This document shows, in pieces, positions 1-64,000 of a DNA stretch of 64,000 nt. The position numbers were made by a program, and so were the translations under genes. The stretch's first letter is position 1, and each line of letters opens with the position of its first letter. This DNA is from a virus. The notes beneath the pieces were generated by a model that was given only the letters and a program-made list of their open reading frames with translations, was not told where the DNA came from and did not search any database. Location of the stretch: the IMG/VR virus record IMGVR_UViG_3300020579_000012, positions 4,946-68,945 of that record. The stretch is one strand, 5' to 3'.

Positions 1-538
1 ATCCAAAGTTTCCGCCGACGATCGCGAGCTTCGAGACGGCGGCCTTGCAGACTTCCATCTGCGGGCCCCTGGCCTTCTGAGGGATTAGGACTTGCGCCTC
101 CTCGAAAAATAGGACACGAGGGATCTCAGGTTTCGCCCGCATTAGGCGTCCAGCAAAAGCCGTCATGAAGTGTCGAATCGTCCCAAGCGACTCGAAGGCA
201 ATGTCAATCACAGCGCAGATCGGTGTCGCAAGAAGCGCTTCTGCGAGTCTCTCGCCGGAGTCCTTCTCGAACGGGATATCTCCGTATGTCCCGCCGATCA
301 CAGCAACATTCAGTTCACTTGGACTGCCGTCCGGCTTGACCCGAAGACCGTACAGATTGTTTGCCGGATCGGTCGCAATCCATGGGCGCCCCGCATACCA
401 GAGCTCCTCCAGGATCACACCTAGGCCGTAGGTCTTACCCTTCTTTGATTGAGCAAGCATCGCGAGCTTGACGTCGCTCAAATCTTCGGGTAGTCCGAAC
501 GGCTTTCCGCTCGGAATTAGCGTACCGATGTGCAACAT
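1..538 (-). CDS. P-loop NTPase, FtsK/HerA-superfamily-like (N-terminal part; C-terminus lies left of window)
   Basis: Not in ORF track. I checked codon by codon that the frame is open from ATG 536-538 (GGAGCAGAGG upstream) to position 1. Translation MLHIGTLIPSGKPF..AQSKKGKTYG (Walker A-like)..RVLFFEEAQVLIP (Walker B-like)..LAIVGGNFG. Confidence 0.6.
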   Translation of the reverse strand, partial: MLHIGTLIPSGKPFGLPEDLSDVKLAMLAQSKKGKTYGLGVILEELWYAGRPWIATDPANNLYGLRVKPDGSPSELNVAVIGGTYGDIPFEKDSGERLAEALLATPICAVIDIAFESLGTIRHFMTAFAGRLMRAKPEIPRVLFFEEAQVLIPQKARGPQMEVCKAAVSKLAIVGGNFG

Positions 539-575
539 TCCTCTGCTCCTTCTTCTTCTCCCCTGGTCGCGAAAA

Positions 576-1127
576 CTACAGTTCCTTCATCAGGTACTCG
601 AAGAGTTTCTGCTTGGTTTCAAAGACGAGCTGCTCGTGGCGCGGCTCGATGTACTGCGGTACAGGCTCGTCGGAGACGACCTGATCGATCTGCCTGGATA
701 CTCCAGGGAACATGACCCGAAAGGCCTCCCTGATTTGAGCTCGATCCTCATCGTCCTTCCAGGACTCGCCTGCACCCTTGTCGTTGATCGCCCGAATCAC
801 CGCGCCGAAGCCATCGATCATCTTGTCGATAATCTCGTCCGGATCCTGGCCGACAAACGGGCTCGTCTGACGCTCAACGACACGAGGCTTCGGCTGCTCC
901 GGGTTCGTCGTTAGTGTCAGCATGTAGCCATTCTCAAGCTTCTGAATATCGATGACGACGGATGGAGCTTTGCTTGAGAATGCCGGACTTAGGTACGCGC
1001 CCATGCCACCTGGGTAATCTCCACGCATAAGTTTCTCCTTCTCCTTCTTCTCGGCAAGCTTAATGACCCTACGAACTTCTTCTTCAGGTGTCATCGGCAC
1101 AGTAGTTCCATAGTATGCAGAATGCAT
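576..1127 (-). CDS. hypothetical protein (183 aa)
   Basis: Long ORF in the operon orientation; the + strand ORFs overlapping it are Arg/Ser/Pro-rich antisense artefacts. Confidence 0.6.
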   Translation of the reverse strand: MHSAYYGTTVPMTPEEEVRRVIKLAEKKEKEKLMRGDYPGGMGAYLSPAFSSKAPSVVIDIQKLENGYMLTLTTNPEQPKPRVVERQTSPFVGQDPDEIIDKMIDGFGAVIRAINDKGAGESWKDDEDRAQIREAFRVMFPGVSRQIDQVVSDEPVPQYIEPRHEQLVFETKQKLFEYLMKEL

Positions 1128-1146
1128 TCACAATGGTCCAGTCCTT

Positions 1147-1305
1147 TTAGTCCTCTGTCGAATTAATAAAATCAAAGATGTCGAGGTGACAACGTCGACA
1201 TCTGAAAAGCCTCCGTATTTTTAACTTCCCATCCTCTTGGTATTCGAGGTTGTAGCGAAACCACTCGTGATCCATAATCCAGCACCAGATCCTCCGAAGA
1301 GTCAC
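1147..1305 (-). CDS. small hypothetical protein (..FRCRRCHLDIF..)
   Basis: Start trimmed to GTG 1303-1305, just after the stop of the upstream gene; an ATG at 1273-1275 is the alternative. Confidence 0.35.
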   Translation of the reverse strand: MTLRRIWCWIMDHEWFRYNLEYQEDGKLKIRRLFRCRRCHLDIFDFINSTED

Positions 1306-1307
1306 GT

Positions 1308-1640
1308 TTACTCTTCCTCTGACGATTCCTTCGACTCCTTCGGCCGAAAGTCGCTGTGTCGCCTCTGACGTCCGTTGTACTTCCGACGCCACTTCTTCGC
1401 GTCCATGAACGTGACGACGACACGGTCCTCCGGACTGCAAACAGCGATCATAGCGACCCCGAAGACCTTGATCTCATAAAGGGTTCGACCGAAGTTCGTC
1501 TTAACGACCTTCGCTTCGAGGGAGTCCAGCGTCTTTGAGATCTCCGCCTCGGCCTTCATATCCATCAGCAGGCCGATTCTCTTTGCTATCCGAGCCCGCG
1601 CGTGCGGAGAGAACCTCCAACCTTTCGCTTTCAAAGTCAT
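1308..1640 (-). CDS. hypothetical protein (110 aa)
   Basis: ORF-track frame trimmed to ATG 1638-1640; a CGTGTACACG palindrome lies immediately upstream. Confidence 0.55.
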   Translation of the reverse strand: MTLKAKGWRFSPHARARIAKRIGLLMDMKAEAEISKTLDSLEAKVVKTNFGRTLYEIKVFGVAMIAVCSPEDRVVVTFMDAKKWRRKYNGRQRRHSDFRPKESKESSEEE

Positions 1641-1651
1641 CGTGTACACGG
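1640..1651. promoter_or_regulatory. GTGTACAC-core palindrome at a gene junction
   Basis: Minus strand: TGACCGTGTACACGATG (upstream stop, site, downstream start). Confidence 0.5.
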
Positions 1652-1903
1652 TCAGAATGGAATGTCCTCGTCCATCTCCGCCTGAGAGTAGACGAGCTGC
1701 TTCCTACCGACCATCCCCCACACTCCGCGACCCTTCCATCGCCTCTCGAAAGCCGGGAAGACGTTCGACGGTATCGAACAGAAGTCGAACGTCCCGATCG
1801 GGTTCCAGCAGCCTATTACCTCGACGCCAAGCTTCTCGAGCTCCGCCCGGTCGGACTCCTTCGCGCCGATCCAACCCTTGTAGACTAGGATTTCTTTAGG
1901 CAT
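1652..1903 (-). CDS. hypothetical protein (83 aa)
   Basis: Trimmed to ATG 1901-1903 (MPKEILVYKGW..); 8-nt overlap with the upstream gene. Confidence 0.5.
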   Translation of the reverse strand: MPKEILVYKGWIGAKESDRAELEKLGVEVIGCWNPIGTFDFCSIPSNVFPAFERRWKGRGVWGMVGRKQLVYSQAEMDEDIPF

Positions 1904-2213
1904 CTGAAAATTTAAGAGTGAACTTCCCAAGTACAATGAACTGATCCAGCACGCCAAACTTTGTCTCTATGGCGTACGCGGCGCCAACAGGAACCGCAGC
2001 CGTATCGTTCGGCGGCGTCAGAAAACCGCGGCAGATCACTCGACGGTCTGACGATAGAAAAGCAAGGTCGAATGGCTCCGGCACATTCCGGGAGTGGAAA
2101 TAACCTCCCACAGGCGGTCCAACGAAGACGTAGATCGTGTCGTCTGGAATCCGCGGTAGACCTTGAAGCCCGAGCGCTTTCTCCTCCGGAGTCAGTAGCA
2201 CTTTTACATTCAT
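1896..2213 (-). CDS. DUF192-like protein
   Basis: Pattern ..ALGLQGLPRIPDDTIYVF..FHSRNVPEPFDLAFLSSDRRV..AAYAIETKFG matches the DUF192 (COG1430) layout as I remember it. Confidence 0.55.
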   Translation of the reverse strand: MNVKVLLTPEEKALGLQGLPRIPDDTIYVFVGPPVGGYFHSRNVPEPFDLAFLSSDRRVICRGFLTPPNDTAAVPVGAAYAIETKFGVLDQFIVLGKFTLKFSDA

Positions 2214-2326
2214 GATAGTTTGTCTCCGCCAAGTTTTCCGAACGCCGTGATCGACAGAAATGATATCACGCCGGAGACTACGCCGATGAAGGCGAGCGCT
2301 AACAGGACTGGGGACAACAGGATCAT
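2210..2326 (-). CDS. small membrane protein (38 aa)
   Basis: Not in track. MILLSPVLLALAFIGVVSGVISFLSITAFGKLGGDKLS; its stop overlaps the next ATG (ATGA). Confidence 0.4.
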   Translation of the reverse strand: MILLSPVLLALAFIGVVSGVISFLSITAFGKLGGDKLS

Positions 2327-2354
2327 GGTCACTGTGAAACGCACGAAAACCTTC

Positions 2355-2585
2355 CTACCGATCGCAACTAAGATCGAAATACGACGTAGATAGCCATGCC
2401 TTTAAGGAGCATACCATGGTCGGCCGTGGATTTTTAATCATCTCAGCTCTGCTATTTTTCTTCGCAGCGATCGGAGTCACGATGATTCCGCATCCAGAGT
2501 CATGGGCATTCGTCGCGCTGGCGCTCGGAATGGTAGCTGGAAACTGGTCTCCATTCTCCTGGCCTAAGAGAGGTCCGTAGGTCAT
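2355..2585 (-). CDS. hypothetical protein (76 aa); competes with the + strand ORF 2416-2580
   Basis: ATGA overlap with the upstream gene supports it, but the sequence is unremarkable. Confidence 0.3.
   Translation of the reverse strand: MTYGPLLGQENGDQFPATIPSASATNAHDSGCGIIVTPIAAKKNSRAEMIKNPRPTMVCSLKAWLSTSYFDLSCDR
2416..2580 (+). CDS. possible antisense-encoded 2-TM membrane peptide (54 aa)
   Basis: Not in track. AAGGAG sits 6 nt before the ATG; MVGRGFLIISALLFFFAAIGVTMIPHPESWAFVALALGMVAGNWSPFSWPKRGP. Confidence 0.3.
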   Translation: MVGRGFLIISALLFFFAAIGVTMIPHPESWAFVALALGMVAGNWSPFSWPKRGP

Positions 2586-2812
2586 TTCTGCGCTGCCTTA
2601 CGTACCTGTAAAGCCTGAAACTCGACATCTCCGATATCGGAACGCTTGACCCAGACGAACAGGCGATGGTCTGGATCATAGAGGAGCAGCTCGTCCAGGT
2701 TTGCTGGGTACGTGACGCCTTCGGTAATTCCTGATCCGACTACTCGGAAGTGTTCAGCTCTCTCGTACGGACAGCAGCCACCGAGAAGAAGTAGAAGGAC
2801 TAGTTTCTTCAT
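2582..2812 (-). CDS. putative lipoprotein
   Basis: MKKLVLLLLLGGC: signal peptide followed by an L-G-G-C lipobox. Confidence 0.65.
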   Translation of the reverse strand: MKKLVLLLLLGGCCPYERAEHFRVVGSGITEGVTYPANLDELLLYDPDHRLFVWVKRSDIGDVEFQALQVRKAAQK

Positions 2813-2816
2813 ATTC

Positions 2817-2838
2817 GCACTCTTTACCTCTTCTGTAC
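2817..2838 (-). promoter_or_regulatory. 22-bp dyad motif copy
   Basis: GTACAGAAGAGGTAAAGAGTGC, 4 nt before the lipoprotein ATG. Confidence 0.5.
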
Positions 2839-2843
2839 TAATC

Positions 2844-3131
2844 CTACTTTTCGAGAACCGCCAGGATTGCCCCTTCGATCAAGATCACATACTCCTGACC
2901 TTCGATCTTCACGTCTCCAATAAACTGCTCCGAGAAAAGGACCGTGTCCCCCTTCTTCACGCGAGGCTCAATCAGACGACCGGACTGAAACGCGCCTGGG
3001 CCGACGCCTTCCACGATACCACGATTCACCTTCTCCCGAGCCGCGTCAGGAATCAGAATGCCGCCGGGCGTCTTTTCGTCAGCCTTGAGTCTGCGGACAA
3101 CAATGTGGTCTGCCGTCGGGTTGATCTTCAT
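2844..3131 (-). CDS. groES: co-chaperonin GroES (Cpn10)
   Basis: Trimmed to ATG 3129-3131 (GGAGGA upstream). 95 aa: MKINPTADHIVVRRL..GGILIPDAAREKVNRGIVEGVGPG..GDTVLFSEQ..EYVILIEGAILAVLEK. Confidence 0.85.
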   Translation of the reverse strand: MKINPTADHIVVRRLKADEKTPGGILIPDAAREKVNRGIVEGVGPGAFQSGRLIEPRVKKGDTVLFSEQFIGDVKIEGQEYVILIEGAILAVLEK

Positions 3132-3171
3132 AAGTCCTCCTATATTGCCTCGCGCCAAAATAGCGCGTTTA

Positions 3172-3193
3172 GCACTCAACACCTTTTCTGTGC
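3172..3193 (-). promoter_or_regulatory. 22-bp dyad motif copy
   Basis: GCACAGAAAAGGTGTTGAGTGC, 40 nt upstream of the groES ATG. Confidence 0.55.
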
Positions 3194-3196
3194 CAA

Positions 3197-3844
3197 CTAC
3201 CAAGGAGGGGAGCCCCACCGGAACTCCATCCCCATAAGCATCACCTTCACGACGGACGGGCCCTTCAGGTTGACGAGTGGCATTTCCGCTTCGACGCGGA
3301 AGGACTCAGTCGAGTCCAGCTCGAGCGGCTCGCCTTTGTCGGAAACTACGCCCCTGGCATAGTGCGTCCAGATACCCTCCAGGTTGAACCTCTTCAGGCA
3401 GTCCCCGACCTGTTCGTTGAAGACGTTCCACTTGTTGACCTCGGTCTCGATCTTGTAAGCCTCGTCGATCGCGTGCATCGCCAGTCCATCGGTAACGTAC
3501 AGCACCGGAGAGAAGACCGACAGGGGACTCTCCTGCATTGTTACGTTGCCTCCGAAGATGAGCCGTAGCTTCAGATTTTTCAGGATCGTGAGAACATCGC
3601 TCTTGTCGTAGACCTGCTCGAGGGAGACGCCCCAGTAGTAGATCCGGAACGCCCTGGGAGTCCCGAGCATCCCGGAGCAGGTCATGTTCGTGTGAACTCC
3701 ACGCTCCTTCCACTCCCCATCGGGAAAGTGAAGGTTATCGAACAGGTTGACGCTCCCGTCTCCAAGCCCGTGCGACTTCAGTCGAAGCGTGTCGAAGAGG
3801 ACGTCTTTGTACCACTTCGCGTTGGGATGATAGTCTCTAGGCAT
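3197..3844 (-). CDS. beta-rich protein, paralog of the late-module protein 38992-39654 (capsid-like)
   Basis: Shares MLGTPRAFRIYYWG / SLGTPLSFDVFGYN, RLIFGGNVTM / QVVFGQDTTF and similar C-terminal strands with 38992-39654. Confidence 0.6.
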   Translation of the reverse strand: MPRDYHPNAKWYKDVLFDTLRLKSHGLGDGSVNLFDNLHFPDGEWKERGVHTNMTCSGMLGTPRAFRIYYWGVSLEQVYDKSDVLTILKNLKLRLIFGGNVTMQESPLSVFSPVLYVTDGLAMHAIDEAYKIETEVNKWNVFNEQVGDCLKRFNLEGIWTHYARGVVSDKGEPLELDSTESFRVEAEMPLVNLKGPSVVKVMLMGMEFRWGSPPW

Positions 3845-3862
3845 TCTTTACCTCTTCTGTGC
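3841..3862 (-). promoter_or_regulatory. 22-bp dyad motif copy
   Basis: GCACAGAAGAGGTAAAGAATGC; contains the ATG of 3197-3844. Confidence 0.5.
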
Positions 3863-4240
3863 CTACATCACTCTAGGCGGTTGAAGCATCTGCGTGTGGG
3901 CGAATCCGGGATATCTCCCGATTCGGGTCAATGATCTAGCCAGCTCAAACGCCTTTCTCGCTCTCTCGATCGCCGCCAATACTTCATCGCCAGTCGAGCA
4001 GATAACGAGCCTTGTCTCTGGAATGTGGGATCCGTCCAGTTCGCTCGCTACCTCTTCTTCGATCCTTCGCTTCAGATCGTCAGAAAGGTCTCCGGTCTCG
4101 ACCTTCTTAAATCTTCCCTGACCAGGAGCTTGACGACGAAAGTCCTGCTTTACGGGCTCGGTGAATCTGACGGCGAATACACCCGGCTTGTCGGTCGCCA
4201 GAATGGTTACGAACTCCAGATCTCTCATTTTATCCTCCAT
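3863..4240 (-). CDS. hypothetical protein (125 aa)
   Basis: Trimmed to ATG 4238-4240 (MEDKMRDLEF..). Confidence 0.55.
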   Translation of the reverse strand: MEDKMRDLEFVTILATDKPGVFAVRFTEPVKQDFRRQAPGQGRFKKVETGDLSDDLKRRIEEEVASELDGSHIPETRLVICSTGDEVLAAIERARKAFELARSLTRIGRYPGFAHTQMLQPPRVM

Positions 4241-4242
4241 TG

Positions 4243-4264
4243 GCACTCAATCTGCCTTTTGTGC
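4243..4264 (-). promoter_or_regulatory. 22-bp dyad motif copy
   Basis: GCACAAAAGGCAGATTGAGTGC, 2 nt before ATG 4240. Confidence 0.55.
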
Positions 4265-4414
4265 ATGACTACCGTTGGATCTGTGATTGCCGAATACCAT
4301 CTCGTGCGCCCAGTCGATGAAGAAACCGCCCGCTCTGTACCAACGGCGCTTCGCGTAGTCCAGCCAAGCGCGGTCGATAGCGTCGACCCATTCTTGCCGA
4401 CCCTCTGAAGTCAT
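4247..4414 (-). CDS. hypothetical protein (55 aa)
   Basis: Not in track. MTSEGRQEWVDAIDRAWLDYAKRRWYRAGGFFIDW..; ATGA overlap with the upstream gene. Confidence 0.4.
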   Translation of the reverse strand: MTSEGRQEWVDAIDRAWLDYAKRRWYRAGGFFIDWAHEMVFGNHRSNGSHAQKAD

Positions 4415-4608
4415 GAATCACGACTCCTTCTTGGCATCAGAGCAATAAATACGGATGGAAGGCCCATCAGAACTCCAAGTGCAAGAGCGTCGGGATTGTC
4501 CCGTACAGCGCCCTGGAGCCAAGTAAATAGAATCAAGCCGATCCCGATCCGCGCCAGAAGCGCGACGAGACAGCTTAGACCGAGCGGCTCTTCCGTATTC
4601 TCTTTCAC
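4411..4608 (-). CDS. small membrane protein (65 aa)
   Basis: Hydrophobic segments LSCLVALLARIGIGLILF and LGVLMGLPSVFIALM; GTG start with no clear SD. Confidence 0.5.
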   Translation of the reverse strand: MKENTEEPLGLSCLVALLARIGIGLILFTWLQGAVRDNPDALALGVLMGLPSVFIALMPRRSRDS

Positions 4609-4620
4609 GTTATAGCTATT

Positions 4621-4713
4621 TCAGCAATCGCAGCAGTAGCAGCAGCCTTCGCACCGCTCACAATGCTCCTCGGCCATCGCCCCGCACTCAGGACAAAGGA
4701 ATCGAATAATCAT
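4621..4713 (-). CDS. Cys-rich mini-protein (30 aa)
   Basis: Not in track. MIIRFLCPECGAMAEEHCERCEGCCYCCDC. Confidence 0.4.
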   Translation of the reverse strand: MIIRFLCPECGAMAEEHCERCEGCCYCCDC

Positions 4714-4726
4714 TGTGTTCTACCAT

Positions 4727-4748
4727 GCACTCAATTCGGCTTCTGTGC
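4727..4748 (-). promoter_or_regulatory. 22-bp dyad motif copy
   Basis: GCACAGAAGCCGAATTGAGTGC; spans the stop of 4731-4913. Confidence 0.55.
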
Positions 4749-4913
4749 CAACCCGTGTTTAGCGAGTAAGTGATCCTTAATGACCATAACGTCCAGAAAA
4801 TTCAACTCCTCACCGAGGAGGCCACGAGCCTCCATCCTTACTAAAATCGCACCGCAGACGGCACATCTGTAGCAGAACACACCGTCAACGAGGTCTTTAT
4901 TAATGGCTTCCAT
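4731..4913 (-). CDS. small zinc-ribbon-like protein (60 aa)
   Basis: Trimmed to ATG 4911-4913; contains ..FCYRCAVCGAIL.. Confidence 0.5.
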   Translation of the reverse strand: MEAINKDLVDGVFCYRCAVCGAILVRMEARGLLGEELNFLDVMVIKDHLLAKHGLAQKPN

Positions 4914-4923
4914 TTCTACAGTG

Positions 4924-4945
4924 GCACTCAATAGGTCTAGTGTGC
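4924..4945 (-). promoter_or_regulatory. 22-bp dyad motif copy
   Basis: GCACACTAGACCTATTGAGTGC; intergenic. Confidence 0.55.
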
Positions 4946-5119
4946 CTATCGCTTTCCGACCTTACTCTTCATGATTGAACCGAGAAGTTTCAGAGTTTCT
5001 TCAATTGTTGTTCGAACGGCTTCCTTCGACACGACGCGATCCTCATCGGTATCGTCGCACGTCCTGCTCTCAGTCCAGCTAACGATGAATCCACCATCTG
5101 CTGGTGAGACTCGAATCAT
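4946..5119 (-). CDS. hypothetical protein (57 aa; start uncertain)
   Basis: Trimmed to MIRVSPADGGF..; the upstream part of the track ORF overlaps the preceding gene. Confidence 0.4.
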   Translation of the reverse strand: MIRVSPADGGFIVSWTESRTCDDTDEDRVVSKEAVRTTIEETLKLLGSIMKSKVGKR

Positions 5120-5178
5120 GTTTGCAATGCGCAATGGATTTCTCCTAATGAAAAAAGTTCGCCTTCTCAAAATCACAG

Positions 5179-5634
5179 CTATCTCAACCACTGTCGAATT
5201 CCTAGATCTCGTTCCCACTCTACGGTCCACCTACCAAGCCTATCTGCCTCCGTTACAAGCAACTTCACGACTCGCTCAAGTTCAACCGCCATTGCATCGG
5301 CAGCTACCTGGGCAACTTTCGCACCCTTACCGTCACCACGCTTCTTACATCTGTTCGCGTCGTACTGAGCATTATTCCACTCGTTTTCAAGAGACAGGAA
5401 TAGACGCTCCAGAGATTCAAGGGAAACTTTCGGAGGGTTACTTAGACTTTTGGAGAGCCCCCTTCTAATCTCTGCGTATGTCCAAACGAGAGCCTTTGCG
5501 ATGGCTGCGTATGATTTTCTGGTGGCGTCGGCTATTTCAGGATACCGCGCAGACAAAAGCAGTCGATCTGCTGCATTGGAGAGCATTCTTGAGTAATGCC
5601 GGACATCGGAGTACAGGGATTTAGAGGTTCTCAT
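5179..5634 (-). CDS. hypothetical protein (151 aa)
   Basis: First ORF downstream of the sigma70-like promoter and leader at 5685-5793. Confidence 0.6.
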   Translation of the reverse strand: MRTSKSLYSDVRHYSRMLSNAADRLLLSARYPEIADATRKSYAAIAKALVWTYAEIRRGLSKSLSNPPKVSLESLERLFLSLENEWNNAQYDANRCKKRGDGKGAKVAQVAADAMAVELERVVKLLVTEADRLGRWTVEWERDLGIRQWLR

Positions 5635-5684
5635 AAAATTCTCAGAATCCTTCGAGCTGCGGCGAGTCCCATTGACGTGCTGAA

Positions 5685-5759
5685 CTGTCTAAGGTGCAGT
5701 ACGAGAGATAGGACGTCGCCGCAGTTCGTAAGACTCATATCGCACAGCACCTTAGACAG
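5685..5759 (-). other. long stem-loop at the 5' end of the predicted transcript (leader or small RNA)
   Basis: Perfect 13-nt arms CTGTCTAAGGTGC (5685-5697) and GCACCTTAGACAG (5747-5759) with a 49-nt loop; it begins about 5 nt after the -10 box. Confidence 0.5.
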
Positions 5760-5764
5760 CATTC

Positions 5765-5793
5765 AGTATAAGCACTGAACGTACCTCTGTCAA
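5765..5793 (-). promoter_or_regulatory. sigma70-type promoter TTGACA-17-TATACT
   Basis: On the minus strand: TTGACA (5793-5788), 17-nt spacer, TATACT (5770-5765). Confidence 0.65.
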
Positions 5794-5801
5794 GCTGTTC
5801 T

Positions 5802-5823
5802 GCACTCAACAATGCTTCTGTGC
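5802..5823 (-). promoter_or_regulatory. 22-bp dyad motif copy
   Basis: GCACAGAAGCATTGTTGAGTGC; 8 nt upstream of the TTGACA box of the 5765-5793 promoter. Confidence 0.55.
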
Positions 5824-6264
5824 TTACAGCCCGTCGTCCCAGACGCCACCCCACCGATCGCGACGATGACGTAGTTGAGCCTTGGTTATGCCTCTCCCTT
5901 TCTCGAGGAGCGTAACAGTTCCATGGGCCGGGATGCGAACGACCGCTGACGGCCATCCGGCCGTGAAGATCTCAAGACCGTCATCCATCGTCCGAACACC
6001 AAGCGCCAGGAGATCGATCGTCGACCCAATCGGACTCGTCTGCCGGAAGCTGTCACCGGCCTGGATTCTGTTTGGATGGTAATCCATCGGCAGGTAGCAC
6101 TCGCAGCTATTGATGGCGCATGAGCACTTCGCACGATCCTCGTACTCCCTCTGCGCCTTGATCTGGTCCGACAGGCGTAGGGCGGTCTCCTTACGCTTCG
6201 GCTCCTCCTGGAGGACATCCCGAACGAACGTCTCAAGATCTTCGTCGGTGATGAATCTGCTCAT
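5824..6264 (-). CDS. hypothetical protein (146 aa)
   Basis: GGGAGGGG SD before the ATG; ..CSCAINSCECY.. Confidence 0.6.
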   Translation of the reverse strand: MSRFITDEDLETFVRDVLQEEPKRKETALRLSDQIKAQREYEDRAKCSCAINSCECYLPMDYHPNRIQAGDSFRQTSPIGSTIDLLALGVRTMDDGLEIFTAGWPSAVVRIPAHGTVTLLEKGRGITKAQLRHRRDRWGGVWDDGL

Positions 6265-6277
6265 ATCCCCTCCCTAG

Positions 6278-6502
6278 CTACTTCCGGATCAGCAGGTAGA
6301 CGTCCCACTCGGCGCCAGCGCCGCCCTGTTCGCCGCCACAGCACATGGCGTCGGCCGCGATCCCGATGATCTCGCCACCGATCTTTCCGGCCTGGATCAG
6401 CGCGTTCGCCTTCGCCTCCTCGGCGCTCGCATGCGAGGTGCCGACCGCGACATCGTAGGTCCAGCGAGGCCACCAGAGCAGTTTCCTGAGCCACCAGAAC
6501 AT
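6278..6502 (-). CDS. hypothetical protein (74 aa)
   Basis: AGGAGG SD; MFWWLRKLLWWPRW.. Trp-rich N-terminus. Confidence 0.55.
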   Translation of the reverse strand: MFWWLRKLLWWPRWTYDVAVGTSHASAEEAKANALIQAGKIGGEIIGIAADAMCCGGEQGGAGAEWDVYLLIRK

Positions 6503-6514
6503 AGAGCCTCCTAT

Positions 6515-6919
6515 TTATAAATTACAGCAAAGATTCTTGCAGTCCGGCGGAGAGAATTCTCCGGTCGGCTTTCCGCGCGAAACCTCGACGTCGGTCCAAC
6601 GATGGAAAACTCGACATTCCGTGATGAGCCAGTGCTTGTGCTTATCGAGACCAATCCTCTTCCCGCACTCTAAGCAGACCGTCGATCCCGGAACACCCTG
6701 CTTGAAATAATGCCGTTCGCCTTTCTCAAGATGCTTTCTACATGGGTGACACTGATTCATCGTCTGTGGAACGTGCTCGGCAATGCGACCGGCTGCCTCC
6801 TCGCACCATGGGCATAGAAATGTTTCGATAGGACTCCAGGTGTGGTGTTTCCCGACGCACTCCACCATCGCGTAGGTGCCGTTCGTCTCGACGTAAAAGT
6901 CCCCGAGCTTGAATCTCAT
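6515..6919 (-). CDS. Cys/His-rich zinc-binding protein (134 aa)
   Basis: Several CxxC/CxxxH pairs (CPWCEE, CHPCRKH, CLECGK). Confidence 0.6.
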   Translation of the reverse strand: MRFKLGDFYVETNGTYAMVECVGKHHTWSPIETFLCPWCEEAAGRIAEHVPQTMNQCHPCRKHLEKGERHYFKQGVPGSTVCLECGKRIGLDKHKHWLITECRVFHRWTDVEVSRGKPTGEFSPPDCKNLCCNL

Positions 6920-7263
6920 GAAATCGGCTCTAGAAGGGTGATGACGCGGTATTTACCACGCTTCAGGCTCTCATTCCCCATAACCCCACGAAGCTGTATC
7001 CAATTGCTACCGAGCCTGAAATCACAGTTGAAGCTATTTGGGCTGTCACTGTACTCTTCGATCGTCCCGACAAGTACATTCGAATACCGATCGAATACCT
7101 TCTCTGGAACTTGCTTCGCGAGATTGACAAGTGATTGGATCTCTGACTGGCACTGCGATACTCTAACCTTCGCGTCGTCGGCTGCCTGCCGCGTCGACTT
7201 CACGACGGCCTCGAGATCCTTGACGCCCTGGGCGATGATCGCCTCGATGCTCTTCTGAAACAC
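6916..7263 (-). CDS. hypothetical protein (115 aa)
   Basis: Trimmed to GTG 7261-7263, which has GGAGGG 6 nt upstream. Confidence 0.55.
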   Translation of the reverse strand: MFQKSIEAIIAQGVKDLEAVVKSTRQAADDAKVRVSQCQSEIQSLVNLAKQVPEKVFDRYSNVLVGTIEEYSDSPNSFNCDFRLGSNWIQLRGVMGNESLKRGKYRVITLLEPIS

Positions 7264-7288
7264 GGTAACCCTCCTTCTTCTTCTCCAA

Positions 7289-7310
7289 GCACACTTCGAG
7301 CTTTCTGTGC
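7289..7310 (-). promoter_or_regulatory. 22-bp dyad motif copy
   Basis: GCACAGAAAGCTCGAAGTGTGC; intergenic. Confidence 0.55.
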
Positions 7311-7313
7311 AGG

Positions 7314-7541
7314 CTACTTCTTCTCCATCCAGGCCGACAGCTCTGTCACGCAATCCCCACAAAGGTCCTTCCGTTGGAAGGATACCTCGCCCTCCCGGAC
7401 GAGCGGCGCCAGGATCGAAGCTCCACGCTTCACGGACGAGTCCAACGGATCTGGCTTCTCAAGGGCCTTGCTCTCGGCGAACTCCTTAAGACATCTGTCA
7501 CAGTCGTACTTCGTGACCCGGCCGAGCTGCCGACTGCTCAT
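7314..7541 (-). CDS. zinc-ribbon protein (75 aa)
   Basis: CDRC...CGDC. Confidence 0.55.
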   Translation of the reverse strand: MSSRQLGRVTKYDCDRCLKEFAESKALEKPDPLDSSVKRGASILAPLVREGEVSFQRKDLCGDCVTELSAWMEKK

Positions 7542-7882
7542 CGGTTCCTCCTCTCGATTCCTCGCCGGACGCGCTTCGCCTCGCGCTCGGCGCCGCGCTC
7601 CGTGTAAGGGCCAGTAATCTTTGTCGCCTCGAGATGCTTATCGAGGACAATCACGGAGAAGTAGCGAGGCTCCTTAAAGCGACAGGAACCATGCTTCCGC
7701 TCATCGTGCGGACAGACCAGCGGAACGACGACGACCGCGGCCGACTTGATCGCGGCCCGCATAAGCGGATCCCGGCGTTTCGTCTTCTGGAAACAACTAC
7801 GACATATCGGACCGAGCTTCTCGTTCTCAACGAGCAGAAGACACTCGCAGGAAAAGCAATAGGACTCCTCGACTTTTTTCAT
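7538..7882 (-). CDS. Cys-rich protein (114 aa)
   Basis: Trimmed to ATG 7880-7882 (ATGA overlap with the integrase stop); CFSCEC..CRSCF. Confidence 0.55.
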   Translation of the reverse strand: MKKVEESYCFSCECLLLVENEKLGPICRSCFQKTKRRDPLMRAAIKSAAVVVVPLVCPHDERKHGSCRFKEPRYFSVIVLDKHLEATKITGPYTERGAEREAKRVRRGIERRNR

Positions 7883-8664
7883 CTCCGAAGCTTCTCGAAA
7901 GTGTTTACGACCTTCTCTTCCCTTGTATGAACGTAGATCTTCGCCAACTCGATCGAAGACCAACGAAGTTGAGACCTAACGTAGTTAAAGTCAGCTCCAG
8001 CAGCGATTAGCCTACTGGCACGGGTATGTCGAAGGATATGGATCAGACCAAATCGGTCTGGCTTTACGATATCTAAAATCCTTTCGAAGATGCTCTGAAG
8101 CGTCCTCTTTGGAATCTTAAAAAGTAGATCATTCGGACCAAACTGCTTCACCCATGTACGCAACTCGTTCGTAAAATCGCTCTTATTGTCAAGATCGACT
8201 GGTAGAAGAGGGTGCCCTGACTTCTTAAGAGTTGGAATCCAAAGGCTCGAAAATGGACCTTTCTTCCAGTCGACGTATTTCGTACGCATTAGCAATGCTT
8301 CGCCACAGCGGCATCCAGTTTCAAGGATAAATCTGATCGTAATTCCAGCCGGATTCTCAATCTTCTTTGTTTCAGCAAGAACCTCCTTGTACTCCTCGTC
8401 GCTAAGATATTTAGTTGAGTCGATTACCGCGTTCGACGACGAAAGAGTTGAGCCCTTCGAATACTTCGATCTACAGCAACCTTCTAAGCATGTGATGAAC
8501 TTGTCACGACGCCCAGCAGACTTCATTATTTTCTGTTTACAGACGTGATTTGGTGATGTGCAGACCTTCGCTCGATCTCCGATATTGTACCGGGCCATGA
8601 ATGATTTCCCACAAATGAAGCAGGTCGAAGGAATCCGGTACTCTGACTTTTCCTTTTTTTTCAT
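7879..8664 (-). CDS. tyrosine recombinase / phage integrase family, with an N-terminal Cys-rich region
   Basis: TGCRCGEALLMR (Arg box), HILRHTRAS (HxxR), LRWSSIELAKIYVHT (catalytic Tyr). Confidence 0.85.
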   Translation of the reverse strand: MKKKEKSEYRIPSTCFICGKSFMARYNIGDRAKVCTSPNHVCKQKIMKSAGRRDKFITCLEGCCRSKYSKGSTLSSSNAVIDSTKYLSDEEYKEVLAETKKIENPAGITIRFILETGCRCGEALLMRTKYVDWKKGPFSSLWIPTLKKSGHPLLPVDLDNKSDFTNELRTWVKQFGPNDLLFKIPKRTLQSIFERILDIVKPDRFGLIHILRHTRASRLIAAGADFNYVRSQLRWSSIELAKIYVHTREEKVVNTFEKLRR

Positions 8665-9314
8665 TTTTTGTGCTCTCGAACGTAGAAGCCGTAATCCTGT
8701 CGCTTCCCGTCGATGTAGGCAAGCTTTGCACAGGCAAGATTGACACAGTAGTTAAAGGAGACTTGATCTCGCTTCGATCCTGACGAAATCTCATCCCACC
8801 AGAGCTCGTTGAAGCGTCGGACCGTATCGTTGTGCCTCCGGATTAGGATATTCGTCTCTCCTAAACCTGCCGCTGCTGGGTATCCGGCCTTTCTTAGTTT
8901 TGTCAAATGATTGACCATCACCAACGGATCTTCCTTCCCTGCGAGAACCGCCGCATTGCCGCCGATATAAACGCAGTCGATTGTCTGGTGACGAAAGAGC
9001 GCAATGTCGTTGTCCGATGTGTACTTCTCAACGAGCGCGCGCAGATCTACGTCGACAGCGTCGATCGCACCGTCTATCCAAACAACGAGTCGATAGTCTT
9101 GTACTGGACTGGCGTGGGACATGACCTTATATAGCCTCGCGTTGCGCGTCAAATCCTTGAGTACAGTCGGAAGGATAACCACCTTCGCCCGGCTCGGCAC
9201 CCTCTTTGGGTAGGAATCCGTAAGAAAAAATACGTCGATATCTTCCCCGAATTCCGGCTCGACGTACGGATCATAATCTCCAAAAATCCCAGTGTACACG
9301 GCAATTTTTTCCAT
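8661..9314 (-). CDS. DUF616-type glycosyltransferase-like protein
   Basis: IAVYTGIFGDYD..VFFLTD..VVWIDGAI..SKRDQVSFNY matches the DUF616 layout as I remember it. Confidence 0.7.
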   Translation of the reverse strand: MEKIAVYTGIFGDYDPYVEPEFGEDIDVFFLTDSYPKRVPSRAKVVILPTVLKDLTRNARLYKVMSHASPVQDYRLVVWIDGAIDAVDVDLRALVEKYTSDNDIALFRHQTIDCVYIGGNAAVLAGKEDPLVMVNHLTKLRKAGYPAAAGLGETNILIRRHNDTVRRFNELWWDEISSGSKRDQVSFNYCVNLACAKLAYIDGKRQDYGFYVREHKK

Positions 9315-9316
9315 GA

Positions 9317-9865
9317 TTATCGCGGCGGTAAAGGGTTGATCTTCGAAAGAGATTCGTACGACAGCAACTCACCGGCACGTCGACGCGCTTTCAAAAGCAC
9401 GCCCGGCATATTTGGAACATCCTGATCGAGCGTCAGGATCTCCATGTCAACGAAGATCTCACGGAAATGATCCAGCGTGAATCGCCAGTGGTCCTCCGGA
9501 TACGGGTGATACGGGAACCCAGGCGAACGGGTTGTGACGATTAGGAGGCCACCAACCTTCACGACGGCCTTCATCTGGTCTGTAGCCCTTTGCCAAGACT
9601 TGACGTGTTCAAGCATCTCCGTCGAGATGACAACGTCAAACTTTTCCATCCCAAACTCCTGGACGAGCCAGTCGACGCTCACGACCCGGTCGACGCACGG
9701 ACCCATCTGAAAGTCGATGCCCATGTACGAGGCTGGTTTCAACGGCTCAAGGACTTCTCGTGGAGTCCCGTTGACGTTGTAGCTGCCGACCTCCAGGACG
9801 CTCTTGCCGGAGATCTCGTCAGACTTGATCGAACGCTTCAAAAAGTCGATAACCGACGGATGCAT
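9317..9865 (-). CDS. class I SAM-dependent methyltransferase
   Basis: VLEVGSYNVNG (motif I-like) and FDVVISTEMLEHV. Confidence 0.8.
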   Translation of the reverse strand: MHPSVIDFLKRSIKSDEISGKSVLEVGSYNVNGTPREVLEPLKPASYMGIDFQMGPCVDRVVSVDWLVQEFGMEKFDVVISTEMLEHVKSWQRATDQMKAVVKVGGLLIVTTRSPGFPYHPYPEDHWRFTLDHFREIFVDMEILTLDQDVPNMPGVLLKARRRAGELLSYESLSKINPLPPR

Positions 9866-9913
9866 GTTCTTTCCCCTTCTTCAACTGGGATTATACCTTC
9901 AAACCCTAAATCT

Positions 9914-9935
9914 GCACACTATATTTCTACTGTGC
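9914..9935 (-). promoter_or_regulatory. 22-bp dyad motif copy
   Basis: GCACAGTAGAAATATAGTGTGC; a TATAAT lies 23 nt downstream; upstream of the methyltransferase gene. Confidence 0.55.
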
Positions 9936-10247
9936 AGCTCGAACTAAGACAAGAAGATCTCTCAGGATCACCGACTCCTCGAACTGCTGGCAGTCGATAA
10001 GTCTCTGACGGTACTCTTCCGCTTTCTTAACTAAAGCGCCGACCTTGACTTCTGCAACACGTTTATCGGGCTTCTTATTCTTTGCGCATGTCTCGCAGAA
10101 GATGTAGACCCGTCCAATTGCCCGAAGATCGTTAAGGAGTTCGACTTCGCACCCCTCGCAGCAGAAGATATTTCGTTCACCGCAGTTTCCACACCTTGAA
10201 CTTGCAGTTCCTTTTTTGTGGCAGGAAGCCATGACGCATTCAAGCAT
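9927..10247 (-). CDS. Cys-rich protein (106 aa)
   Basis: CGNCG..FCCEGCE..FCETC. Confidence 0.5.
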   Translation of the reverse strand: MLECVMASCHKKGTASSRCGNCGERNIFCCEGCEVELLNDLRAIGRVYIFCETCAKNKKPDKRVAEVKVGALVKKAEEYRQRLIDCQQFEESVILRDLLVLVRAAQ

Positions 10248-10253
10248 CGTAAA

Positions 10254-10691
10254 TCACCTGCAAGCGGCTACTACAGTATCGTGAAGTTCGACTAACCCGA
10301 GCATCTGCTGGTAACTATGAACCCACTCAACCATCCGACGCATCAGGCCGAAGTCCTCGCCCTTGGCGTACAAGCCAATAATCTTAACACCACGCGCCCA
10401 AGCCATCCCGAGCTCTGCCGAGGCATCCTTACCGGACGGACCGATGTACAGCACGCAGTCTGAATTCATAGCGCCGTTCGTGTCGTAGTCGAAAGAGGAC
10501 TTCCCTCGCTCCGACCAGACCCAATCATCAAACGGCATCGGCTTCCCGTCCTTCGTCGCTTCGTGCCCTTTCTGCTCGCCGTGATTGTTCTCGACGAACG
10601 ACAATACCTCATGCCCTCGATCGCGAAGCATGGACGTAAGCATCTCGACGGCATGCTGGTGCTTCCAGGATGCTGCGATGTAGATCTTCAT
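10254..10691 (-). CDS. nucleoside 2-deoxyribosyltransferase-like protein
   Basis: MKIYIAASWKH.. N-terminus and ..GKDASAELGMAWARGVKIIGLY.. resemble the PF05014-like fold signature. Confidence 0.65.
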   Translation of the reverse strand: MKIYIAASWKHQHAVEMLTSMLRDRGHEVLSFVENNHGEQKGHEATKDGKPMPFDDWVWSERGKSSFDYDTNGAMNSDCVLYIGPSGKDASAELGMAWARGVKIIGLYAKGEDFGLMRRMVEWVHSYQQMLGLVELHDTVVAACR

Positions 10692-10711
10692 TTATCCTCC
10701 TTCTTACTAAT

Positions 10712-10733
10712 GCACAGATCCTACCTTCGGTGC
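10712..10733 (-). promoter_or_regulatory. 22-bp dyad motif copy (degenerate)
   Basis: GCACCGAAGGTAGGATCTGTGC; upstream of the deoxyribosyltransferase-like gene. Confidence 0.4.
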
Positions 10734-10828
10734 CGACGGCTTCTAGAAGCACATAGGATCGTCCAAACGAGAACTCCAATAGCAAACCCGAGCGCTTCTA
10801 GAAGGAATATCGGCAGTTCGATCGTCAC
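10721..10828 (-). CDS. possible membrane peptide (35 aa)
   Basis: Not in track. GTG start; TIELPIFLLEALGFAIGVLVWTILCASRSRRHRR; contains both CTTCTAGAAG palindromes. Confidence 0.25.
   Translation of the reverse strand: MTIELPIFLLEALGFAIGVLVWTILCASRSRRHRR
10739..10804. repeat. two copies of the palindrome CTTCTAGAAG, 55 nt apart
   Basis: GCTTCTAGAAGC (10739-10750, perfect 12-mer) and CTTCTAGAAG (10795-10804). Confidence 0.6.
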
Positions 10829-10830
10829 GG

Positions 10831-11025
10831 TCAGTCTTCCTTCTTGCCGAAAAGCGCCTTGATCGCCTTGACAGCAATCCCGGCGACGTTTCCCTGATTC
10901 TTGTCTGCTCCGTGGTCAGCCGCCTTCTGGATGAGCTCCATGAGGTCGGCCTTCATTTTTTCAGGCGCCGAGCCTCCGTACTTCGTAACGAAGGCGTCGA
11001 TATGCGTGAACAGCTCCTTAAGCAT
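10831..11025 (-). CDS. hypothetical protein (64 aa)
   Basis: ORF track; operon orientation. Confidence 0.5.
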   Translation of the reverse strand: MLKELFTHIDAFVTKYGGSAPEKMKADLMELIQKAADHGADKNQGNVAGIAVKAIKALFGKKED

Positions 11026-11233
11026 CTTTTCCCCTTTCAGTTGGTATACGGTTCGCCTTTGAAACGGAGCGACAGGTAAGGACTACTGGAATAAATAAGA
11101 TCAGTCCGACCGACGCCCCTAGCCACCCCCCTGGCCTCTGATCGGACGCCCAGCAAAAAGCGAACAGAGCGACTGCTGTTATCCACCCGGGGTGGTTCTT
11201 TGCTCCATCCAACCATTCTCTCACTGATGTCAT
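11018..11233 (-). CDS. membrane protein (71 aa)
   Basis: Two hydrophobic segments (WITAVALFAFCWA; VGLILFIPVVLTC). Confidence 0.55.
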   Translation of the reverse strand: MTSVREWLDGAKNHPGWITAVALFAFCWASDQRPGGWLGASVGLILFIPVVLTCRSVSKANRIPTERGKDA

Positions 11234-11376
11234 TCCTTTCGCTCTCCACTAGAAGCATCTCCGTTGATCGTACCCCCAAACTTCAAGCGAATCGGAGGAC
11301 CACCATCGAAAAGATAGACCCCATCTTCGGGAACAACGAAAACTTTACATTTTTGATGACACGGACATTCGCACAA
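11230..11376 (-). CDS. Cys-rich ORF with no canonical start (frame open up to 11454)
   Basis: Not in track. ..CDGWAVSPKNAPDGAPDGFVLCECPCHQKCKVFVVPEDGVYLFDGGPPIRLKF..; ends in an ATGA overlap with the next gene; the only start candidate is an internal TTG. Confidence 0.3.
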   Translation of the reverse strand: MCECPCHQKCKVFVVPEDGVYLFDGGPPIRLKFGGTINGDASSGERKE

Positions 11377-11468
11377 AACAAACCCGTCGGGAGCTCCATC
11401 TGGAGCATTTTTAGGACTGACAGCCCATCCGTCACAACTTTCATGAAATCCGCACTAGCACTTAAAGG

Positions 11469-11690
11469 TCATGGCTTTATATATCCGCTGGAAGTATTTG
11501 CGCTTTTCGATGCCAGAATAAGCATCAGGTCGCGGTCATAGCTGAGAACCTGCTCGGCCAAGTCCTGGAGTAGGATCAACTCCAGGATCTCGGCATCCGT
11601 CATTGGGTCGTTCGTCTCCCACTTCTTGAGGATGAGTTCCTGGCGACGGTCGTTCGCCGCGTCCCACCATTTCAACTTCACCGTTGTCAT
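11469..11690 (-). CDS. hypothetical protein (73 aa)
   Basis: ORF track. Confidence 0.5.
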   Translation of the reverse strand: MTTVKLKWWDAANDRRQELILKKWETNDPMTDAEILELILLQDLAEQVLSYDRDLMLILASKSANTSSGYIKP

Positions 11691-11855
11691 CTACGCCTCC
11701 ACCCATTTCCCGTTCTCGCATCTCCGCTTCAGGTGCCCGGCCTCGTCCCGAGGTTCCGTCATCGGCTTCGGGTTCGACTTCCTGCCTTTGGTGGCCCAGA
11801 AATAGACATGGATCACATTTCCGATCCACCACTTAACAGGGTTCATGAATGTCAT
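11691..11855 (-). CDS. hypothetical protein (54 aa)
   Basis: Not in track. MTFMNPVKWWIGNVIHVYFWATKGRKSNPKP..; ATGA overlap upstream and TAGATG junction downstream. Confidence 0.4.
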   Translation of the reverse strand: MTFMNPVKWWIGNVIHVYFWATKGRKSNPKPMTEPRDEAGHLKRRCENGKWVEA

Positions 11856-12037
11856 GATTTGGCTCTCGTAATTCTTAGGTCGCCCATCTCGAACTCTGCC
11901 GCCTCTAGCGCCTTGTTCAGCGCCTTCAACTCGGCCTCGCCGTAGGCTTCAACCTGCCCCTCGTCGAGAGACTCCGCGAAGTTGAGCGCCGCGATCCAGA
12001 CCTTTTCGAGTAGCTTCACCTGATCGGATGGATTCAT
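11852..12037 (-). CDS. hypothetical protein (61 aa)
   Basis: ORF track. Confidence 0.5.
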   Translation of the reverse strand: MNPSDQVKLLEKVWIAALNFAESLDEGQVEAYGEAELKALNKALEAAEFEMGDLRITRAKS

Positions 12038-12058
12038 ATACGGTTCTCCAGGTAGCTC

Positions 12059-12217
12059 TTAGAAGAAATCCCTTCCCGCCGTGCAGGAGTACACGTCCCG
12101 CACGTCATCCCACTGGGCTTTGAGGAAGTCGTACTCCTCCAGGTCCACCGCCTCCGTTGCAGCATAGTCCAGGGCGATCATCCAGAGGAGCATGTCGTCT
12201 TTCGTCATAGCGTTCAT
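12059..12217 (-). CDS. hypothetical acidic protein (52 aa)
   Basis: Not in track. MNAMTKDDMLLWMIALDYAATEAVDLEEYDFLKAQWDD..; ATGA overlap. Confidence 0.4.
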   Translation of the reverse strand: MNAMTKDDMLLWMIALDYAATEAVDLEEYDFLKAQWDDVRDVYSCTAGRDFF

Positions 12218-12387
12218 TTGTCCAGATCAGGAACTCTACGCCCCCTGAGCGCCAGCATCAGGCGGGCACTACCCCGGTCCCAATTCTTCTGGTCGTGCGG
12301 CGACATCTTCTCGTAAGGCACAAGCATCGCCCGCTTCGCCCTCTTGATGCCGCGTTCCAGTCTCTTCTTCTTCCCAGCCTCACTCAT
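12214..12387 (-). CDS. small basic protein (57 aa)
   Basis: Trimmed to ATG 12385-12387 (MSEAGKKKRLERGIKRAKRA..). Confidence 0.45.
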   Translation of the reverse strand: MSEAGKKKRLERGIKRAKRAMLVPYEKMSPHDQKNWDRGSARLMLALRGRRVPDLDK

Positions 12388-12421
12388 TCTGTGCTCCCTT
12401 TTGCAATCGTTCCTACTCGCC

Positions 12422-12625
12422 TTATTCGGAATTACGTACCATCGGAAGATCGTCCAATGGGACTGACTTATGATTCTCCCACTGGATCGAATGCCACACC
12501 CCGTCACCATGAAGTATGGCGTAGTGCGGCGGATCATGGGGCCTCGATCCTTGACACCAAACGAACGCCTCTCCACTCCACGTCCCTTCGACCTTGTACA
12601 CCGAGACGCACCTTTCGTTCAGCAC
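12422..12625 (-). CDS. hypothetical protein (67 aa)
   Basis: GGAGGAGG SD upstream of a GTG/TTG start. Confidence 0.45.
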   Translation of the reverse strand: MLNERCVSVYKVEGTWSGEAFVWCQGSRPHDPPHYAILHGDGVWHSIQWENHKSVPLDDLPMVRNSE

Positions 12626-12841
12626 TCAATACCTCCTCCGCGTCATCGGTGCCTCGGCCTTCTTCGTACACACGAAGCAGTATTCAACGGAAATGAACTT
12701 CACCATCGTCTCTGTAAAGGTCGGCACCAGAAACCTAAAGCCCGTAATTCCCTTCGCCTTCAGGCCGTAGTCGCAGGAAGAGTTAATGGTCGCTATCGCT
12801 TTCAACTCTACTCCGCAGCCATCGCACTTCGTAATCTGCAT
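12626..12841 (-). CDS. zinc-ribbon protein (71 aa)
   Basis: Trimmed to ATG 12839-12841 (MQITKCDGCGVEL..CFVCTKK). Confidence 0.5.
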   Translation of the reverse strand: MQITKCDGCGVELKAIATINSSCDYGLKAKGITGFRFLVPTFTETMVKFISVEYCFVCTKKAEAPMTRRRY

Positions 12842-12858
12842 CTTTACCTCTTCTGTGC
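12838..12858 (-). promoter_or_regulatory. dyad motif copy (21 bp)
   Basis: GCACAGAAGAGGTAAAGATGC; contains ATG 12841. Confidence 0.45.
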
Positions 12859-13188
12859 CAACCCGTTCACGAAAGGAAGCGCCTTCTTCACGCACTCGAG
12901 ATGCAGGCCGTTGTAGTCGCATACCTCGGGTGCATTTTGAGGAAGGATACGCATTGAAATGGCGGGTTCGATTCCCATCTCCATCGCAACCCAGCCAGAG
13001 CTGTCGTGGTAGACCCTGTAAGCCGTAGCCTTGACCGATTTCCCACAGTAGGCGCAACGCCATTGAGGGCATTCTCTGAGCGACTGAGCTGAGGCAACCG
13101 CTCTTTTAAGATCCGCTTCCGAAGGCTCCGCATGACAGCCATCGTGACTGCATTTTGAGACTTCGACCTGAACTCCGTTTATGATCAT
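12844..13188 (-). CDS. Cys-rich protein (114 aa)
   Basis: GGAGGAAAT SD; CSHDGCH..CPQWRCAYCGK. Confidence 0.55.
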   Translation of the reverse strand: MIINGVQVEVSKCSHDGCHAEPSEADLKRAVASAQSLRECPQWRCAYCGKSVKATAYRVYHDSSGWVAMEMGIEPAISMRILPQNAPEVCDYNGLHLECVKKALPFVNGLAQKR

Positions 13189-13196
13189 ATTTCCTC

Positions 13197-13517
13197 CTAC
13201 AGAGCCTTCTTCTTCCTGTCGTACTCTGGAACAAAGTCGTTCACGAGATCGTGCTGTAGCTTTTGGTCGTACTCAGGCGTCTTCGACGGCTTTGTGAAAG
13301 CTCCGCGCCACTCCTCGTCGACATATCCGAGAAAGGTGTGCGCTTCCGCTAGGAGGTACTCGAAGTTATTCTCGAGCTTCTTCTTCCGATTCGGATCCGT
13401 CTCCTCCCACCACGCCTGCCACGTCTTCTCCAGGGTATTGACCACGCGCCGTAGATTGCTAATTGGCATTCCCATTCCCACAGATACCTCCACATCATTG
13501 CTAAGGTTCCTACTCAC
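13197..13517 (-). CDS. hypothetical protein (start uncertain)
   Basis: ORF track; an internal ATG preceded by GGAGGT is an alternative start. Confidence 0.55.
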   Translation of the reverse strand: MSRNLSNDVEVSVGMGMPISNLRRVVNTLEKTWQAWWEETDPNRKKKLENNFEYLLAEAHTFLGYVDEEWRGAFTKPSKTPEYDQKLQHDLVNDFVPEYDRKKKAL

Positions 13518-13529
13518 GAATCTTTAAGA

Positions 13530-13562
13530 GGAGCCCGTCAACGGGGGAACCCGCCGGGCTCC
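13530..13562 (-). terminator. GC-rich hairpin downstream of gene 13619-14161
   Basis: GGAGCCCG..CGGGCTCC 8-bp stem; no U-tract. Confidence 0.35.
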
Positions 13563-13586
13563 AAAGGAAGTTGGATATCAATATAA

Positions 13587-13608
13587 GCACTCATCTTTAC
13601 TTCTATGC
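13587..13608 (-). promoter_or_regulatory. 22-bp dyad motif copy
   Basis: GCATAGAAGTAAAGATGAGTGC; intergenic, followed by TTATATT. Confidence 0.5.
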
Positions 13609-13618
13609 AAACCTAGAC

Positions 13619-14161
13619 TCAAGACTCTCCCCTCATCGTCTCTTCGTTCAGCTTCTTGACACTGATCTCTCCGCGCGCGAGCTGGCCGAGAAGATCTCCG
13701 CCATGCCGTACACCGTCGTCACGCTGACTCCTCAAGGCCGCCCGCACCGCTAAGTCTAGGCGATCGATCACCTTCCCGGTCGCTGCCGGACCCTTATAGA
13801 CCAGCGCCTTTTCGTAGAACGTGGTGTAGTAGGTTCGCCCACGGGTCTCCGTAGGAAGCGGAGAAACGTCTTTAGCGTAGGCGTCCCGATGAGACTTCGA
13901 CGGAGTCAAAACTCGTCTAGTCAATGCCTGAAACGCCTCAACCATCTCCTTCCTAATCTCGTCATCACGAACGAAGAAGTGGGGCCAGTCTGGAACGAGC
14001 CGGAATAGAGCCTCTTCTTTACTCTCCTCTTTGTGGTCTGCGTCCATCTTGACGGCCCTGCCGAGCGAGAGAAGTTTCGCGCATTCGTCGCAAAGACGAT
14101 CAGCATAGCGCCAACCCTTCTTTCCGCAACCGTGGCAGGGCTTATAAGTTCCGCCGCTCAT
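13619..14161 (-). CDS. hypothetical protein with N-terminal zinc ribbon (180 aa)
   Basis: Trimmed to ATG 14159-14161 (GGAG SD); CHGCGKKGW..CDEC. Confidence 0.6.
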   Translation of the reverse strand: MSGGTYKPCHGCGKKGWRYADRLCDECAKLLSLGRAVKMDADHKEESKEEALFRLVPDWPHFFVRDDEIRKEMVEAFQALTRRVLTPSKSHRDAYAKDVSPLPTETRGRTYYTTFYEKALVYKGPAATGKVIDRLDLAVRAALRSQRDDGVRHGGDLLGQLARGEISVKKLNEETMRGES

Positions 14162-14168
14162 AAAGTCT

Positions 14169-14180
14169 CCGTGTACACGA
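14169..14180. promoter_or_regulatory. GTGTACAC-core palindrome at a gene junction
   Basis: Minus strand: TGATCGTGTACACGGAGACTTTATG. Confidence 0.5.
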
Positions 14181-14252
14181 TCACTTCGCCTTGGAATGCT
14201 CACGGACCTTGACGAGAATCTTCTCGAGGCTCTCTGGCGTCGTCCGAATCAT
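14181..14252 (-). CDS. possible 23-aa peptide
   Basis: Not in track. MIRTTPESLEKILVKVREHSKAK; its stop directly abuts the palindrome site at 14169-14180. Confidence 0.2.
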   Translation of the reverse strand: MIRTTPESLEKILVKVREHSKAK

Positions 14253-14271
14253 TGAGTAGTCGAGCCTCGTT

Positions 14272-14577
14272 TCACCGACCAGCCATACCTTTGGTTGGAC
14301 CCTGTGCATCCGTTCCTCCTTCTTCTTCGATGCCATGCGCCTTTATAATCGCGCTCTCGACTGCAGGAATAACTGCCGCTGCGAGATCGCGCAGGATCCG
14401 CTCCTGAGCTGCGCTCGGACATTGCTCAGCAGCAGCGATCATGCCGTCTTTGAAGGCTGTCGAAACAATCCGAATCGTCGACATCAGCAGCGACTCGACG
14501 TCCCTCTCGAAAGACTCGGTCGACTTATCGCCGGTCGCCCGCTTCGCCCATCGGTCAAGGAATTCATCCTTCGTCAC
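14272..14577 (-). CDS. hypothetical protein (101 aa)
   Basis: ORF track, GTG start. Confidence 0.55.
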   Translation of the reverse strand: MTKDEFLDRWAKRATGDKSTESFERDVESLLMSTIRIVSTAFKDGMIAAAEQCPSAAQERILRDLAAAVIPAVESAIIKAHGIEEEGGTDAQGPTKGMAGR

Positions 14578-14620
14578 GTCGCTACCCCTGTATAATTCAT
14601 CCGGACACTTGCCCCTACTG

Positions 14621-14661
14621 GGGCGGGCCGCCGCTGGGGTGTTCCCGGCGACGGCCCGCCC
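14621..14661 (-). terminator. GC-rich hairpin immediately after gene 14666-15319
   Basis: GGGCGGGCCG..CGGCCCGCCC 10-bp stem with a 21-nt loop. Confidence 0.4.
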
Positions 14662-14665
14662 TTCT

Positions 14666-15319
14666 CTAGCAGCCGGTCGCAGTTCCTTGAGACTTCCGAT
14701 GTAACTCGAGAGCTGTCCGGAATGACTTCACTTCTGTCTCGTTGCGATTGAGCGACGGGGACTTGAGCACGATCGCCTCAGCAAGGACCAGGAGACGCCC
14801 GAACGGCTTCGTAGCGAGCTTAGATTTTTCGTTGGCCTCTTTGATACGGATCTCTGCCAGCTCGACCGCCCGCTCGGACTCACGAGCGACGTCATGCGAT
14901 CTCCCTGCGCGACGCTCGGACTTGTCGCGAGCGATCTGCATCGTCGTGAGAGTGTTCTGAAGCGTCACGGTCTTCTGTTCAGCGGAAGCCGTCCGGACGA
15001 GCAAAAGTTTCTCGTTCTCGGTGAACTTATCGAGCTGGCGCTTGTAGTCGACGAGTGCTCGGTCCTTCTGACCGACTTCCTTCCGGAGACCGTCGACCTG
15101 TCCCTGGAGCTCCTTATCGGTCCGGGCCATCTTCAGGCGGACGTTCTCGGCTTCGAGGCGGATCACCTGGGCGTTCTTCTCGCGAACGAGGGACTTCAAA
15201 CTGAGAACCTCAGACTCGAAATCCGAGCTTCGTTTCGTAAGGTTCACGATCCGAAGCTCCAACGCGATCCGATCATCCGACTCCGTCAGCTCCAGGCCCA
15301 TTTCTCTGTCTCCTACCAT
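14666..15319 (-). CDS. coiled-coil protein (217 aa)
   Basis: Heptad-like, E/K/R/L/Q-rich throughout. Confidence 0.65.
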   Translation of the reverse strand: MVGDREMGLELTESDDRIALELRIVNLTKRSSDFESEVLSLKSLVREKNAQVIRLEAENVRLKMARTDKELQGQVDGLRKEVGQKDRALVDYKRQLDKFTENEKLLLVRTASAEQKTVTLQNTLTTMQIARDKSERRAGRSHDVARESERAVELAEIRIKEANEKSKLATKPFGRLLVLAEAIVLKSPSLNRNETEVKSFRTALELHRKSQGTATGC

Positions 15320-15329
15320 CGAAAATTAC

Positions 15330-15446
15330 TTAGTACGCGATCATCCGAAACACTCGAACGGCGACACCAAGAACAGCACCCAGTAGAATGATCGTTGCGG
15401 AAACGATCAGAATACACTCGATCACGTCCCTCGTCTCCTTCCTCAT
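15330..15446 (-). CDS. small membrane protein (38 aa)
   Basis: Trimmed to ATG 15444-15446, 3 nt after a dyad-motif copy; MRKETRDVIECILIVSATIILLGAVLGVAVRVFRMIAY. Confidence 0.4.
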   Translation of the reverse strand: MRKETRDVIECILIVSATIILLGAVLGVAVRVFRMIAY

Positions 15447-15449
15447 CCT

Positions 15450-15471
15450 GCACTGAATCGTAGTACTGTGC
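15450..15471 (-). promoter_or_regulatory. 22-bp dyad motif copy
   Basis: GCACAGTACTACGATTCAGTGC; 3 nt before ATG 15446. Confidence 0.55.
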
Positions 15472-15846
15472 TTACCTAAGATCGTACTTATCCTGCCACG
15501 CAGAGATTCTCTTCTCGTCCCGTACAAGCTCTCCCTGATGGACAGACCAGATTCCTTTTTGATCTACACAGTGCTCGCCCATCGCTTTACAACCTGAAGC
15601 GACACAAACCCACCTAGCGTCCTGGATATGGTGCTGATGCCGATAAAGGCACGACTGGGAAGTGCAGTTGGCTCCCCAGCCTATACTGTGGCCGCAGTGG
15701 ACGATATCCCGAAGTGCTACGTAGTGCTTCTTGTGGCGTCCAAAAGAGCATGGGTTTGAACGGATCACCATCGAAAGAAACATCACTGTGACGACACATA
15801 TGACCACCACGACCGGGATCATCAAGGCGTATTCGAAATCGGTCAT
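15472..15846 (-). CDS. N-terminally anchored Cys/His-rich protein (124 aa)
   Basis: TM segment LMIPVVVVICVVTVMFLSMVI followed by many Cys and His residues. Confidence 0.55.
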   Translation of the reverse strand: MTDFEYALMIPVVVVICVVTVMFLSMVIRSNPCSFGRHKKHYVALRDIVHCGHSIGWGANCTSQSCLYRHQHHIQDARWVCVASGCKAMGEHCVDQKGIWSVHQGELVRDEKRISAWQDKYDLR

Positions 15847-16556
15847 TTGCTATTCTCAAGAGCTAGTTTTACGAGAGTTTCAACGGTGAATTTATCGTCG
15901 ACAGCCCCGTAGTACAGGTCTTTCGGAATAACCTCCTCGCGGGTCAGACATGAGCTCTCTGTAGTCGAAAACTGCCAGCCAGGGTAGTCCTCGACACCGT
16001 AGACCTTGTTGTCGATCCGGCGCCAGTCCCGGCCGAAGAGGGCATCGTGCCGGACCCAGAAGAAGGTCCCGGCCCAGCACCAGCCGCCGCGAAACGGCAT
16101 GTCCGTCGGAAGGTGCGTCCAACGAAGGCAGCCGACCGTCCCGAAGCGTTCGAGGCGCCGATCGATCACACCAGGGAATAGCAGGTTTGCACGGTACAGA
16201 AGCTCCGTCCAGCGCCGGACCGGCTCACGGAAGAAATCGTTCTTCGTAACGCCCTTTGCGTGCGCATAGAAAGTCGCCTCGTCCGACCGCCTGGACTCAA
16301 GCATCCCGAGTCCCTCAAGGAAGTACGCAGTCTCGGCGAGTGCAGGATTATTCCGGCGGACCAGGATCTCGGCTTCGAGCGGCGAAAGCTTGTCGCGAAG
16401 CTCGGCCTCCGGAGCGGTCCGGTCGTCGAGCGCCAGGATGACAATCCGGCGACCGTTCCAGACGTGCCGGTACTCGCGCAGGCGATCGACGTGCCAGGGC
16501 CAAAGCGTCCCACGAATCGGATAGCAGTGGAATAGGAGGTTACGGGTCATCGTCAT
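15843..16556 (-). CDS. hypothetical protein (237 aa), first gene of the second sugar-transferase cluster
   Basis: Long ORF; I recognise no motif with confidence. Confidence 0.6.
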   Translation of the reverse strand: MTMTRNLLFHCYPIRGTLWPWHVDRLREYRHVWNGRRIVILALDDRTAPEAELRDKLSPLEAEILVRRNNPALAETAYFLEGLGMLESRRSDEATFYAHAKGVTKNDFFREPVRRWTELLYRANLLFPGVIDRRLERFGTVGCLRWTHLPTDMPFRGGWCWAGTFFWVRHDALFGRDWRRIDNKVYGVEDYPGWQFSTTESSCLTREEVIPKDLYYGAVDDKFTVETLVKLALENSK

Positions 16557-16614
16557 TGCCAGTTTCCGAGGTCCTTCCGCATCTGCGCCAGCACGTACTC
16601 AACCCAGTCGGCGG

Positions 16615-17139
16615 TTATTTTTTTTTTTTTGAAATACGTCTATTCAACTGTTGCTGAATTCCGGTTGCCCAACGGATGTTGCCGGGTTCGTAGTTCCCGT
16701 TATTTTCGATCCTATCGATCGATACTTTAGAGGAAGGCTTCCTTCCGATCTCATTAACTAAGTCGTTAAAGAAATCATAAAAAGACCTCCTCCAGCGAGC
16801 ACATACAGATATGCCGCGGCCTCCGTAGTTTTTGAAATTTGTGTGGTTTTTATTATGGCACCTCTGAATCATTGCTTCCCAAGTTTGGTACTCAGGTTTG
16901 AATTCAGGTTTTCTAGACATTCCGTGAGTTCTATTTAAGAAACGCTCATCTCGAATACATCCGCAAGATCTCGTTGGATGCCCAGACCTTGAAAGTGAAC
17001 TTCCGTTCACATCAACTATCTTTCCGCAAAGGCATTTACATCTAAATCTTCTATCTCTGTTTCTGCCTTTAACGCCTATAAATTTAAGGACAGTTAATCT
17101 CCCAAATTTCTCTCTGACAGAAACGGATGCCGGTCTCAT
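16615..17139 (-). mobile_element. free-standing HNH homing-endonuclease-like gene
   Basis: FGRLTVLKF..CKCLCGK..SCGC..YGGRGISVCARW..SIDRIENNGNYEPGNIRWAT; visibly more AT-rich than its flanks; ends in an A14 run (KKKK). Confidence 0.8.
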
Positions 17140-17150
17140 CCTTTAAGTCT

Positions 17151-17933
17151 CTACTTTACAGAGGTAATCGAAAAAGATGAGACCTTCCAAGCACCGCCAG
17201 CAGCGACTACGAACAGGCGTCCGGATATCGAGACCTTAACGGCCGGGTGCAATGACGCCTGCTTCCAGTCAACGTGATTCTTCGAGAAGTCTTTTCCATC
17301 CAGCTGCACGATCAGTGCTTCCCGGCGAACCATCAGCTTGACTGTTCTTGGTTTCCCTGACTTGAAGACACACCCATTCGCGTGCTCGCCCTCGCCTCCG
17401 CCGACAAGCGCGAGGCAGCTCTTCGTGCCGTCGTAGCAGTCGAAGTGGAAGGCGCAGAGACCGCCAGGAACGACGATGCCGACGTCGAAGTCCTTGTTTC
17501 CGGAGTCTCCGCGCTCGACGATGAGCGTCAGATCATACTCCTCAGGAAGAGGGCCGTAGTCAAACATCAGCGGTGCGCGCGTCGGCCAGGAGGCCGTTCC
17601 TACGAGGGTTCGTCCGACGAGCTTCCAGCCTTCGGCTTTCTGAACGTCCGCCTTCAAGAGCAGGTCGGTCGTCGCGGTCTGTTTTGTGGGGAAGGATATC
17701 GACGCCCCGGTCAGCGGTCCTGCAGCAGGAGCGGCTGGGTCCTCAGACGGTACCGACAAACGCTCGACGTCTGCCTTGCGGACGCTGACGGTCCGACCGT
17801 CCTTTGTTTGGATAGAGTAGTTATCTCCGTCATCGGAGAGCGACTTCCAGGCGAGGCGCTTCCCGTCCCGGAGGAGCATCTCGTCGGCGGAACATGGGAG
17901 TGCTAACAGGAACGCGATCACAAAGAACCGCAT
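17151..17933 (-). CDS. secreted protein with signal peptide
   Basis: MRFFVIAFLLALPCSADE; beta-rich C-terminal domain. Confidence 0.7.
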   Translation of the reverse strand: MRFFVIAFLLALPCSADEMLLRDGKRLAWKSLSDDGDNYSIQTKDGRTVSVRKADVERLSVPSEDPAAPAAGPLTGASISFPTKQTATTDLLLKADVQKAEGWKLVGRTLVGTASWPTRAPLMFDYGPLPEEYDLTLIVERGDSGNKDFDVGIVVPGGLCAFHFDCYDGTKSCLALVGGGEGEHANGCVFKSGKPRTVKLMVRREALIVQLDGKDFSKNHVDWKQASLHPAVKVSISGRLFVVAAGGAWKVSSFSITSVK

Positions 17934-17940
17934 AACGACC

Positions 17941-18075
17941 TCACTTTCTCTTTAGGACGTCCCAATACGGTGTTTTGCACTTGCCACATCTACGTGGATG
18001 AGGGTCTTTGGAATGCCAGACACAGCCCTTCCGTAGACACTTGTGCTCGTACAGCCTGATCGTGATTCTCATCAT
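17941..18075 (-). CDS. zinc-ribbon mini-protein (44 aa), probably translated from a leaderless or near-leaderless mRNA
   Basis: Not in track. MMRITIRLYEHKCLRKGCVWHSKDPHPRRCGKCKTPYWDVLKRK; the ATG lies about 9 nt after the -10 box. Confidence 0.45.
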   Translation of the reverse strand: MMRITIRLYEHKCLRKGCVWHSKDPHPRRCGKCKTPYWDVLKRK

Positions 18076-18083
18076 GCACCGTC

Positions 18084-18130
18084 AGTGTACACCATCAGTG
18101 TACACTTGTCAATGTAAAATCACTGTACAC
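18084..18130 (-). promoter_or_regulatory. sigma70-type promoter overlapped by three GTGTACAC-type palindromes
   Basis: Minus strand: GGTGTACAGTGATTTTACATTGACAAGTGTACACTGATGGTGTACACT. -35 TTGACA (18112-18107), 17-nt spacer, -10 TACACT (18089-18084); palindromes at 18085-18092, 18098-18105 and 18123-18130 (one mismatch). Confidence 0.65.
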
Positions 18131-18857
18131 CCATTTTCGAATAGACCGGATGCTTCCGGACATCCGCGCGCTCCTGGTCGGTCATGTCGTGCCACTGCTT
18201 CCAGCGACCCTCACGGACCTCGCGCCAGACACCGAATGCGGTGTCGTACTCGACCTTCTGGTCGAGCTCCTTCTTCTCGATCGCCTCAGCGGTCGAGGCG
18301 CTTCCGCGATGCCAGATCGGACAAGAGTGGACACGAACTGATCGGAGACAGAACGAATGCAGCGCACGGTGGATCGCATCCGAGTCAGACATGTAGAAGC
18401 GCATCCGCTCGTCGACCCCTCGCAACTTGTTCCAATAGTCTCGGCGAATCGCCGCAACGTAAAACTGGAGTTGGTCGGTCGTCAGACGGTCGTCGATCTG
18501 ACGCTCATCGGAGATCTCACGCATAGCCTGTCGTGACGGCATCGGCTCCGAAGTCGGCGACGACCCGAACGGATCAGGCGTCGCGAAGGCAAGATCCGGA
18601 TTCCGGTCGATCGCTTCGACGAGACGAAGGTCCCAGTCCGGACAAAGTGCAATGTCTGGGTTCATGATAACAATATAATCACCGCGTCCAGCCGCCGCGA
18701 GATCGTTCCAGAGTCTCGAGAGCGTCTTCGAATTACGACTGTTGTCAAAGTAATGGACTGCGGTTTTACAGGCGCTCATATTCGAGATGTCCTGACGGAG
18801 TCTTGGTAGGTACATGTCGGATCGGTACCCGACTAGAACAATGTCAACTTTCCTCAT
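18120..18857 (-). CDS. glycosyltransferase family 2-like protein
   Basis: Trimmed to ATG 18855-18857; ..DYIVIMNPDIALCPDW..LRGVDERMRFYMSDSDAIHRA. Confidence 0.6.
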   Translation of the reverse strand: MRKVDIVLVGYRSDMYLPRLRQDISNMSACKTAVHYFDNSRNSKTLSRLWNDLAAAGRGDYIVIMNPDIALCPDWDLRLVEAIDRNPDLAFATPDPFGSSPTSEPMPSRQAMREISDERQIDDRLTTDQLQFYVAAIRRDYWNKLRGVDERMRFYMSDSDAIHRALHSFCLRSVRVHSCPIWHRGSASTAEAIEKKELDQKVEYDTAFGVWREVREGRWKQWHDMTDQERADVRKHPVYSKMGVQ

Positions 18858-18865
18858 AGCTTCCC

Positions 18866-19462
18866 TCAGTAGATATAAGCGATCACCTGATCTACCCAAA
18901 TAAGAGCATCTTCCTTCTCCGGATAGAGATTTACAGTCGACTTTACATAGTCGAAATCTCCGCTGTAATGGTTTCCGAAACGACCTACACGTCCAGGCAC
19001 ATTCGGTGCGACCAGCATAGGCGTTCCGACGTTCCCACACAGAATTTCTTTTGATCGCCAGCAGTGTCCGTACGAATGCCTCGGAGAGCAGGCGAGCATC
19101 TTAAAGAGATGTGGACGGGTCGGGTTCTCAGAAACGACCTGACGGATACTGTCGATTGCCCCTGGAGAATATGTGTCGTCGTCGTCCATTACGACGACAT
19201 GGCTACCGAAAGCCTTCTCAAGGCCTACGTTTTTCTGGGCCTGTCCGACCATCTTAGTGACCGGTCCAACTGTGAATTTAGAATCGATCCAACGCCTGTA
19301 GAAATCGAGGATCTTCTCTGCTTCCGGAGACGGACCATCACTGATGACGAGCAGCTCATCGACATTCTTACGGAATCCGTTGTCGATGATGCTGCGGATC
19401 GTCTGCTGAAGCGTCGGACGTCCGACCGTCGGAACTATGATAGATAGCCTGATTTCGCTCAA
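18866..19462 (-). CDS. glycosyltransferase family 2
   Basis: TTG start overlapping the upstream stop (TTGA); LSIIVPTVGRPTLQQTIRSI..VVVMDDDDTYSPGA. Confidence 0.75.
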   Translation of the reverse strand: MSEIRLSIIVPTVGRPTLQQTIRSIIDNGFRKNVDELLVISDGPSPEAEKILDFYRRWIDSKFTVGPVTKMVGQAQKNVGLEKAFGSHVVVMDDDDTYSPGAIDSIRQVVSENPTRPHLFKMLACSPRHSYGHCWRSKEILCGNVGTPMLVAPNVPGRVGRFGNHYSGDFDYVKSTVNLYPEKEDALIWVDQVIAYIY

Positions 19463-21177
19463 GGCTGTACCTCGATCAATCTGTTTGTAATAAGTTCTGC
19501 GGTAATATCCCATGTCATCCGACTCATCCGCACCTGTAGTCGTTCCGTTCGCTCACGAACCTCTCGACCTCCGGAGTGGACAGTTCTGATAAGCTCAGCG
19601 AGGGCACGCCGGGCTCTGGCACCATAGCGCGGCCAGTCCATGTCGACGTACCACGGAGAAACGGACTCCGCTTCCGGACACTTCGATATACCGTCTTTCT
19701 CAAACATCCAGGCATCCTCCCCGAGAACGTCTGGATTCGCACTGTTCCTAGGAACGATGATAGGCTTACCGCAGGCCGCCCCTTCGTGGGATGGGAGCCC
19801 CCAGCCTTCACCAAGACTAGCCGATACGATAGCGTCCGACGACGAGTAGATCTCTGCCATCTGCGTATCCGTGAACTTCCCTTCAAGGATCCAGACGCGC
19901 GTCTTCAGATTTGCGAGCTTGTCGTGAATCCTAGACGACCAAGATCCAGGAGCGTGCGTCGTTGCGATCACGAAGTCGACGTCGGATTTCTTCGGAAACG
20001 CCAGTTCGATCGCCTCCGCGATAAACTCAAAATTCTTCCGGCGGGAAGGTAGTCCGACCGCCAGTGCAATCCAGCCGGACGGGGATCTGTAGTTTCCTCT
20101 TTTCGAGGTCGAGACGAGACGGCATTCAGGGAATGCTATTTTCTTCAAAGGTTTGAAAATTGCTGGATTTATTCCGAGCGGAACCACTCTTGTCGGGATC
20201 CGGACGCCGGAACCGACAAAGGCGCTCTTCCCCCAGTTCGTACACGTCCATAATTCCGAGTACCGAGAATTGATCTTCTCAACCATATCTCGGTGTACAC
20301 GATCAGTCTCCATTAGCGTGTAGCAGATCGAGAATCGATCTTTCTGCGGCTCGTGATCTGGCCCAAAAATCCTTAGGATCGGCGCTTTCGGGCCTATCAA
20401 CGTCGACTGGAATGATTCGACTTTAGTTCTTGTGTACTCGTCAACGAGTATCGCCTCCTTGGAATCTGATTCGATCCGAACAGCCAAACTATTTGCTATC
20501 CGGAATAGGATCTCGCGATTAAGGCGACCGTATGATGCCCAGGATAGGAAGTGTCCTGACTGCAGAACCTCAGGAAAATTAGACTTTTTGTAGACATGCT
20601 TTAGAGCTGTAGATTCAACCGGCTTAGGTTTAGGAGGTTCATAGGTAACAGCTGGAAGCGACTGAACGCTTCCGAACCGCACGACCGCGTCGGATTCCGG
20701 GATGAACGACTCGGCGTGCCAGCGCCATGTCGGCGGCAGGAACAGGAAGGAGGTCTCCCGCGTCTCGGTCAGGGCGATACAGAGATTAACGTCCTCCTTG
20801 CCTGGATACGCGGCGTTCCGCTGGACCCAGCGGTCGAGTAGGCGCCGAGCACCCGTCGTCGGCCGGACGAGGATCGTCTCGAGCGAGACTACTCCGATCC
20901 CGTCGAACTGCCGAGGGGTCGTCGGCGTCGAGCCGATCCGGTCGACGTAGGCTGCGACGTCGAAGTCCTTCGAGCGCAGCCGCTCCAAGACCGGTGCGGT
21001 CCAGACGCGGGCCCCAGGCTGGACGAACAGGAACCCGTCCCGCTCGATCGTGAAGCGGCCGAGTGCGTCCAGGAACGCGTCAGCCGGGGACGGCCCGCGT
21101 GCGAGCGCGCAGATCGTGATGCCTTTCACGTGACCGACGAGCGGCGACGGGGCACCCTTGAAGGTGACGACGATCAT
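19459..21177 (-). CDS. two-domain glycosyltransferase (unknown N-terminal domain plus GT1/GT4-type C-terminal domain)
   Basis: ..SASLGEGWGLPSHEGAACGKPIIVPRNSANPDVLGE.. Confidence 0.8.
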   Translation of the reverse strand: MIVVTFKGAPSPLVGHVKGITICALARGPSPADAFLDALGRFTIERDGFLFVQPGARVWTAPVLERLRSKDFDVAAYVDRIGSTPTTPRQFDGIGVVSLETILVRPTTGARRLLDRWVQRNAAYPGKEDVNLCIALTETRETSFLFLPPTWRWHAESFIPESDAVVRFGSVQSLPAVTYEPPKPKPVESTALKHVYKKSNFPEVLQSGHFLSWASYGRLNREILFRIANSLAVRIESDSKEAILVDEYTRTKVESFQSTLIGPKAPILRIFGPDHEPQKDRFSICYTLMETDRVHRDMVEKINSRYSELWTCTNWGKSAFVGSGVRIPTRVVPLGINPAIFKPLKKIAFPECRLVSTSKRGNYRSPSGWIALAVGLPSRRKNFEFIAEAIELAFPKKSDVDFVIATTHAPGSWSSRIHDKLANLKTRVWILEGKFTDTQMAEIYSSSDAIVSASLGEGWGLPSHEGAACGKPIIVPRNSANPDVLGEDAWMFEKDGISKCPEAESVSPWYVDMDWPRYGARARRALAELIRTVHSGGREVRERTERLQVRMSRMTWDITAELITNRLIEVQP

Positions 21178-21461
21178 CTGCTCCCTCGCTTATTCGATTT
21201 CGCTTTTGTCTTGTGCTTCCCGTTTCCATTCCTTGACACATCGATATCTGCCGTATCGTAGATCGGCATAGTCGGCTTTAGAATTATTTGTTTTATCTTA
21301 ACAGGCTCTCTTGAGAGTCGAGCTCCTTCACATTTCGCTTCGTGACTTAAACCACAAGACCCTTCCCAGCCGAAGGATTGGTGAACGAGTTTGAAGCAGT
21401 ACGGGCAATGTGAGATTGCATATTTCTCACATTCAGTGCAGACCTTCAATTCCGTTGACAT
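21174..21461 (-). CDS. Cys-rich protein (95 aa)
   Basis: CTECEKYAISHCPYC. Confidence 0.5.
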   Translation of the reverse strand: MSTELKVCTECEKYAISHCPYCFKLVHQSFGWEGSCGLSHEAKCEGARLSREPVKIKQIILKPTMPIYDTADIDVSRNGNGKHKTKAKSNKRGSR

Positions 21462-21736
21462 CTAACCTCCAATTCGTGTGCAACGACCGACGCAAGGTCC
21501 TCGATGGTCTCCGGATGCGACGGGAGCGGAGCATCAAGTTCCAAAAGGATGTGGATTAATTTTCCTTCGACCGGAAAGACGGCGGACTTGTTCCAGTCGA
21601 GCGGCCAGCCGGTGAACCGCTCGTTCGTATCAAGGTCCTGAAGACACCAGGAGCAGAGGAAGCAGACCGGCCTTCGAGCCAGCAGCAGCTCCCGAAGCGC
21701 CGAGGACATTTCTATTTGTCGAAGGACTTCGCCCAT
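21446..21736 (-). CDS. hypothetical protein (96 aa)
   Basis: ORF track. Confidence 0.5.
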   Translation of the reverse strand: MGEVLRQIEMSSALRELLLARRPVCFLCSWCLQDLDTNERFTGWPLDWNKSAVFPVEGKLIHILLELDAPLPSHPETIEDLASVVAHELEVRCQRN

Positions 21737-21954
21737 TTCTCCCTCGCTTCCGTCTCACGTGCAATGATCGTATCCTTGAGGCGACGAGCTTCCTCGATCT
21801 GAGGTGTCGTTGCCTCGCCATCGACGACCTTTCGAAGGAGCCTCGAGTACCTCGCCCGAATCCGGTCAAGCTCGGTCCAACCGCGATCACCGCGACGTCG
21901 CTGCGGCAACGGACCGAATATATCGGATGTCTTTTTACGTCCTGTTTCGCCCAT
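21712..21954 (-). CDS. hypothetical protein (80 aa)
   Basis: Trimmed to ATG 21952-21954, preceded by GAGGAGG and the palindrome TCGTGTACACGA. Confidence 0.5.
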   Translation of the reverse strand: MGETGRKKTSDIFGPLPQRRRGDRGWTELDRIRARYSRLLRKVVDGEATTPQIEEARRLKDTIIARETEAREKWAKSFDK

Positions 21955-21965
21955 ATCACACCTCC

Positions 21966-21977
21966 TCGTGTACACGA
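21966..21977. promoter_or_regulatory. GTGTACAC-core palindrome at a gene junction (perfect 12-mer)
   Basis: Minus strand: TGATCGTGTACACGAGGAGGTGTGATATG. Confidence 0.5.
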
Positions 21978-22217
21978 TCAGTTCTCATCCCGATCGATAC
22001 CGTACTGGTCGCACATTTTATGGAGCGTGTCGAGCTGTCGTTGGGTCAACGGTCTCTTGTCGATCTGGAGTTGATCGAGAATGCTCTGAAGGAATCCAGC
22101 CTCCCAGGTATTCAGGTCATCCTCCATAACGTCGAGCGCCTTGGCGAGTGCGAGCTGGCGCTCCAACGTTTCGTTGAAAGCTCGGTCAATGTCGCCAAAT
22201 GGATTCTCAGCGGACAC
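21978..22217 (-). CDS. hypothetical protein (79 aa)
   Basis: Trimmed to GTG 22215-22217 with AGGAGG 6 nt upstream. Confidence 0.5.
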   Translation of the reverse strand: MSAENPFGDIDRAFNETLERQLALAKALDVMEDDLNTWEAGFLQSILDQLQIDKRPLTQRQLDTLHKMCDQYGIDRDEN

Positions 22218-22665
22218 CGAACACCTCCTGGATCTTAACGACGGCGTCGAGAGCCTCCTGGTAGACCGTGGTTCCTTCAAGCGCTTGCAGATCCAGGAGC
22301 GTTTGCAAACATGTTCCATTCCGACCAAAGCGGATCGGCGAGCGGGCGCCTGGAACTTCCTTCACGATCGTCAGGCCGGAGGCTGTCAACATCTCCTCGG
22401 TCATGCATTCGAGGACAAGAAAAGCCTCGTTTCCGGAGAGTCCGGCCGGATAGATATCGCCGTTGTACTCACGAACTAGCGAGAGCCAGAGTGCCTTCTT
22501 CTCACAAAAAAGACTCTTCGGCTCACACGGGCAGACGCCGGACCAGTCCGAGCGACAGCGGATTCCCTGACGCCAGAGGTTACCGAGGACCCCAGCACCC
22601 TTCATAAGGCGGGACGGGATCATAGCGCGTTGCTTAGCTGCGATAGTCTCTTGAATCGAGCTCAT
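22207..22665 (-). CDS. hypothetical protein (152 aa)
   Basis: ORF track; first gene downstream of the AT-rich iteron region. Confidence 0.55.
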   Translation of the reverse strand: MSSIQETIAAKQRAMIPSRLMKGAGVLGNLWRQGIRCRSDWSGVCPCEPKSLFCEKKALWLSLVREYNGDIYPAGLSGNEAFLVLECMTEEMLTASGLTIVKEVPGARSPIRFGRNGTCLQTLLDLQALEGTTVYQEALDAVVKIQEVFGVR

Positions 22666-22705
22666 TTTCGTACCTCAAACGTATCTAACATTCGCATTTT
22701 GAGAC

Positions 22706-22866
22706 GGTGAATTTAGTGACGAAAGTGACAGACCAAACCTATTCTGCTCCACAATTACACACACAGAAAAATATTCCTTTATCGCTACTCTACATAATAT
22801 TTTTCAATACCCTAATTACCAGGGTAGAATAGGTTAGTTCTGTCACTTTAGTCACCAATTGTCACT
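22706..22866. repeat. AT-rich region with inverted clusters of GTGAC iterons (candidate replication origin)
   Basis: GGTGAatttaGTGACgaaaGTGACAGA (22706-22732) faces TCTGTCACtttaGTCACcaattGTCAC (22840-22866). The 17-nt inverted repeat has one mismatch, and iterons are spaced 9-10 nt apart. Confidence 0.5.
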
Positions 22867-22884
22867 GAAAACATCATTTTTAGA

Positions 22885-25296
22885 TCAAAATTCAATATCA
22901 GCCTGTCGTTGGCTCGGTTGAATCGTTGGCTTACCGAACTGAGCTACCTCGTCAAGGGCGCCGGTCGGCGGGTGTCCATTTGACCACGTAAGACCTCCCC
23001 AGCCGCGTGCCTCACCGCGCCGGACCTCTCTAACATTCGCTCCTCGAAGCGTCTTGTTAAACTCGCGCGTTGACATCGGTTTTCTACCACCATCCTCAGA
23101 CCAGATTTTGTACCGATCGTAGACAAGCGGTCCAGCCAGCCAGCCGTTGGAATCATCACGGCAGCACTCCCGGAGGAAGTCATAAGCTGAGTTGCAGTCG
23201 CGTCTGTACTCCTCAAGCGCATTCTTTGAAGACCCAGGTATTGTGAATCGACCGCGAGTCACAAGGCGACTAAGACCATCGACAGCCCGGGACAGGAACG
23301 CCGATAGAAGTCCTGATTCTGAAACCAGCTTCTCTGAGTATTTTTTGATCTCGTTTGCGGTGTCACGGATCCGCTGATTGAATTCAACAAAGAGGAACCG
23401 GTCGAAATAAGCCGACGACCGATCCGTCGCCCTCGGCATCTGATTCGTTGCGAAGACCATCCGGCAGAACGGCCGGAACCAGAAAGGCGCCTTCCCTTTC
23501 TCCTCAGCTTTGATCTGGTTACCGTCGGTGATCTGTTTGAATATTCCAGTGTTCTCAAGCGCCTTCGACTCAAGCTCGTCGTAGCAGTTCGCGAGCTTAC
23601 CGATCAAAACCGAAGCCAGGAATCGTTCCTCGGTAAGGCTTTGAAGCGAGCAGTACGCTATATTTCTTTCGCCGATAAGGTGTTCGACGAGCTCAAGGAA
23701 CGTCGATTTTCCGTTGCCACCTTCTCCTACCATAACAAGACATTTCGTCATCGAAGCGTCTGGGATCATCATATGCCCGACGTATTCCTCTATCATGAGG
23801 ATCGCATCTTCCGGAAGTATTGACTTAAAGAACTTGTCGAGCGTCTCGGACTTCGCGTTTGGATCCCAGGCGACCGGGATTTGGATCGTCGAAATGTATT
23901 TTGGGTCGTGCGGGGAAAGCTGTTTTGTTCTCCAGTCGAGCATTCCGTTTTTGACGTTGATTAGAGTTTTTGCATGGAGATCGACTTCGTCGTACGGTCT
24001 CTTTGAGAGTTCCGTGATGAGCTCGACGACTTCGGTCAGGTGCTTATCCCGGAGAGACTTGCCCATCGCTTTCACGATCTCGCGACGCGCAAAGTCAGAT
24101 CCACCGGGCTTGAAGACGCCGTCCTTGTAGAAGGACAGTCGAATACCTTTCCCGTCATCGCCTATCGGTGTTGCCAGGAAGCGCGTTTCGGACATGATAT
24201 GCGCAGCCAGGAGCGCTGGAACAAGCTTTCCATTCTCGTCGAACCATGGGGGTCCGTCTGAAGGGCCTCTAAGCTCATCGTCCTTCCGGCGTTCCTTTCG
24301 ATCATCCTTCTCTTCGGCACGCTTAATCTCTTCACGTGCCCAAATATCCTCGACTATTTTCTCGATCTCGTCGTCCGGGAGCGGTGGACGATTCTTCTTG
24401 TTCCAGTCTGTTATTGCGTAGAGAGCGAGTTTTCTTGTTTTAAGTTTTGCGCAGTAGTGTCCAGCCATTGCAACGGCCGATAGATGTCGTCCGCCGTAAG
24501 GTCCGCCGGATTCATCGACACCATCTTTAATCTGCTCGATTTTAGGGTCACGGGACGTCGTTGATATTTTTGCGCGGTCCTTCTCTTCCTGCTCGATCTC
24601 GAGGTCATCGACTGATTTCTTTAGGTCCGTGATTGAGAAGTCCTTGAAAACCTCTATCGGGTAACGGTTCCAGGTCGCATCGACGATCTGGCACCATTTC
24701 GGATCTTTAGGATTCTTCAGGTTCATGAAACCCGGCATCCGAAGGATTCTGCGCGGGTCATGAATTGAATCAGAGATCTTAAAGTAGTCCATGATTCCTG
24801 CGCAGACTGGACGCGCTAGTTCTTTCGGATATGGCTTATCGAAGAGCCAGTAGGCGTGCATGCCGCGTCCGGACTCGAGGACGATTGATGGTTGAAGGTC
24901 TCTTGCTTTAAAGTCTGCGACCACTCCATCGAACTGCGCCCGCACGGCCTGCTCGTTTCCATGGAAATCAACATCGACCCAGGCGGCAACGTAGTGTGAA
25001 ACATCGGCGTTCGTTCCGTGCTTCTTCGGTTTCCGGAATCGTGGATTGATGCAATGATGAATATTTTCGACTTGAGTCCGGTTCATGTGATCGAGTTGTC
25101 GTTCGATCGTCGGCCAGTCGGAGAGGACTTGGGCGACCGTGTAGAACATTGCCCGCATCCGCTTAGCGTCGGGGTTCTCCTGCGTCGGTCGGTACTGGAG
25201 CAGATTGAACTCGACGAACCAGTCGCTCGGGGCGGACCCCCAGAGCTCCCGTATGAACTGCGTCGGAGTTACCTTCTCCGACGGTTGATCGATCAT
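22885..25296 (-). CDS. bifunctional primase-polymerase / SF3 (D5/P4-type) helicase
   Basis: AAWVDVDFHG and SGRGMHAYWLF (PrimPol-like); VMVGEGGNGKSTFLE (Walker A); NCYDELE (Walker B). Confidence 0.9.
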   Translation of the reverse strand: MIDQPSEKVTPTQFIRELWGSAPSDWFVEFNLLQYRPTQENPDAKRMRAMFYTVAQVLSDWPTIERQLDHMNRTQVENIHHCINPRFRKPKKHGTNADVSHYVAAWVDVDFHGNEQAVRAQFDGVVADFKARDLQPSIVLESGRGMHAYWLFDKPYPKELARPVCAGIMDYFKISDSIHDPRRILRMPGFMNLKNPKDPKWCQIVDATWNRYPIEVFKDFSITDLKKSVDDLEIEQEEKDRAKISTTSRDPKIEQIKDGVDESGGPYGGRHLSAVAMAGHYCAKLKTRKLALYAITDWNKKNRPPLPDDEIEKIVEDIWAREEIKRAEEKDDRKERRKDDELRGPSDGPPWFDENGKLVPALLAAHIMSETRFLATPIGDDGKGIRLSFYKDGVFKPGGSDFARREIVKAMGKSLRDKHLTEVVELITELSKRPYDEVDLHAKTLINVKNGMLDWRTKQLSPHDPKYISTIQIPVAWDPNAKSETLDKFFKSILPEDAILMIEEYVGHMMIPDASMTKCLVMVGEGGNGKSTFLELVEHLIGERNIAYCSLQSLTEERFLASVLIGKLANCYDELESKALENTGIFKQITDGNQIKAEEKGKAPFWFRPFCRMVFATNQMPRATDRSSAYFDRFLFVEFNQRIRDTANEIKKYSEKLVSESGLLSAFLSRAVDGLSRLVTRGRFTIPGSSKNALEEYRRDCNSAYDFLRECCRDDSNGWLAGPLVYDRYKIWSEDGGRKPMSTREFNKTLRGANVREVRRGEARGWGGLTWSNGHPPTGALDEVAQFGKPTIQPSQRQADIEF

Positions 25297-25432
25297 CGGA
25301 CCCCTCTACTCGCGTTCCCCGAACCCGCCATGTCTCTTCCTATCGCTGCCCTGGGAGCTTCGGAGGAACCTCCCAGGACAGCAGAGGAAGAGGACGGAGA
25401 GGTGGTCACGGCTCTCCGCCCCTGGAGGAACG

Positions 25433-26077
25433 CTAGAAGTCTGCCGGGCCCTTACCGGCGGCCTGCGTGGACTTCTTCGAAGATTCAGCGGCGGGTTTTC
25501 CAGGCGCCGCAGTGAGCTTCTTCTGGTCTGGCTTCGCATCGCCTTTCGCCGCGCTCGCCTTTTCGTTCTTCGGTGGAGTCCAGGGGTTGATGTAGGCGAT
25601 CCGGCTACGGATTCTACCGGATTTTTCAGGGTACTCCTCGTCGTAGACGACACCTTCGAAGGTCCTACCGGCCCATGGGATTGAGACGACCTCTCCCATA
25701 TGGGTCAGGTCTCGTTCGAGGATTACTGAGAGGTCCCGTAGAATGTAAGGCAGGTTCTTTTTTGTGACCCAGAAGACATGTTCGAGAACTTGCCCCTTTG
25801 TGGTGTACGGCTCTTCGGTTTTTTCGTTCTTGACGGATTCGGGCTCAAGGACCTCGCAGAAGAGCTTAAAACCCTTCGTGCCGGACGGCGTCACGAAGAT
25901 TTCGTGATCTGCGAGGACCTGTTCGGAGCTGTCGCGCTGCGTGATTTCCTGGGCGGTCAAGACGAACTTGTACGTATTTGGAGGGATACGCCCAGGAGTC
26001 GCTGCGGGACCTGCTTTCTCTGTTTTTTTGAAGTCCTCTTCGAACTCTCCGAATGGGTTGCTTGGATCGTGCGTCAT
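25433..26077 (-). CDS. possible ssDNA-binding protein (DUF669-like); product uncertain
   Basis: Lies between the two helicase genes; has a Lys/Ala/Pro-rich C-terminal tail; the resemblance is only a layout impression. Confidence 0.5.
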   Translation of the reverse strand: MTHDPSNPFGEFEEDFKKTEKAGPAATPGRIPPNTYKFVLTAQEITQRDSSEQVLADHEIFVTPSGTKGFKLFCEVLEPESVKNEKTEEPYTTKGQVLEHVFWVTKKNLPYILRDLSVILERDLTHMGEVVSIPWAGRTFEGVVYDEEYPEKSGRIRSRIAYINPWTPPKNEKASAAKGDAKPDQKKLTAAPGKPAAESSKKSTQAAGKGPADF

Positions 26078-26138
26078 ACCTTCTCCTTCTTTCTTTGATC
26101 CGTACTGTCAACTATCCAGTCTCTCCAGAGCCAGGATA

Positions 26139-26876
26139 CTAATCGTATTCGAGAACCTTCCTCCTAACCTCCTCTTCTGTGTCGCCTGTCGGGTTTTTGA
26201 TGAAAACAGTTCCGGTAGGATCCCTGGCGACGTAAGCCCTTCCTGCGAGTACATTTCCGAACAGATCGTGCAGGAATTCGATCTGTGGTTTACGTAGATC
26301 TTTTGAAGACTCAACCCCGTAGGCAGCTCGGATCAAGGACTTGCCGTCGGCGGTCCTAAACGATTCGTGGTTGTGTTGGTTATTAGAACAATTCTGCCTT
26401 CGGCACATTTGATTGTCGTCCGGCCAGCTCATATTATTTGCTTTTGTCATGAGAACTTTTATGTCTTCGAGCGTTGCTTCTGGTTGAGATTTATCGATGG
26501 GCGGACCACAGAAGAAGCGATTTATGTCTTTGATATTCTCTTCCGGTGTCGCTGGTGGCGGTAGCGGGTTGGATGGAGGGTCGCTTGGGGCATCTGTCGG
26601 CGGGGGGTCGTTCTTAATTGTGACTGACTTTTCAGCCTCGGTATGTATGGGCTCAAAGAGCTTACTGAATTCGCCAGCTTCGAACATATCCCGGATACTG
26701 AGTTTGTGCGGATTCTTATTTATTTTCCGATTCGCCTTTCTGCATGGACCGCACCTTTTTGGCATCCGATACCCAAGGGTGTCGGCAAACATTTTCTCTC
26801 GCGCGGTGATCTTGAATTCCTGTTGGCAGGCTGCGCAGACAGCTTTCTGGTCTTCGTAGACCTTACGTCCGCTCAT
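26139..26876 (-). CDS. hypothetical protein with N-terminal zinc ribbon (245 aa)
   Basis: CAACQQEF..CGPCRKA; Pro-rich linker. Confidence 0.6.
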   Translation of the reverse strand: MSGRKVYEDQKAVCAACQQEFKITAREKMFADTLGYRMPKRCGPCRKANRKINKNPHKLSIRDMFEAGEFSKLFEPIHTEAEKSVTIKNDPPPTDAPSDPPSNPLPPPATPEENIKDINRFFCGPPIDKSQPEATLEDIKVLMTKANNMSWPDDNQMCRRQNCSNNQHNHESFRTADGKSLIRAAYGVESSKDLRKPQIEFLHDLFGNVLAGRAYVARDPTGTVFIKNPTGDTEEEVRRKVLEYD

Positions 26877-26881
26877 TTAAT

Positions 26882-27091
26882 CTAACCTTCCTTCTTCTCT
26901 TCCTTGGTGTATCGCTTCGTTGTGACAGAATTGGACACACCATCCGGACCGAGTTTTACTTTACACCGATCGCACGGAGCAGTCGTCACGCGGATCTTCG
27001 CGGCGTGCTCTCCTGGAGGCAGGCGCCGGTCTGATTCGAGACCGAGCGACCTGCCGCAGTATCCGCAGATGACGACCTTAGGGAGACTCAT
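26882..27091 (-). CDS. zinc-ribbon protein (69 aa)
   Basis: CGYCGR..CDRC. Confidence 0.5.
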   Translation of the reverse strand: MSLPKVVICGYCGRSLGLESDRRLPPGEHAAKIRVTTAPCDRCKVKLGPDGVSNSVTTKRYTKEEKKEG

Positions 27092-28881
27092 TGACGTATC
27101 TCCTTTGGGGCGCCATTCCGGATTGCCTCATGGAACCAGTCCGGAAGCATCTTCGAGTTCTTCCAGAGGAATGACTCAAAACCCGCGTCCAGCAGATAGG
27201 TCGTTGCCCAGTCGTCGCGCGAGCGTACGGAGCGTCCGTAGGACTGCACGATCTTGAGGGCGCAGAGCCATGCGTACCACTGGGAATCCATGTCCATACG
27301 CTGTTTGATGACCCTGTCCTTCATATTGGGCCATGGCATTTTTGCGATCACCTGGAAGCGCGAGAGGTCACCTTTCAGGTCGAGACCTTCATGCATGGCG
27401 GGCGCGACGATGACGGAGTCTGTCCGGCGGGCGTGCTCGGCCAGCATTTCGTCCTTCGACTCGAAGTGCTCCTGGAACAGAAGCCGGTCGCCGTGCGGAG
27501 CAGGGATGTCATTGAAAAGGATCTTTGAGAGCGAGAAGGAGTGGCAGTGGATGATTCCACGCTGCCCGCGGTGCCGTTCCAGGATCTCGATGACTTTTCG
27601 GACGAACTTCGGCTCGGTCGGATCCTTCGGGTTCTGCTCGCGCGTGAAGTATTTGAAACCGAAGTTTCCGCAGTAAGACTTGTGGATCAGCCGGTTCTCC
27701 ACCGGGAAGTCGCATGGCGTCCGGATTAGCTCGACCTCGTCCATCGAGAGTCCGAGGTTCCGGGCCCAGACCTTGACGTCCAGGATCGTTGCCGACATGA
27801 AGCAGAGGCGATCGGCGTGACGGAACAGTAGATCCTGTGCGAAGTCCTTTGCGTAGAGTGGGCGGGCGACGATCTTCCGGCGCTCGTCGTCGGTCCTTTT
27901 GTCGTTGTACTTTACGACCTCCAGGATCCATTCGGTCTTCTCTAAGAAGGTCATGAAGTTCGAGAGCTTACCGTCCAACTCTCTGAGGGCGTCGATCTCA
28001 GCCGCGGACAGGTCCACGTCGTCGGAGTCCATTGAGCTTTCTGCTTCGCCTTCTGCGGCCTTCAGACGCCGCATGATGAGCGCGACGAGGTCGGTTTCTG
28101 CGAGCCATTCCAGAAACTCCGCCTTCGTCCTGATCTCACGGGTGATCTGGACACCGACCAGCGAGAGCGCCCACTCCGAGAGCTCCAGCGTCACGAATCC
28201 CATCAACTGAGATTCGCAGTTGTGCGCCTCGTCGACGATCATGAGGGCACGTTTCGGGAACCGCGAGATCCGCTTCTGGAAGAGGAAACTTGAGAAGTTG
28301 AAGAGCGAGATCGCTGCGTCGTGGCAGCGCTGAAGCTGCGCCCAGTACGGGCAGCGGTGGAAAGTTGCGGGGAGTGCAAGGCCGACCGCGGCTTGCATCG
28401 GCGAGATCTGCGCTGCGGAGGCATATTGATTAGCCTCGTCCGTGATGCACTCGCCGAGGATGCCTTTCGACCGGCGGCGGCAGACGCCGTCGCCAGCGTC
28501 CTGGCCATCTTCGGCAAGTTCGTGCGTGCAGGAGTAGTTCGACCGGCCCTTCAGCGTCTCGATGTCCGGTGCTGGGTAATCGGTGGCATACTGGTCCTGC
28601 AGGATCTTCTGAGAGGTCAGCATGAAGGTCGATTGTCCGTCCGACCGGAGGGCGTTCGCCAGGGTTTTGCAGGCGTCGGTCTTTCCGGCGCCGGTTGGTA
28701 GCTCTCCGACCACCACGCGCTTTCCCGCCGCGAAGGCCGCAGCGGCGCGCTCAAGGAAGTAAGTCTGTTGCGGGCGTGGAGTTTTCCCTGGTGTGAAGTG
28801 CCCGAGAAGCTGTTCCGCTGTGAATGACCAAGGCTTCACGTTTGAACTGGTTTGCGGTGGCGCGGCAGGCTTTGTGACCAC
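27088..28881 (-). CDS. XPD/DinG-like SF2 helicase with Fe-S cluster cysteines
   Basis: GELPTGAGKTDA (Walker A), IVDEAHNCE (DEAH), Cys residues in YSCTHE..GVCRRR..GECITD..HRCPYW. Confidence 0.9.
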   Translation of the reverse strand: MVTKPAAPPQTSSNVKPWSFTAEQLLGHFTPGKTPRPQQTYFLERAAAAFAAGKRVVVGELPTGAGKTDACKTLANALRSDGQSTFMLTSQKILQDQYATDYPAPDIETLKGRSNYSCTHELAEDGQDAGDGVCRRRSKGILGECITDEANQYASAAQISPMQAAVGLALPATFHRCPYWAQLQRCHDAAISLFNFSSFLFQKRISRFPKRALMIVDEAHNCESQLMGFVTLELSEWALSLVGVQITREIRTKAEFLEWLAETDLVALIMRRLKAAEGEAESSMDSDDVDLSAAEIDALRELDGKLSNFMTFLEKTEWILEVVKYNDKRTDDERRKIVARPLYAKDFAQDLLFRHADRLCFMSATILDVKVWARNLGLSMDEVELIRTPCDFPVENRLIHKSYCGNFGFKYFTREQNPKDPTEPKFVRKVIEILERHRGQRGIIHCHSFSLSKILFNDIPAPHGDRLLFQEHFESKDEMLAEHARRTDSVIVAPAMHEGLDLKGDLSRFQVIAKMPWPNMKDRVIKQRMDMDSQWYAWLCALKIVQSYGRSVRSRDDWATTYLLDAGFESFLWKNSKMLPDWFHEAIRNGAPKEIRQ

Positions 28882-29006
28882 TGACTCCTCCTTCTTCTTT
28901 CCGCACCCGCCAGCGGTTCCTCCACCGCTTTCGGGCGTACTACCTAGAGCCTCTGAATCTTCGCGGCGGTCTTGGATCCGTCCGACAACCTCCCGGAACG
29001 GAAGGT

Positions 29007-29087
29007 GTGAACGCCCGAGCCGGGAGCGGACGAACCGTTACCCCGGCCGCGAAGGTTCAGAGACTCTACGACTACTCGGGCGTTCAC
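29007..29087 (-). other. long stem-loop at the 5' end of the predicted early transcript
   Basis: Perfect 13-nt arms GTGAACGCCCGAG (29007-29019) and CTCGGGCGTTCAC (29075-29087) with a 55-nt loop that holds an inner CCGGG..CCCGG hairpin. Confidence 0.5.
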
Positions 29088-29093
29088 GAAAGG

Positions 29094-29121
29094 AGTATAG
29101 CACGAGACGGAGCCCTGTCAA
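29094..29121 (-). promoter_or_regulatory. sigma70-type promoter TTGACA-16-TATACT (leftward)
   Basis: Minus strand: TTGACA (29121-29116), 16-nt spacer, TATACT (29099-29094). Confidence 0.65.
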
Positions 29122-29156
29122 TGTGAAAAAGAACGAATATTCAGATCGGAAAACGC

Positions 29157-29184
29157 TTGCCTTATTGGCCGGTGCTCATAATAA
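29157..29184 (+). promoter_or_regulatory. candidate rightward promoter TTGCCT-16-TAATAA
   Basis: TTGCCT (29157-29162), TAATAA (29179-29184); overlaps the dyad GGTGC-N12-GCACC (29171-29192); an ATG lies at 29197. Confidence 0.4.
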
Positions 29185-29196
29185 TAAGCACCATAG

Positions 29197-29451
29197 ATGG
29201 GTCGCCCACTTAAAGCAACACTGCCGATCAGTTTGAAGTGTCCTCTCAGCGGTGCGCTGATCGGTTCGAAAGCCTTCGACGAGCACTTTGCGAACGCCTA
29301 TTCGGCGAAAAGCGGTCAGTCCGTCTACGTCCTCTGCTATCCACACGGCTTCCAGGGATTTATCAATAACCCTACTATCGTGGAGCTCGTCAATGCCGAA
29401 GCGGAAAAAGCTCGAGTCCGATCAGCCTCAGCCACTCCTCGACCCCACTGA
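29197..29451 (+). CDS. small hypothetical protein (84 aa), possibly near-leaderless
   Basis: ORF track; MGRPLKATLPISLK..; overlaps the start of the next gene, so one of the two starts must be wrong. Confidence 0.35.
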   Translation: MGRPLKATLPISLKCPLSGALIGSKAFDEHFANAYSAKSGQSVYVLCYPHGFQGFINNPTIVELVNAEAEKARVRSASATPRPH

Positions 29452-31450
29452 GGACGCCTCCGTCGAGACGCAGACATTGCCGGAGCCAGACAACGGCCAT
29501 CCCGAACAGATCGAGACGGTCGAGCCCGTTGAGCCGCCAGCGAAGGTTAAGTACTCGGCGGAAGGATCGCCACGTGCTGTTGCCGCCGCGGCCCGGAAGA
29601 TTGCGAACGTCCAAGTAGCTCCGCTACCAATTCCATCCGATGATGTCGAACCGCCGGATGAGACCGATAACCTGCTTGCCGACGGTCACAATATGGTGAT
29701 CGTTCAGCGTCAATTTCCGAAGTCCGTCGACATGGCGGACGGCTCGAAGCGTCGTTGCGCCGTCAAGCTTCCGGACCGCTATCAGTGCCCGACGACGCGC
29801 GAGGAGATCGAGAATGATGTCTTCGATCGGCATGGTGGGAAGAAGTACAAGTGTACGATCCACCCGGCAACGACAAACGGTGAGTCGACGATTCTTGGCT
29901 TCTTTACGATCGAACATCCGGATCCGGAGGTCGAGCCGTACTTCGACGATGCACCTACCGCCGGGCAACAGGACCCTCGGGATACACGGACGATGGTTCA
30001 TACAAGCGGTGGCGATCCGACCATGCACGAGACCGATGGACTCGCTAAGCTTCGTGCCGATGCTGAGCGACGTCTAGACCGCGCTCGTGTCCGAAAGGAG
30101 ATGAAGGAGCTCGAGGCTGAGGCGAAGCGGCTCGAGGCTGAGATCGACGGGGACGGGAAACCGTCCGCTGCTTTACAGCCTACCGTAGAGTCCGACGAAG
30201 TGAAGAAGCTTCGTGCGGAACTCGCCGAGAAGGATCGCCTGCTTGCTAAAAAAGAAGTCAATGATCGTTTCGATAAGATTGAGAACGTCTTAGGAACAAT
30301 CATGACGACGCTCGCGGCTCCAAAGCCCGTCGAGAAGTCCGGAGACAGCGAGTTAATGAAGTTCATCACGAAGAAGATGGAAACAGACTCGACGCAGATC
30401 ACGGCGCTTATGACTGCGCTCACGGCGAAGGCTCCGGCGCCGGTCCACTCCTCCGGAGACGACCTCGACAAGTTTCTGAGTCGGGCCGAGAAGTTGAAGG
30501 CGATTACCAGCAGCACTGATAGCAAAGGAGGTCGACTTTCGGAGATCGAGAATCGTTTGATAGACGTTGCCTGGGAGCGACTGCAGGGCGGCGATGGGGG
30601 CGACGAGACCGAGGACGTCGCAAAACTTGCCGTCAAGGAGTTCGCGCCGATCTTGAAGACCTTCGTCGAGCAGAAGATGAAGCAGGAGAGCGGTGCGAGC
30701 GGCGGAGCGCCGATCCCTCAGGAACGTCTCCAGCAGATCTACGCCGAGGCAGCTCAAGCCGCCGCAAAGAAAGTCACGGACGACCTTGCAGTCCAGGGTA
30801 TTCAGCTTGCCCAGGGTGTCGACGGCCGATTGATTGCTATGACGGCGGTGAAGTCAGGACCGACAAAGTCGGTTGTTCCGCCACGACAGCACGCAGGTAC
30901 AAAGGTCGTCGCCGAGCAGCGGACATCGTCAGGAGTCGTCAAGCAAGTTTCGATCAAACCGACAGACCTGACGAGCAAGACACAGCCGGAACCGCAGCCA
31001 TCGGCGGAGCCGTCTAAGGAAGGAGGAGACGTGAAACAGGGAGAATTCCCGTTGCTCGGCGAGAACGGGGCGACTCTTAAGATTCCATTCCCGATCAGCC
31101 CCGGCGAGATGAAATATGACAGGAAGCGTGCCGTCGACTTCGTCCTAGCTGGAATCCGATCGGAGATCCGGCAGCAGTTCCCGCAGAAGGCCGAGAACAA
31201 TCAGCAGGTAGAGAGTTATGTTGCTTCAGACGCGATGGCCTACCTCGACGATGAGCTTCTCGATAGTCTTGAGGCGATCGACAACGGACCGCAGCTCGAG
31301 GCGCTTCTAATGCAGTCTGGCGGAGAAGCTTCGCAGATCAACGAGATCAAGAAGGCTGGTGAGGACGAGGTCGTTGCGAGCTTCTTGAGGCGTCTCATCA
31401 AGACGATTCAGACCGAGTGGATTAAAGAAAAGGCGAAGAACACGAAATAA
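29393..31450 (+). CDS. large coiled-coil virion/assembly protein (685 aa)
   Basis: Trimmed to ATG 29393 (GGAG 7 nt upstream); has a central E/K/A-rich coiled coil. Confidence 0.6.
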   Translation: MPKRKKLESDQPQPLLDPTEDASVETQTLPEPDNGHPEQIETVEPVEPPAKVKYSAEGSPRAVAAAARKIANVQVAPLPIPSDDVEPPDETDNLLADGHNMVIVQRQFPKSVDMADGSKRRCAVKLPDRYQCPTTREEIENDVFDRHGGKKYKCTIHPATTNGESTILGFFTIEHPDPEVEPYFDDAPTAGQQDPRDTRTMVHTSGGDPTMHETDGLAKLRADAERRLDRARVRKEMKELEAEAKRLEAEIDGDGKPSAALQPTVESDEVKKLRAELAEKDRLLAKKEVNDRFDKIENVLGTIMTTLAAPKPVEKSGDSELMKFITKKMETDSTQITALMTALTAKAPAPVHSSGDDLDKFLSRAEKLKAITSSTDSKGGRLSEIENRLIDVAWERLQGGDGGDETEDVAKLAVKEFAPILKTFVEQKMKQESGASGGAPIPQERLQQIYAEAAQAAAKKVTDDLAVQGIQLAQGVDGRLIAMTAVKSGPTKSVVPPRQHAGTKVVAEQRTSSGVVKQVSIKPTDLTSKTQPEPQPSAEPSKEGGDVKQGEFPLLGENGATLKIPFPISPGEMKYDRKRAVDFVLAGIRSEIRQQFPQKAENNQQVESYVASDAMAYLDDELLDSLEAIDNGPQLEALLMQSGGEASQINEIKKAGEDEVVASFLRRLIKTIQTEWIKEKAKNTK

Positions 31451-31470
31451 CAATAAGGAGAGAGAATTCG

Positions 31471-31785
31471 ATGGCGCATCTCGAGAATATTCCAAGTCAG
31501 ACTGTAATTCTTGACCAGATCGAGGACCTCTTTCGGCAGTCACTTGCCTTCAGTGGTCGGATCATCGGCGAGTTCTCGAAGTCTCATGGTTTTAGTGAAT
31601 CTGAAACCAAGGACCTCATACTCGCAGCCGGTCCGCTTATCGCAACGGACTATTTGAAGCAGGTAACGGGTGTCGCACAGATCATCGAACGGGCAAACCA
31701 GAGTCAGATCGATGATATGGTGGACTCCATGGAGAAGATCCTCGTCGATATCCGCAAGAGGAACAAGCTGACAGACACGGCCTGA
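31471..31785 (+). CDS. hypothetical protein (104 aa)
   Basis: ORF track. Confidence 0.55.
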   Translation: MAHLENIPSQTVILDQIEDLFRQSLAFSGRIIGEFSKSHGFSESETKDLILAAGPLIATDYLKQVTGVAQIIERANQSQIDDMVDSMEKILVDIRKRNKLTDTA

Positions 31786-31790
31786 ACTGA

Positions 31791-31802
31791 CCGTGTACAC
31801 GG
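31791..31802. promoter_or_regulatory. GTGTACAC-core palindrome at a gene junction (perfect 12-mer, + strand operon)
   Basis: TGAACTGACCGTGTACACGGAGAATTTTCGAGATG. Confidence 0.5.
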
Positions 31803-31814
31803 AGAATTTTCGAG

Positions 31815-32138
31815 ATGCCTCCTGATGAACAGGACGTCCAGATCCGCGCTCAGCGTGCGGCATTTATAAAGGCCTTTCAGGATATTTCCGTTGCGACGGC
31901 GAATCTTGCTGCGATCTCGAAGAAGCAGATCGAGCTCATGAACGCTATGATCGACACGGCGACTGGCCTAGCTGCTACGGTTATGGAACCGAAGGATGGT
32001 CTCCGAGATGTGATCGATGAGTTGATCGAAGAGATCAACGGGCTTCGGGGAGACATTCGACTCATCGCGAAGGCAGGCGGCATGAACGGAGTGCTCGCGG
32101 CGCTCTTTTCCGGCGTGCGCGGACGGAAGGGTGGCTGA
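31815..32138 (+). CDS. hypothetical protein (107 aa)
   Basis: ORF track; short hydrophobic C-terminus followed by RGRKGG. Confidence 0.55.
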   Translation: MPPDEQDVQIRAQRAAFIKAFQDISVATANLAAISKKQIELMNAMIDTATGLAATVMEPKDGLRDVIDELIEEINGLRGDIRLIAKAGGMNGVLAALFSGVRGRKGG

Positions 32139-32139
32139 T

Positions 32140-32289
32140 GTGCGATTCTTTCGTTGGATCCGGCAGACGCTATGCGGCCTGCGTGGTCGTCATGATCCGC
32201 ATACCGAAAATGTCGCCGCGCTTTGGGGGCGGACGCGCTGGTGCCGGGTCTGTCGGCGCTGTGGAAAGGTTCTCGAGATTTTATAATTC
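32140..32289 (+). CDS. possible zinc-ribbon peptide (49 aa)
   Basis: Not in track. GTG start overlapping TGATG; ..WCRVCRRCGKVLEIL; a competing ATG frame runs 32138-32311. Confidence 0.25.
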
Positions 32290-32298
32290 ACATTTCGT

Positions 32299-32327
32299 TT
32301 GACAAACGGGTCTTCTTATCGCAAACT
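32299..32327 (+). promoter_or_regulatory. candidate promoter TTGACA-17-CAAACT
   Basis: Perfect -35 box, weak -10 box; upstream of the Com-like gene. Confidence 0.35.
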
Positions 32328-32420
32328 CTGACTTAGATGATTCGGCGGATCACCCGAACTGGGTGGACAAGCCGCGCGGCGTGAAGACGCTACGCGGCTT
32401 GCTTCGTTGAGAGACGAAAG

Positions 32421-32603
32421 ATGCCTGAGAGCAGCACGGTTGGTGGGGACCTTCGGTGTCCGGCCTGCGCGAACTGGATCCTGAGAGGATGGTTCGAGGG
32501 TGGGTTGAACCTGAAGTGCGGCAACAAGAGATGTGCCGCGCAGCTCCGAGTGGAGATGCGATCCGGGAAGCCGACGATCACCGTGCTCTCGACAAAAAAG
32601 TAG
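32421..32603 (+). CDS. Com-like zinc-ribbon protein (60 aa)
   Basis: DLRCPACANWILRGWFEGGLNLKCGNKRCAAQLRV follows the Mu Com-family pattern (RC..C..L..g.l.iKC..C). Confidence 0.5.
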   Translation: MPESSTVGGDLRCPACANWILRGWFEGGLNLKCGNKRCAAQLRVEMRSGKPTITVLSTKK

Positions 32604-32720
32604 GCGGATCGCCCGTCCTGGGCGGACAGCCTGGAGAAATCCAGGGAGCGCAATGCGCTGTTCGCTCGGTACAACCGAACGTAACCTGCACCTCCAGCTT
32701 AACTTAGTTCCTTCTTCTTC

Positions 32721-32754
32721 GAGGGGGCTCAGTTCCTCCATACTGAGCCCCCTC
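32721..32754 (+). other. perfect 12-bp hairpin in the leader of gene 32781
   Basis: GAGGGGGCTCAG-ttcctccata-CTGAGCCCCCTC; the loop carries CCUCC; no U-tract. Confidence 0.5.
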
Positions 32755-32780
32755 GCCCCATACACCGTCGGAGCCTCTCG

Positions 32781-34433
32781 ATGAGCAACACTGTCGAGAA
32801 TCTCGATCGTGGCGTGTCAGGCACGTCGGCGACGCTCGACAAGATGCACCAGCTCGTCGCTCAGGGAAAACTCGACCCGACGTTTCAAAAGATTGCGACT
32901 TGGATCCGCGCATCCGTCTCACAGGATCGTCGTGGCAAGACCAAGGATACGGCCGACGCGATCTTCGATTGGGTGAAGACGAGCGGGATCTTTCAGTCAG
33001 ATCCATTTCAGATCGAGAAGATTGAAAGTCCGATCGAAGCGATGCGTCCGATCATCCAGGCGCGTCAGGCAGGCACATATACGGGACCCGGTCTCTTTGT
33101 CGGTGACTGCGACACGTTTGCGATCATAACTGCGACACTTGGCGGCATTCTAGGTTTCCAGTACGCCTTCGAGACCGCGAAGGTCGACGCCTCTCGTCCG
33201 GACGAGTTTTCGCACGTCTGGACGGCACTACTTGTCGACAACGACTGGTACCCGCTCGACTCCTCGACTCCTGGCGCCTACCCAGGCTGGCGCCCTCCTG
33301 TCGCGCCGAATCTGCTGGCGCGTTGGCCGGAGCAACCGATCGAGAACTTCGTCAAGGGGTCCGTCATGAGCGCATTCAACCGCGGACTCGGCGATAACCA
33401 GACCTCACCGACTGCTGGAATTGACACAGCGTATCCGCAGGACTACATCGCCTACGGTGTTCCGAAAGATTTTGGCGCTGGCCCTGGCGTGATTCCGCAA
33501 GCGAACTTCGATGATCTTCAACTTCTCCCGCCGCATGAGACGCAGATTCCGGACGCCGACATGCAGCCGGACATGCATCTGCTTAAGGCTGCGCCGCTAC
33601 TAAACCCATCCGAACGGATCGAGTCGATCTCTGGATTCCCGACAAACGACCACGGAAACCCGTACTTCCAGAGCAAACCCGGCAACCCACGCTACAAGGT
33701 AGAAAACCAGTTTTACCCGCCCGGCTCGCGCTGGAACGGGCAGATGGGTCACGACATCGTCCGGTACGTTAAGACCGGGTCGTACGTGAAGGTCAAGAGT
33801 GCCGAGTCCCCAGAGAGACAAGTGAGGGCGAATATGGCTCAACCGATGATGGTTCGCAGGCGTATCATCATGTCGAACGGACGACAGATTCCGTTCGGTG
33901 CGATGGAGGGCCTCGGTCAGACTGATCCTGGTCTTGTCACGTCACTTGATCCGTCCGTCTCAGACCCGACAGCCACACCACCGGACACGTCGGGGATGGT
34001 TACGTCGCTTGGGCCGACTCCGGCTCCAGCTCCGACTCCAACTCCGGCTCCAGCACCATCTTCGGCCTCCATCATGTCGACCGCCGTCACGTCGAATCAG
34101 CTTGCACCGACGCCGACTCCAGCCGCCTCATCGAGCCCGCAAGCCGCTGCCGCAGCATCCGCTGGAGGATCTGTCTGGTCGTCGATCTCATCTGCCTTCC
34201 AGGCTGCTGGAACGATCGCCCCGGCCGCGATGCAGTCATCGTTGATGCAGTCCGTTATCGCAGCGACGAACAAGCTTGCCGGGAAAACCGTTCTCGCACC
34301 CGGCGTCGTTCCATGGTACCTGAACCCGATCACGCTCTTCACGCTCGCCCTGATTGGTGGCGGCGGCTACTACATTCTGCACAAGAACCGTCCTGGGGGC
34401 TCCGGAACTCGCCGTCGCCGTCGGTACGCCTAA
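32781..34433 (+). CDS. transglutaminase-like cysteine peptidase with S/T/P/A-rich linker and C-terminal TM anchor
   Basis: GDCDTFAIITATL..SHVWTALLV..WYPLDSS (Cys-His-Asp layout); ends ..VVPWYLNPITLFTLALIGGGGYYILHKNRPGGSGTRRRRRYA. Confidence 0.7.
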   Translation: MSNTVENLDRGVSGTSATLDKMHQLVAQGKLDPTFQKIATWIRASVSQDRRGKTKDTADAIFDWVKTSGIFQSDPFQIEKIESPIEAMRPIIQARQAGTYTGPGLFVGDCDTFAIITATLGGILGFQYAFETAKVDASRPDEFSHVWTALLVDNDWYPLDSSTPGAYPGWRPPVAPNLLARWPEQPIENFVKGSVMSAFNRGLGDNQTSPTAGIDTAYPQDYIAYGVPKDFGAGPGVIPQANFDDLQLLPPHETQIPDADMQPDMHLLKAAPLLNPSERIESISGFPTNDHGNPYFQSKPGNPRYKVENQFYPPGSRWNGQMGHDIVRYVKTGSYVKVKSAESPERQVRANMAQPMMVRRRIIMSNGRQIPFGAMEGLGQTDPGLVTSLDPSVSDPTATPPDTSGMVTSLGPTPAPAPTPTPAPAPSSASIMSTAVTSNQLAPTPTPAASSSPQAAAAASAGGSVWSSISSAFQAAGTIAPAAMQSSLMQSVIAATNKLAGKTVLAPGVVPWYLNPITLFTLALIGGGGYYILHKNRPGGSGTRRRRRYA

Positions 34434-34437
34434 GTAA

Positions 34438-34707
34438 ATGTCTCAGATCATCTACGTCCGGAGACCCGGCCTCGGCGACGTGACTTCATCGATCACGGAC
34501 GCTGCGACCGCGTCTATGGCTCCCGTGATCGAGCAGATGCTCGTGAATGACGTTCTACCGATGGTTGTTGTCGGTATGGTTGCGGGAGCCGCCGTCGCCG
34601 CGTTCATCGGCACATGGTTTTCGCACAAGGCGATGCGTTCTGCAGGAGTTATCAGGAAGAATCCTGTCGCGCGGACGTACGTCTCGCTCCGACGGAGGCG
34701 TGCGTGA
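34438..34707 (+). CDS. membrane protein (89 aa) with basic tail
   Basis: IYVRRPGLGD near the N-terminus; TM segment MVVVGMVAGAAVAAFIGTWF; ..IRKNPVARTYVSLRRRRA. Confidence 0.55.
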   Translation: MSQIIYVRRPGLGDVTSSITDAATASMAPVIEQMLVNDVLPMVVVGMVAGAAVAAFIGTWFSHKAMRSAGVIRKNPVARTYVSLRRRRA

Positions 34708-34730
34708 GCTGGCTGAATTTAAAATCAAGG

Positions 34731-37697
34731 ATGATGTCAGAGCTTCGGCGCTGGGCTCGAGGTATTACAGAGACCAGCGGCCCGGAGTTCAACTTCGACG
34801 CCGAGTCGGCAATCTGGTGGTTCGCAAACGACTACCACAGCGGCGGCGGCAGCGAGCTCTATCAGATCCTCTCGATGTCGAAACTCCGTCCCGGTCCGTC
34901 GCACCGTTCTGTCTCAGACGAGGGTGAGATCCCGGCGATGATGTACGAGGCTCTCGAGCAGAAGTTCATCCCGAAGGGTAAAGCTAAACGGAATCCTTCC
35001 CGTGTCCGAGCGAACAGTAACTACGCTCATCAGGACGCGAAGCTTTTCCAGATCGTCTACATCGGTCGATCGAAGTACCGAGCGATCGGACGGCTGCCAG
35101 ACGGAATCATGCTCTGGAAGGGCTCAGGTCCGACGATTTATATGTTGATCGAGAATGCCCAGGGCGAGTGGGGAACCGGTCGCTTCGACAACAAACTCTT
35201 CGCGCAGCCGGTCGCCCAGCAGTTCTCGCGTCTGCCGACAGAGACCAAGCGGTACATCATCACCCAGCAGAAACGCGGTTCGGCGATCACTCCGGGCGGC
35301 ATCTGGAAGAACTCCGGAGGCTCCGTGCGGAAGAATATCTACACCTTTAACAATCCCGGCAACGCCCAGAAGATTCTCGCCGAGAACTTCATGCGCGGCG
35401 CGAACTCCGGCGTTGCATCGTCGATGTACATCCACGGGAACAGGATCTACTCGTACGGCCCGCACTTCCCGATCGCGCAGCGGAACGACGACGGGACGAT
35501 CCTGATCCGGCACCCGAGCAAGAAGGCGCCGTCAAAGACGACTGCGGGGCACATCTCCGCCGTCGTGAATGCTGCGCGTCAGGTCTACTCGCCCGACTCG
35601 ATTCTGTATGACACGGCCGGGGAGCTTTCGGCTGAGGCGAAAGGTCCGGCGGCGTACTCGAACCCAGGTGTCAGAAAAAACATCTACACGTTCAACAATC
35701 CGCGTGACTCCTCTGTCGAGTCCGCCGCTCGCGCGGTCGGTCTGTTCGTTGGAGTTTGGTCGCCTGGAGACGGACAGACACGATATCGCTTCTTCTCGAA
35801 GACAACGCGCGGTAGTCGGTATGCCGATTACCACGAGGGCGATGGCATCTACACGGCGCTCGGACGGAAGGACGCGCTGGCGTTCATTGCGGCATACGGG
35901 AAGGGCCGTGGAGCCAGGAGAAATCCAAAGACGTCGGTATATGTTATCGAAGGCTTCACACACCGTGGTCGACGCGGCAAAAGTCAACGGCGTGCGGAAT
36001 TCAGGACGCCGTCTCTCACAGAGGCACGTGCGAGAGCGGAGCAGATATTCCAGGAGACCGGCGTTGTTGTTGCGATCACTCAGAGGAACCCACTGACACG
36101 CTCGGAGGCCGGATACCTGCTTCGGCATGCGAAGGCAGACGTCACCGAGGCAGCCGTCGCTCGCCGACATGGCCTGACCTACGAGCAGAAGTACGCCGTC
36201 GGACACGCCCGCGGGATCGGCTTCGCGGTCCAGGAGACAGGACCGAAGGCAGCGCGGAAGGCCTGGGTCGATCTCCATACGAGGTTGGATCGGGTCACTC
36301 GGAATCCGTGCTTGAATAATCCAACCTGCGCGAATCCGAGGCATCCGCACGGTCCTGTCGAGAACACAGCCTACGGACAGCGTCGTTCGTATGCCGACTT
36401 CGTCGCGCGGAAGCGTGCGGAGTACGGTGACAAGTTCGACGACTCGGATCTCGCGCCTCAGTTCATCCAGTACTACGAATCCGGCGCGCGGATCGAGGTC
36501 GAGTTCGTCTCGTCGACAACCGGTAAGCCGTACGAGACGAAGCGCGGTCGCGTCGGCGTGACGACCGGCTGGAAGCCTGTCTTTCTGCTCATGCTGACAA
36601 CGAGAAGTATGGGTTCTCCGTACACGCTCGGGAAAAATGATCGTGTAGTCCGGTTCGTCCGGTCGAACCCTCTTACCGTCTCCGAAGACAGAGAGATCGA
36701 GCACGTCGCAAGACGTGAGAGGATCATAGGCGAGCAGATTCAGAGTCCCGGCAGCCGCGGGTATGCACTCGGTCACTCGGACGGAATGAACCACGTCCGG
36801 AGGAAGTACGGCCCTATTCGTCGCAACCCTCTCCTCCAGACGATCGGCCTGATGGCAAACCCGCCGGTCTCTGACCAGTGGAACAGGATGACGTCGCGCC
36901 AGCGACTCCATGCGCTCGAGTTCGTCGGCTACCCGACGGATTTCGCCAGTTCGATGGCCCGGCGCCTCTGGATGACGCTTCCTGGGACTGCTCGCGAGCG
37001 CCTCGAGTCCGCTCGGCTCGACACGAGCTCGCGCGGGACGACCCGTCGGCGCGTCGCTGTGCCGGTCGGGGCGAATCCTCTGACACGGACAGAATCAGGT
37101 CAGATCCTTCGGGATGCGAGATTTGACGCCCGTTACGGATCGACATTTCAGGGTGGACACACTCGCTCATCCCGTGCCGGGATGGCCTGGGCGAAGGCGA
37201 AAGTCGTCCGTCAGTACGGACCGAAGAGCGCTCGTCGCGCTGCGAGTCGGATTGCCGATAAAGCTCGGACTGTGGCGCGGACGGCGATGTCGAACCCCGG
37301 TGTCCGCTTCCCGAAGCCCGGCACGAAGTTGACCGTTGCACAAGCCTTCGAGCTCGCGCGCCGGATCGGCGATCGGGCCCTGATCGAGCAGTGCCGGAAG
37401 GCGCTGAAGCTCCAGAAGGCCGCCAACAAGGACGTCAAGTGTGTCATCTGGAAGACCTTTCCGATGGGCTCGAAAGGACAAATCGACTCGGTGATCGCCC
37501 TGACGCACTACGGCGACTCGCCGGAGACGATGTACCGGCCGCCGCCAGGATCGAAGAAGGGCAACCACATGTACCGTCACAACTGGGGCGAGAAGGGCGG
37601 CAAGCAGACCGTCCCGCTGCTCGCCTCGGCGGACGGGAAGATGCTGCTGATGCCGCTTGAAGGTAAGAAGGTCGCTTCCGATTGGCTGAGGCATTGA
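34731..37697 (+). CDS. large multi-repeat virion protein (988 aa)
   Basis: Trimmed to ATG 34731 (AAGGA SD). VRKNIYTFNNP occurs twice with different codons; three NPLT..GH..YGP modules; more than ten basic-N-P motifs. Confidence 0.7.
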   Translation: MMSELRRWARGITETSGPEFNFDAESAIWWFANDYHSGGGSELYQILSMSKLRPGPSHRSVSDEGEIPAMMYEALEQKFIPKGKAKRNPSRVRANSNYAHQDAKLFQIVYIGRSKYRAIGRLPDGIMLWKGSGPTIYMLIENAQGEWGTGRFDNKLFAQPVAQQFSRLPTETKRYIITQQKRGSAITPGGIWKNSGGSVRKNIYTFNNPGNAQKILAENFMRGANSGVASSMYIHGNRIYSYGPHFPIAQRNDDGTILIRHPSKKAPSKTTAGHISAVVNAARQVYSPDSILYDTAGELSAEAKGPAAYSNPGVRKNIYTFNNPRDSSVESAARAVGLFVGVWSPGDGQTRYRFFSKTTRGSRYADYHEGDGIYTALGRKDALAFIAAYGKGRGARRNPKTSVYVIEGFTHRGRRGKSQRRAEFRTPSLTEARARAEQIFQETGVVVAITQRNPLTRSEAGYLLRHAKADVTEAAVARRHGLTYEQKYAVGHARGIGFAVQETGPKAARKAWVDLHTRLDRVTRNPCLNNPTCANPRHPHGPVENTAYGQRRSYADFVARKRAEYGDKFDDSDLAPQFIQYYESGARIEVEFVSSTTGKPYETKRGRVGVTTGWKPVFLLMLTTRSMGSPYTLGKNDRVVRFVRSNPLTVSEDREIEHVARRERIIGEQIQSPGSRGYALGHSDGMNHVRRKYGPIRRNPLLQTIGLMANPPVSDQWNRMTSRQRLHALEFVGYPTDFASSMARRLWMTLPGTARERLESARLDTSSRGTTRRRVAVPVGANPLTRTESGQILRDARFDARYGSTFQGGHTRSSRAGMAWAKAKVVRQYGPKSARRAASRIADKARTVARTAMSNPGVRFPKPGTKLTVAQAFELARRIGDRALIEQCRKALKLQKAANKDVKCVIWKTFPMGSKGQIDSVIALTHYGDSPETMYRPPPGSKKGNHMYRHNWGEKGGKQTVPLLASADGKMLLMPLEGKKVASDWLRH

Positions 37698-37707
37698 GGG
37701 TGAGATC

Positions 37708-38817
37708 ATGATCGGAGCACTTGTATTTGCGAACCCCGGGCGGCCTGTCGCCGCACGGCGGAGACGTTCACGTTCCAGAACCGCCCGCGCGACGGGCAAG
37801 GAGATCAGGATGGCACGCACTCGTACGCGCCGTCGGGCAGGGCGGCGTAGGAATGCCAAAGGGCATTTCATGAAGACACGCCGGTCGTCCCGGCGTCGGA
37901 ACCCCAGCGGTCACATCAAGGTAGGCCGCCGCTGGAGGAAGATCACGAAGTTCGCCACGCGCCGCAAGCGCGGCAAGCGTCGCGGACAGATTCGTGGGTT
38001 TCACTTTCCGAAGCGGTATCGCCGGTCGCGTCGGCGCGTCCACCGGAACCCGGTGGTCGTGTCGAATCCGCGTCGGAGCCGTCGTCGGGCCCGCCGGAAT
38101 CCGTACCGTCGGAGCTATCGGCACGCGCGCCGGAACCCGGCCGTGTCGATGCGTCTGTCGAACGATCCGATCGCGGCGATCAAGAATGCGCTGATGTCGG
38201 CGTTCTCGATGGACACCGCAGAGACGCTGTTCCAGATGGGCCTCGGCTTCGGCGGTGCGATGTCTATGAGCAAGTGGCTGTACGTTCAGCCCTGGATGCC
38301 CGCCACGGCCACGACGGCGCCGTTCGTGCAGGTCGGGTCGACGCTGTTGTCGACCGCGCTGTTGACCGGTGCGTCGGTTCTGCTCAAGAATCCGAAGTTG
38401 ACGGCCCGGGTCCTGACCGGCGGTCTCTTCGCAACGCTTTGGCAGGGGCTCTCTCTGGCGGTTGCCGGAACCCCGGTCCAGCAGTTCATTCCGACCCTCT
38501 CCGGTTCGCCGGAGACCGATGCCTTCCGGAAGGCGATCGAGGCGGAGGTCCTCAAGGAGCTCAAGGGTGGCGGCGTCCACGGCTACCTGCGTGCGGCGGG
38601 TTCCGAGGGGATGTCGACCTACCTGCAGCCTGCCGGGATCGCGTACCTCAAGCCCGCGGGCAGCGAGGCGTACCTGACCCAGGTGAACACCGAGCGTGCG
38701 AACGCCGGGATGGGCGCCTATTTGACCCAGGTCAATTCCGAGATGGCGAATGCCGGAGTCGGACACGACCAGGGCGACGACGAGTTCTCCCGTCGGGGCA
38801 TGTCGGAGAGGTTCTAG
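37708..38817 (+). CDS. protamine-like Arg-rich N-terminal domain fused to a membrane domain (369 aa)
   Basis: About 51 Arg in the first ~150 aa by my count; hydrophobic core LGFGGAMSMSKW..STALLTGASVLL..LFATLWQGLSLAVAG; repeated YL-x-x-AG / AYLTQVN units. Confidence 0.7.
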   Translation: MIGALVFANPGRPVAARRRRSRSRTARATGKEIRMARTRTRRRAGRRRNAKGHFMKTRRSSRRRNPSGHIKVGRRWRKITKFATRRKRGKRRGQIRGFHFPKRYRRSRRRVHRNPVVVSNPRRSRRRARRNPYRRSYRHARRNPAVSMRLSNDPIAAIKNALMSAFSMDTAETLFQMGLGFGGAMSMSKWLYVQPWMPATATTAPFVQVGSTLLSTALLTGASVLLKNPKLTARVLTGGLFATLWQGLSLAVAGTPVQQFIPTLSGSPETDAFRKAIEAEVLKELKGGGVHGYLRAAGSEGMSTYLQPAGIAYLKPAGSEAYLTQVNTERANAGMGAYLTQVNSEMANAGVGHDQGDDEFSRRGMSERF

Positions 38818-38833
38818 ATCAGAGCGATCGAAG

Positions 38834-38899
38834 GGAGCACCGGGGACGTGAGTCTCCGGTGCCTCCCCGAGGGGTGTCCAGAACGGACGCCCCTCGGGG
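38834..38899 (+). terminator. two adjacent GC-rich hairpins after gene 37708-38817
   Basis: GGAGCACCGG..CCGGTGCCTCC and CCCCGAGGGG-15nt-CCCCTCGGGG. Confidence 0.4.
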
Positions 38900-38991
38900 A
38901 GCCGGGCCAGAACGCCAGCCCGTCCCGCGGTATTTTGTGGACGAAAGTCCCGGCCGATGCGGAAGTGGCGTGAGATCGAAAGGTGGAAGCC

Positions 38992-39654
38992 ATGAATATG
39001 GGACAGGCGGCGGCAGCCGCGGCGGCGGATCCCGCCAGCCAGGGAGTGACGGTCGTTCAACCGTACTACAAGATCACGCAGGGCGTTCCTGCGGCGATCG
39101 TGCGGTCGTACAAGCAGCCCTTGTACGACTCCGAGATCATCCTGGCGTCGGCGCCGCAGCGTGAGTTCACGCTGTACCAGAAGCCCGTCGGCCAGACGCT
39201 CAACGACGGTGTGACCGTGAAGACGTTCTTGTACTCGAACCAGACCCAGGCGGGCTCCCTCGGGACTCCCCTGAGTTTCGACGTATTCGGGTATAACTGC
39301 CGCATCTGGGGCAGCCCGGCGTCCAAGCTCCTGTCGATCGGCAACTACACCCTGGTCGAAGCCGCGGGCGTCGCCCAGGTCGTTTTCGGACAGGACACGA
39401 CCTTCCTGACGATCCCGATCGAGGACGTGCCGTCCGGCGTCGACACCGAAGGTCAGGCCGTGACCGATGCTCCGCACATCGGCTGGGGCGTGAGCGACAA
39501 CATCTACCGGTTCGATATCGGTGGACGTGCGCTCCACATCAACGCGACAGAGCCGTATTCCGTCAAGATCTCCTGGCCGAGCGGGCTGACCGGCACGACC
39601 GGCAACCTGCTCTTCCGCTGGTTCATGAGGGGCATCCTCTACAAGGGCGTCTAG
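38992..39654 (+). CDS. beta-rich capsid-like protein (220 aa), candidate small major capsid protein
   Basis: Ala-rich N-terminus; ..SLGTPLSFDVFGYNCRIWG..QVVFGQDTTFLTIPIEDVP..LLFRWFMRGILYKGV; flanked by strong hairpins; paralog of 3197-3844. Confidence 0.6.
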   Translation: MNMGQAAAAAAADPASQGVTVVQPYYKITQGVPAAIVRSYKQPLYDSEIILASAPQREFTLYQKPVGQTLNDGVTVKTFLYSNQTQAGSLGTPLSFDVFGYNCRIWGSPASKLLSIGNYTLVEAAGVAQVVFGQDTTFLTIPIEDVPSGVDTEGQAVTDAPHIGWGVSDNIYRFDIGGRALHINATEPYSVKISWPSGLTGTTGNLLFRWFMRGILYKGV

Positions 39655-39681
39655 AGCGCCTTTGGCATCGAGTGTAACTTC

Positions 39682-39704
39682 GCGTGCCCCGAAGAGGGGC
39701 ACGC
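39682..39704 (+). terminator. hairpin directly after the capsid-like gene
   Basis: GCGTGCCCC-gaaga-GGGGCACGC (9-bp stem). Confidence 0.45.
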
Positions 39705-39786
39705 CTTGATGGACTCGACGAACTAGAATAGCGCCCGCACTGTGCGCGGTCCGCTTCCCTGCTGAGTAGCTCGGAAGGAGACGACG

Positions 39787-40728
39787 ATGAGTTGGGGTCA
39801 GGTACCGACATTCCTCCGCGACAAGGACACCGGCCAGATCTACATGAACCCAGCGAAGGACTGGGTTCAACCGTTCGAGCTGACGGTCTCGAAGCCGAAC
39901 CAGATCATCCACCTCGCAGCAGGAGAGAGTCGTGGGGTCTTTCCGCTCACGGCCCAGTACGACGGGCCGATCGAGGTTTTCTATGTCAAAGCGAACGTCT
40001 ATGCTCCGGCCGAGGACCCGACACAGCCGGGCGCGCTCCTTCAGACGTACGATATCGATTTCCTGCTGGAGCATCCTGGAAAGCGGATTCAGTTCTCGAA
40101 CAGGATCGTTCCGCTCCTGGCCCTATCCGGGAACGCTGCGCAGCCGTACGTCCTGCCGGAGACGATCTTTGTTCCGCCGGTCCAGTCGCTCAATCTGACA
40201 CTCGTAAACAACGATCTTGTGAACGCCGTCTTCGTTGAGTTTGTTCTTGGCGGGATCAAGTTCTATCCGAATCAGGCGCCCGCCGGTCAGATCAAGGACG
40301 AGGTTTGGAAGTACGTCGATCGGCGTGAGCGGACCTATTGCTACTTTCAGACGACTGACGAGCCGGTCGTTCTGACGGCGCTCCAGGAGACCATGTTCTT
40401 CATGACGATCCCGGACAACTCGGACTTTGAGTGCTTCAAGCTCTCGCAGCAGTCGACCGACGTCTTTCGCTGTTTGATTCGAGATGGTCAGAATGACCGG
40501 GCTCTAACCGGTGATCGGATCCACCGGGACCTGCTGTTCGGAGGTCACGCACAGATGCCACTAGGAGCACAGTTCCTTGGCTCCGGTGGGATCTGGCCCG
40601 CTCGGTGGGCGTCATCCTGGCTGATTCGACGATCGACGAAAGTCCAGCTCGACCTGTCGGACATCTCGGACGCTTCGAACACGATCAAGGTCGTCTTCGC
40701 GGGGAGAAAGATCTCGTATGTCAGCTAA
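39787..40728 (+). CDS. beta-rich capsid-like protein (313 aa), candidate large major capsid protein
   Basis: ..PYVLPETIFVPPVQSLNLTLVNN..VFVEFVLGGIKFY..TIKVVFAGRKISYVS: alternating-strand pattern throughout. Confidence 0.6.
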   Translation: MSWGQVPTFLRDKDTGQIYMNPAKDWVQPFELTVSKPNQIIHLAAGESRGVFPLTAQYDGPIEVFYVKANVYAPAEDPTQPGALLQTYDIDFLLEHPGKRIQFSNRIVPLLALSGNAAQPYVLPETIFVPPVQSLNLTLVNNDLVNAVFVEFVLGGIKFYPNQAPAGQIKDEVWKYVDRRERTYCYFQTTDEPVVLTALQETMFFMTIPDNSDFECFKLSQQSTDVFRCLIRDGQNDRALTGDRIHRDLLFGGHAQMPLGAQFLGSGGIWPARWASSWLIRRSTKVQLDLSDISDASNTIKVVFAGRKISYVS

Positions 40729-41455
40729 GAGGCCGCCGGGACGTCCTCCGGGACGCCCGCCGGGCCCCCCTCGCCCGCCGCGTGGCGGTGGCATGGGCGG
40801 TCCCGATCACGAGGAGTACCAATACGAGGGCTGGCGTGACGCCGGACAGGGCGAGCCGCGTCCGAACGACGTCGTCTTTGATCCTAACTGTCCGCCGCAG
40901 CCGGACCCGTGCGCAAAGCCGCGAGTTTGCTTCGTCAAGTTTCCGGCCTTCAATCAGCCACCTTGGTTCTCGAAACCGCTGATTAAAGTTCGCTCGTCGC
41001 TCGTGATTCCGGCGGGACAGATTGCGCTGATATTCGACCGTGAGATTCCTGATCGGCAGCGTGCAGTCTCGTCGTTTCTTGGGATCGACGTTGCACCGAT
41101 TGCGCCGCTACTTAACTCTCAGCTTGAGTTCTGGTTTCAGCTCGGCCAGAAGGGTATCGCTGCGCCATCCTCAAACGTCATCCCTGTCTGGGACGATCAG
41201 AATCCGACAAGCTACGGGACATCTCACGCGATCCAGTCTGGCCGAACGACCGTCTGGCCCGGTGTTGGAACACCTCTAAACTTTCAAGAAGTTGGCCTGC
41301 AGTTCGGTCTGCGTGGCCGCTGTCAGTTTCAAGGGCTTATCGAGAACAAGTCTGGCGTCGCGATTACGGTCCGCGGTGTCTTCGGCTACTACTACTACTG
41401 GGCGTCCGCAAAGGGCGGAGCGTCCGAGTGGGAGTCCGGCGACTTCGAGGCCTAG
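40718..41455 (+). CDS. beta-rich structural protein with Pro/Gly-rich N-terminus (245 aa)
   Basis: MSAKRPPGRPPGRPPGPPRPPRGGG..; shares GVGTPLNFQEVG and AITVRGVFGYYYY motifs with 38992-39654. Confidence 0.55.
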   Translation: MSAKRPPGRPPGRPPGPPRPPRGGGMGGPDHEEYQYEGWRDAGQGEPRPNDVVFDPNCPPQPDPCAKPRVCFVKFPAFNQPPWFSKPLIKVRSSLVIPAGQIALIFDREIPDRQRAVSSFLGIDVAPIAPLLNSQLEFWFQLGQKGIAAPSSNVIPVWDDQNPTSYGTSHAIQSGRTTVWPGVGTPLNFQEVGLQFGLRGRCQFQGLIENKSGVAITVRGVFGYYYYWASAKGGASEWESGDFEA

Positions 41456-41476
41456 AGGTTTCGAGAAGGAGACACG

Positions 41477-41884
41477 ATGCCCGCGCCACTAAATCCGAAC
41501 CTCTGGCCCTCAGTCCTGCACGACGAGAACGGGATCCCGATCGGCCCACTGAACCCGCTGCCTGTTACGGGCGGTGGCGGTGGCGGCGGTGCTGCGAACC
41601 GTCCGGCCTTCGTGACCGGTCAGGTCAATGTCCCGGTTCCGGGAACCGCCGCGCAGCTTCCGGCGCAGGCGATTCCGGACGGTTTCACGATCTTCATCCG
41701 CGCGAAGGTCACGAACACCGGGAACATCTACATCGGGAACTCTGCACCGAACGCCCAGAATCATCTTGTCGCTTTCATCCTGGAGCCAGGCGCCTTCCTC
41801 GAGTACGGCATCACGAACGGCGATCTCGTCTTTCTGGACGCGGACGACGCGAACGACGGCGTCATGTGGACCTCCGAGGTATAG
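41477..41884 (+). CDS. small beta-sandwich structural protein (135 aa)
   Basis: poly-Gly linker followed by ..FTIFIRAKVTNTGNIYIGNS.. Confidence 0.55.
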   Translation: MPAPLNPNLWPSVLHDENGIPIGPLNPLPVTGGGGGGGAANRPAFVTGQVNVPVPGTAAQLPAQAIPDGFTIFIRAKVTNTGNIYIGNSAPNAQNHLVAFILEPGAFLEYGITNGDLVFLDADDANDGVMWTSEV

Positions 41885-41887
41885 ACC

Positions 41888-42787
41888 ATGGCAAGCGGTG
41901 GAATTGGAAATCAGTCCCCGGCGTCACTCTTCCAGGCACGTCTGGACACGACGGACGGCGTCAATAATCTCCTGACCCTGAAACAGTACCAGGGAAACAA
42001 AGTCGTCGTTTCCGGAGTGACGGTCGTGATTCCCGGAGGCGGTCTGACCGTCTCGGTAGCTGCGAACCTGATCGACCCGGCCGGAGCGGACTTCGGCTCT
42101 CCCGGCGTCGCCAGCACGCTATACTATGTCTACATCTCGAACGCAAGGTCTCCATTTGCGCCGTCGTCGATCCGGCTCTGCGCGACCGCACCGACCCTGG
42201 TGAACGGTGTCAAGTACCTCGGTGCCGCCGGGAACGCGCTCAACTGGCGCTTCGTCGGCTGGGTCTTCCTGAACGCCACGCCGCAGTTCGAGTCCTCACT
42301 GACGGGAAGACTCATCGTCAACTACTACAACCGGCTGCTCCTGAAGCTATTCACCTGTCCCGGATATGTCGACGACAACGCGGCCACCCTATACCTGTGT
42401 AACAATACGGTATGGGATCAGATCTCGAAGGGGACTGTAACGGGCGGCGTCGACAGCCGCGTGACCTACATCGCCAACGGCGAGGATGCTCAGTCATTCA
42501 AGATCGCCGGATCCGCGGACAATACTGTAGGCCGTCCGGGACTTATTGGGCTTGGTATCGACACACCGAACACCTCAAAAGTAGAGGCGATCCTGGATAA
42601 TCCAACCGCAGGGGATATCTCGATCCATGAGACATACGAAGATGTGGGCGTTGAAGGCCACCACACTGCCGACCTTCTTGGCATGCAGACTGCCGTGAAT
42701 CCGATGAACGTCTTCGCGGACGACGTCCGGAACGGCGGCACGAAAGACCCATTTTTGACTTACCTCACGGGAACGCTGTTCGCGTAA
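41888..42787 (+). CDS. spike/fibre-like structural protein (299 aa)
   Basis: MASGGIGN.. N-terminus; beta-rich. Confidence 0.6.
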   Translation: MASGGIGNQSPASLFQARLDTTDGVNNLLTLKQYQGNKVVVSGVTVVIPGGGLTVSVAANLIDPAGADFGSPGVASTLYYVYISNARSPFAPSSIRLCATAPTLVNGVKYLGAAGNALNWRFVGWVFLNATPQFESSLTGRLIVNYYNRLLLKLFTCPGYVDDNAATLYLCNNTVWDQISKGTVTGGVDSRVTYIANGEDAQSFKIAGSADNTVGRPGLIGLGIDTPNTSKVEAILDNPTAGDISIHETYEDVGVEGHHTADLLGMQTAVNPMNVFADDVRNGGTKDPFLTYLTGTLFA

Positions 42788-42791
42788 CGAT

Positions 42792-43460
42792 ATGGCGAGC
42801 GGCGGCGGCCCCGGCGGGGGCGGAGGCCCCGGAGGGTCTGGAGGCGGTATCAAGCACTATTGCGAAGTCCGATTGGACGCGACCATGGCCCTGCTGGGCG
42901 CCACCCGGTACATGGTACCCTGGACCCATGTCGTCTACGACGAGAGCGGGATCTACTCGATCGTCGTCGATCCGTCTCCTCCGGCAAACTGGAATCCGGA
43001 CGGCCGGTACGGTGCGTTCGATATCCCGGAGGACGGATCATGGACCCTCTGGTGTCAGGCCTATCAGCAGACATCGGGAAGCACGGAACACGGTCTGAAC
43101 TTTCTGAGAGATATTCCTGCGGTTCAGCACTCTCCGACAGCACTTCCCGGAGACCACGCGCGGGGAGAATGGCTCCTACTCCAGAACCCGGTATCTCCGG
43201 ACGCTACGAACCAGCCGATGACGTCCATCTACAAGGGTGCGCTGTTTAAGGGTGATCGAATCTACTGCGAGGTGCAATCCGCGGACCCTTTCTACCTTCT
43301 GTACAACGATCCCGCAATACCTCCTCCGGGCTGGGGTGGCACCGTTCAGGACTGGATCAATGCCCAGGCGATCCGGCCGAAGGAGCAGTACGTTTACCCG
43401 AGGATGGTGGCGTACATGGATGGCCCGTTGCCGCCACTCTTGGATAAGATTCTGAGCTGA
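42792..43460 (+). CDS. Gly-rich N-terminus plus C1q/TNF-like-looking beta domain (222 aa)
   Basis: MASGGGPGGGGGPGGSGGGIKH..; ..GAFDIPEDGSWTLWCQAY..IYCEVQS. Confidence 0.55.
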   Translation: MASGGGPGGGGGPGGSGGGIKHYCEVRLDATMALLGATRYMVPWTHVVYDESGIYSIVVDPSPPANWNPDGRYGAFDIPEDGSWTLWCQAYQQTSGSTEHGLNFLRDIPAVQHSPTALPGDHARGEWLLLQNPVSPDATNQPMTSIYKGALFKGDRIYCEVQSADPFYLLYNDPAIPPPGWGGTVQDWINAQAIRPKEQYVYPRMVAYMDGPLPPLLDKILS

Positions 43461-43470
43461 ATGGAACTCT

Positions 43471-43860
43471 ATGGCTAAAGGCGGAGGTCCTGGTGGCGGC
43501 TCCGGTTCGAAACAAGCCGGAAACGTAATCGACGTAACTGGAACCAGCACCGATATCAACACCACTGTATTCGATGTTGTTCAGGCTCGAGGGCTGGTCG
43601 GCATTGGAGCAATCAAGAATACGGGCGCCAATAGCATTACGATCATCGAGACCGTCACCGACAAGTTCGGCGTCACGACGCCTGTGCCGACGGACATCCC
43701 GGCCGGAGACCAGTACATCCTGAATCCGCAGTCCAGTTTCAACGATGAGATCACGAACTCCTGGCCCCCATATACGGAGTACAAACTGGAGGTTCAGAGC
43801 ACGACCGCCGGTCAGCCGAGCACCTTCGAGTTGCACTACATCGATGTTTCACCGTCCTGA
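43471..43860 (+). CDS. small structural protein with Gly-rich N-terminus (129 aa)
   Basis: MAKGGGPGGGSGSKQ.. Confidence 0.55.
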   Translation: MAKGGGPGGGSGSKQAGNVIDVTGTSTDINTTVFDVVQARGLVGIGAIKNTGANSITIIETVTDKFGVTTPVPTDIPAGDQYILNPQSSFNDEITNSWPPYTEYKLEVQSTTAGQPSTFELHYIDVSPS

Positions 43861-43896
43861 TGAACATGAACTTCTTACTTGTAGCGTGGTGTCCTA

Positions 43897-44295
43897 ATGG
43901 CCGCGGTTAAGAGAGAGAAGACCGGGCTCTCGGCAGAGTTCGCGGACACGCTTCCGACGTACGCATTCACGTGGCCCGGGCCGAATAACCTGAACACTAC
44001 GAGCAATGCGGACACTCCGAGATTGATCGGGAAGAACAATTTCGTATCTCGTGCGGCCGGTCAGGTCGTCGTCGCTCCGGTCGGTGCCGCGATCACGGTG
44101 GATCTTCAGATCGGTCTCCGGTCGACAGGTGTCTTGGCGGCGGCCTTCGCGACCGTCACCATTCCGGACGGAGCTTTGACGGTGGATTTCGGATTCGCTG
44201 CGGTCGAGATCGACAGCGCGCACTTTCTTGCGGCGAACATCACGCAGGTCGGCTCCGGAACACCCGGGAAGAACATGACCATTCAGGTGTTCTGA
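43897..44295 (+). CDS. small structural protein (132 aa)
   Basis: ORF track. Confidence 0.55.
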   Translation: MAAVKREKTGLSAEFADTLPTYAFTWPGPNNLNTTSNADTPRLIGKNNFVSRAAGQVVVAPVGAAITVDLQIGLRSTGVLAAAFATVTIPDGALTVDFGFAAVEIDSAHFLAANITQVGSGTPGKNMTIQVF

Positions 44296-44296
44296 G

Positions 44297-45010
44297 ATGG
44301 GAAACTTCACCAGTCCCGGCGGAACGCTCGTCTGCGAGATCTGGGCTGACGGCGGAATCGGACAGACATGGGGGTCAGCATCCGGAAAGGGCGGCGGGGG
44401 TGGCAGCTACGCGAGGGTGGAGCTTGTGACAGCTCCCGGAGACATACTGCAATTCCTCGACACTGGTGCTGGTGGCATAACTAAACTCACCGTAGCAGCA
44501 GTAATCAAGGCGTCAGCAGGGAATGGAGGTGCTGGTGCTGGGGGTGGAGGAGTTGCTACCGTCGGCGACGTGCTTTATAACGGCGGAAGTGGAGCCAATG
44601 CCTCGGATGTCAACGGTTTCAATGATGACGGAGGCGGCGGAGGAGGACCTGCTCTAAGAGATACCAATGGCGTTAGCACGCCTACTACCACAAGTATTCT
44701 TGGCGGTGTAACGTCGCCTGGGAATTTTGGTGGAGAAGGCGGTGGGAGATTTTCTAGCGCTCCTCAGCCTCCTGAAAGTGGGAGCTCTCCAGGAGGCGGC
44801 GGAGGCGGTGCAGGGAATGGAAATCCTAGCCCTGGCGGTAGTAGTGGTGGCTATGCGGTTGCTGTCTGGACTTTGGCAAACTGGAATGGGAATCCGCAGG
44901 TTGGTGGGACTCTTCCTGTTTCAGGCGCAAGTCCATTATATACCGAAGGGGCGCCTCAACCGGCTCCTCCGGCCTTGGATCCGACGCAGCGAGCGGCATT
45001 TGTGATGTGA
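44297..45010 (+). CDS. glycine-rich domain protein (fibre-associated type)
   Basis: ..CEIWADGGIG..GKGGGGGSYARVEL.. and several further poly-Gly blocks. Confidence 0.6.
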   Translation: MGNFTSPGGTLVCEIWADGGIGQTWGSASGKGGGGGSYARVELVTAPGDILQFLDTGAGGITKLTVAAVIKASAGNGGAGAGGGGVATVGDVLYNGGSGANASDVNGFNDDGGGGGGPALRDTNGVSTPTTTSILGGVTSPGNFGGEGGGRFSSAPQPPESGSSPGGGGGGAGNGNPSPGGSSGGYAVAVWTLANWNGNPQVGGTLPVSGASPLYTEGAPQPAPPALDPTQRAAFVM

Positions 45011-45066
45011 GTTCGCTCTTTGAAGATGTACTATATGATTATAAATGACCGGGGCTAGGAGGATGG

Positions 45067-45330
45067 GTGAACCTTCTATTGGCGGCGCTTTCAGCGACGA
45101 ACGTTGATCCACCGGCCGGAACGTTCAGTCAGGCGTCCTGGGCGATTATTGTCGTGCTCGGGGCTGCACTTATGGCGGTTAGTGGTTTTGCCGTCAAGTG
45201 GTTGACGAAGATGTATGACGATTTAAAGGCGTGCAATGCGGCTCGTGCAGCTCAGGAGGAGGACATTCTCGGGCTGCTGAAAGTGCTGAGGCTTCAGATG
45301 GAACAGTCTAGAGGAGGTAGACCACGATGA
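45067..45330 (+). CDS. membrane protein (87 aa), holin-like position
   Basis: TM segment WAIIVVLGAALMAVSGFAV followed by a charged helix. Confidence 0.5.
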   Translation: MNLLLAALSATNVDPPAGTFSQASWAIIVVLGAALMAVSGFAVKWLTKMYDDLKACNAARAAQEEDILGLLKVLRLQMEQSRGGRPR

Positions 45331-45557
45331 CTGTACGGAGCATGAGCACAGCGAAGTTCCTGTGTCACAAAGCTCACATTGCTCGTGAGGAGCTGACGCT
45401 TGAGGCCCAAAAATTGTTCGACTTATACAACGATCCGAATGTCGCACCAGAGCAAAAGGAGATCGCACGGCAGCAGCTTGACGAGGCGATCGAAAAGCTC
45501 GAAAAGAAGGTGACGACCAGGAGACTTCCTGACCAGAAGAAGGAAGATACACCCTGA
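45327..45557 (+). CDS. hypothetical protein (76 aa)
   Basis: ORF track; ATGA overlap. Confidence 0.5.
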   Translation: MTVRSMSTAKFLCHKAHIAREELTLEAQKLFDLYNDPNVAPEQKEIARQQLDEAIEKLEKKVTTRRLPDQKKEDTP

Positions 45558-45566
45558 AGCACTTGA

Positions 45567-45593
45567 AACCGCCCGACCCCTAGCCGGGCGGTT
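45567..45593 (+). terminator. candidate intrinsic terminator
   Basis: AACCGCCCG-acccctagc-CGGGCGGTT followed by CTGATCC (weak U-tract). Confidence 0.45.
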
Positions 45594-45662
45594 CTGATCC
45601 GGCGATCGGTGATTACTGATGGAAAGCCCGGGGCGGGCGGGAATATTTAGAGGAGGGTTCAA

Positions 45663-46235
45663 ATGGCGGACGAAGCGGCGGCAGCGACCTCGGCGACGGC
45701 GGTGAAGCCGGGCTGGCAGACGACGGAGTTCTGGCTTCATTTGATCGCCACATTAGCTGGTGCAGTAATGGCGAGCGGTCTTCCGAGTAACAGTAAGATC
45801 GTGCAGGTTGCGGGCATGGCGACCTCTTTGATCTCTGTGCTCGGTTATACGACGAGTCGCACGATGGTCAAGAATGCGGCGCAGGCTTTTTTGATCGGAA
45901 TCCTCCTGATGGGGGCTGGCTGCAAGACCATTGACGCAAAGACGCTGGCGGACTTTCAGACCGGCGAGGCACTAATCCTGAAGGACATGGCGAAGTACAT
46001 CGCCGCGGATGTTGCGGCTGGGAAAACCCCGACGATCACCCAGGCCGCCCTCGACGCGCATATGATAAAGATCAAGGCGGATGTTACGAGCGTCGATCCG
46101 ACGGAGGAGCAGGCGATCATGGCTCAGTTCCAAGCCTATATTGCTAGTGACTCGAAGATGTCCGCTGGAACGCTCCGGGCATGGAACGGAGAAGTCAGCG
46201 GACATTTGGCTCTATTCACGTCGGTTCATCGGTAG
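45663..46235 (+). CDS. membrane protein with holin-like N-terminus and an internal lipobox-like LMGAGC (190 aa)
   Basis: ..KPGWQTTEFWLHLIATLAGAVMASGL..VAGMATSLISVLGY..FLIGILLMGAGCKTID. Confidence 0.55.
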   Translation: MADEAAAATSATAVKPGWQTTEFWLHLIATLAGAVMASGLPSNSKIVQVAGMATSLISVLGYTTSRTMVKNAAQAFLIGILLMGAGCKTIDAKTLADFQTGEALILKDMAKYIAADVAAGKTPTITQAALDAHMIKIKADVTSVDPTEEQAIMAQFQAYIASDSKMSAGTLRAWNGEVSGHLALFTSVHR

Positions 46236-46261
46236 ACCCTGAAAGAGAAAGAGAGAGTCCT

Positions 46262-46669
46262 ATGGTAGACCAAATTCCTCCGACCCCTGTACCGGCTCCT
46301 ACCCCCGCACCCGCCGGGCTAGACTGGTCCGCGATTGGCTCATCGATCCTAGCCGATGCGAAGGCCGCCCTCGGTGCGGCGGCGACCGGTTTCCTTACCA
46401 CGCATCCGAACGCTCTGGCCTTTCTGGAGAATTCGAGTATCGAAGCGGCTAAGTCCCTCGTCCTGTACGCCATCACCTCTGACCCGGATGCGAAGGCAGA
46501 TCTGAAGCTTCAGGTTGACCTCTGGCGACAGGGGATCAAGGAAGAGGCGGAGTCCATCGTCAAGGACATTCTGGACGAAGCGCCTTCGGTGTTCATGACC
46601 ATTGTTGAGGACATCGGGCGGATCGCCATGGGCCTCGCGCCGGTCCTGTTGAAGGCCATTCCGATCTGA
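46262..46669 (+). CDS. hypothetical protein (135 aa)
   Basis: Trimmed to ATG 46262; Pro/Ala-rich N-terminus and hydrophobic C-terminus. Confidence 0.5.
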   Translation: MVDQIPPTPVPAPTPAPAGLDWSAIGSSILADAKAALGAAATGFLTTHPNALAFLENSSIEAAKSLVLYAITSDPDAKADLKLQVDLWRQGIKEEAESIVKDILDEAPSVFMTIVEDIGRIAMGLAPVLLKAIPI

Positions 46670-46685
46670 CGAAACGGAGAATCCG

Positions 46686-47828
46686 ATGCAAGTTTACGCG
46701 CCCCCCGGCCCAGGTCTTGGAAGCCAGGAGGTTTCTGCCTTTCAGCGCCTTTCGCCCAGGTCTAGGGCACTTGTTGCGGATGAGTTTCGGAGCCCGGAGT
46801 CGCACGAGGCGATCCGATGGGTCCTCCAGCAGCGAGATCCGGAGGCCGCGTTAGCCGATGCGATTTCCGAGAATGTTCATCAGGCGTCCAGAGACGCTGC
46901 GTCTGGTGTTGGGCTTGGTGACGGACTTGGACGGAGCTTCTTTAAGAGACTTGCGAGGTTGCACCGAAAGATCTTCAACGTCTTCAAGAAGGTCGATCCG
47001 GGGCTTCATGCGCTGACAAAGAAGAAGCACAGTGGCTCAGCGGCGGTTCCGTACGCAGCGGCGACCGCCTCGGCACCAGCGCCGACGCCGCCTCCTGTCG
47101 ATTCTGGATCTTCGGCGGCCCCTGGGATGTACAACATGCCTGCACCGATTGTGCCTACTCCTTCAGCTTCACAGCCGTCTCCATCTTCGTCGATGTACAA
47201 TATGCCATCTCCGCAGGTGCCGGTCAACTATGTCCAGGAGCAGCCGCCGACGGATCCATCTGCTTCCGCTCCTCCTACGTTCGATCCGTCGACGATGACA
47301 CAGGTTGCTGCTCCCGCAACTCCTGTAGCTCCTGTTCCAGCAGCAGCATCGCCTTCTACACCCGTTGCTGCTTCGTCGTATACGACCGGCACGGACGAGA
47401 CGGCCGGGCTCCCGTCGGCAACAGGTTACACGCTGACCGTTGAGGGCCAAACGATCACGAACTATCCGGTTGACATCACGCAGATCTCGTCACTCGTCCA
47501 GTCTGGCACGCAGCCCGGAGACCGCTTCGAGATTCTAGCAGATGGAGTTGGGACCGGGCTCCGGGTCCGGACGACCACAGGTTTCATTTCGATCCCAGAT
47601 TCTATGCGTGCGCAGGTTCAGGCAATGCCGAAGGGTCAAGTTCTCGCTCTCTTAACGCAGGCCGCGGCGAATGTTGCGGCGTCTGGAGTCCCGATGCCGA
47701 CACCGCTTCCGGCGACGCCGCCACCGAGCGCAGCACCGGCCTCGGACGGTGGTGGAATAGTCTGGCTACTCGGCGCTGGCGGTGTTGTGGCAGCTCTAGC
47801 GGTCGCTGGTGGAGGGAAGCGTCGGTGA
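46686..47828 (+). CDS. S/P/A-rich protein with C-terminal GG-TM-basic anchor (380 aa)
   Basis: Ends ..ASDGGGIVWLLGAGGVVAALAVAGGGKRR. Confidence 0.6.
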   Translation: MQVYAPPGPGLGSQEVSAFQRLSPRSRALVADEFRSPESHEAIRWVLQQRDPEAALADAISENVHQASRDAASGVGLGDGLGRSFFKRLARLHRKIFNVFKKVDPGLHALTKKKHSGSAAVPYAAATASAPAPTPPPVDSGSSAAPGMYNMPAPIVPTPSASQPSPSSSMYNMPSPQVPVNYVQEQPPTDPSASAPPTFDPSTMTQVAAPATPVAPVPAAASPSTPVAASSYTTGTDETAGLPSATGYTLTVEGQTITNYPVDITQISSLVQSGTQPGDRFEILADGVGTGLRVRTTTGFISIPDSMRAQVQAMPKGQVLALLTQAAANVAASGVPMPTPLPATPPPSAAPASDGGGIVWLLGAGGVVAALAVAGGGKRR

Positions 47829-49162
47829 GCGTCCGCTACATCAAACGTCCGACGGTTACGTACATCCGGCGACCCGGCCTTGGAGGATTCGCTCCTCCGT
47901 CAGATCCGACCGCCGGATTGCCGGGTGGCGGTCCGATCTCATATCCAGGAGGCCCTGTAAATCAAACTTATACAGGACCTCAGAATCAATTCCGTTATCT
48001 TGCCGACGGAACTGCCCAGCAGCTTATTTTTCCTAAGTATTTCAGTGGAACAAATGCTGGATCGTGGCAAAACGTAACCGACATAAGTAGCGTAGCTTTC
48101 GAGGGTATGAAGTGGTACGTCGATGGGATCTACTTCATTTATAGTGCAACAGACCCTCAATCTGGAGCGAGGAATCCTGGATGGCATCTAAGCCTTCCAG
48201 GTGCGCAGGAGATCTACTCGCGCGCCAATGCTATGAGATCTTCAGGGAATATAATCTATGCGCCGCTCCCTCCCGGCGTAGACCAGACGACCATTGTTAG
48301 TCCGAGCAACAACACATGGAGTACTCCTCCGGATTCTATCAATGTTGATTACATAACTGCGAAGCAGGCGGCGAGTCAGAACGTCCGCAGCAACACCTAT
48401 CGGATCTACGATCCGTTCACTTGGCAGGGGTATCAGGCTCTTCCTGATGGTTTCATGGAGCCGGTTGACGGAGGTGTCTGGGTCCTCGCTTCCGACAACG
48501 TGCTCGATGCTGTTCAGCAGAAGTTCGGAATTTTTGCGGATCCATGGTACTGGCTGGTTGCGACGCACCCGACGACCGGTCAGGAGCGGCTCTTTCTCGT
48601 GAATCGTGGACCGAATATCAGTAACATCTTCACGCGACTCGGAAAGACAGGTCCCATGGTGATCTCGATCCTCGGGACTGTGCTTGCACCGTTTACGCTT
48701 GGCATCTCGGCCGCCGTCGCCGCGGTCGCTGACACGGCCATCGCGATCGAACAGAAGAAGGCAGCAGCAGCAGCCGCAGCCGCGGCCAATCAGCACCAAG
48801 CCGACGTTCTTCAGCAGCAGGTTAACGACCAGACGGTCCAGGTCACTGCGCAGGCCGACTCCGTCTATCAGGCGAACCAGACAGCATTCCTGGCGGCCGG
48901 GTACACGCAGGCCATCTGGAATGGGCTCACGCTCGATCAGAAAACCGCCCTTCTCCAGCAGGCCGCCGCCGGACAGCTCCAGCCAACCCCAGCCGCGGTT
49001 GCCGTGGCTCAGCAGACCCAGCAGACCGTCGCCAATGCCATCCAGAGCGCTACAGTAAACGCGGCGCTAGGTACGCAACAGCCGACGTCATCCGGCGGCG
49101 TCTGGCTCCTGTTGCTCGGCGGTGGAGCTGCACTGGCGTTTGCCGGGGGTGGAAAGAAGTAG
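47825..49162 (+). CDS. protein with Q/A-rich coiled coil and C-terminal GG-TM-basic anchor (445 aa)
   Basis: GTGA overlap at the start; N-terminal YIRRPGLGG; ends ..TSSGGVWLLLLGGGAALAFAGGGKK. Confidence 0.6.
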   Translation: MSVRYIKRPTVTYIRRPGLGGFAPPSDPTAGLPGGGPISYPGGPVNQTYTGPQNQFRYLADGTAQQLIFPKYFSGTNAGSWQNVTDISSVAFEGMKWYVDGIYFIYSATDPQSGARNPGWHLSLPGAQEIYSRANAMRSSGNIIYAPLPPGVDQTTIVSPSNNTWSTPPDSINVDYITAKQAASQNVRSNTYRIYDPFTWQGYQALPDGFMEPVDGGVWVLASDNVLDAVQQKFGIFADPWYWLVATHPTTGQERLFLVNRGPNISNIFTRLGKTGPMVISILGTVLAPFTLGISAAVAAVADTAIAIEQKKAAAAAAAAANQHQADVLQQQVNDQTVQVTAQADSVYQANQTAFLAAGYTQAIWNGLTLDQKTALLQQAAAGQLQPTPAAVAVAQQTQQTVANAIQSATVNAALGTQQPTSSGGVWLLLLGGGAALAFAGGGKK

Positions 49163-49164
49163 CC

Positions 49165-49767
49165 ATGGACCCAGACGTCACCTACGCCCGGGCCCTCGCG
49201 ACCGCCTTTGCGGCGGACATAGACAATCCGTCAATCGCCGGGGTGATCCAACGTGGTGGCCTTACGCAGGACCAGTTTACGTCGATTGTTTATCGGGACA
49301 TTCAGCGGGGCCTTACCGGAGCACCTGGACCAGCTCTTTTTCCGTCTGTTCGGGCTTTTGCACGTCAGGTTGTTGGTATTACAGCGATAAAGCAGGCGAG
49401 GAGCTACGGACTCTCGCAGGCCTCTTCTGACATCGGCGGGGCCGCCGGTTTAGTCGGCGCTATTGCTGGAGCTGTTGGTGCGATTTGGAGTACGAAGATC
49501 AACACCGACTCCCAGAAGAATCTTGCAAAGATCCAGGCAAACGAGGCGCAGATCACTCAGAACTCCCAGACACTTGCTGCGCAGTCTGCATTGATCCAGA
49601 ATGCGACAGCGAACGGCGTACTCCTCTCTCCGGCGGGAGGTGTGACTCCTGTGACCGCGATAGGTCCGTCGGGGACTCTGACCGCCGTTAGTGGTCTTCC
49701 GGTTCTGGCGATCGGAACGGCGCTCGCAGCGATGGTGTTCGGTGGCTACTTCTTCGCAAAAGGATGA
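49165..49767 (+). CDS. tail-anchored membrane protein (200 aa)
   Basis: Ends ..GLPVLAIGTALAAMVFGGYFFAKG. Confidence 0.55.
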   Translation: MDPDVTYARALATAFAADIDNPSIAGVIQRGGLTQDQFTSIVYRDIQRGLTGAPGPALFPSVRAFARQVVGITAIKQARSYGLSQASSDIGGAAGLVGAIAGAVGAIWSTKINTDSQKNLAKIQANEAQITQNSQTLAAQSALIQNATANGVLLSPAGGVTPVTAIGPSGTLTAVSGLPVLAIGTALAAMVFGGYFFAKG

Positions 49768-49771
49768 TTCT

Positions 49772-50629
49772 ATGAGAAACCTGCAGCACGGCGTTAGAGT
49801 CCGCGTCGTCCAGACGCCGTTGGTTATGTACGTCAACGAGGCGACCTGGATCCCCAGCGGCATGCATGGCTACGGCGACGAGGGCTGGCGGAGCGGCATG
49901 TCCGCCTACCCGGTCGTCGATGACGACTCCGCCGCGATCGAGCCGCTCGTCTCGAAGCTCATGGTGAATGGGTTACCGGAGGCACAGGCAAGGGCAATCG
50001 TTCAGGCCGCCGTAGGGCGTGTCCGGTCGGTTGGAGGCGGTATGGGCGCCTCGTTGATGGTTGAGAAGGCTACCGCTCTCGACGCGGTCTTCCAGGGTCT
50101 CTTAGTCAGGGGTATCCCTGCCGATCGAGCCCGTATTCTCGTCAACCGGGCTGCCATGCGTCGTGCCGGTCTGTCCGGTATGGGCCAGAGCGCGACCGTC
50201 GACGCTGCAGTCCTGCAGAAGGCGAGCGATACGCAGACCCAGCACCAAGCTTTAATTGCCCAGTACGCCGCGGCGACAGACCCCACTTCGCAACTGGATA
50301 TCCGGAACCAGATTGATGCTCTGTATTCCGACTGGACGACCTACGCGGTCGGCGTCGAGAATGGTCAGCCTCCGTACCAGTGGAATCTGGCCGACCCGAC
50401 CGCGGCAATCCTTTCGTCGATCCGAAATGACATCGCGAATACGCTGTCCCTGATCGATGCCGGGAAGGCTCAGCTCGCGCTCCAAAAGAACATCGTGACC
50501 TCCTGGTCGCAGTCTTCGCCGAATATGACCATGCCGACGATATCACCAGGCGATGTCCCCTGGTACGTCTGGGCGGGTGGCGGTGTGGTTGGCCTGACAG
50601 CACTCAGCAAGTTATTCGGGAAGAAGTGA
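49772..50629 (+). CDS. tail-anchored membrane protein (285 aa)
   Basis: Trimmed to ATG 49772; ends ..GDVPWYVWAGGGVVGLTALSKLFGKK. Confidence 0.55.
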   Translation: MRNLQHGVRVRVVQTPLVMYVNEATWIPSGMHGYGDEGWRSGMSAYPVVDDDSAAIEPLVSKLMVNGLPEAQARAIVQAAVGRVRSVGGGMGASLMVEKATALDAVFQGLLVRGIPADRARILVNRAAMRRAGLSGMGQSATVDAAVLQKASDTQTQHQALIAQYAAATDPTSQLDIRNQIDALYSDWTTYAVGVENGQPPYQWNLADPTAAILSSIRNDIANTLSLIDAGKAQLALQKNIVTSWSQSSPNMTMPTISPGDVPWYVWAGGGVVGLTALSKLFGKK

Positions 50630-50642
50630 CATTACGTTTCCT

Positions 50643-50664
50643 GCACAGTAGAATAGTTCAGCCG
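50643..50664 (+). promoter_or_regulatory. dyad motif copy on the + strand (right half degenerate)
   Basis: GCACAGTAGAATAGTTCAGCCG; upstream of the late glycosyltransferase gene. Confidence 0.35.
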
Positions 50665-50706
50665 CGGCATGGTGCTTCGGCGGGGTGAAGAAGAAGGAGA
50701 GGGGTT

Positions 50707-52035
50707 ATGCCTCAGAAACCGCAGCTCATCGACATGATCCGGACGGTCCCGGAAGTCGCCGTGCGACTTTGGGCGGGCGGAGTCCCGCGCCCGTCCGACG
50801 ATGGCGTCCGGATCGAGTTCGAGGGCCACATGCCGGTATTTCATGCGGACATCTACCAGCAGGCCGACAAAGTCGCTCGGATCCTGGCGATCCGCTGGGG
50901 CAGTCGCAAGCTCCGGTCGATGACGGACCTTTTGGATCTCCGGCACGCCGCTGAGGATGTTTTCATCGAAAATCTCTTCCATCGAGAGGACACACCGAAA
51001 GTCCTCTTTGTTCCGGCTGGTGAGACCGCCTCCGGCTTCTACCGTGCGATGATCCCGGCAGATCTGATGAATGAGGGCGGCCGGATCATCTCCCATTGGA
51101 CGAGTCGCCCGGATGTTGCGAAGGCACTTCGCTACGACGTCCTTTGGATCCAGCTCATCACGGCGCCGATTCTGATCGAGATCGCCCGTCAGGCGCAGGC
51201 GAGCGGCGTCCGGATCGTCTACGACATCGACGACAACCTGTCTGCGATTCCAGACGAGAATCAAGCAAAGAACGTCTACGGGACTCCGGAAAAGCAGGCG
51301 GAGATCCGGGCGATGATCGATTTGGCGGATCTCGTCACAGTCTCGACGGCACCGCTCGGGCGGGTCATTGCCGCTCGGCACCCTGGCAAACGGGTCGTCG
51401 TCCTTCCGAATATGGTGACGGCGAACGTTGCTCCGCGTCGGCATACACCGAATCCTGGCTTTGTTCGGATACTCTGGGCCGGAACGCCGACACATAAGCG
51501 GGACCTCGCGATCGTTGCACCCGCACTCCGGGAGCTGCTCCGGGAGCGGAACGGAAATGTTCGCTTTACGCTCTTCGGCGAGCGCGTCCCGGAGGCCCTG
51601 GCGGACTGCCAACAGTGGATCGACCTTAAGAAGCCGGTCGACTTTCAGGACTACCACGACGAGCTTGCCGAGCTCGCCGCGGACTTTGGGATCGTCCCGC
51701 TCGAGGCGAATGCCTTTAACGAATCGAAGTCCGGCTTGAAGGGTCTCGAGTACGCCTCCGCGGGCTACCCGATGCTCTGTTCTCCGGCCGCTGAGTACCC
51801 GGACATGGTCCGGGACGGATTCCCGTCCGCACTCGTTGCCGATGGCGACTGGCTTCCCGCGCTCCGGTACATGGTCGATCTGACGGCCAAGGAACGCGAT
51901 ATCATGGGGAAGGCTTGCATTGACTGGGCCACCCGGAACCGCTGCATGGGGACGAACCATGCAGACCAGTGGGCCGACGTTGTCCATGATCTTCTCGGGA
52001 AGCCGACGAAGGCGGAACTGAAGCTGGTGAGTTGA
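50707..52035 (+). CDS. glycosyltransferase (GT1/GT4-like) inside the late module
   Basis: ..IDLADLVTVSTAPLG..VVVLPNMV..RILWAGTPTHKRDL..NESKSGLKGLEYASAGYPMLCSP. Confidence 0.8.
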   Translation: MPQKPQLIDMIRTVPEVAVRLWAGGVPRPSDDGVRIEFEGHMPVFHADIYQQADKVARILAIRWGSRKLRSMTDLLDLRHAAEDVFIENLFHREDTPKVLFVPAGETASGFYRAMIPADLMNEGGRIISHWTSRPDVAKALRYDVLWIQLITAPILIEIARQAQASGVRIVYDIDDNLSAIPDENQAKNVYGTPEKQAEIRAMIDLADLVTVSTAPLGRVIAARHPGKRVVVLPNMVTANVAPRRHTPNPGFVRILWAGTPTHKRDLAIVAPALRELLRERNGNVRFTLFGERVPEALADCQQWIDLKKPVDFQDYHDELAELAADFGIVPLEANAFNESKSGLKGLEYASAGYPMLCSPAAEYPDMVRDGFPSALVADGDWLPALRYMVDLTAKERDIMGKACIDWATRNRCMGTNHADQWADVVHDLLGKPTKAELKLVS

Positions 52036-52301
52036 TGGCGCGACTTGATGCAGCGATCGATGTGGCGACGGAGTACGCCTACCACCTCTACAAGGTGGAC
52101 GGCGTTCCACAGGCTCAGGCCATCACGATCGGTGCGGCGGCGGTCGTCCGGGCAGCTCGTGCGAATCCGTTAAAGTTCGTCACGCCGAGAGCACAGCCAC
52201 AGCCGGAGTCCGCACTTGGTTGGTCCGGACAGGCACTCTCACTGGTTGGTTCATCTCTCTCGGTAATCGGTTTGATTAAAACACTTTTCGGTGGAGGATA
52301 G
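52032..52301 (+). CDS. tail-anchored small protein (89 aa)
   Basis: Ends ..GQALSLVGSSLSVIGLIKTLFGGG. Confidence 0.5.
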   Translation: MMARLDAAIDVATEYAYHLYKVDGVPQAQAITIGAAAVVRAARANPLKFVTPRAQPQPESALGWSGQALSLVGSSLSVIGLIKTLFGGG

Positions 52302-52305
52302 AAAG

Positions 52306-52716
52306 ATGTCGAAGGGAATCCGACGCTCCGGTCCAGGAAAATGTAACACGATCCTAGACTCGGTCATCTACCAGATGATCGGAGAGGGCATGGGCGACGA
52401 GTCTTGCGGGGATGTTTCCGAGGTTGGATTCGCTGCCGAGAAGATCTCTCTCGGTAGGGATGCTATCAAGGAGGCTGAGAGAATTGCCGCGGAAGACGAC
52501 GGTCTGACCGACGAGGAAGTCGATATGATAAAAGACTCCGTCGGGGCGATCATGGTCGAGAACGACCAAGGATTCGTCACTGTCGACTACTACGAAAATG
52601 AGAAGGAATTCGAGAAGGACTGGGAGGAAATCCAGGACGACGCTTCCCCTGAAGACGAGGAAGAAGAGGAAGAGGAATCTGAAGAGGAAGACGCCGAGAC
52701 CGAGGAGGCTGAATAG
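52306..52716 (+). CDS. highly acidic protein with poly-Glu tail (136 aa)
   Basis: GGAGGA SD; ends ..DDASPEDEEEEEEESEEEDAETEEAE. Confidence 0.55.
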   Translation: MSKGIRRSGPGKCNTILDSVIYQMIGEGMGDESCGDVSEVGFAAEKISLGRDAIKEAERIAAEDDGLTDEEVDMIKDSVGAIMVENDQGFVTVDYYENEKEFEKDWEEIQDDASPEDEEEEEEESEEEDAETEEAE

Positions 52717-52718
52717 CC

Positions 52719-53168
52719 ATGTCGCTGACAACCGAACAGTACAGGACCTTGGCAGACGTCCAGCGCAACCTCGTCCGACGTGGGGTGAGTCCGGTAGCCG
52801 CAGGGCAGGCGATCCTCCGTGCCGTCGACCGGGTGGCGCCGGGTGGCATGGGCTCGTGTGGTCCGGACTGCTGCTGCTGCCGTGGCAGTGGCGTCGGACA
52901 GACTACTCTTGCGCCCCTCTCGACGACGACCGGCGGGCTGGCGCCAACGACGGCCAGTCCCGTAGCCGGAGCCCCTCCGATCATCTCGACGATCGACGCG
53001 GCAGGGAATAATCCGTCCGTTGCGGCAATGCGGGACCTCGTCGGGAAGTGGTCTTGGGTGATTCCGGTTGGCGGTCTATTGATGTCCGCGAAGTCGAAGT
53101 TCACGGACTGGCGGGCCTCGAAGACGGATCCGGCGTATGCTGCTTCGAAGAGTCTGAGGAGCCGGTGA
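52719..53168 (+). CDS. hypothetical protein (149 aa)
   Basis: ..GSCGPDCCCCRGSG.. followed by a T/A/P-rich linker. Confidence 0.5.
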   Translation: MSLTTEQYRTLADVQRNLVRRGVSPVAAGQAILRAVDRVAPGGMGSCGPDCCCCRGSGVGQTTLAPLSTTTGGLAPTTASPVAGAPPIISTIDAAGNNPSVAAMRDLVGKWSWVIPVGGLLMSAKSKFTDWRASKTDPAYAASKSLRSR

Positions 53169-53395
53169 AGCTGCTGAAAGCCTTCAGGTTTCTTCATAAG
53201 AAGAAACCGTGTTTTCGATGCGGCGGGAACGCGACAGTCGGGTATATGTCGATCGACTACTGCGTGATCTGCCGTGAAGTCGTGATGAGAATGATGCCGA
53301 TCGTCGGGTTTGGCGGGATGTTCGGGTTTCCGGGGGCGACCGGATACTTGGAGTTCCCGAATTTGGAGAAGATCCAGGAGAAGAAGGAGAACTGA
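53165..53395 (+). CDS. small zinc-ribbon/hydrophobic protein (76 aa; start uncertain)
   Basis: GTG overlapping the upstream stop; CFRCGG..CVICRE. Confidence 0.4.
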   Translation: MKLLKAFRFLHKKKPCFRCGGNATVGYMSIDYCVICREVVMRMMPIVGFGGMFGFPGATGYLEFPNLEKIQEKKEN

Positions 53396-53396
53396 C

Positions 53397-53711
53397 ATGG
53401 GAGACGCGCCGTACATCATCATCAAGAACCGTCCCGGGTCCGGGGCCTTTAAGCGGTCGATCAGAACCCCTCGTTTCTGGCAGCACAACGAGACCGGGAA
53501 CGTGGTCGAGATCGTCCGAGTTCAGGAGGTCGACGGGAGCTGGCTCAGGTACATCTTCATCGATCCGACTGTTCCCGGCGTGCAGCTTTCCATGCCGTTC
53601 AAGACCCGGGAGAATCCGTACCAGCCACCCGGCCGATCGACGCCGCTGATGGAGCCTGGTTTTGAGGACCAGTACCACGTTTACAAGGACCAGCAGAGCA
53701 CGCGGGTCTAG
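53397..53711 (+). CDS. hypothetical protein (104 aa)
   Basis: AAGGAG 8 nt upstream of ATG 53397. Confidence 0.5.
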   Translation: MGDAPYIIIKNRPGSGAFKRSIRTPRFWQHNETGNVVEIVRVQEVDGSWLRYIFIDPTVPGVQLSMPFKTRENPYQPPGRSTPLMEPGFEDQYHVYKDQQSTRV

Positions 53712-53713
53712 TT

Positions 53714-54223
53714 ATGGATGAACTCAATAAACCACAAAAGGTCCGGCCGATTGTATTTCCGGACATCCTGTCTCCCGAGGAGCTCGACCGGGAGATCCGT
53801 CGCGTCTGGAAGATCTGTATCGCCGCGTCTGTCTCGGTTCCGCTCCTGGCGTGCGTCGTCGTGGCACTCCTGTTCTTCGGCGTCACGGACCTAAAGACCG
53901 TCGGACTGATCGCCTACCCGATAACGGCGATCGTTCTGATGACGTTCGGGCTCGCCTTCGTGATCCCGGCGACACTGACCAGCATCCGCCGCGTTTCGGC
54001 TACGGTCCGGATGGCCTATACAGGGCTACAGACGAACCAGCAGACGACGGAGTCGATAAAGGCCTTTCTCGAGGAGGCTCGGCCGATCGTCGATGTCATG
54101 AAGAATCAGATCCAGGACGGTTTCCTTGAGAAAATCGAGGGACACTTGAAGACGATCGCCGAGCGCGTCAAGCGCGACACGACGCCGTTGCCGACAGGTC
54201 GCCGACCCTCGATCGAGGCCTAA
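53714..54223 (+). CDS. membrane protein (169 aa)
   Basis: Two TM segments (ICIAASVSVPLLACVVVALLFFGV; LIAYPITAIVLMTFGLAFVIPA). Confidence 0.55.
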   Translation: MDELNKPQKVRPIVFPDILSPEELDREIRRVWKICIAASVSVPLLACVVVALLFFGVTDLKTVGLIAYPITAIVLMTFGLAFVIPATLTSIRRVSATVRMAYTGLQTNQQTTESIKAFLEEARPIVDVMKNQIQDGFLEKIEGHLKTIAERVKRDTTPLPTGRRPSIEA

Positions 54224-54232
54224 CGGAAAAAT

Positions 54233-54667
54233 ATGGCAGGCGGCGGAGGCAGCGGGACGATTTACCTGAGAGGCTCTACCTATCAATGCTGCGGCAGCAT
54301 ATCCCAAAATAAAGACGTGGTGACGATCCGGAAGGGCCAGCCAGTTGCCGTTCACTCGAGCGGAGTCGGAGTCGTCCTGGCCGGTGCCGCTCTCAACGGG
54401 ATGTACGCTGTTGGACTAGCGAAGGAAGACATTGCGGTAGGCGCGAGCGGACCGATCGCAGACTTCGGCGACTTCCAGATGTCCGACTGGACACCCGTCG
54501 TCGGTTCGCCGTCCCTGGCGGCGAAGGCAACGTACTTCCTAAGTGACGTGGTAGGCCAGCTCTCGACAGTTTCTCCGTCATCCCCTGGAGACGTCAGTCA
54601 GATTGTTCTGCGTGAGATAGCTCCGGACACTGCGTCGCTACGAATAGAATCTCCGATTTTGATCTGA
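54233..54667 (+). CDS. small beta-rich structural protein, paralog of 54676-55152
   Basis: MAGGGGSG.. N-terminus; ends ..LRIESPILI. Confidence 0.55.
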   Translation: MAGGGGSGTIYLRGSTYQCCGSISQNKDVVTIRKGQPVAVHSSGVGVVLAGAALNGMYAVGLAKEDIAVGASGPIADFGDFQMSDWTPVVGSPSLAAKATYFLSDVVGQLSTVSPSSPGDVSQIVLREIAPDTASLRIESPILI

Positions 54668-54675
54668 GGTGATCC

Positions 54676-55152
54676 TTGGCACTCAGAAAACCGCTCGTCT
54701 TCAACGGCGGCATCCAGCAGCTCCAGAGTGGAGACACCCTGGATGCCGCACGGTCCGATTCATCCGGTCTGATCCAGACGAACGACAACGTCGGCGCAAT
54801 GATCGCCGGACAGGTCGTATACAACGACGCGAACGACGGCGTCAAGAGCGCGAAGGCTGACGCCAGCGCGACGAAGGACGTCGTCGGTCTGATGCTCGAC
54901 ACTCCGGCGGCGGCCGGAACCGGCTTCGTCGCTATGAGCGGACCGGTCACGTTGACGACCGCGCAATGGGATGCGGTCTTCGGGACGTCCGGAGGACTGA
55001 CAAAGGGAACTCGCTACTACCTGTCGGCAACATCCGCCGGTCAGGGTCAGGCTGGTGCCCCAACCACCGTGGGACAGTATGTCGTCGAACTCGGTATCGC
55101 CATTTCGACGACCGAGCTGATGCTTGCGATCAGGAGCCCGATCCTCCTTTGA
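54676..55152 (+). CDS. small beta-rich structural protein, paralog of 54233-54667
   Basis: Ends ..LMLAIRSPILL; shares the G..V..G.A.S/T..L.I.SPIL pattern. Confidence 0.55.
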   Translation: MALRKPLVFNGGIQQLQSGDTLDAARSDSSGLIQTNDNVGAMIAGQVVYNDANDGVKSAKADASATKDVVGLMLDTPAAAGTGFVAMSGPVTLTTAQWDAVFGTSGGLTKGTRYYLSATSAGQGQAGAPTTVGQYVVELGIAISTTELMLAIRSPILL

Positions 55153-55370
55153 GCGACAAGAAGCCTCTTGTCCTGGGGACCGATCCGTCGAGCGGTGCGG
55201 TTCAGATGCAGCAGATTCAGCCGTGCGATCAGGTTAACCCGGCCTCGCTCCCGTTCGATCGGGAGACGAATTTGCGTAGGCTCTTTCGTGTCCTGATTCG
55301 AGATCTGATGAGCATTGGATTCCCTGTGTCTCAGGAATTGATCGACGAAGCCTCTAAGCAAGGATACTGA
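55149..55370 (+). CDS. hypothetical protein (73 aa; TTG start)
   Basis: TTGA overlap with the upstream stop. Confidence 0.4.
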   Translation: MSDKKPLVLGTDPSSGAVQMQQIQPCDQVNPASLPFDRETNLRRLFRVLIRDLMSIGFPVSQELIDEASKQGY

Positions 55371-55371
55371 C

Positions 55372-56136
55372 ATGGCAAACTTCACAGCGATCGTACGAGG
55401 GATAGCGCAGCGCGTCCTCGCGATCACATCGCCGACCCCGGACGGAACGGAGACACCGAACGGAGTCCGTACTGGGAGATTCAACGAACTATTCTCGCTG
55501 AATCTCTGGGCAAAACAGCACGGCCTCGCGGACGAGGAGTCGTCCTTTGTGATGTCCGGAACGCTCGGCACCGGAGTCGCAACGATCGCTGCGCTCACGG
55601 GGCTTGTCGATACATCTCCTTTTATCATTGCGAAGAATATTGCTGATCCGTCAACCGGGATCCGGTCCTATCTCGACCTCTTGAAGCTCATCTGCACGGT
55701 GGCCGGGACAGCAGGGACGGCGCTTCGATACGGGGTCAAAGTCGGACCGAGTCGACAAGACCCGACCGGAATGGACGCTGCATTCAACCCGACTCTGGCG
55801 GCACCGACCGGCGTTCCACAAAACGTCCAGGCGTCCAGCCAGAGGCAGTCGATCCTGCGCGTCTATGCCGGGGCGCTCGTTGCACCGGCCGCTCAGGGCG
55901 GTACGCGCCAGCTTGGGGGAGGTCTCCTGAAGAGCGCAATCCCCGTCGCCAACGACCAATACATCATCAACTTCGGCGGAATCGATCCGGCCGCGCCTGC
56001 AACCCAGGTCGATAGGAACGACGCGCATCCTTCGGTGGTAATCCCTCCCGGCTACTCCGCGTTCATACACATTTGGCTCCCCTCGCAGTCTGCGGCCTCG
56101 AGCTACGAGATTCAACTCCATCATCACGAAAGATAG
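55372..56136 (+). CDS. structural protein (254 aa), fold unknown
   Basis: ORF track; last large late ORF. Confidence 0.6.
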   Translation: MANFTAIVRGIAQRVLAITSPTPDGTETPNGVRTGRFNELFSLNLWAKQHGLADEESSFVMSGTLGTGVATIAALTGLVDTSPFIIAKNIADPSTGIRSYLDLLKLICTVAGTAGTALRYGVKVGPSRQDPTGMDAAFNPTLAAPTGVPQNVQASSQRQSILRVYAGALVAPAAQGGTRQLGGGLLKSAIPVANDQYIINFGGIDPAAPATQVDRNDAHPSVVIPPGYSAFIHIWLPSQSAASSYEIQLHHHER

Positions 56137-56139
56137 ATC

Positions 56140-56538
56140 GTGACCAGAGTCGAAGTCCTCTTCGATCTCATCCGGACACAGGCGTCGCTCCGGTTCCCCT
56201 GGATCGCCCAGGTCAAGGTGAAGTTCTGTCCGATGGCCGACCGGGATCACGGGATGAAATGGCGCCAGTTCGCCCATACAAATCATCGCGTGTACACGGT
56301 CTGTTTCGCGAAGGCGGCCGAGATCGAACTCTTCGACGAGGAGGTCCTCGGGATGTCGGCGCACGAGCTGGGGCATATCGTCGGGAAGCGTCTTCGATAC
56401 CCGGAGCACTCGCGGCCGACGACGACGAAGAGGACCCCCAAGGCCGTCCAGGACGAGGCCGACAGGATCGCCCAGGAGGTCCTTGGGTTCGACGGCCTTC
56501 ACTACAACCACCGGACGCTCCAGGAGCTTAGAGGATAG
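56140..56538 (+). CDS. small HEXXH metallopeptidase-like protein
   Basis: ..GMSAHELGHIVGK.. Confidence 0.6.
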   Translation: MTRVEVLFDLIRTQASLRFPWIAQVKVKFCPMADRDHGMKWRQFAHTNHRVYTVCFAKAAEIELFDEEVLGMSAHELGHIVGKRLRYPEHSRPTTTKRTPKAVQDEADRIAQEVLGFDGLHYNHRTLQELRG

Positions 56539-56755
56539 TCTCCTCCGGCGTGTCCGGCAACGTGAAGGCGACCGTCATCTGGAACTCATAGATCAGCCGT
56601 TTGGCCGCGTCAATCGAGACGAGCTTCCAATAAAACGGGTCTCCGCGCTCGTCCCGGAACTGCAGGCAGGCGACGATCTCGTCGTCGGAGATCTGGATCC
56701 TGAGCGGACAATTGGAGCCCTTGATCGCATAGACCTTCAAGCGCCCAACCCCCAC
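56528..56755 (-). CDS. hypothetical protein (75 aa)
   Basis: ORF track; its 3' end converges on and overlaps gene 56140-56538 by 11 nt. Confidence 0.5.
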   Translation of the reverse strand: MGVGRLKVYAIKGSNCPLRIQISDDEIVACLQFRDERGDPFYWKLVSIDAAKRLIYEFQMTVAFTLPDTPEETIL

Positions 56756-56790
56756 CCGGTCGCGCCTGCTATTTTATACGATCTCCAGGT

Positions 56791-57030
56791 CTAGCGCCAG
56801 ATGCAGCGGCACCAGTCATGCTCGCCCTGATGATGGTTGCAGAGCCCGTAGATCTCCACCTTGCAGACGACGCACTTCTTGCAGTCCGAGCTCGAGACGG
56901 CGTTCCTCGCGATCGAGTACCTTCTCAGGATGGAGAATCTTGAGCGCGTCACGGTGAAAAGGGCCGCCAGCATGAACATTCCAAAGGATACCCCGAACGT
57001 CGCCTTCCAGTGGACCAGGATGCTCGTCAT
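56791..57030 (-). CDS. membrane plus Cys-rich protein (79 aa)
   Basis: TM segment FGVSFGMFMLAALFTV; CKKCVVCK..CNHH. Confidence 0.5.
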   Translation of the reverse strand: MTSILVHWKATFGVSFGMFMLAALFTVTRSRFSILRRYSIARNAVSSSDCKKCVVCKVEIYGLCNHHQGEHDWCRCIWR

Positions 57031-57051
57031 GGCTCTCTCTCCTGCAGTACG

Positions 57052-57073
57052 GCACTTTATAACAGTTCTGTGC
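57052..57073 (-). promoter_or_regulatory. 22-bp dyad motif copy
   Basis: GCACAGAACTGTTATAAAGTGC; intergenic. Confidence 0.55.
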
Positions 57074-57075
57074 AG

Positions 57076-57261
57076 CTACCCGGAACGGACCTTGTTCTTG
57101 TGGGACTTGAGCTCCTGCTTTGTCCTGTTCTGTCGACCGTGCCGTCCATGGTCCTTCGAGCTGCTTTGAGCCTTGTAGTCCCTATCCAACCTCTCGCAGA
57201 GATCGTCGCAGAAACGTCGATCGCCCAGGATTACTTCTCCGCACCAGAAGCAGGTTTTCAT
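57076..57261 (-). CDS. zinc-ribbon protein with basic tail (61 aa)
   Basis: CFWCGE..FCDDLCE. Confidence 0.5.
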   Translation of the reverse strand: MKTCFWCGEVILGDRRFCDDLCERLDRDYKAQSSSKDHGRHGRQNRTKQELKSHKNKVRSG

Positions 57262-57276
57262 GTATTATTTTACACA

Positions 57277-57292
57277 AAGAAGATTACAGGGA
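57277..57292 (-). promoter_or_regulatory. CCCT(A)GTAATCTTCT motif copy
   Basis: Minus strand: TCCCTGTAATCTTCTTT, 19 nt before ATG 57261. Confidence 0.4.
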
Positions 57293-57466
57293 GAGAGGCT
57301 TTCGCCCATGGATCTTCTTAAAGAGATCCTCGTACACCTTCCTTGCCTTCGGTCCGCTGACGAAGCACTTACCGCCGCCAGCTATGAACCCTCGACGCCC
57401 CTTCTTCCTTGGGGCGAGAAGTGAAAGGCTCACGTAGTACGCCTTGTCTCGATGCGCCTTGTCCAT
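57284..57466 (-). CDS. small basic protein (60 aa)
   Basis: Trimmed to ATG 57464-57466. Confidence 0.45.
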   Translation of the reverse strand: MDKAHRDKAYYVSLSLLAPRKKGRRGFIAGGGKCFVSGPKARKVYEDLFKKIHGRKPLSL

Positions 57467-57474
57467 GAAACCCC

Positions 57475-57717
57475 CTAATAGAGGTCTTCGCTCATCAGAA
57501 CAGTATAGAGCTTCGGAACCTGCCCAGCCTCGAACGCCACCTTTGCTGCTTCCTTCCTGTCTAAGAACTTTCCGCATTCGGTGACGAATCCCTGGGTCCC
57601 CCTGACCGGGGCGGCCTTGCGACCGAGCTCGTCGATGATTTTTTGAATCACGTCGTGGTGCCTACGGCCGGTCCAGACGACGCCACCGTGTATGATGGCG
57701 GCCTCTTTGATCCTCAT
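57475..57717 (-). CDS. hypothetical protein (80 aa)
   Basis: AAIIHGGVVWTGRRHHDVI..GFVTECGKFLDRKEAAKVAFEAGQ: a pattern I have seen in uncharacterised phage proteins. Confidence 0.55.
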   Translation of the reverse strand: MRIKEAAIIHGGVVWTGRRHHDVIQKIIDELGRKAAPVRGTQGFVTECGKFLDRKEAAKVAFEAGQVPKLYTVLMSEDLY

Positions 57718-57728
57718 TTATCTTCCGC

Positions 57729-57746
57729 AGAGAAGATTACGTAGGG
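57729..57746 (-). promoter_or_regulatory. CCCTACGTAATCTTCT motif copy
   Basis: Minus strand: CCCTACGTAATCTTCTC, 16 nt before ATG 57717. Confidence 0.45.
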
Positions 57747-57747
57747 A

Positions 57748-58014
57748 TTAACATCTCTCAGCGTTCTCGTGAAGCACGCTCCTTGATGAGAATTCGTCAT
57801 TTTTCATCGCCGTGAAGTGCTCCTTATTCACCCAGTACAGCTTTTGGTCAGCCTCGCAAATCACGAGCAGGTAGGTCTTATGTGAGAACCACGTATCCTT
57901 GACCCAGACGCCAAGAGCCCGGACTGGAGCGTCGGTGATCGGAGCGGCCTCAAGATCATCGAAGTTGATCCTGAATACATTGCCCTTGATCGGTTCCTGA
58001 AACATCGAGACCAT
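57748..58014 (-). CDS. hypothetical protein (88 aa)
   Basis: ORF track. Confidence 0.5.
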   Translation of the reverse strand: MVSMFQEPIKGNVFRINFDDLEAAPITDAPVRALGVWVKDTWFSHKTYLLVICEADQKLYWVNKEHFTAMKNDEFSSRSVLHENAERC

Positions 58015-58024
58015 ATTCTCTCCT

Positions 58025-58042
58025 GAGAAGATTACGTAGGGA
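58025..58042 (-). promoter_or_regulatory. CCCTACGTAATCTTCT motif copy
   Basis: Minus strand: TCCCTACGTAATCTTCTC, 14 nt before ATG 58014; 17 of 17 nt identical to the 57729 copy. Confidence 0.45.
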
Positions 58043-58253
58043 GACTCCCCATAAACTTCCTGGCGTCCTCTAGCGTATGGAGCCTATGAAGCTCTCCACT
58101 TAGAGGATGCTCGACCTCTACCACAATTGAGTTCCAAGCGAGCGTCCTATCTGATCCGATGCGGTCGCCTTCGGCTTTATATTTGAATTGAAGTCCAGCC
58201 GCATGTAGCAGGCTCGCTATGGTGACCGCAACCTCATCAGCATCCATAATCAT
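58032..58253 (-). CDS. hypothetical protein (73 aa)
   Basis: ORF track. Confidence 0.5.
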   Translation of the reverse strand: MIMDADEVAVTIASLLHAAGLQFKYKAEGDRIGSDRTLAWNSIVVEVEHPLSGELHRLHTLEDARKFMGSLPT

Positions 58254-58474
58254 AATCTTATTCCGAACCGTCTTGCGTACTCGTCTTTGAGCGCCGAAAG
58301 GCGGTCCTCTGCGATCTTAATCTCCGTCTCCAGTCGCGACTTATTGATTCGACCTTGGACCCGATAGCACTCAGGATTTCCACAAAGAATCCACTTCGCA
58401 TAATACGGCTTCGCGTGGTCAGGCTCGTATTCGAACCTGCAGCCACAGTCCATCGGGATCTCAACGATCGCCAT
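58250..58474 (-). CDS. hypothetical protein (74 aa)
   Basis: ORF track; ATGA overlap. Confidence 0.5.
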   Translation of the reverse strand: MAIVEIPMDCGCRFEYEPDHAKPYYAKWILCGNPECYRVQGRINKSRLETEIKIAEDRLSALKDEYARRFGIRL

Positions 58475-58713
58475 TAGTATCCACGTTCTTTCAGGTGCTT
58501 ATCGACGGCATTGCTTACGGTATCAAGTAGCACCTTTCGGCAAGATTCGCATACCTCCGTATGCTTATTGAAGGTCTTTGCTTCTCTACTTGTGATTTTA
58601 GCACCAACCATCTTGAACAATTTCTTTTTGAACTGCTCGCAGGTCATAATCTTCTTCCACAATGAAACCGGGTTTATCGGGCCTTTCCCCGGTAAGCGGG
58701 TTCCAACTGGCAC
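58474..58713 (-). CDS. anti-sigma zf-HC2-like small protein (start may be ATG 58645-58647)
   Basis: MTCEQFKKKLFKMVGAKITSREAKTFNKHTEVCESCRKVL follows the C..x..H..x3..C..x2..C pattern of putative-zinc-finger anti-sigma factors. Confidence 0.45.
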   Translation of the reverse strand: MPVGTRLPGKGPINPVSLWKKIMTCEQFKKKLFKMVGAKITSREAKTFNKHTEVCESCRKVLLDTVSNAVDKHLKERGY

Positions 58714-58733
58714 CCAACCCGCGATAGCCTTTC

Positions 58734-59246
58734 TTATTTAGCCGTCACCTCTTCTGCGGCCCGCCAGTCCGCTTCCCTATCGCCAAGCCGCCGATCCATC
58801 CTCTGGCACGTTTCCGGCTCAAGGTGGGCGTCATTCACGATCCGGAAGTAAAACTCGTTCCACCACTCTCTGATAGTTTGATCGGGATGTTTGTATCCCA
58901 GAATCTCAGCAGCGTGCATCAGGTGCAGTTGGAAGTGATGCGGGAGTTCGTCTACCGAGCGAAAATACTCATTGGCGTATGAGTCTAGCTGATCGTATCC
59001 ACTCAACCCAGATCCATCCGGCGGCCTTGGTATCGGGCCCGTAAAGGACCCCCCTCCCGGAGTTAGGGGGTCCAATAGAGCCTTCTTATCGAACGCTGAT
59101 ACCAAGAATGAGCGCCGGAGCCATCGACAGAGAACCTTGACGGGATGATCCTTCTTGATACCGTCTGGGCCTCGAACGGAGGCGATCAAAACAGACTGCT
59201 GCATCATCGGAAGCTCGTGAACCCAGGGCTGTAAAACGGATGGCAT
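58734..59246 (-). CDS. hypothetical protein (170 aa)
   Basis: ORF track; AAAGGAGAGAG SD. Confidence 0.6.
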   Translation of the reverse strand: MPSVLQPWVHELPMMQQSVLIASVRGPDGIKKDHPVKVLCRWLRRSFLVSAFDKKALLDPLTPGGGSFTGPIPRPPDGSGLSGYDQLDSYANEYFRSVDELPHHFQLHLMHAAEILGYKHPDQTIREWWNEFYFRIVNDAHLEPETCQRMDRRLGDREADWRAAEEVTAK

Positions 59247-59270
59247 AGCTCTCTCCTTTATCTTCTTCCA

Positions 59271-59285
59271 CTAAGATTACTTAGG
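59271..59285 (-). promoter_or_regulatory. CCTAAGTAATCTT motif copy (degenerate)
   Basis: Minus strand: CCTAAGTAATCTTAG, 27 nt before ATG 59246. Confidence 0.3.
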
Positions 59286-59484
59286 CGACCTTCTGGCCGA
59301 CCACTTCATAGTCTACTGAGAGGCCGCAATTGTGAAGGAGGCCCCGGATCACCTCTCCGTTTTTGATTTCGTCCGTCTTGGAGAAATCGACCATGGTCAG
59401 CTTTCGCTGGAACGCGAAGACGTGGACCTTGGTAGAGTCGAGCATCACAACCTTGCCGCAGTGAAGGCATTTCGCGTTCATCAT
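59281..59484 (-). CDS. hypothetical protein (67 aa)
   Basis: ORF track; AGGAGAGG SD. Confidence 0.5.
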   Translation of the reverse strand: MMNAKCLHCGKVVMLDSTKVHVFAFQRKLTMVDFSKTDEIKNGEVIRGLLHNCGLSVDYEVVGQKVA

Positions 59485-59526
59485 CCTCTCCTATAATCTT
59501 CCCGTTGTACGATTATATACACTACG

Positions 59527-59548
59527 GCACAGAATTTAGCTAGTGTGC
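59527..59548 (-). promoter_or_regulatory. 22-bp dyad motif copy (fits in both orientations)
   Basis: GCACACTAGCTAAATTCTGTGC on the minus strand, followed 9 nt later by TATAAT. Confidence 0.5.
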
Positions 59549-59552
59549 AGGT

Positions 59553-60056
59553 CTATTCCAGGACCCCGAGCGTCTTCATGTCGGCAGCAAAATGACCCAT
59601 CAGCTTCGGGAGACGGGCCTGAAGCCACTTCTCGACGTCCGGCCAGTGGTCCGTGTACGGCATCGCATCTCCGGGAACGGCGCCGAAGACAATCGTCGAC
59701 TTGAATGCGTCCCGCGGGTCGACGCGCTGGTACTTGTCCAGCGCGATCTTGCCCATCGCCATCTCCCACCAGTATTTCGCATTGGCGAGGTAGTGCATCG
59801 GCTCTCCGGTAGAAACGAGGTGCCACTTCAAGTACGGAGCAAGCTGCGGGAAGTGCCGCTCGATCTCATTATGCTGCATCCCACCGGAGTCGTCCTTCCA
59901 TCCGCGTCCGTTCCAGATGTCGATCCTTGCGGTCGCAGAGAAGTGCGGTGCCTGCTGATTCCGGCGCCCGAAGTCGTAGTCGAGGCCGTAGGTCGCCTGG
60001 ATCCGATACTTCTGGCCGCGTTCGGTGAACTCCTTCCAGGGCGTCATTTTCATCAT
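59553..60056 (-). CDS. hypothetical protein (167 aa)
   Basis: ORF track. Confidence 0.6.
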   Translation of the reverse strand: MMKMTPWKEFTERGQKYRIQATYGLDYDFGRRNQQAPHFSATARIDIWNGRGWKDDSGGMQHNEIERHFPQLAPYLKWHLVSTGEPMHYLANAKYWWEMAMGKIALDKYQRVDPRDAFKSTIVFGAVPGDAMPYTDHWPDVEKWLQARLPKLMGHFAADMKTLGVLE

Positions 60057-60069
60057 GGCTCATTCCTCC

Positions 60070-61197
60070 CTATTTCGTAAGCTTGTGCTTGTAGTATCTC
60101 GCGGACTTTACAACTGCCTTTGTTGCGTGCGCGCCTTCCGGGACTCCGGCAAAGATCCAGTCCCTCTCAGCATCGAGCCGGGTCATCTGCCCGCAGCCTT
60201 CACAGGCGACCTTCGGATCACCGTAGCCTGAGACGGGACCGATCGTTGCAAGCGTCGCCGCCGAAACCTTCTCACGGCTTTTTGGGCAGTAGCCTGCGGT
60301 CTCTAGCTTCGCAGCGGCCCCGGCCCGTTCAGCGCCCGGCGTCTTGTGGTTGCGGAACTTCCAGCTCTGCTTATTAACGCTCGCAACCGCGCCGCAGCTC
60401 GGACACTTCACGTAGACGGTCATTCTGTTGTACAGGCCCTTCAGAAGCGCCTCCGGAACAAACTGTCCGCTCATCGGACATACTCCAGCCGCAGCGGCGA
60501 GCTCGCGCTTCTCCTCCGCGGCGCTCTTTGTTGCTCCAAGGAGGATCCGAAGTTCGTCCTCTGACGGCCGGGTATACAACTTCCCGCCGACCTCAGCCTC
60601 GATGAAGACGAGAGGGTACTGAAAGTACGGCGTGACGTTCGGGATACGGCGAATCACGTACTTGATGTCAACGTCGCCGCGGAAGTAGGCACCTTCCAGG
60701 TAGACCTGTAGGTTCCCACGGAAGTAACCCGCCCTCCAATCGAACTTGATGACGGCATTCTTGAGATCCTGTCTGGCGCCGAGGACGTTGGAGATCTTCC
60801 CAATGTTCTTGTAGACGAAGGAGTTCCTGGCGTTTTCGTAGGATTCGTTGGCTTCTTTATCGGCGTAGTGGTATGTCAGTTTGAAGTTTCCAACAACCGC
60901 GCGCATATCCTCCCAGGTATTAAAGAACCCGTGTGTAGGTCCGATATAGTCTGCGAACGTGTGCCAGTTCGAAAACTGCCTGTGTCCGTATCTGTCTGTC
61001 GGGATCTTTCCTGAGCTTGACTTTACGGTGTCGATGAAGTTCGTGAACGCACCTTTCGCGTGCTCCCGGTACGCCTTAATGAGGTCCTCTCGAATCTTCT
61101 CGCCGATCGAGTTGAAGGCGTCCTCGAACATCCGGATAATCCGGAGCATCGCCGGATTCTTCTCCCACTTCTTCATGCTGACGTCAAGCTTGCCCAT
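60070..61197 (-). CDS. hypothetical protein with C-terminal zinc ribbons (375 aa)
   Basis: Trimmed to ATG 61195-61197 (GAGGAGGAG SD, TAATG overlap); ..KCPSCGA..ACEGCGQ. Confidence 0.65.
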   Translation of the reverse strand: MGKLDVSMKKWEKNPAMLRIIRMFEDAFNSIGEKIREDLIKAYREHAKGAFTNFIDTVKSSSGKIPTDRYGHRQFSNWHTFADYIGPTHGFFNTWEDMRAVVGNFKLTYHYADKEANESYENARNSFVYKNIGKISNVLGARQDLKNAVIKFDWRAGYFRGNLQVYLEGAYFRGDVDIKYVIRRIPNVTPYFQYPLVFIEAEVGGKLYTRPSEDELRILLGATKSAAEEKRELAAAAGVCPMSGQFVPEALLKGLYNRMTVYVKCPSCGAVASVNKQSWKFRNHKTPGAERAGAAAKLETAGYCPKSREKVSAATLATIGPVSGYGDPKVACEGCGQMTRLDAERDWIFAGVPEGAHATKAVVKSARYYKHKLTK

Positions 61198-61556
61198 TAC
61201 TCCTCCTCTGGATCTTTCGGATTCGCGACGGCCCGGAGACCGGTCGACGGCCGAGCTTTGACCTTCGACTTTCCTCTGATCCACTTGACCCGACGCCGTC
61301 CGCCGTCCGTCAGCTCAAACAGATACGGCTTCTTTGCGCCGTCAAGGCGATTCGTCGTCACGAGTCCATTCATAATCGCCCGGTTCAGGATCGTCAGGAC
61401 CGTCCCCCTGTGGACGCCCTCACTGTGCGGTCCCATCCCGCCAAGGATAGAACTGATCGTCACGGGACCAGCAGCCAACTGCAGTAAAACCGACCTGGAG
61501 AGGCCGGTCGGACCGTACGGATTCGGAGTCCCTTTTCTGAGGTTCGGATTTCCCAT
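61197..61556 (-). CDS. winged-helix DNA-binding protein (PadR/MarR-like impression)
   Basis: ..LSRSVLLQLAAGPVTISSILGG..VHRGTVLTILNRAIMNGLVTT..KKPYLFELTDGGRRRV. Confidence 0.5.
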   Translation of the reverse strand: MGNPNLRKGTPNPYGPTGLSRSVLLQLAAGPVTISSILGGMGPHSEGVHRGTVLTILNRAIMNGLVTTNRLDGAKKPYLFELTDGGRRRVKWIRGKSKVKARPSTGLRAVANPKDPEEE

Positions 61557-61920
61557 TCTTGTCTCCCTGAAGGATTGTAGCCTTTCGACGCTGCTGAATC
61601 GACCTTCCTCGAGCGATCATATCCTGGACGTTCTGGAGCTGCGTTCCTGGTTGGATGTGCTCCAGGACGTTGACGCATCGGCGGTTGTCACAGCCGTGCC
61701 GGAGGACCTTTCCGCGCGGCGGCCAGCAACCGAATAGGATCCTGTAGGCGACCTTGTGGGCCCGCTCTACGTGCCCGTTCAGCTTGAAGGCGCCAAAGCC
61801 GCCGTCCCAAGGCTCCTTCCTCCAAGTCCGAACTGACGCCGTCCAGAGCCAGCAACCGGTCTCCGGGCAGATCCGGACCTTCTTCCAGAAACGCTCGCAA
61901 TCTCGCTTCGTCACGTCCAA
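61420..61920 (-). mobile_element. HNH endonuclease gene
   Basis: ..TGCWLWTASV..GGFGAFKLNGHVERAHKVAY..RHGCDNRRCVNVLEHIQPGTQLQNVQD; its 3' end overlaps the next ORF by 137 nt. Confidence 0.75.
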
Positions 61921-61941
61921 ACCCCCTCGTTTCCGGTCAAA

Positions 61942-62145
61942 TTACCCCTGGTTACCGACGCGAAAGACAGCCCGCCATAAGGCCCGTTTCAAACGATTTC
62001 GATAGTTTCTGTCGTTCCGATCCGGCAGGACCTCCATCCCGCACAAACAGAGCCCGTACGGAACGATCCCGTAGAGGGCAGCACGCTTCCGGGTCTGCTG
62101 TATTGCCAGGAAATCAGGTCTCTGACCGCAGACACGGCAGGTCAC
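61942..62145 (-). CDS. hypothetical protein (67 aa)
   Basis: ORF track; MTCRVCGQ.. Confidence 0.45.
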   Translation of the reverse strand: MTCRVCGQRPDFLAIQQTRKRAALYGIVPYGLCLCGMEVLPDRNDRNYRNRLKRALWRAVFRVGNQG

Positions 62146-62375
62146 TTCGCTTTCCTAATCGAATCAAGAAGCGCACGTTTCTCATCTTCCAGCTCCCATC
62201 GATCAATTCCGGTGAACTCATAAAGCAGGTCAGCGTGCGGCTTGTAGATATCGTCCTTCGTCAGGATAATACCCTTCTCTTCGCAGAACATCAGGAAGTC
62301 GTGAACGAACTGTGTCTTATCAGAGACCGTCTCGAGCTTTGCATGCTGCGGGTACTTCTTCGCATCGATCGCCAT
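62142..62375 (-). CDS. hypothetical protein (77 aa)
   Basis: GAAGGAGGAG SD. Confidence 0.5.
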   Translation of the reverse strand: MAIDAKKYPQHAKLETVSDKTQFVHDFLMFCEEKGIILTKDDIYKPHADLLYEFTGIDRWELEDEKRALLDSIRKAK

Positions 62376-62428
62376 TTCTCCTCCTTCTTCATTCCTCGTG
62401 GACGGTCCACTCGGGCCGCCCGCGAGGA

Positions 62429-62454
62429 GGGCCGGAGCGAAGTTGCTCCGGCCC
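62429..62454 (-). terminator. hairpin after the HTH regulator gene
   Basis: GGGCCGGAGC-gaagtt-GCTCCGGCCC. Confidence 0.35.
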
Positions 62455-62500
62455 GGATAGAGTGGGGTACAGTCCAGAGGGACTGCCTCCCTCCTTCATG

Positions 62501-62803
62501 TCAGAGTTTGAAGTCAGGCTCCCCGTATAGCATTCGTCGGATCCGAGCGACCTCCGCAACGGTAACGCTCCGGACGACAGACAGCGTCTTGATGTGGCCT
62601 TCTCTCGGAAACAGAGTCTCAAGTGTCCGGCGCATCGTTCCTTTACCAGCCACCCTCGGCTTGTAGCCTAGCTCCTTCGCTTTGTCGAAAACGAGCTTGA
62701 TCGTGTCCTTCCTGAAAACTGGTCCGCTGACCTGATTTAAGATCTTATTCACTGTCGAAACGTCGAGCCCGACCGCCGCTGCGATCTCTACCTGGGTGGT
62801 CAT
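62501..62803 (-). CDS. stand-alone LacI/GalR-type HTH DNA-binding protein (100 aa)
   Basis: Trimmed to ATG 62801-62803 (GAAGGAG SD); MTTQVEIAAAVGLDVSTVNKILNQ. Confidence 0.6.
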   Translation of the reverse strand: MTTQVEIAAAVGLDVSTVNKILNQVSGPVFRKDTIKLVFDKAKELGYKPRVAGKGTMRRTLETLFPREGHIKTLSVVRSVTVAEVARIRRMLYGEPDFKL

Positions 62804-62816
62804 ATAATCTCCTTCT

Positions 62817-62942
62817 TCAAAACTCAACGATGCCACGTTTCGAATCGATCAAGATCACCTTGTACGTCTGGATCAACTCCGAGACCTGCTCGTCGGTCAT
62901 GACGTCAAAGAGTTTGCCGCAGATATAGACGGTCCACTTCAA
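62817..62942 (-). CDS. possible 41-aa protein
   Basis: Not in track. TTG start; KWTVYICGKLFDVMTDEQVSELIQTYKVILID.. Confidence 0.25.
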   Translation of the reverse strand: MKWTVYICGKLFDVMTDEQVSELIQTYKVILIDSKRGIVEF

Positions 62943-62947
62943 ATTCG

Positions 62948-63262
62948 TCACCGCCGAACCCTCCTTCCCGTCGTAAGAAGCGCCAGTGTCCGACGGCGAA
63001 TCTGCGCTTCGGACTTCCGTCGCTCACGAATCTCTTCGGCGTGCTCCTCGCTGTACTGCCGAAGCTTCTCCTTGGTCTCCTCAGACATCGGAGGCCCTTG
63101 GACACCGAGAAGCTTCCGGACGAGACGACCAGCCGCGTCCTCCTGACCGGACTGCCGAAGCTCGACAACGCGGGCCCAGCCGTCGTACTGGCGGTCCAGG
63201 CCGCGCTTCAATGCCGCGTACAAGTACGGGCACTTCTTTGGGTTGACATCAGATAGTTTCAT
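62948..63262 (-). CDS. hypothetical basic protein (104 aa)
   Basis: ORF track; GGAGGA SD. Confidence 0.5.
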   Translation of the reverse strand: MKLSDVNPKKCPYLYAALKRGLDRQYDGWARVVELRQSGQEDAAGRLVRKLLGVQGPPMSEETKEKLRQYSEEHAEEIRERRKSEAQIRRRTLALLTTGRRVRR

Positions 63263-63281
63263 GAGTCCTCCTTCAGTTCTT

Positions 63282-64000
63282 CTACGACTTCACCGCGAAC
63301 GTCGCCACCATGCGCGAATGCCACTCCTCAGCCCATTCCAGCGCGAGCTTGGCAGCGGCATTCTTCTTCGGGGTGTCGCCGGGATTGATGGCCGTGAAGA
63401 ACGCCTCTGCTGGGCGATGGCTGTTTGGTGTCAGTCCAGGGATCTCCGCGTAGTTGCACTTCCTGGCGTTGGCGATGGTACCCACCAGACACGCGCATTC
63501 GCCTTCGTAGGTCGATCCGTTGACTTTGCCATCCTTGAGCGCCTGGATCAGCGCGGGAACCTCAGCCGGGGCCGCCGAAAGGACGGCCCAGAAGTCGTCG
63601 CGGATGGGCGTCAGGTCGGCATCGCGCAGGTCGGCACCGCGCAGGTCGGCACCGCGCAGGTCGGCACCGCGCAGGTCGGCACCGCGCAGGTCGGCATCGC
63701 GCAGGTCGGCATCGCGCAGGAAGGCACCGCGCAGGACGGCACCGCGCAGGTCGGCATCGCGCAGGTCGGCATCGCGCAGGTCGGCATCGCGCAGGACGGC
63801 ACCGGGCAGGACGGCACCGGGCAGGACGGCACCGCGCAGGTCGGCACCGCGCAGGAAGGCACCGCGCAGGTCGGCACCGCGCAGGAAGGCACCGGGCAGG
63901 ACGGCACCGCGCAGGTCGGCACCGCGCAGGTCGGCACCGCGCAGGTCGGCACCGCGCAGGTCGGCACCGCGCAGGTCGGCACCGCGCAGGTCGGCACCGC
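63282..64000 (-). CDS. pentapeptide-repeat protein (N-terminus beyond the right edge) with a ~110-aa non-repeat C-terminal domain
   Basis: I checked the frame (codon starts divisible by 3): it is open from 64000 to the stop at 63282. It reads ..(RGADL)n, [66 protein letters not shown]... The track shows only the last 67 aa and a wrong-frame PTCAV ORF. Confidence 0.8.
63612..64000. repeat. tandem 15-nt repeat, about 26 units, continuing off the window
   Basis: Unit CAGGTCGGCACCGCG with a few variants (GTC/GAC/GAA, ACC/ATC, GCG/GGG). Confidence 0.95.

Follow-up and report, generated by a model that had tools for sequence, protein, structure and literature searches.

A putative phage accessory protein joining a variable pentapeptide-repeat array to a conserved CxC C-terminal domain

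Pentapeptide-repeat proteins are frequent in phages, and a role is known for almost none of them. Among the described members, Qnr, MfpA and AlbG act on gyrase or topoisomerase IV, with Qnr, a helix interrupted by two surface loops, protecting gyrase from quinolones. The DNA mimics Gam and Ocr act on RecBCD or a restriction enzyme. In the nomenclature used for the pentapeptide an invariant alanine (i-2) and leucine (i) face inward and positions i-1, i+1 and i+2 face outward, and the β-helix that such repeats form rises by 4.8 Å per coil. Gp60 of vibriophage 24, a pentapeptide-repeat protein, is reported to counter the Sucellos defence, with point mutations altering this activity (10.1101/2024.07.02.601686). 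Repeat-number variation in surface repeats has been described for region 1 (GGxxP) of pertactin in Bordetella pertussis (PMC4504479). Here we describe a pentapeptide-repeat gene at the end of a 64,000-nt stretch of viral DNA (hereafter the window; positions 4,946 to 68,945 of IMG/VR record IMGVR_UViG_3300020579_000012), which a preliminary description had drawn attention to, and the protein family to which its product belongs.

On the minus strand, window positions 63609-64000 form a 15-nt tandem array of 26 in-frame units plus 2 nt that runs past the window end, in line with the at least 25 units counted earlier. Tandem Repeats Finder, run on the whole window, reported one strong array (63612-64000, period 15, 25.9 copies, 93% matches, score 638), and a window scan for the consensus unit with up to two mismatches gave 24 occurrences, confined to the array, against 0.31 expected by chance. 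A diversity-generating retroelement target was considered and rejected on the template-repeat criterion, there being no second copy of the unit elsewhere in the window. ORF length cannot pick the frame of this array because all six frames are open over it, and the ORF listed at 63611-63997 (minus strand), with its PTCAV repeats, is spurious. The coding frame was settled by its continuation into a conserved domain and by its match to Pfam PF00805 (160.7 bits against a cut-off of 20.2, E = 4.9e-48), as the preliminary description had anticipated in calling the PTCAV ORF mis-framed and the repeats a pentapeptide of the A(D/N)LXX type. In this frame the array encodes (G/D)A(D/V/F)L(R/P) units and leads, stop-free, from the 26 units into a 108-aa non-repetitive tail that is closed by a TAG stop codon at 63282-63284 (minus strand). 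The units comprise twelve GADLR, five DADLR, three GAVLP, three GAFLR, two GAVLR and one DADLT, and the five-residue period is unbroken across all 26. Variation is found at four nucleotide positions of the unit (2, 7, 8 and 14) and not at three, as first thought; these lie in three codons, and 100% of the variation is nonsynonymous. A match to phrog_7713 (E = 4.8e-45), a PHROG without annotated function, spans profile positions 30-89 of 103 only, that is, the last repeats and the start of the C-terminal domain. A non-coding reading, as iterons or a packaging site, was ruled out because the frame runs intact from an ATG via the array into the conserved domain, and the array is genuine coding sequence of a phage pentapeptide-repeat protein. 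With a unit of 15 nt every unit gain or loss stays in frame, and on/off contingency switching by frameshift would not apply to the window array.

The window holds the 3′ 717 nt of the gene (63282-64000, minus strand), and the 5′ end was located at the opposite contig end of the phage, a circularly assembled contig of ~69 kb. Contig ERZ27253773 k141_4216895 (68,831 nt) shares 22 kb with the window at 100% identity, and both its ends lie inside the array. On the C-terminal side (L002) it agrees with the window base for base over 640 nt, which take in the 20 variant-bearing units; at the opposite end (L004, 15826-16037) are a ribosome-binding site (AAGGA/AGGA), an ATG, a 32-aa N-terminal cap, seven GADLR units and the beginning of GAVL. 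The cap, MKFEIKSRWDGSIKFKGEFGSLKLCVLAALKS (L004 15826-15921, outside the window), is of the family-typical MKFEIKxRW type, a hairpin plus helix. The contig ends share an overlap of 25 nt, and L004 and the window close with the same 104 nt, so the genome assembles as a circle broken in the array. A minimal join places the start codon 108 nt past the window end and gives a 275-aa protein consisting of the hairpin-plus-helix cap, 27 pentapeptide units and the 108-aa helical CxC domain; the full ORF that the preliminary description proposed to recover from the contig was in this way reconstructed, with its ribosome-binding site. The same description had allowed for a pseudogene lacking a start codon and for an array produced by misassembly. 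The start codon and cap argue against the former, and the gene is not a pseudogene; the reproduction of 20 variant-bearing units in a second assembly speaks against the latter.

Twenty-seven units is the number given by the minimal join and not a measured one, because every assembly of the window phage breaks inside the array. All these assemblies represent one genotype, and all of them stop in the array even though its perfect GADLR run (105 nt) is shorter than the k of 141 implied by the contig name. No full-length product of the gene was present in a set of 5.8 billion proteins, and exact-pattern scans for the N-terminal junction gave no match in IMG/VR or JGI metagenome contigs. The Logan contig L003 (SRR7100789) differs from the window by one mismatch in 2,557 bases, and this mismatch lies within the array (L003 1-50 against window 63609-63654), where it yields a 15-residue junction absent from the window array. 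A point variant could explain it, as could the loss of six units with a new junction at this place, and it is at most a hint of heterogeneity in the window phage.

In the AlphaFold2 model of the window fragment (71 relatives in the input; pLDDT 83.6, pTM 0.73) a strand recurs each five residues between residues 3 and 128 and is followed by five helices, with a low-confidence dip at residues 37-46, within the array units. A Foldseek search of the PDB with this model gave 54 matches at E ≤ 1e-3, all of them pentapeptide β-helices or designed solenoids derived from them, among which were NP275/276, HetL, Rfr23, MfpA, QnrB1 and AlbG, with best rmsd values of 0.5-0.7 Å over 79-82 columns. On these models the array is predicted to fold as a right-handed quadrilateral β-helix with four units per coil, the fold the preliminary description had expected, and 27 units should give ~6.75 coils with a length of ~32 Å. 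All variable residues of the array units occupy the outward-facing positions i-1, i+1 and i+2. A full-length relative of 190 aa (P0001; model pLDDT 87.8) was predicted to have an N-terminal hairpin and helix, a repeat helix and then a five-helix domain as in the window protein.

The five predicted helices form a conserved C-terminal domain of 108 aa (63285-63608, minus strand; model pLDDT about 87-98). This domain had been described as a unique, Cys-containing one; it is non-repetitive, as stated, but far from unique, being conserved in more than 1,000 protein clusters. A search with it returned 1,056 clusters at 50% identity with E ≤ 1e-3, 788 with E ≤ 1e-10, and located it on 237 confirmed IMG/VR contigs and in 56 species genomes of the Pseudomonadota, Acidobacteriota, Gemmatimonadota, Verrucomicrobiota, Planctomycetota, Bacteroidota, Cyanobacteria and Actinomycetota and of one Paenibacillus. 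The window protein matches relatives with E-values as low as 2.4e-50 and has all the invariants of the domain, namely the D of IRDD, the E of APxEV, GxxxGSxYxGxCxCLVGT, RPxExFF, GDTP and a W. The domain had no Pfam match, either in the window protein or in 28 members scanned singly, no PDB match by sequence or profile and no fold match in the PDB or BFVD with Foldseek. Family members reside mostly in phages and prophages, where the database label is merely ‘pentapeptide repeat-containing protein’; named members are gp49 of Bordetella phage vB_BaM-IFTN6 and prophage proteins of Bordetella bronchiseptica and several Burkholderia species. By these sequence comparisons the window protein is a member of a large family of accessory proteins of phages and prophages that has no name and is defined by the CxC C-terminal domain; it is this domain, and not the helix, that the family conserves. 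The family did not come up in a literature search that covered DNA mimicry, anti-restriction activity and variable repeat number in pentapeptide-repeat proteins of phages; the fold and the generic annotation are already known, and for the C-terminal domain, the family as such and the pattern of array evolution we found no description in the literature.

Array length varies widely across the family. Unit number ranged from 0-2 (P0038, P0004 and P0010) to 57 (L078), with 0-13 units in the short members and 8-57 at the viral loci; the median was 18.5 over 90 distinct complete arrays, and since 18% of these have at least 27 units the window gene is long but not exceptional. Two loci that are 100% identical in upstream region, cap and C-terminal domain have arrays of 31 and 25 units, a clean difference of one six-unit block (L074 and L075); another pair, 99.7% identical, has 16 and 19 units (L048 and L064), and the three prophages of a single genome have 32, 9 and 10. 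Such differences among relatives bear out the recent expansion suggested earlier, slippage or unequal recombination altering the number of units. The relative nearest to the window gene (L006) has 84-85% nucleotide identity to it in each of the two flanking domains but an array of two units, and since its surroundings show no relation to the window, the gene moves from one phage background to another. In the same relative (L006 368-793, encoding P0004) the C-terminus is in an alternative frame from about residue 116, a frameshift or sequencing error. A 66.9-kb related phage (L007) carries two paralogs, at 6001-6573 and 8764-9381, of 10 and 13 units, and the identical DNA unit type in both suggests exchange between the copies; its sister contig (L008, 8764-9018) ends inside the second array.

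Within genes the DNA units had a median pairwise identity of 0.87 (mean 0.903 in the window array), and the 110 arrays compared had 86 different commonest units, so that units are homogenised within genes and divergent between them, a pattern of concerted evolution. What differences persist between units are almost all amino-acid changes at the outward-facing positions, the inward Ala and Leu being kept. Between units, pN/pS was 3.5, 4.5 and 5.0 at i-1, i+1 and i+2 against 0.44 at the Leu, and minimum synonymous/nonsynonymous events at the three positions were 13/181, 21/166 and 13/175 against neutral synonymous fractions of 0.12, 0.21 and 0.30 (p = 0.007, 4e-4 and 9e-15), values which pool related units and arrays under a minimum-change model that ignores mutation bias and are suggestive rather than a formal test. 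In 105 of the 110 arrays pN/pS exceeded 1. The number of units modulo 4 shows no preference (p = 0.92), and the rotational relation of the two end domains is therefore unconstrained.

The gene following the repeat gene (62948-63262, minus strand, 104 aa) starts 19 nt after its stop codon, preceded by a GGAGGA ribosome-binding site, and with no terminator between them the two look like one operon. The repeat gene is one of a long series of small genes with the same orientation. A sigma-70-type promoter was not found in its vicinity, and upstream there is a single terminator-like hairpin, a number that chance alone accounts for. The neighbours of the repeat gene in the window are uninformative and include weak helix-turn-helix matches and an HNH endonuclease (61420-61920, minus strand; PF13392, 25.0 bits against a cut-off of 24.8), which is among the small early genes downstream. 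Also on the minus strand, at 60070-61284, is a 404-aa ORF with the Cys pairs CPMSG, CPSCG, CPKS and CEGCG and with no Pfam, PHROG or PADLOC match. The window as a whole is phage-like, with a primase, a helicase, an integrase and many small ORFs, and precomputed Pfam matches on the identical contig mark, all on the minus strand, a Cpn10/GroES-like gene (2844-3131), the tyrosine integrase (7879-8664), a TOD1_MUCI70-type protein (8661-9314) and a methyltransferase (9317-9865). The integrase suggests a temperate lifestyle.

Among relatives a cI-type HTH-S24 repressor lies upstream at 18 loci, and genes downstream on the strand of the family gene encode RecT (19 loci), YqaJ exonuclease (15), SSB (10), DUF3799 (9) and ERF (8). 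In Bordetella phage vB_BaM-IFTN6 the repressor block is followed by a gap of 585 nt, and the family gene is the first to come after it. The position of the gene in relatives is that of the early-left operon of temperate phages, which in lambdoid phages holds host-takeover, anti-restriction and anti-RecBCD genes; the window phage is without the cI-to-recombination-module context common in relatives. At seven loci the family gene has, within a few kb of it, the gene of a DUF7666 protein in which 7-aa units, GAATASG(D/H)(S/Y), are repeated in long tandem (for instance L016 1607-2626 and L015 5781-6965), a second repeat-rich protein of that phage region.

Our preferred reading, to which we give a probability of roughly 0.6, is that the gene encodes an early cytoplasmic accessory protein in which a constant C-terminal module is joined to a β-helix evolving fast in an arms race, and which is not a gyrase protector of the Qnr/MfpA type. 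Judging from the family, replication slippage or unequal recombination would add and remove whole 15-nt units, or blocks of them, in frame, also in the window gene, and this turnover would keep the units of one gene near-identical while genes diverge. The unit differences that persist would be amino-acid changes at the three outward-facing positions, with the inward Ala and Leu retained. The protein, expressed early, may bind a macromolecule of the host or of a rival phage. The conserved C-terminal domain would be its unvarying part, an effector or a module for oligomerisation, and the β-helix a surface or spacer that can be extended and that diversifies in the arms race; the role would most plausibly be counter-defence or host takeover. 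Rapid change in length, homogenisation within genes and exposed positions enriched in amino-acid changes are hallmarks of arms-race proteins.

A gyrase- or defence-directed DNA mimic had been the suggestion of the preliminary description, and we regard it as unlikely for this protein. The β-helix would imitate B-form DNA and block gyrase or topoisomerase IV, RecBCD or a restriction enzyme, and the predicted fold is indeed shared with MfpA, QnrB1 and AlbG. The array of the window protein, however, has a net charge of only -2 over 135 residues (-0.07 per unit) in a protein with a pI of 7.6, and eight of its units expose Val or Phe in place of the Asp of the commonest unit. The protein scores 36.8 bits with the Qnr model (NCBIfam NF033086), for which 240 is needed, and 73.6 with that of MfpA (NF000349), for which 360 is needed. 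A length ranging from 0 to 57 units without modulo-4 preference is also ill-fitting for a mimic of fixed size, and members with 0-2 units cannot form a helix and yet retain the C-terminal domain. The idea retains some weight because the arrays of relatives are mildly acidic (median charge -0.25 per unit, minimum -0.93) and because in many temperate relatives the gene sits just upstream of RecT/ERF, exonuclease and SSB genes, which would suit a Gam-like inhibitor; the RecBCD inhibitors of lambda and P22 sit upstream of recombination genes likewise.

The temperate setting of the relatives, where the gene follows a cI-type repressor on the same strand, together with the integrase of the window phage, would also suit a factor that the lysogen expresses, in the manner of rexAB or sieB, to defend itself against other phages or to exclude superinfecting ones. 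Diversifying surface residues would fit a sensor in such a system, and the three prophages of one genome each have their own variant. Against this, PADLOC returned no match for the gene, there is no recognisable effector domain, the 585-nt gap between gene and repressor block in the Bordetella phage suggests that the gene heads the early operon, and the window gene stands within a long run of small early-type genes; we think a role of this kind improbable, to about the degree that DNA mimicry is. We hold it for more improbable still that the repeat instability is neutral and tolerated, or in part an artefact of assembly, with the entire function in the two end domains, N- and C-terminal, and the length of the array of no consequence. 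That every assembly of the window phage ends in the array, that contig ends cut the gene at many other loci (21 of 77 viral and 10 of 56 genome loci), that members with 0-2 units exist and that unit counts show no modulo-4 preference would all be expected on such grounds. The order of 20 variant-bearing units is nevertheless identical in two assemblies, the perfect run of 105 nt is below k = 141, and Ala and Leu are conserved with a nonsynonymous excess at the outward positions in 105 of the 110 arrays, which points to selection on a folded, exposed surface.

Beyond the arms-race accessory protein that we favour, a more far-reaching reading is that the family is a phage ‘contingency’ module, in which the length and surface of the β-helix are reshuffled within populations, through units gained or lost in frame, under diversifying selection and, fused to a new CxC effector domain, escape or block host immunity. 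This we put forward tentatively and consider rather doubtful, if less so than the alternatives weighed above. Were it true, the family would represent a previously unrecognised class of hypervariable counter-defence protein, and one that is under-represented in metagenome assemblies because its arrays break them. Contig ends fall inside the gene at 27% of the viral loci examined, far more frequently than a gene of ~0.8 kb should suffer, and with all six frames open the partial arrays left at contig ends are mis-annotated in the wrong frame or on the wrong strand, so that family genes are systematically truncated or mis-annotated. In automatic gene calls on the window phage the array's N-terminal portion is put on the other strand, at 15885-16037 of L004 and at 15885-16256 (locus coordinates) of a 69,060-nt JGI contig (3300050821). 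The family supplies concrete candidates for counter-defence and host-takeover screens.

Among described proteins, gp49 of vB_BaM-IFTN6 (UOK17382.1, ‘pentapeptide repeat family protein’, 249 aa) and the Bordetella and Burkholderia prophage proteins come closest, with a three-part architecture like that of the window protein. The C-terminal domain of gp49 is 70% identical to that of the window protein, and its array, in a temperate phage, is homogenised in the same manner (15-nt period, 19.9 copies, 89% matches); it differs in having ~22 units against at least 26 in the window, a DNA unit of the GGTGCCAACCTGAGC type and a surface richer in Asn, Ser and Tyr. With MfpA, Qnr and AlbG the window protein has in common PF00805 repeats and, by prediction, the right-handed quadrilateral β-helix. 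It probably lacks the loops of Qnr, scores far below the family cut-offs of Qnr and MfpA, and has a 108-aa helical CxC domain where MfpA, Qnr and AlbG have a single dimerisation helix; its near-neutral array, the highly variable copy number of its family and its place in a phage early operon set it further apart from these three. The DNA-mimic proteins MfpA, Ocr, ArdA and Gam present a strongly electronegative, DNA-sized surface, in contrast to the near-neutral array of the window protein, although some relatives approach it more closely in charge. Vibriophage 24 gp60 is, like the window protein, a pentapeptide-repeat protein of a phage and serves as a functional precedent only. Pertactin and the contingency loci share with the family the in-frame gain and loss of short coding repeats, a β-helical protein and selective pressure, with the difference that pertactin is a bacterial surface antigen and the window protein a cytoplasmic phage protein whose 15-nt unit alters length and never switches the gene off.
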